Source: Candidatus Nanohalobium sp.
Lineage (GTDB): Archaea; Nanohalarchaeota; Nanosalinia; Nanosalinales; Nanosalinaceae
DNA: 10,824 nt
Assembly (NCBI GenBank): GCA_042217555.1
Contig: JBDGSL010000080.1
Location: 1-10,824, forward strand
Direction: 5' to 3'
A model generated the notes under the pieces. It was not told the DNA's origin and made no database searches. It saw only the letters and a program-made list of their open reading frames with translations. Positions 1 to 10,824 of the stretch are shown here, in pieces; the first letter of the stretch is position 1; each line of letters begins with the position of its first letter. The position numbers and the translations under genes were made by a program.

Positions 1-7
1 GCACACA
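1..7 (-). mobile_element. Possible intein N-terminus (Cys1-Val2) inserted in the Cdc6 P-loop
   Basis: Walker A reads GTGK-TGT(C)-GTG(V) where Cdc6 normally has GKT. Only two residues are visible before the window edge. Confidence 0.6.
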
Positions 8-220
8 CTTCCCGGTTCCCACGCTTCCATACACGAAGACGTTACTAGGGTCGTCGCCCTTGAGAGCCGGGGCCAGTATGGATGCGAGGTCGTTGATCTG
101 CTGGTCCCGGTGCAGTATGTTCTCCGGTTTCCAGTTGGTGGTGAGAGCCTCCTTGTTCCTGAAGACCGTATCCTGGTGTATGTAGTTTGAGAACTTGGAC
201 TTCAGACCGTCGTCCGCCAT
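1..220 (-). CDS. cdc6: Orc1/Cdc6 replication initiator, 5' part (runs off the left edge); probable intein starting right after the Walker A Lys
   Basis: Not in the ORF track. Manual translation from ATG 220: MADDGLKSKFSNYIHQDTVFRNKEALTTNWKPENILHRDQQINDLASILAPALKGDDPSNVFVYGSVGTGKCV. This matches the Orc1/Cdc6 N-terminus (F-x-N-x-x-x-L...P..I.HR..QI..LA.IL.P.L.G..P.N.F.YG..GTGK). An in-frame upstream ATG at 250 (adds MAENEGGKVS) is an alternative start. The gene sits next to ORB elements. Confidence 0.93.
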   Translation of the reverse strand, partial: MADDGLKSKFSNYIHQDTVFRNKEALTTNWKPENILHRDQQINDLASILAPALKGDDPSNVFVYGSVGTGKCV

Positions 221-267
221 CGAAACCTTTCCCCCCTCGTTTTCAGCCATATTATCTCCGTGTGAAC

Positions 268-314
268 TTCACTTGAAATCAAGGTTTAAAATACTTCTCC
301 AGATGAAGTCGAGG
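268..314 (+). promoter_or_regulatory. Two mini-ORB-like boxes flanking the putative cdc6 TATA box
   Basis: TTCACTTGAAATCAAGG (268-284) and TCTCCAGATGAAGTCGAGG (296-314) surround GTTTAAAA (284-291; TTTTAAAC on the minus strand). Confidence 0.5.
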
Positions 315-323
315 CCACCCGAA

Positions 324-350
324 CCCCCACCCCCTGATTTCGTATGGAGA
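324..350 (-). promoter_or_regulatory. Origin recognition box (ORB) with extended G-string
   Basis: Minus strand reads TCTCCATACGAAATCAGGGGGTGGGGG, resembling the archaeal ORB consensus with a halophile-type long G-string. Confidence 0.85.
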
Positions 351-375
351 TATACGCAAACAACAACCTGAAAGC

Positions 376-408
376 TATAACACTGTTATATATTATAGAG
401 GTGTTATA
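376..408. repeat. Tandem pair of 15-bp quasi-palindromic TATAACAC-type sites in the origin AT-rich core
   Basis: TATAACACTGTTATA (376-390; perfect 7-bp inverted repeat around one base) and TATAGAGGTGTTATA (394-408; reverse complement TATAACACCTCTATA). Confidence 0.8.
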
Positions 409-433
409 ACCTCGAAATTCCAGCTGCTCAAGC

Positions 434-461
434 TCTTCCACCCGAAAGCAGGGGGGTCGGG
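434..461 (+). promoter_or_regulatory. Origin recognition box (ORB)
   Basis: TCTTCCACCCGAAAGCAGGGGGGTCGGG. Confidence 0.85.
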
Positions 462-510
462 CCCAGGACCATCACTTCTTTCGTTGATTGTTGCGGCCGA
501 CCGCTTCAAA

Positions 511-531
511 ACACCTCTTTTTCGTCTGGAC
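511..531 (-). promoter_or_regulatory. ORB (weaker G-string)
   Basis: Minus strand GTCCAGACGAAAAAGAGGTGT. Confidence 0.6.
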
Positions 532-550
532 GTCGCCAGGAGGCGGTCCG

Positions 551-574
551 CCACCCCTTTGTTTCGTGTGGAGA
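551..574 (-). promoter_or_regulatory. Origin recognition box (ORB)
   Basis: Minus strand TCTCCACACGAAACAAAGGGGTGG. Confidence 0.85.
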
Positions 575-668
575 TTGTTCAAACAATCGACACTCAGTAA
601 ACCTGTGTCTGGTCGAACCCGTGGCAACATGTGGTGATTTAAGAGCTTGCATGGGCAGGTCTCACATA

Positions 669-824
669 GTGAGCCACTCGAGTTCAGGAACCCAGAACGA
701 GTACGCGCCGACCGACTTCCAGAGGACAGCCGCCAGTATGGTCGCGAGCCTGATACTTGCCGTCGGCCAGGTCGTCTACTCCATCTTCCGGTTCGTGTTC
801 AGCATACTTGCCTCACTTGCCTGA
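669..824 (+). CDS. Putative small membrane protein (about 51 aa, GTG start; ATG 651 is an alternative)
   Basis: MSHSSSGTQNEYAPTDFQRTAASMVASLILAVGQVVYSIFRFVFSILASLA has a hydrophobic C-terminal half. GATTTAAGA at 636-644 is identical to the TATA-like motif 31 nt before the GT2 start at 6787; here it lies 33 nt before the GTG. The 3' end overlaps the large gene by 49 nt. Confidence 0.45.
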   Translation: MSHSSSGTQNEYAPTDFQRTAASMVASLILAVGQVVYSIFRFVFSILASLA

Positions 825-3800
825 TACCTCTCCCTGAGCTTATCGAGCTCTCTTTCCAGCAGCAGGATTTTCTTCTCAGGGTTGGCTGGTGGCTGCCCGC
901 TGCTTGCAACGGTTTCTCTCCCGTCCGCTGTAAGCTCGGTGTAGCTTCCCTTTCCTGTCTCCACCTTTCTAATGGTTCTCTCACCTGTCCTTTCGATGGA
1001 GGCTGTGAAGCTGTCGGTAACCAGTCGCCCTGTTTCATGGCTGGAGTTGATTCGGTAGGTCACGTGACCTCGGCCGGTCTCGAGGCGGAGCTGGAGGCCC
1101 GAGGAAGTCCTGTCAACGGAGAACTGGCTTCGGGGCGATGATACGCTGCGGAAGAGCTCTGACGGTGAGATGGTCTGGGACAGGTCGAAGGCGGGACGGA
1201 CGACAAGGCTGTCGTTGCTCCCCATGACGCTCGCGCTCGAGTTGCCTGTCTCGATTCCTGTCACCCTCCACGAGACCCGCCGAGCCTCTCCCGGTCTCAG
1301 GCGGAGTTCCCTATCCGGCGTTTCGAGGAAGCCTAGCTGTAGGTTGTCGGAAAGAACGATCTCGATCTGGCGGCTTACAGGGAACCTGTTAGGATTTTCG
1401 ATTACTGCTCTCACCTTCCGGACGGAGCCTCTGTGGATGTCGGGAGCGAAGACCACTGCGGAAAGTTTTCTGGGGAACCTGATCTCCTTGCCGGCGTGCG
1501 CCAGCAGCTCGTCTCTGTAGATATAGGCCTCGACACTGTGGCTGCCCCGGCTGACGTTCTCGAGCGGTATGGTGTTGGGGCCTTCCGACAGGCTGACCTC
1601 CTGGGTATCGCGGTGGCCATCGACGCTGTACGCCACGCTCACGTTTCTGGGCTTGGAGGAAAACACCTCTGCGACCACTTCCGATCCGTCCTTCCCAAGC
1701 TCAAGGGTCACTGGTGCGCGATACCGGACTGTGAGGGACGCCTCTTCCAGAATCCTGGAACTGTTCTCGCGGTACTGGATCGCGGCCTGGACGTACTCCA
1801 CCCGGGAGCTGTTCAGCCTGTAGACCTTTTCCGGGAAAGTCCCCTCGAAACTTGAGTTCTTGAACCTGCCTGAATAGGATAGAAGATGGTTCCGGCTGCG
1901 GACCACGCCGGAAATGTTCCTGTAGCTGTAGCTGACTTGCTTCGAAACCACAGTAGCGTTCTCTGGAAGCTCCCGAGAATATTTGTATAACGGTGTTATA
2001 GGAGCCAAATCCTGGATCAGGTAATCGGTGGCGTTGAACACGTACTGCTTCCTTCCACCTCTTTCGACCACCCTAGGCTCGGGATCGATACCTACCTCCA
2101 GCTCGCATACTCCTTCCTCGCAGCTGCGCGACGCGTCGAGCTCTGGCTTCTTTATCGGGTCCTTCGGCATCTCGGGGTTGCCGTACAGTGATAGTGATCT
2201 CTCCATCTTCTCCCGCACACCTGTTCTGTAGGCGGAGGCGGGGTTGTAGACTATGAACGCGGACCGTAGGTCGTTGATGGATCCCTCCAGGCTCTCGCCA
2301 AGCGTCTCTCCGTGCCGGAAGAACCTTCTCGAAATGTAGGCTGAATAGGCCTCGTAGCTCACCGAGCTGAAGCCGAGGTACGAGGAGGCCCCGTTCTCCA
2401 GGAACGCTTTCCTTATCTCGCTGCCGCGCTTCCCTGCGTTTACCGCGCTGTCCCATACTATCGCCCGCGAAACCTCCGGCAGCTCCCCGGCGCTCACCCT
2501 TTCACCGTTAGAGTAGCTGTCGTGGACGAAGCCGGACCTGTTGTTCGGCATCGTGTAACCGGAGGAGTTACCGACTAGCTGCAGGTAGATGATATCCTTT
2601 CCCCGCATCCGGTTCACGAGAGCTTCCTGGGTGAGGCGGCGGTGCCGGTCCGGCAGGAAGCTGAACGCGGCCTGTCTCAGCTCTTCAAGCGACGCGCTGT
2701 CGGGCACGTCGATATCCTGCTCAAGGGGCTGCCACCCCGTCCAGTCGAACTCCAGGTACATCTGGAGGACCCGCTCCGCGTAGTTCAGCCCTCTCACCAT
2801 GAAGGCCGCGTTCTTCACCGCGGCTGCTCCGCTTGCTCCCAGGTACTTGCCTATCTGGTCCTGCGCCGTCTTCACCTCTCCCACGAAAAGATCCATCTTC
2901 GTGGGGAAGCCGAGCAAGTCTGTGATCAACGCGACCGGTTTCGACCTGTGCTCGACCACCCGCTCGATGTCGAAGCCCTGCCGCTCCAGCACGTACCCCA
3001 GGTTCTTGACATCCCACATACCTCCACCGAACGTCGCGAGTATGACGGGCCAACGAGAGTGAAGGTACTCGCCCGCCAGTACCGCCTCCTTCTCCGAATC
3101 CCTCACAAGGGAGCGGTGGTAGACCGCGCTCGCGTCCCCGACTTCCGAGGGGTAGCGTCCGACCCCGGCCTCCAGCCTACCGTCATCGTCCAGGTCGCCG
3201 TAGTCCAGGTCGGAGTAGAAGTAGCTGCCGTCCCTGCTGTCATCAAAGAAGCCTTTATCGACAGGATCCTGGTATAGCCTTCTCGGCCCGTCGAGCAGCG
3301 AGACGTACTTGCCGTCGAAGACGGTGTTCCGGTTCTCACCTATCATCTCGAACGCCTCCTCGATTTTCCTGTCGAGTTTTATAACACCGTTATCCCTGTT
3401 CCATCTTGAAGCGTTGAAATCGGAGCTCCCGAGCTGTTCGCTCGACGGGTACGCCACGTTCGCGTCGAAGTCCACCGGGAGCACACCCTGTCTGACAGCC
3501 ATGTAGGCCGCGAGCACACCCCTGTCCGAGTCGAGGTCTGCGACCGCGACGTGGTGCGGTCTGAACTCCTGTACGAACCTCTGCTGCAGTTCTTCCACAG
3601 TATAGTTCGAGAAGTCGCGGTCCGCCTCGCTCCTGTCGAAGGTCAGCGACGCATTATCTTTTGCTGCCAGCGCCGCCACGTAGACGGCCTTGTCCCGCGA
3701 GCCAGCGAAGTACCCGGGTTTCGAGACGTTGAAGGCCTCGTTCACTGACTGGGTGGACTCTAGGCCCGACACCTCTCCGACGCCCAGCGGCTTCAGACCT

Positions 3801-4969
3801 GTCTTATTCACCTCCTCTCTCACCTCCCCGAAGTCCCGGGCGATGAAGGAGGTCCTGTTCAGGGCGACCGCCTCCAGCATCCCGGGTCCTGTCCCAACGA
3901 ACACGGTTTCCCCGAGCGACCGGTTCACCGATACCTTTCCTCCCGAGATGTCCACGATGTGAACCGTTTTCCCGTCACCGTACGCGATCTCCTTCCTGGA
4001 GTCGCTGTCGTACTGCGTGAACTGGTAGCCCTCGTCCATGCCACCGGTTTCGAACGAGTGCAGTTTCTTACCTCCAGTAGTGAAGATGGAGAGGCTGTCG
4101 TCCTGCCTCGCGACGAGCCAGTCCTTACCGGGGAACTTCCTGAGACCGGTAGCTCGAGCGTCAAGCCGGTAGCTCTCCAGCTCCTCCCCGGTCTCCAGGT
4201 CCCTGTGCACCAGCCTGGCACCGTCCAGGTAAACCACGCGCTCCCCGAGTATCACCGGCCGGAACCTCTCCGCACCGGTCTCCCGCTCCCAGACCGCCGA
4301 CCCGTTCTCCACGAACCGCACCGACATCCCACCCTCCCACCAGACCAGGACAGTCCTGTTGTCTATGAATTTGCCCCCCATAAATCCTGTTTTCTCCAGT
4401 CGCCATATCGCTTTCCTATCTTGGAATACTAGTGTGGCTTCGCCGGTACCGATAAGCTTTTCGCTGCGACCATCACCGTCTATATTGCGACTGGATTTCA
4501 ATCTCTCCAGCCCGCTTTTGAAAGGTTTGCTCCAGATTTCTTGACCTTCTGGGGTTAGCAGATAGCTTTTGTCGATTCCTATGCTGGCGAAAAGGTTTCC
4601 TGTACTTGTGAAGGAGAGATAATCAATTGCGGTACCAATTCTACTATCAAGTGTTTTGGTGGAATTCTTGATGAGTATGACTCTACCAGGGAATTTGGTG
4701 CCTGTAAGCCAAAATTTCGCCTTATCCTTCGTATCGAAGTCGGTAGGGAAACTCGTCTCGCCAACCTCTTCATGATATTCTCGCCCGTCCTTCGAGTAGA
4801 TGTTTATCGAGTTGCGGGTGTTGATAAGTGTGCTGAAATCAGAGTTAGAAGATGTTTCAAAGCTTCTTATAGTCTCAGGTACTGTATAGTTATCTAAATA
4901 GCTCGTTTCTATACTATGAGCTGCAGGTAGGAGCAAAAATAGTGTAAAAACGGCAATATACTTCTTCAT
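776..4969 (-). CDS. Large secreted multidomain protein (about 1397 aa): signal peptide, beta-propeller/FG-GAP-like region, peptidase C25 (gingipain)-like domain lacking the catalytic His/Cys, C25 propeptide-like domain, Ig-like domains, C-terminal coiled coil
   Basis: True start MKKYIAVFTLFLLLPAAHS (ATG 4969) is a Sec-type signal, with TTTTAAAA 22-29 nt upstream. The ORF-track extension to 5608 is antisense to the GT4 gene. Motifs: NIDGDGRSE and QYDSDSRKEI (DxDxDG-like), W-spaced PQQ-like repeats, SDLDYGDLDDDGRLEAGVGRYP, FLENGASSYLG, GETLGESL and LYGNP (C25 hallmarks). Confidence 0.85.
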   Translation of the reverse strand: MKKYIAVFTLFLLLPAAHSIETSYLDNYTVPETIRSFETSSNSDFSTLINTRNSINIYSKDGREYHEEVGETSFPTDFDTKDKAKFWLTGTKFPGRVILIKNSTKTLDSRIGTAIDYLSFTSTGNLFASIGIDKSYLLTPEGQEIWSKPFKSGLERLKSSRNIDGDGRSEKLIGTGEATLVFQDRKAIWRLEKTGFMGGKFIDNRTVLVWWEGGMSVRFVENGSAVWERETGAERFRPVILGERVVYLDGARLVHRDLETGEELESYRLDARATGLRKFPGKDWLVARQDDSLSIFTTGGKKLHSFETGGMDEGYQFTQYDSDSRKEIAYGDGKTVHIVDISGGKVSVNRSLGETVFVGTGPGMLEAVALNRTSFIARDFGEVREEVNKTGLKPLGVGEVSGLESTQSVNEAFNVSKPGYFAGSRDKAVYVAALAAKDNASLTFDRSEADRDFSNYTVEELQQRFVQEFRPHHVAVADLDSDRGVLAAYMAVRQGVLPVDFDANVAYPSSEQLGSSDFNASRWNRDNGVIKLDRKIEEAFEMIGENRNTVFDGKYVSLLDGPRRLYQDPVDKGFFDDSRDGSYFYSDLDYGDLDDDGRLEAGVGRYPSEVGDASAVYHRSLVRDSEKEAVLAGEYLHSRWPVILATFGGGMWDVKNLGYVLERQGFDIERVVEHRSKPVALITDLLGFPTKMDLFVGEVKTAQDQIGKYLGASGAAAVKNAAFMVRGLNYAERVLQMYLEFDWTGWQPLEQDIDVPDSASLEELRQAAFSFLPDRHRRLTQEALVNRMRGKDIIYLQLVGNSSGYTMPNNRSGFVHDSYSNGERVSAGELPEVSRAIVWDSAVNAGKRGSEIRKAFLENGASSYLGFSSVSYEAYSAYISRRFFRHGETLGESLEGSINDLRSAFIVYNPASAYRTGVREKMERSLSLYGNPEMPKDPIKKPELDASRSCEEGVCELEVGIDPEPRVVERGGRKQYVFNATDYLIQDLAPITPLYKYSRELPENATVVSKQVSYSYRNISGVVRSRNHLLSYSGRFKNSSFEGTFPEKVYRLNSSRVEYVQAAIQYRENSSRILEEASLTVRYRAPVTLELGKDGSEVVAEVFSSKPRNVSVAYSVDGHRDTQEVSLSEGPNTIPLENVSRGSHSVEAYIYRDELLAHAGKEIRFPRKLSAVVFAPDIHRGSVRKVRAVIENPNRFPVSRQIEIVLSDNLQLGFLETPDRELRLRPGEARRVSWRVTGIETGNSSASVMGSNDSLVVRPAFDLSQTISPSELFRSVSSPRSQFSVDRTSSGLQLRLETGRGHVTYRINSSHETGRLVTDSFTASIERTGERTIRKVETGKGSYTELTADGRETVASSGQPPANPEKKILLLERELDKLRERYQASEASMLNTNRKME
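1986..2000 (-). repeat. Intragenic copy of the TATAACACCGTTAT motif
   Basis: Plus strand TATAACGGTGTTATA = reverse complement TATAACACCGTTATA; encodes (P)ITPLY in the large gene. Confidence 0.85.
3380..3394 (+). repeat. Intragenic copy of the TATAACACCGTTAT motif
   Basis: TATAACACCGTTATC; encodes DNGVI on the minus strand. Confidence 0.85.
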
Positions 4970-5005
4970 ACTTAAGCTAAAAAAGTCTGGTTTTAAAATC
5001 TTGGC
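4970..5005. promoter_or_regulatory. 36-bp divergent promoter region
   Basis: Palindromic TTTTAAAA (4991-4998) is placed for leaderless transcription of the large gene. CTTAAG and the A-tract (4971-4984) are candidate TATA elements for the GT4 gene. Confidence 0.55.
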
Positions 5006-6154
5006 ATGAGGCTCGCGGTCTACCATGCCTGGATTCACTGCAAGGGTGGTGGCGAGAAGGTGCTTCTCGAGCTGCTGGAGAACAGCGAGCACGATATCAC
5101 GGTTTTCACGAACAAGTACGTTCCTGAGGATACTTACGAGGAGTTCGAGGAGTACGATGTCCGAGAGATCGGAGGCCTGCCGATTGTCGGCGAGTTCCTG
5201 CGCGGCAGCCTGTTCACGCTCGGCGCGATGCTGACGAAGCTGCCGCTGGACGATTTCGACGCGTTCGTGGTGTCGACGGGCGGCGTGGCGGAGGCCATCA
5301 ATTTCAGGAACCGGTCGCTGCCGCTGATCGGTTTCTGTCACACACCTCTCAGGTTCCTGCACGACGAGGATATCGTCGAGTACAAGAAGCAGGAGTACGG
5401 GCCGCTGAAACGGGCGCTCTACTGGTTCGCGAGGAAAGGTTACAGCATGGTCGAGAAACCGGCCTGGAGGCTGTTCGACCACGTCATATTCAACTCCGAG
5501 ACCACAAGGCAGCGGGCGCTGGACGGCGGACTCATAGACGAGGAGAGGGCCTCGGTCGACCATCCTGGTGCCGACACGGCCGGCAACGAACCGGGAGATT
5601 ACGAGCACTACTTCTTCTATCCGTCGCGTTTCGCGTACTACAAGCGACAGGACCTGGCGCTCGACGCCTACCAGGAGTTCAGGGACAGGAACCCGGAAAC
5701 TGACTTCCGGCTGGTGGTCGCGGGCGGTGTAAACGAGGAGAAGCGGCCGTACTTCGAACAGATGAAGGAGAAGGCCTCGGGAGTCAAGGGCGCGGAGGTC
5801 AGGAGCAACGTGCCAGGTGACGAGTGGGAGGAGCTGTACCGCGACTGCTATTCGGTGCTTTTCACAGCCATCAACGAGGACTGGGGCATCATCCCTATCG
5901 AGGCCGGCAGCTACGAGAAACCCATCATATCGGTCGACGAGGGTGGCCCGCGCGAGTCGATAATCGACGGCCAGACGGGCCTACTGGTCGACGACAACCC
6001 TGAGGCTATCGCGGATGCGATGGAGCAGCTGGCCAGCGACCCGGAACGGGTTAGGCGGATGGGTAAGAAAGGTAAACAGGAGTCGAGAAAGTATACCTGG
6101 GAGAGGTTCGTGAAGAGGTTCGACGAGAAGGTCGGGGACGTTGCCAGGGGCTAG
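5006..6154 (+). CDS. Glycosyltransferase family 4 (GT-B; WbaZ/ALG2-like, possibly a mannosyltransferase)
   Basis: N-terminal GGGEKV, CHTP, FNSETT, SRFAYYKRQDL, and the EX7E motif EDWGIIPIE, followed by GGPRESIIDGQTG. The protein is acidic. Confidence 0.93.
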   Translation: MRLAVYHAWIHCKGGGEKVLLELLENSEHDITVFTNKYVPEDTYEEFEEYDVREIGGLPIVGEFLRGSLFTLGAMLTKLPLDDFDAFVVSTGGVAEAINFRNRSLPLIGFCHTPLRFLHDEDIVEYKKQEYGPLKRALYWFARKGYSMVEKPAWRLFDHVIFNSETTRQRALDGGLIDEERASVDHPGADTAGNEPGDYEHYFFYPSRFAYYKRQDLALDAYQEFRDRNPETDFRLVVAGGVNEEKRPYFEQMKEKASGVKGAEVRSNVPGDEWEELYRDCYSVLFTAINEDWGIIPIEAGSYEKPIISVDEGGPRESIIDGQTGLLVDDNPEAIADAMEQLASDPERVRRMGKKGKQESRKYTWERFVKRFDEKVGDVARG

Positions 6155-6450
6155 AACCTTCTGGCGATATCGTTTTTCTGGTAGCCTTTATCTCTGTGGA
6201 AAACTGTGTATACCATCACTTTACCGTCTTTGATATCATATATCGCCCGGTGATCTATCTCCCCGCCCCTGCTGTTTTCCTTCGTAACGTACCTGAACAC
6301 CGGCCGTCCTCTGACCTCGATTCTGTCTGAATTTTCGTGGCCAGCAGGGCTGTCTTCAAGCTCTTTCAGCCGCGATTTCAGTTCTTGCCGGATTTCCTGA
6401 GAAAACTCCTGCAGCTCTCTTTCTGCCTGTTTGTGAAGTTCGATTTCCAA
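6151..6450 (-). CDS. RelE/ParE-superfamily type II toxin
   Basis: 99 aa with a TTG start: MEIELHKQAERELQEF...L.EL..SP...FR...HRAIYDI....V.V..VFHRDKGY, the RelE-type pattern. It lies 4 nt downstream of an RHH gene. Confidence 0.85.
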   Translation of the reverse strand: MEIELHKQAERELQEFSQEIRQELKSRLKELEDSPAGHENSDRIEVRGRPVFRYVTKENSRGGEIDHRAIYDIKDGKVMVYTVFHRDKGYQKNDIARRF

Positions 6451-6454
6451 GCTA

Positions 6455-6682
6455 TCACTCGATTTCGTCCAGGGGAACTGTTTCGACCTCCCCTTTTTCG
6501 ACTTCTTTGATTCGCCTGAAAAGTTCCTCTTCCTCCGCTGGCGTCAGGCCGTTGTCCTTCTCCAGCTTCTCCCTTATCGCGGCCCTGATATACTCTGAAT
6601 CGTTCTGGTAGAGACCTCCCCTGCTCATCTCCTCCACCTGCTCTTTCATCTCGTCCGGGATCTTGATGCTGACAGTCGCCAT
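6455..6682 (-). CDS. Ribbon-helix-helix (CopG/Arc/MetJ, ParD-like) antitoxin
   Basis: MATVSIKIPDEMKEQVEEMSRGGLYQNDSEYIRAAIREKL is an RHH domain, followed by an acidic tail ending GEVETVPLDEIE. Confidence 0.88.
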   Translation of the reverse strand: MATVSIKIPDEMKEQVEEMSRGGLYQNDSEYIRAAIREKLEKDNGLTPAEEEELFRRIKEVEKGEVETVPLDEIE

Positions 6683-6720
6683 AATACTATAGTAAACTTA
6701 AGTAGTGAAGATACTTAAAA
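6683..6720 (-). promoter_or_regulatory. TA operon promoter with candidate RHH operators
   Basis: TATA-like TTTTAAGTA on the minus strand (6712-6720), with palindromes TACTATAGTA (6685-6694) and ACTTAAGT (6696-6703) between it and the ATG. Confidence 0.55.
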
Positions 6721-6755
6721 CCTCTCTTTCTTGACAGCTTCTGGTGGCTTCGACC

Positions 6756-6764
6756 GATTTAAGA
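6756..6764 (+). promoter_or_regulatory. TATA-like element for a leaderless GT2 transcript
   Basis: GATTTAAGA, with TTTAAG 24-29 nt upstream of ATG 6787 and no Shine-Dalgarno sequence. Confidence 0.55.
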
Positions 6765-6786
6765 TGCTCGCGACTAATCTTGTGAT

Positions 6787-7728
6787 ATGAAGGTCGCGCT
6801 GGTCTGCACCGTATACAACGAGGGCGATTCCATCGGGGAGCTGCTGGACTCTGTCGTGGCCCAGACACGGCAGCCTGAAGAAGCAATTTTCGTTGATGGC
6901 GGCTCGGAGGACGGGACGCAGGAGGTCATACAGGAGTACGCCAGCGAGCATGGATGGATAGAGCTGGTCGTGAACGAGGGATGCAACATAGCCGAGGGCC
7001 GCAACCGCGGCGTCGAGGAGACGGACGCCGACATCATCGCTACGACCGACGGAGGCTGCGTATTGGATGAGAAGTGGCTGGAGAAGCTGATGGAGAACTT
7101 CCCCGAGGCCGACGTCTCCGCGGGCGTCTTCAAACCGAAGACGGACGGCTCCCGGTTCAAGGAGGTGCTCGGCGTGCTTGAGACGCCGGACATCGAGAAC
7201 CTGCCGGAGGACTGGCCACCGAGTTCCCGTTCACAGGCCTTCAAGCGCGACGCCTGGGAAGCGGTCGGCGGTTACCCGGAGGACCTGTACACCGCTGAGG
7301 ACACGGAGTTCAACAGGCAGCTGAAGGAGGCGGGCTGCAAGTACCAGATCGCGCGGGACGCGGTGGTCTACTGGGAGATGCGCGACTCACTGGAAGAGGT
7401 GTTCGACCAGTACCGGCTGTACGGCCGCGGCGACGCCGAAAACAATACCCTGAAGGGCCTGAAATCCGGCAACTACAACGCCGTGAAGACTGCGGGACTG
7501 CTGGGTCTCAGCCTGCTGGCGCTGACGACACCCCTCATCGCTCTGTCACCGCTATACGGAGTCCCAGGTCTCCTGTCGCTGCTGTTCCTGCTTTTCTACC
7601 GCGTGCGCGACCTCGGCCGCGACGCGCTCGACCCGCGCAACCTCTGGGAGCTGGTGAAAATCAATGCGGCGATGCGGTCCGGCTACCTCCTGGGGTTCGT
7701 CGGCCAGTACGTCAGACGTGTTCTCTAG
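6787..7728 (+). CDS. Glycosyltransferase family 2 (GT-A) with C-terminal membrane helices
   Basis: TVYNE, VDGGSEDGT, GRNRG, TDGG (DxD position), VGGYPE, AEDTEF, and a hydrophobic LLGLSLLALTTPLIALSPLYGVPGLLSLLFLLF segment. Confidence 0.92.
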   Translation: MKVALVCTVYNEGDSIGELLDSVVAQTRQPEEAIFVDGGSEDGTQEVIQEYASEHGWIELVVNEGCNIAEGRNRGVEETDADIIATTDGGCVLDEKWLEKLMENFPEADVSAGVFKPKTDGSRFKEVLGVLETPDIENLPEDWPPSSRSQAFKRDAWEAVGGYPEDLYTAEDTEFNRQLKEAGCKYQIARDAVVYWEMRDSLEEVFDQYRLYGRGDAENNTLKGLKSGNYNAVKTAGLLGLSLLALTTPLIALSPLYGVPGLLSLLFLLFYRVRDLGRDALDPRNLWELVKINAAMRSGYLLGFVGQYVRRVL

Positions 7729-8620
7729 GCTCGCGGTCGAAGATCACGAAGTCGATGAACGACCTGAACTCGGCGTACAGGTAGTACCTGTACATCAGGT
7801 CGAGGTTCGCGAGGCCGCGCCCGAGGAAGTACGCGTGGCGCGCCGCCTTGTTCACGAAGTAACCGAGCCTGCCCTTCAGGCCGCTGACCACGTCGTTCGA
7901 ACTCAGGAAGTACTTGGTCAGGTAGGGGTTGTAGAACATCCACTTCTTCCTGTCACCCTCCTCGTCAACCGCCAGATGCTCCAGTGACGCCTCCGGCTCG
8001 TAGACAATCCTGCCTTCCTGTCCGACCAGGTAAGAGGCGACGGTGTCCTCCCGGTACGAGTTCCCGACGTCGTACTCCTCCTTGAAACCTCCCGCCTCTT
8101 TCAGGGTCGGAACGTGGTAAGCCATGTTGCATCCTGGCATGTGATCGACCTGCTTCCGCTCGTCGTAGAAGAAATCCCCGTTTATAACACCGTTATCCTT
8201 TATCTCTCCGAAGCTGTCGCGGCCGCCGAAAAGGAAGTCACGGACCTTTCTGGCGAAGCCACCAAGCTCCAGATCCTCGTTCTCCAGCTTGCCTGTTACG
8301 CCGACAACGTCTTCCTCCTCGAACGCCTCGCAGATGGCCTCGTACCACGACTCGGAAACTCTTACGTCGTCATCTATGAAGACGATATACTCCGAGTCGC
8401 AGTGCTCCAGTGCCTCGTTGCGGGCTGAGGTCATTCCAATGGATGACTGTCTATAGTATTCAACATCTAAGTCGTCGCATAGCGATTCAGACTCCTTATC
8501 ATCGGAACCATCCAAAACGATAACTTCGTAAAGTAAACCTTTCTTTTTCAAATCCAATAAAGTACTTTCTAGAGCTTCTGCTCGGTTTCTAGTGATTAAA
8601 CCGATTTTGAAATCGCTCAT
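7712..8620 (-). CDS. Glycosyltransferase family 2 (GT-A)
   Basis: ITRNR, VIVLDGS, ARNEAL, FIDDD (DxD), GCNMAY, GGFKE, REDT. The likely start is ATG 8620 (TTTAAT 22-27 nt upstream) rather than TTG 8629. Confidence 0.92.
   Translation of the reverse strand: MSDFKIGLITRNRAEALESTLLDLKKKGLLYEVIVLDGSDDKESESLCDDLDVEYYRQSSIGMTSARNEALEHCDSEYIVFIDDDVRVSESWYEAICEAFEEEDVVGVTGKLENEDLELGGFARKVRDFLFGGRDSFGEIKDNGVINGDFFYDERKQVDHMPGCNMAYHVPTLKEAGGFKEEYDVGNSYREDTVASYLVGQEGRIVYEPEASLEHLAVDEEGDRKKWMFYNPYLTKYFLSSNDVVSGLKGRLGYFVNKAARHAYFLGRGLANLDLMYRYYLYAEFRSFIDFVIFDREPREHV
8183..8197 (+). repeat. Intragenic copy of the TATAACACCGTTAT motif
   Basis: TATAACACCGTTATC; encodes DNGVI in the minus-strand GT2. It shares 18 bp (TTTATAACACCGTTATCC) with the copy at 3378-3395. 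Confidence 0.85.
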
Positions 8621-8662
8621 AAACTTCAAACACTTATCAAGATTAAAGAAGCTCTCTATTTC

Positions 8663-9496
8663 ATGGGTTTCAGGAAAAATCTCTATTTAGCGTATAAAAA
8701 CAGGTTTTTTCCTCATATCAGAGGTTTGAGAGGTTCACACAGGATACTCCTGTTCTTGAAAAGACTTGCAGCTAAAGGAATCAAAGAGATAGAAGAGAAA
8801 CCAGAATCGATTTTTGATAGAACAGACTGGCAGGCCCTGATAATTCTGGATGCATGCAGACATGATATTTACGAGGAAGTAATCGGAGAGGAAGTTGAAA
8901 CCCGGATTTCTCTCGGTAGCACAACCACAGAGTACATAGAAAGAACTTTTTCGGAGGGGGATTTTTCCGATATTGTTTACATCTCCGCCAACCCGTTTTT
9001 CTCCGACAGGTTCCTAGAGAAACTGGTAGACAGAAGCGATCTATTCCATACCAAGTTCGATGTCTTTCAAGACGGATGGAACAAAGAAGAGGGAACGGTA
9101 CTACCCAAGACCGTGGCAGATAGAGCGGAAACAGCGCAGAAACTTTTCCCCGAGAAAAAGCTGATAATACACTTCATCCAGCCTCACTATCCATTCATCG
9201 GCTTCAATGATGAGGGTTTTACAGACAGCAAAGGATGGCTAAGTGAAGACCAAAGTACCTCTATATGGGACAGAGCAGAAAACGGTGATTACACACAAGA
9301 AGAGGTAAGGAACGCCTACAGTCAAAACCTGGAAGTAGTTCTACCTCACGCAGAACAATTAGCAGAGAAAATCGAAGGTAAAACAGTCATCACCTCTGAC
9401 CACGGCAACTTAATAGGAGAAAACGGTCTATACGGCCACCCTGACAATATGAGTTTCGCCCCTCTGCGAAAGGTTCCTTGGGATGTAAGAGAATGA
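8663..9496 (+). CDS. Alkaline-phosphatase-superfamily enzyme (sulfatase/phosphotransferase-like)
   Basis: Metal-ligand motifs IILDACRHD, SLGSTT (nucleophile region), HFIQPHYP, TSDHG and YGHP. Confidence 0.82.
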   Translation: MGFRKNLYLAYKNRFFPHIRGLRGSHRILLFLKRLAAKGIKEIEEKPESIFDRTDWQALIILDACRHDIYEEVIGEEVETRISLGSTTTEYIERTFSEGDFSDIVYISANPFFSDRFLEKLVDRSDLFHTKFDVFQDGWNKEEGTVLPKTVADRAETAQKLFPEKKLIIHFIQPHYPFIGFNDEGFTDSKGWLSEDQSTSIWDRAENGDYTQEEVRNAYSQNLEVVLPHAEQLAEKIEGKTVITSDHGNLIGENGLYGHPDNMSFAPLRKVPWDVRE

Positions 9497-10566
9497 CAGG
9501 AATAGACGATTTAGATATAGCCGTACTGCAGAATGATGTAGTAAGGTCTAACGGAGCAGAGCTGGTAAGCATGATGCAGGCTCAAGAACTGGATGCGGAT
9601 TTCTGGTGCCTGAGATACGACGAAAATGTATTCCCCGACATAGCAGAAAGCCTGAATATATTCGAATATGGCCGCTCCCTATCATCTGAAACCCTGTTTT
9701 CAACAACTTTCAACACTATCTCACCTGCCTTGACAAATCCCTCATTCCTCCAAGATTATGACGTAGTTATCTGCCATCAAGATTTAACCGAGATTTTAGC
9801 CTACAGGGCTAAAGAAAGATACGGAGTCGGAATGATATGGTACATGCACAACGTCAGCGACCTACTTTATCTCAGGGAACTATCTCAATCCCAGGGAAGG
9901 AAAGAAGATATCCCACTACCAATCCGGTTAATTTCGAGAATCGCCGGTATGTACTTGAAACCTTTAGATAGAAAGGCTTTCCAGACCGCTGACAGAATAT
10001 TTACGAACTCCAGGAAGACAATAGAGGAACTAATCGAACCAGTATTCGGCTCCCGTGAAAAGATGAACCCTCTACATCCTCCTATCAGAGATATGAGAGG
10101 AGAAAACGAGAACAAAGACTATGTATTGGTGGTTTCGAGAGTAGCGCCTTACAAGGACCTTAAACAGGTCTTGGAGGAAATGAGGGGTAGAGATGAAAAG
10201 ATCAAGTTTGCCGGCTCTGTGAAAGATGAAGCTTACAAGGAAGAACTCAAGCAGGAAGCGGAAGAGAAGGGTTTAGAGGTAGAGTTTCTGGGATTTGTCC
10301 CCGACAATGAACTGGGAAATTTGATTTCTGGAGCGAAATTCGGAATCTATCCTTCAGACGACGAGAACTTTGGCCTAGTACCTCTGGAGATGGTAAAGGC
10401 CGGCACACCCTGTTTCGTAAGACAAGGAATAGGCGCTACAGAGGTACTTCCGGACGAATACTGCTTACCAATTCAGAATATACCTGAGCCGGATGATTTA
10501 GACCTTGGTTTAAGCGAAAGACATTATGAAGCCCTGAGAAACGCGATAGAGGATACAGCCGGGTGA
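9493..10566 (+). CDS. Glycosyltransferase family 4 (GT-B)
   Basis: Start probably ATG 9493 (ATGA overlap with the upstream stop). Motifs NGAELV, WYMHN, TNSRKT, SRVAPYKDL, FLGFVPD, and EX7E motif ENFGLVPLE. Confidence 0.9.
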   Translation: MTGIDDLDIAVLQNDVVRSNGAELVSMMQAQELDADFWCLRYDENVFPDIAESLNIFEYGRSLSSETLFSTTFNTISPALTNPSFLQDYDVVICHQDLTEILAYRAKERYGVGMIWYMHNVSDLLYLRELSQSQGRKEDIPLPIRLISRIAGMYLKPLDRKAFQTADRIFTNSRKTIEELIEPVFGSREKMNPLHPPIRDMRGENENKDYVLVVSRVAPYKDLKQVLEEMRGRDEKIKFAGSVKDEAYKEELKQEAEEKGLEVEFLGFVPDNELGNLISGAKFGIYPSDDENFGLVPLEMVKAGTPCFVRQGIGATEVLPDEYCLPIQNIPEPDDLDLGLSERHYEALRNAIEDTAG

Positions 10567-10577
10567 GGACAAGAAAT

Positions 10578-10824
10578 ATGAAAACAGCCATGATATCGCC
10601 GGGCCAAGAGAGAGATGGGGTAAAAAAATACACAGACTTCCTAGCCGATAAACTGGAGGGGAGGATAGAACTTGACCGAATCAAGCTATTCGAAACAATC
10701 ACGCTTCTGAAGACTCTCAAGCTCTCTTGGAAAATGTCGGACTATGATGCTGTCCACGTCCAGTTCACCCCGGAGTGGTGGGGCAACATCTTCGGATATT
10801 TCTGGGGCAGCCACCTCATCCCGT
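10578..10824 (+). CDS. Probable GT4 glycosyltransferase, 5' partial (runs off the right edge)
   Basis: Not in the ORF track. Translation: MKTAMISPGQERDGVKKYTDFLADKLEGRIELDRIKLFETITLLKTLKLSWKMSDYDAVHVQFTPEWWGNIFGYFWGSHLIP. It fits a GT4 N-terminal pattern (MK..MIS...G...YT..L; D.VHVQ). A Shine-Dalgarno-like GGTGAGG lies at 10562-10568. Confidence 0.75.
   Translation, partial: MKTAMISPGQERDGVKKYTDFLADKLEGRIELDRIKLFETITLLKTLKLSWKMSDYDAVHVQFTPEWWGNIFGYFWGSHLIP

Follow-up and report, generated by a model that had tools for sequence, protein, structure and literature searches.

A 15-bp palindrome between the ORB boxes of predicted nanohaloarchaeal and aenigmarchaeal origins and a small HTH protein as its likely binder

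A palindrome that recurs both in the centre of a predicted replication origin and inside unrelated genes nearby raises the question of which protein reads it, and what that protein does at the origin. Such a case is found in the window analysed here, a stretch of 10,824 nucleotides (positions 1 to 10,824 of contig JBDGSL010000080.1) from an assembly assigned to Candidatus Nanohalobium sp. (GCA_042217555.1). A preliminary description of this DNA had proposed that the palindrome is bound by a dimeric protein linking initiation with segregation or SMC loading, in the manner of bacterial parS. The sites themselves were recovered as it described them: three exact copies of a 14-mer lie at 1987–2000 (reverse strand), 3380–3393 and 8183–8196 (both forward strand), and two diverged copies lie in the origin, with one mismatch at 376–389 and two mismatches at 395–408 (reverse strand). 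They also exceed chance, as had been claimed: six matches at up to two mismatches (a count in which one site figures once per strand) compare with an average of 0.03 in 200 dinucleotide shuffles, none of which reached six. A genome scan found the exact 14-mer three times in the entire 1.31 Mb assembly, each time in the window. The full site is the 15-mer TATAAC-RNY-GTTATA, with perfect matches in the window at 376–390 and 1986–2000. Within the same assembly a dyad spacer of 3 bp alone was enriched, with five exact occurrences against 0–1 for other lengths. Full-text literature searches found no description of the palindrome at origins; the supplementary ORB table of the Ori-Finder-Arch preprint lay outside their scope and might list the motif. 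The literal 15-mer was matched in one Staphylococcus paper (PMC9292280).

Using criteria after bioRxiv 10.64898/2026.08.15.744077, by which origins are predicted from ORBs and cdc6, an Orc1/Cdc6-type origin was predicted at 324–456, where an inverted ORB pair and an AT-rich stretch adjoin cdc6. The cdc6/orc1 gene is represented by a 5′ fragment (2–250, reverse strand) that is truncated at the contig end and may start at a second ATG at 220. It is 76% identical to residues 1–72 of a full Cdc6, and its relatives are the Cdc6 proteins of Nanohaloarchaeota and Aenigmatarchaeota. The cdc6-proximal ORB, read from the sequence like the other boxes, spans 324–348 on the reverse strand (dyad core 338–348, G-string 324–334) and recurs in the equivalent place in related origins, while the inverted, cdc6-distal ORB spans 437–456 on the forward strand (core 437–447, G-string 451–456). 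A third ORB-like box is predicted outside the core pair (551–572, reverse strand). The inner stretch of the origin is 64% AT in a contig that is 54% GC, and it holds two palindromes with an 18-bp period: a perfect copy at 376–390, separated from the proximal ORB core by 27 bp, and a copy with two mismatches at 394–408, 28 bp from the distal core. The midpoint of the pair (392) is the centre of the 88-bp inter-ORB stretch (349–436). The palindrome lacks the TCCA-N3-GAAA dyad with G-string that marks ORBs, which are separate elements 24–31 bp away. The preliminary description was right to place the site in the origin core and to distinguish it from both an ORB and bacterial parS.

The same arrangement is found throughout the relatives of the window. 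With up to two mismatches, the palindrome was present between two inverted ORB boxes in 70 of 74 regions lying upstream of cdc6 in Nanohaloarchaeota and Aenigmatarchaeota; where an ORB pair was called it lay between the inverted ORBs in 38 of 39 origins, and the 39th had a variant dyad. A pattern search for palindrome, ORB and G-string among 185,579 genomes returned 119 loci, 110 of them with cdc6 in the flank. A cdc6-less ORB pair, 365 kb from the sole cdc6 of a complete chromosome, also carries the palindrome. The motif was absent from locus L077 and from the origin of genome G025, which nonetheless encodes the HTH protein described below. In Hadarchaeota, the combination of palindrome and ORB was found in 0 of 31 genomes and cdc6 genes sit in operons without a site; an origin link was rejected in this group, where clustered sites are the promoters of neighbouring operons.

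The spacing within these origins is constrained. ORB cores in the window's family are 87–91 bp apart in two-copy origins and 105–111 bp apart in three-copy origins, and the palindrome-to-ORB arms (27–31 and 25–28 bp) stay near-constant even though the third copy widens the ORB spacing. Across 98 loci the gap between the palindrome and the proximal ORB was 24–27 bp in 56, with a smaller group at 35–37 bp; helical phasing of the gaps was considered and dropped, since 15 of the 98 sit at 29–31 bp. In single-copy origins the distal arm ranges from 33 to 57 bp and the site is often off-centre. The arms are counted from the ORB core. The MCM ring has a footprint of about 30 bp, and the free DNA may be short for it.

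We next consider the copies inside genes. Two are hosted by an ORF (776–4969, reverse strand) for a 1397-aa protein that is probably secreted and belongs to no Pfam family, and whose orthologues adjoin the origin in 14 related loci. The perfect palindrome at 1986–2000, read as ...ITPL..., is shared by 9 of the 14 orthologues in the alignment, and the motif codon was chosen in 29 of 34 cases against 8.8 expected. The copy at 3380–3394 (one mismatch), read as DNGVI, is shared by 10 of the 11 rows in the alignment; here the motif codon was chosen in 29 of 31 cases against 14.2 expected, and the encoded residues vary (D/Y/N/H and G/S/A) while the palindrome is kept. The third copy (8183–8197, one mismatch) lies in a family-2 glycosyltransferase gene (7712–8620, reverse strand; PF00535, E 3.4e-19) and is kept in both orthologues found, as DNGVI in L051 and DNSVI in L052. 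The A/T-ending codons that the motif imposes are sparingly used in the 1397-aa gene, as had been noted, with TTA serving for 2% of Leu, GTT for 11% of Val and ATA for 33% of Ile. The retention of the intragenic copies at synonymous positions in orthologues bears out the earlier claim of a constraint at the DNA level. Among 50 non-origin sites sampled more widely, 41 were called outside ORFs. In the high-copy genome G039 a coherent regulon was rejected, the neighbours being mixed (leuS, DEAD helicase, ZupT, rhomboid, NreA, MscS, RtcB and RuBisCO), as was the idea that the dispersed sites are embedded in a longer repeat or a mobile element, their flanks looking unrelated when judged by eye.

The likely binder of the palindrome is a single-copy HTH protein of 114–130 aa. 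Its gene is present in 38 of 41 and 55 of 61 genomes in two genome sets, nearly always as a single copy, and its own promoter is overlapped by the palindrome at 24 of 30 and 68 of 95 loci (0.7 expected for the second set), compared with the promoters of 4 of 1,124 background genes; the other HTH promoters (6 of 30 and 27 of 95) have no site. In 29 of 68 cases the promoter site directly precedes the TATA box (−44 to −47), and others cover the start (−12 to −25); the same 15-mer marks the HTH promoter in three phyla. At the sequence level, origin palindrome and recognition helix co-vary: genome G110 has ATTAAC-N3-GTTAAT twice at its origin and an HTH protein with an altered recognition helix, this strong case being one MAG with the HTH gene and the origin on separate contigs. 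The standard site was not found at the G110 HTH promoter or in its big gene. Two genomes, G032 and G076, show the origin motif with no HTH match found; both are incomplete. The HTH structure model is all-helical (pLDDT 93). Comparison with solved structures gave generic HTH matches only, with no Foldseek match at E ≤ 0.001 and a best VIA-align Z of 4.9, which does not imply a new fold; fold matches to the SopB/ParB HTH domains were weak and non-significant (E ≥ 0.59). Longer fused forms were not found by word search, a weak test. Of the dimeric reader proposed earlier, the dimeric DNA-binding protein remains likely and now has a named candidate, while the segregation or SMC role is not supported.

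Alignment places this candidate as a homologue of the DNA-binding part of a ThiR-type protein of haloarchaea; ThiR, an HTH+ThiN protein, is described as a thiamine repressor (PMC10746257, accessible text). The entire candidate aligns with the first 125 residues of an HTH+ThiN protein from Halobaculum (hhalign 99.4%, E 7e-22, 119 columns), and the Halobaculum thiamine operon carries TATAAC-N3-GTTATA 2 bp before thiD. The candidate shares the N-terminal XRE-type HTH domain of ThiR but is a stand-alone protein of 100–135 aa without the ThiN effector domain; ThiN (PF10120) was matched in 0 of 41 Nanohaloarchaeota genomes, with control matches in 5 of 14 known genomes. Its putative sites also differ, being located at origins, next to sulfur/Fe-S genes and at the promoter of the candidate itself, but not at thiamine genes. 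Neighbours of the sampled sites were cdc6, the HTH gene, cysteine desulfurase, and Fe-S and mixed genes, and in Hadarchaeota the palindrome marks sulfur/Fe-S promoters. Outside the window's family the HTH C-terminus is Cys-rich and the gene has nifS/iscU neighbours, whereas in the window's family the cysteines are lost (0–1 in 20 proteins).

Another cdc6-linked origin of the assembly lies at the beginning of contig C12, where palindromes at 414, 433 and 452 form a tandem of three. The codon usage of the window contig (GC3 0.68) differs from the median (0.51), and the window origin is 80% identical to L051 while the C12 origin is nearest to L035/L037; the window contig is therefore probably a mis-binned piece of another nanohaloarchaeon. 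The HTH gene of the assembly, on contig C66, is probably that of the main organism and not of the organism from which the window derives.

In the literature searched, the only archaeal sequence-specific accessory origin factor found was Sulfolobus UBP. According to the accessible text on this protein (Dhanaraju et al., 2025; PMC12141716), the ucm motif of Sulfolobales lies midway between inverted ORBs, and UBP is a small non-initiator protein that also occupies dispersed, often intergenic sites; an MCM-UBP-MCM geometry was proposed and the existence of analogues in other archaeal lineages was raised. The palindrome described here likewise lies between inverted ORBs, inside the DUE. However, ucm is described there as an 11-bp non-palindromic TTATACAAAC, bound by a β-hairpin monomer and confined to Sulfolobales/Desulfurococcales, whereas our site is a 15-bp dyad in one to three tandem copies that does not match ucm, and the candidate is modelled as an all-helical HTH protein with a copy of the site at its promoter. 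UBP was absent from the candidate's sequence and fold matches, lists that an unlisted family could escape. Because UBP is a β-hairpin monomer on a non-palindromic site, the analogy is functional only. A partial bacterial parallel is offered by HP1021, CtrA, Spo0A, AdpA and IciA, transcription regulators with a regulon plus sites within the origin. These act at DnaA origins and mostly overlap initiator boxes, Spo0A, CtrA and AdpA being inhibitors that overlap DnaA boxes (PMC4285127, accessible text), whereas the palindrome avoids ORBs, keeps a fixed distance from them and belongs to an Orc1/MCM origin.

We give roughly even chances to the reading that the palindrome is the operator of a ThiR-related HTH protein, placed mid-origin as a spacer or gate between two helicase-loading arms. 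The protein would bind as a dimer and repress its own gene, keeping its own level steady. By descent it would be a sulfur/Fe-S repressor, as the Cys-rich forms and the operator before nifS-iscU suggest, and would have been recruited to the origin in the common ancestor of Nanohaloarchaeota and Aenigmatarchaeota. By analogy with UBP/ucm, Orc1 at each ORB would load MCM onto an arm of ~26 bp, and an HTH dimer or tandem dimers in the middle would govern MCM loading or exit. The intragenic copies, 1.6–7.8 kb from the origin, may serve as additional high-affinity sites at which the protein is stored or titrated close to the origin; this is the least supported step.

The same protein and site could instead serve inhibition, with the repressor covering the unwinding element and blocking initiation until a signal removes it, either Fe-S, sulfur or redox state sensed through cysteines, or titration once sites near the origin have been freshly replicated. 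The repressor geometry of the HTH promoter sites, the cysteines and nifS/iscU neighbours outside the window's family, and the make-up of the origin (one strong copy plus one or two weaker ones) together with the strong copies close by, which fits titration, all speak for such a role, and HP1021 and IciA are described as blocking unwinding at the DUE (PMC4285127, accessible text). Yet the window's family has lost the cysteines and retains two or three origin copies, and arms that stay constant as copy number changes are not obviously needed by an inhibitor, so that we regard this role as rather unlikely. It is improbable that the reader is another protein (Orc1/Cdc6, an XRE or a small winged-helix HTH) or that the site is a DNA-structural feature, its match at the HTH promoter being a separate matter: 12 Aenigmarchaeota origins have an XRE-HTH gene in their vicinity and four others a small winged-helix gene, and G032 and G076 have the motif with no HTH match, but these neighbours are patchy where the HTH candidate is near-universal and single-copy, and both the identical 15-mer at HTH promoters in three phyla and at a ThiR-type operon and the G110 co-variation argue against it. 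An ordinary operator, through which the origin copies regulate only cdc6 transcription and the intragenic copies act as sinks, would suit a family of transcription regulators and the position of most sampled sites outside ORFs; we consider it very improbable, given that ~85 bp, including an ORB, separate the origin copy from the cdc6 TATA box, against −45 or −20 at promoters, that a cdc6-less ORB pair also has the palindrome and that Hadarchaeota cdc6 genes have no site.

Palindromes tolerated within genes in either orientation are a feature of parS-ParB, Noc/NBS, SlmA/SBS and matS, and the sites here resemble them in this respect. A centromere of this kind, at which a dimeric HTH protein promotes segregation by bringing in a ParA/MinD ATPase or SMC, would account for the orientation-free intragenic copies near the origin and for 30 sites in 221 kb of upstream DNA against 0–1 in controls; the weak SopB/ParB fold matches point the same way. 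The clustering is clearest in genome G013, where 8 of 10 non-core sites lie within 70 kb of the origin, but proximal sites number 3 of 4 in G009 (borderline), 1 of 2 in G004, 1 of 3 in G017 and 0 of 7 in the Aenigmarchaeota chromosome G041, where all seven are >330 kb away; in G048, 36 sites are spread over five contigs, and in many genomes the core copies stand alone. ParA/MinD-type ATPases (PF13614, a family that includes MinD-type proteins) occur in 40 of 41 genomes, but their matches lie away from the origin, those listed for single-contig genomes ~90 kb or more from cdc6. ParB_N (PF02195) was matched in only 3 of 41 relatives (two over the cut-off) and not in G013, with control matches in 10 of 14 known genomes, and the 114-aa candidate has no CTPase domain. 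Unlike the bacterial systems, the sites have no co-occurring ParB CTPase and no consistent chromosomal domain, and are instead marked by a putatively autoregulatory copy and by tight coupling to ORBs, a constant distance foreign to parS. The parS and SMC interpretation of the preliminary description is thus unsupported, and we judge it distinctly improbable. What is deeply conserved is the copy at the origin centre and the one at the HTH promoter, not a centromere-like array.

We conclude that the HTH protein likely binds the palindrome and would, in that case, be an accessory origin factor not recognised before, and not part of a parS-type centromere system. More tentatively, and at clearly less than even confidence, the spacer or gate reading can be extended to propose that two DPANN phyla, independently of Sulfolobales, brought a ThiR-family repressor, a sensor of sulfur/Fe-S, into the unwinding element; there it would set the spacing of two MCM hexamers. 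In aenigmarchaea its cysteines would couple initiation to Fe-S/redox state; nanohaloarchaea, having lost sensor and regulon, would keep a dedicated, self-regulated and titrated initiation factor reminiscent of DnaA control. The work provides a concrete candidate pair across two DPANN phyla, a 15-bp site and a 114–130 aa protein, with G110 as a natural specificity variant and with the palindrome as a marker for origins that have no adjoining cdc6. The spacing rule constrains MCM loading at archaeal origins, the kinship with ThiR offers a traceable path from metabolic repressor to origin factor, and the pair may represent a route by which host-dependent nano-archaea time their replication.

A motif search of the window recovered the five palindromic sites exactly where the preliminary description had placed them, and the claim that they lie far beyond chance was borne out, with six matches when two mismatches are allowed, where 0.03 were expected. 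The exact 14-mer occurs three times, always in the window and nowhere else in the 1.31 Mb assembly. TATAAC-N3-GTTATA, with five exact copies, was the sole enriched spacer among eight lengths tried in that assembly, and contig C12 carries a second cdc6-linked origin with three tandem palindromes. The two origins (G000:C12:1-760 and window 1-700) are orthologous, differ in GC and have three and two palindromes, respectively; both contigs end at an identical point in cdc6, where there is probably an intein. The window contig has a GC3 of 0.68 against a median of 0.51, and its origin is 80% similar to that of locus L051, the C12 origin being nearest to L035/L037, which suggests that the window is a mis-binned contig from another nanohaloarchaeon. 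Contig C81 is likewise foreign-looking by GC3. Among its Cdc6 relatives the window falls in the Nanohaloarchaeota, with Aenigmatarchaeota next.

Of the order's 41 genomes, 25 contain the sequence TATAACACYGTTAT, whose reversed control matched once. We assembled 74 cdc6-upstream regions (80 cdc6 loci, less eight with too little upstream DNA, plus the window and C12), and TATAAC-RNY-GTTATA was found in 70 of them (up to two mismatches, within 450 bp). The remaining four comprise a variant dyad (L056), a run of N (L096), a misplaced start (L080, which does carry the palindrome once this is allowed for) and one real absence (L077). A search for palindrome, gap, core of the Orc1/Cdc6 initiator-binding box (ORB) and G-string in succession covered 63 of the 64 parts of a set of 185,579 genomes and found 119 loci; cdc6 lies in the flank at 110 of these, and an inverted ORB core on the opposite side also at 110. 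Most are labelled Aenigmatarchaeota, Nanohaloarchaea or unplaced archaea, the other labels being Micrarchaeota (1), Nanoarchaeota (2), Nanobdellati (3) and bacterial names (6), and cdc6 adjoins the match in four of the last six. L036, L089, L203 and L241 (labelled Colwellia, Saccharibacteria, Campylobacterales and Rikenella) are DPANN-type cdc6 origins, likely on mis-binned or mislabelled records. The strict ORB-palindrome-ORB pattern occurs in 21 of 61 Aenigmatarchaeota genomes, with none in the control.

Inverted ORB pairs were callable in 39 of the 74 regions, 38 of which have the palindrome between the two boxes; in the window the palindrome pair is centred at 392 within an 88-bp inter-ORB stretch. 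This inner stretch measures 87-91 bp in two-copy origins (n = 12), with arms from ORB core to nearest palindrome of 28-31 and 25-27 bp, and 105-111 bp in three-copy origins (n = 14, plus three regions with an additional weak match), with arms of 27-30 and 25-28 bp, indicating that the origin grows by one 18-19 bp unit at constant arms. One-copy origins (n = 9) have a proximal arm of 24-28 bp and a distal arm of 33-57 bp. Measured at 98 loci, the gap from palindrome to cdc6-proximal ORB is 24-27 bp long at 56 of them; a further 15 have 29-31 bp and 13 have 35-37 bp. In the complete aenigmarchaeal chromosome G140 a further ORB pair, again with a palindrome at its centre, is 365 kb away from the one cdc6 detected, so the palindrome tracks the ORB pair and not the cdc6 promoter. 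This place (L556:5815, G140:C1 ~629.8 kb) is a probable second, cdc6-less origin, and its neighbours are metallophosphoesterase and XRE-HTH genes, as beside the cdc6-linked origins of relatives. At L087:5140 and L160:1501, which are 4-5 kb from cdc6, the palindrome occurs with ORB-like boxes in the interval separating a TctA-like gene from a long polymerase-like gene; these may be relocated or additional origins. Some lineages have arrays of five to nine motif copies beside the origin core (L074 -462..-128, L066 -661..-174, L475 918-1239).

The copies within genes are also maintained. Orthologues of the 1397-aa gene (776-4969) share 25-71% identity in the best segment; the 3380 site is kept in 10 of 11 aligned rows, its residues shifting with the degenerate bases (D/Y/N/H; G/S/A), and the 1986 site in 9 of 14, the remaining rows encoding other residues. 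Where the encoded residue permits it, rows have the motif's own codon 29 times out of 31 at the 3380 site, against 14.2 expected, and 29 times out of 34 at the 1986 site, against 8.8, counts from related rows that are not to be read as P values; synonymous positions are thus conserved, as a DNA-level constraint had been proposed to entail. The glycosyltransferase site (8183-8197) is kept in both orthologues found, with G to S in one. The 1397-aa protein is probably secreted and had no Pfam match, and its gene is found in synteny with the origin at 14 related loci; the first 200 codons have far lower GC than the remainder, which suggests that the N-terminal part was swapped in. A ParE toxin and RHH antitoxin pair (6151-6682) lies within the glycosyltransferase cluster adjoining the origin, and the assembly has several paralogous pairs elsewhere.

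We conclude that the palindrome is a real, selected DNA element and not parS. The parS-like role first proposed was rejected, as ParB_N is found in only 3 of 41 genomes and non-core sites have no consistent origin proximity. Clustering is seen in G013 (8 of 10 non-core sites within 70 kb of the origin) and is marginal in G009, with 3 of its 4 in the origin-proximal quarter; site-to-origin distances gave none in G004, G017 or G041, where all seven lie more than 330 kb away. Of the 41 genomes, 40 do encode ParA/MinD-type ATPases, whose presence is not diagnostic of parS. On the upstream side of cdc6, 221 kb of sequence contains 30 non-core sites, and on the downstream side 384 kb contains 3 (controls 0-1); many of the 30 are orthologues of the window's intragenic sites. 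Besides an origin cluster, dispersed sites number 39 in G039 and 36 in G048; those of G039 are mostly intergenic and next to unrelated genes. Single promoter-proximal sites lie ahead of ribonucleotide reductase (L021:1500), ahead of nreA (L122:1501) and between an FKBP gene and ftsZ (L265:1501), each in a single genome with no conservation seen.

Among annotated genes beside non-origin sites, one HTH_3 gene of 114-126 aa recurred four times. It is present in 38 of 41 Nanohaloarchaeota, one copy each, and in 55 of 61 Aenigmatarchaeota. Of 30 fetched loci, 24 have a palindrome no more than 110 bp from the start of the gene; of 95 further distinct loci, 68 have one no more than 150 bp away, where shuffles predict 0.7. 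The palindrome's usual positions are -44 to -47, adjoining the TATA box, and -12 to -25. As background, 4 of 1,124 ORFs of the window's own assembly have a nearby palindrome, two being cdc6 and the HTH gene. In G110 the origin has two copies of ATTAAC-N3-GTTAAT, the recognition-helix TQP conserved elsewhere is replaced by SEA, and the standard sites are gone from the HTH promoter and the 1397-aa gene; G015 and L413 are weaker cases of such joint change. G028 (93% complete) has neither an HTH match nor an exact site. Counter-cases are G032 and G076, with the origin motif but no HTH match, G014, with no HTH match, and G025, with the gene but no origin motif. The model of the protein is all-helical (pLDDT 93), and sequence and fold searches found no close solved relative. 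From these sequence comparisons the HTH protein is a strong candidate for the palindrome's binder; it would bind as a dimer, repress its own gene and occupy the origin centre. The dimeric binder that had been postulated for segregation thus gains a candidate, while its parS side falls with the scarcity of ParB_N. At 22 of 30 nanohaloarchaeal loci the HTH gene has a conserved 113-aa gene beside it (L286:1936-2274, minus strand, and orthologues), whose product appears histone-fold-like, a likeness that no Pfam match backed.

Aligned full-length, the HTH protein (family COG2522) matches the N-terminal portion of an HTH+ThiN protein from Halobaculum, which has the architecture of ThiR. In the Halobaculum thiamine operon promoter TATAAC-N3-GTTATA lies two bases before thiD, the sole such match in 24 kb; of two further haloarchaeal loci, one has a one-mismatch site and the other none. 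Haloarchaea are known hosts of nanohaloarchaea, and their ThiR-type operator at L558:10611-10625 shares its dyad with the symbiont's origin site, probably through shared ancestry. As ThiN was not found in the 41 Nanohaloarchaeota, the HTH protein is not ThiR itself, which PMC10746257 names as a thiamine regulator. Members outside the window's family are rich in cysteine and have cysteine desulfurase (15 of 80 loci) and an IscU-like gene (9 of 80) as neighbours; those within it have 0-1 cysteines. Five Hadarchaeota have palindromes at the promoters of the HTH gene itself, nifS-iscU, ThiI, a heavy-metal ATPase, an APS-reductase operon, heterodisulfide reductase and hydrogenase, and none of 31 Hadarchaeota genomes has palindrome plus ORB. 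The promoter site was absent from sampled Asgard and Methanobacteria homologues. We infer that a sulfur/Fe-S repressor was recruited to the origin in an ancestor of two DPANN phyla.

Position, spacing, conservation, promoter co-occurrence and homology are direct observations. By analogy with UBP, the Sulfolobales protein whose motif (ucm) lies midway between inverted ORBs, the HTH protein might serve to space or gate two arms on which MCM is loaded, a job we favour at about even chances given the constant arm length, the lack of any overlap between sites and ORBs, and the survival of the sites beyond loss of the sensor cysteines. The main rival, a blocker of unwinding that is released by a signal or by titration, appears distinctly less probable. 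PMC12141716 describes ucm/UBP and leaves open whether counterparts exist in further lineages; in the available text of the Ori-Finder-Arch preprint the only non-ORB motifs used are ucm and a WhiP repeat, and PMC4285127 lists bacterial oriC-binding regulators. A full-text search of mostly open-access literature, with the ThiR papers outside its coverage, gave no account of the palindrome at origins. The palindrome and its strong candidate binder may represent a new form of the accessory origin-binding-factor theme.
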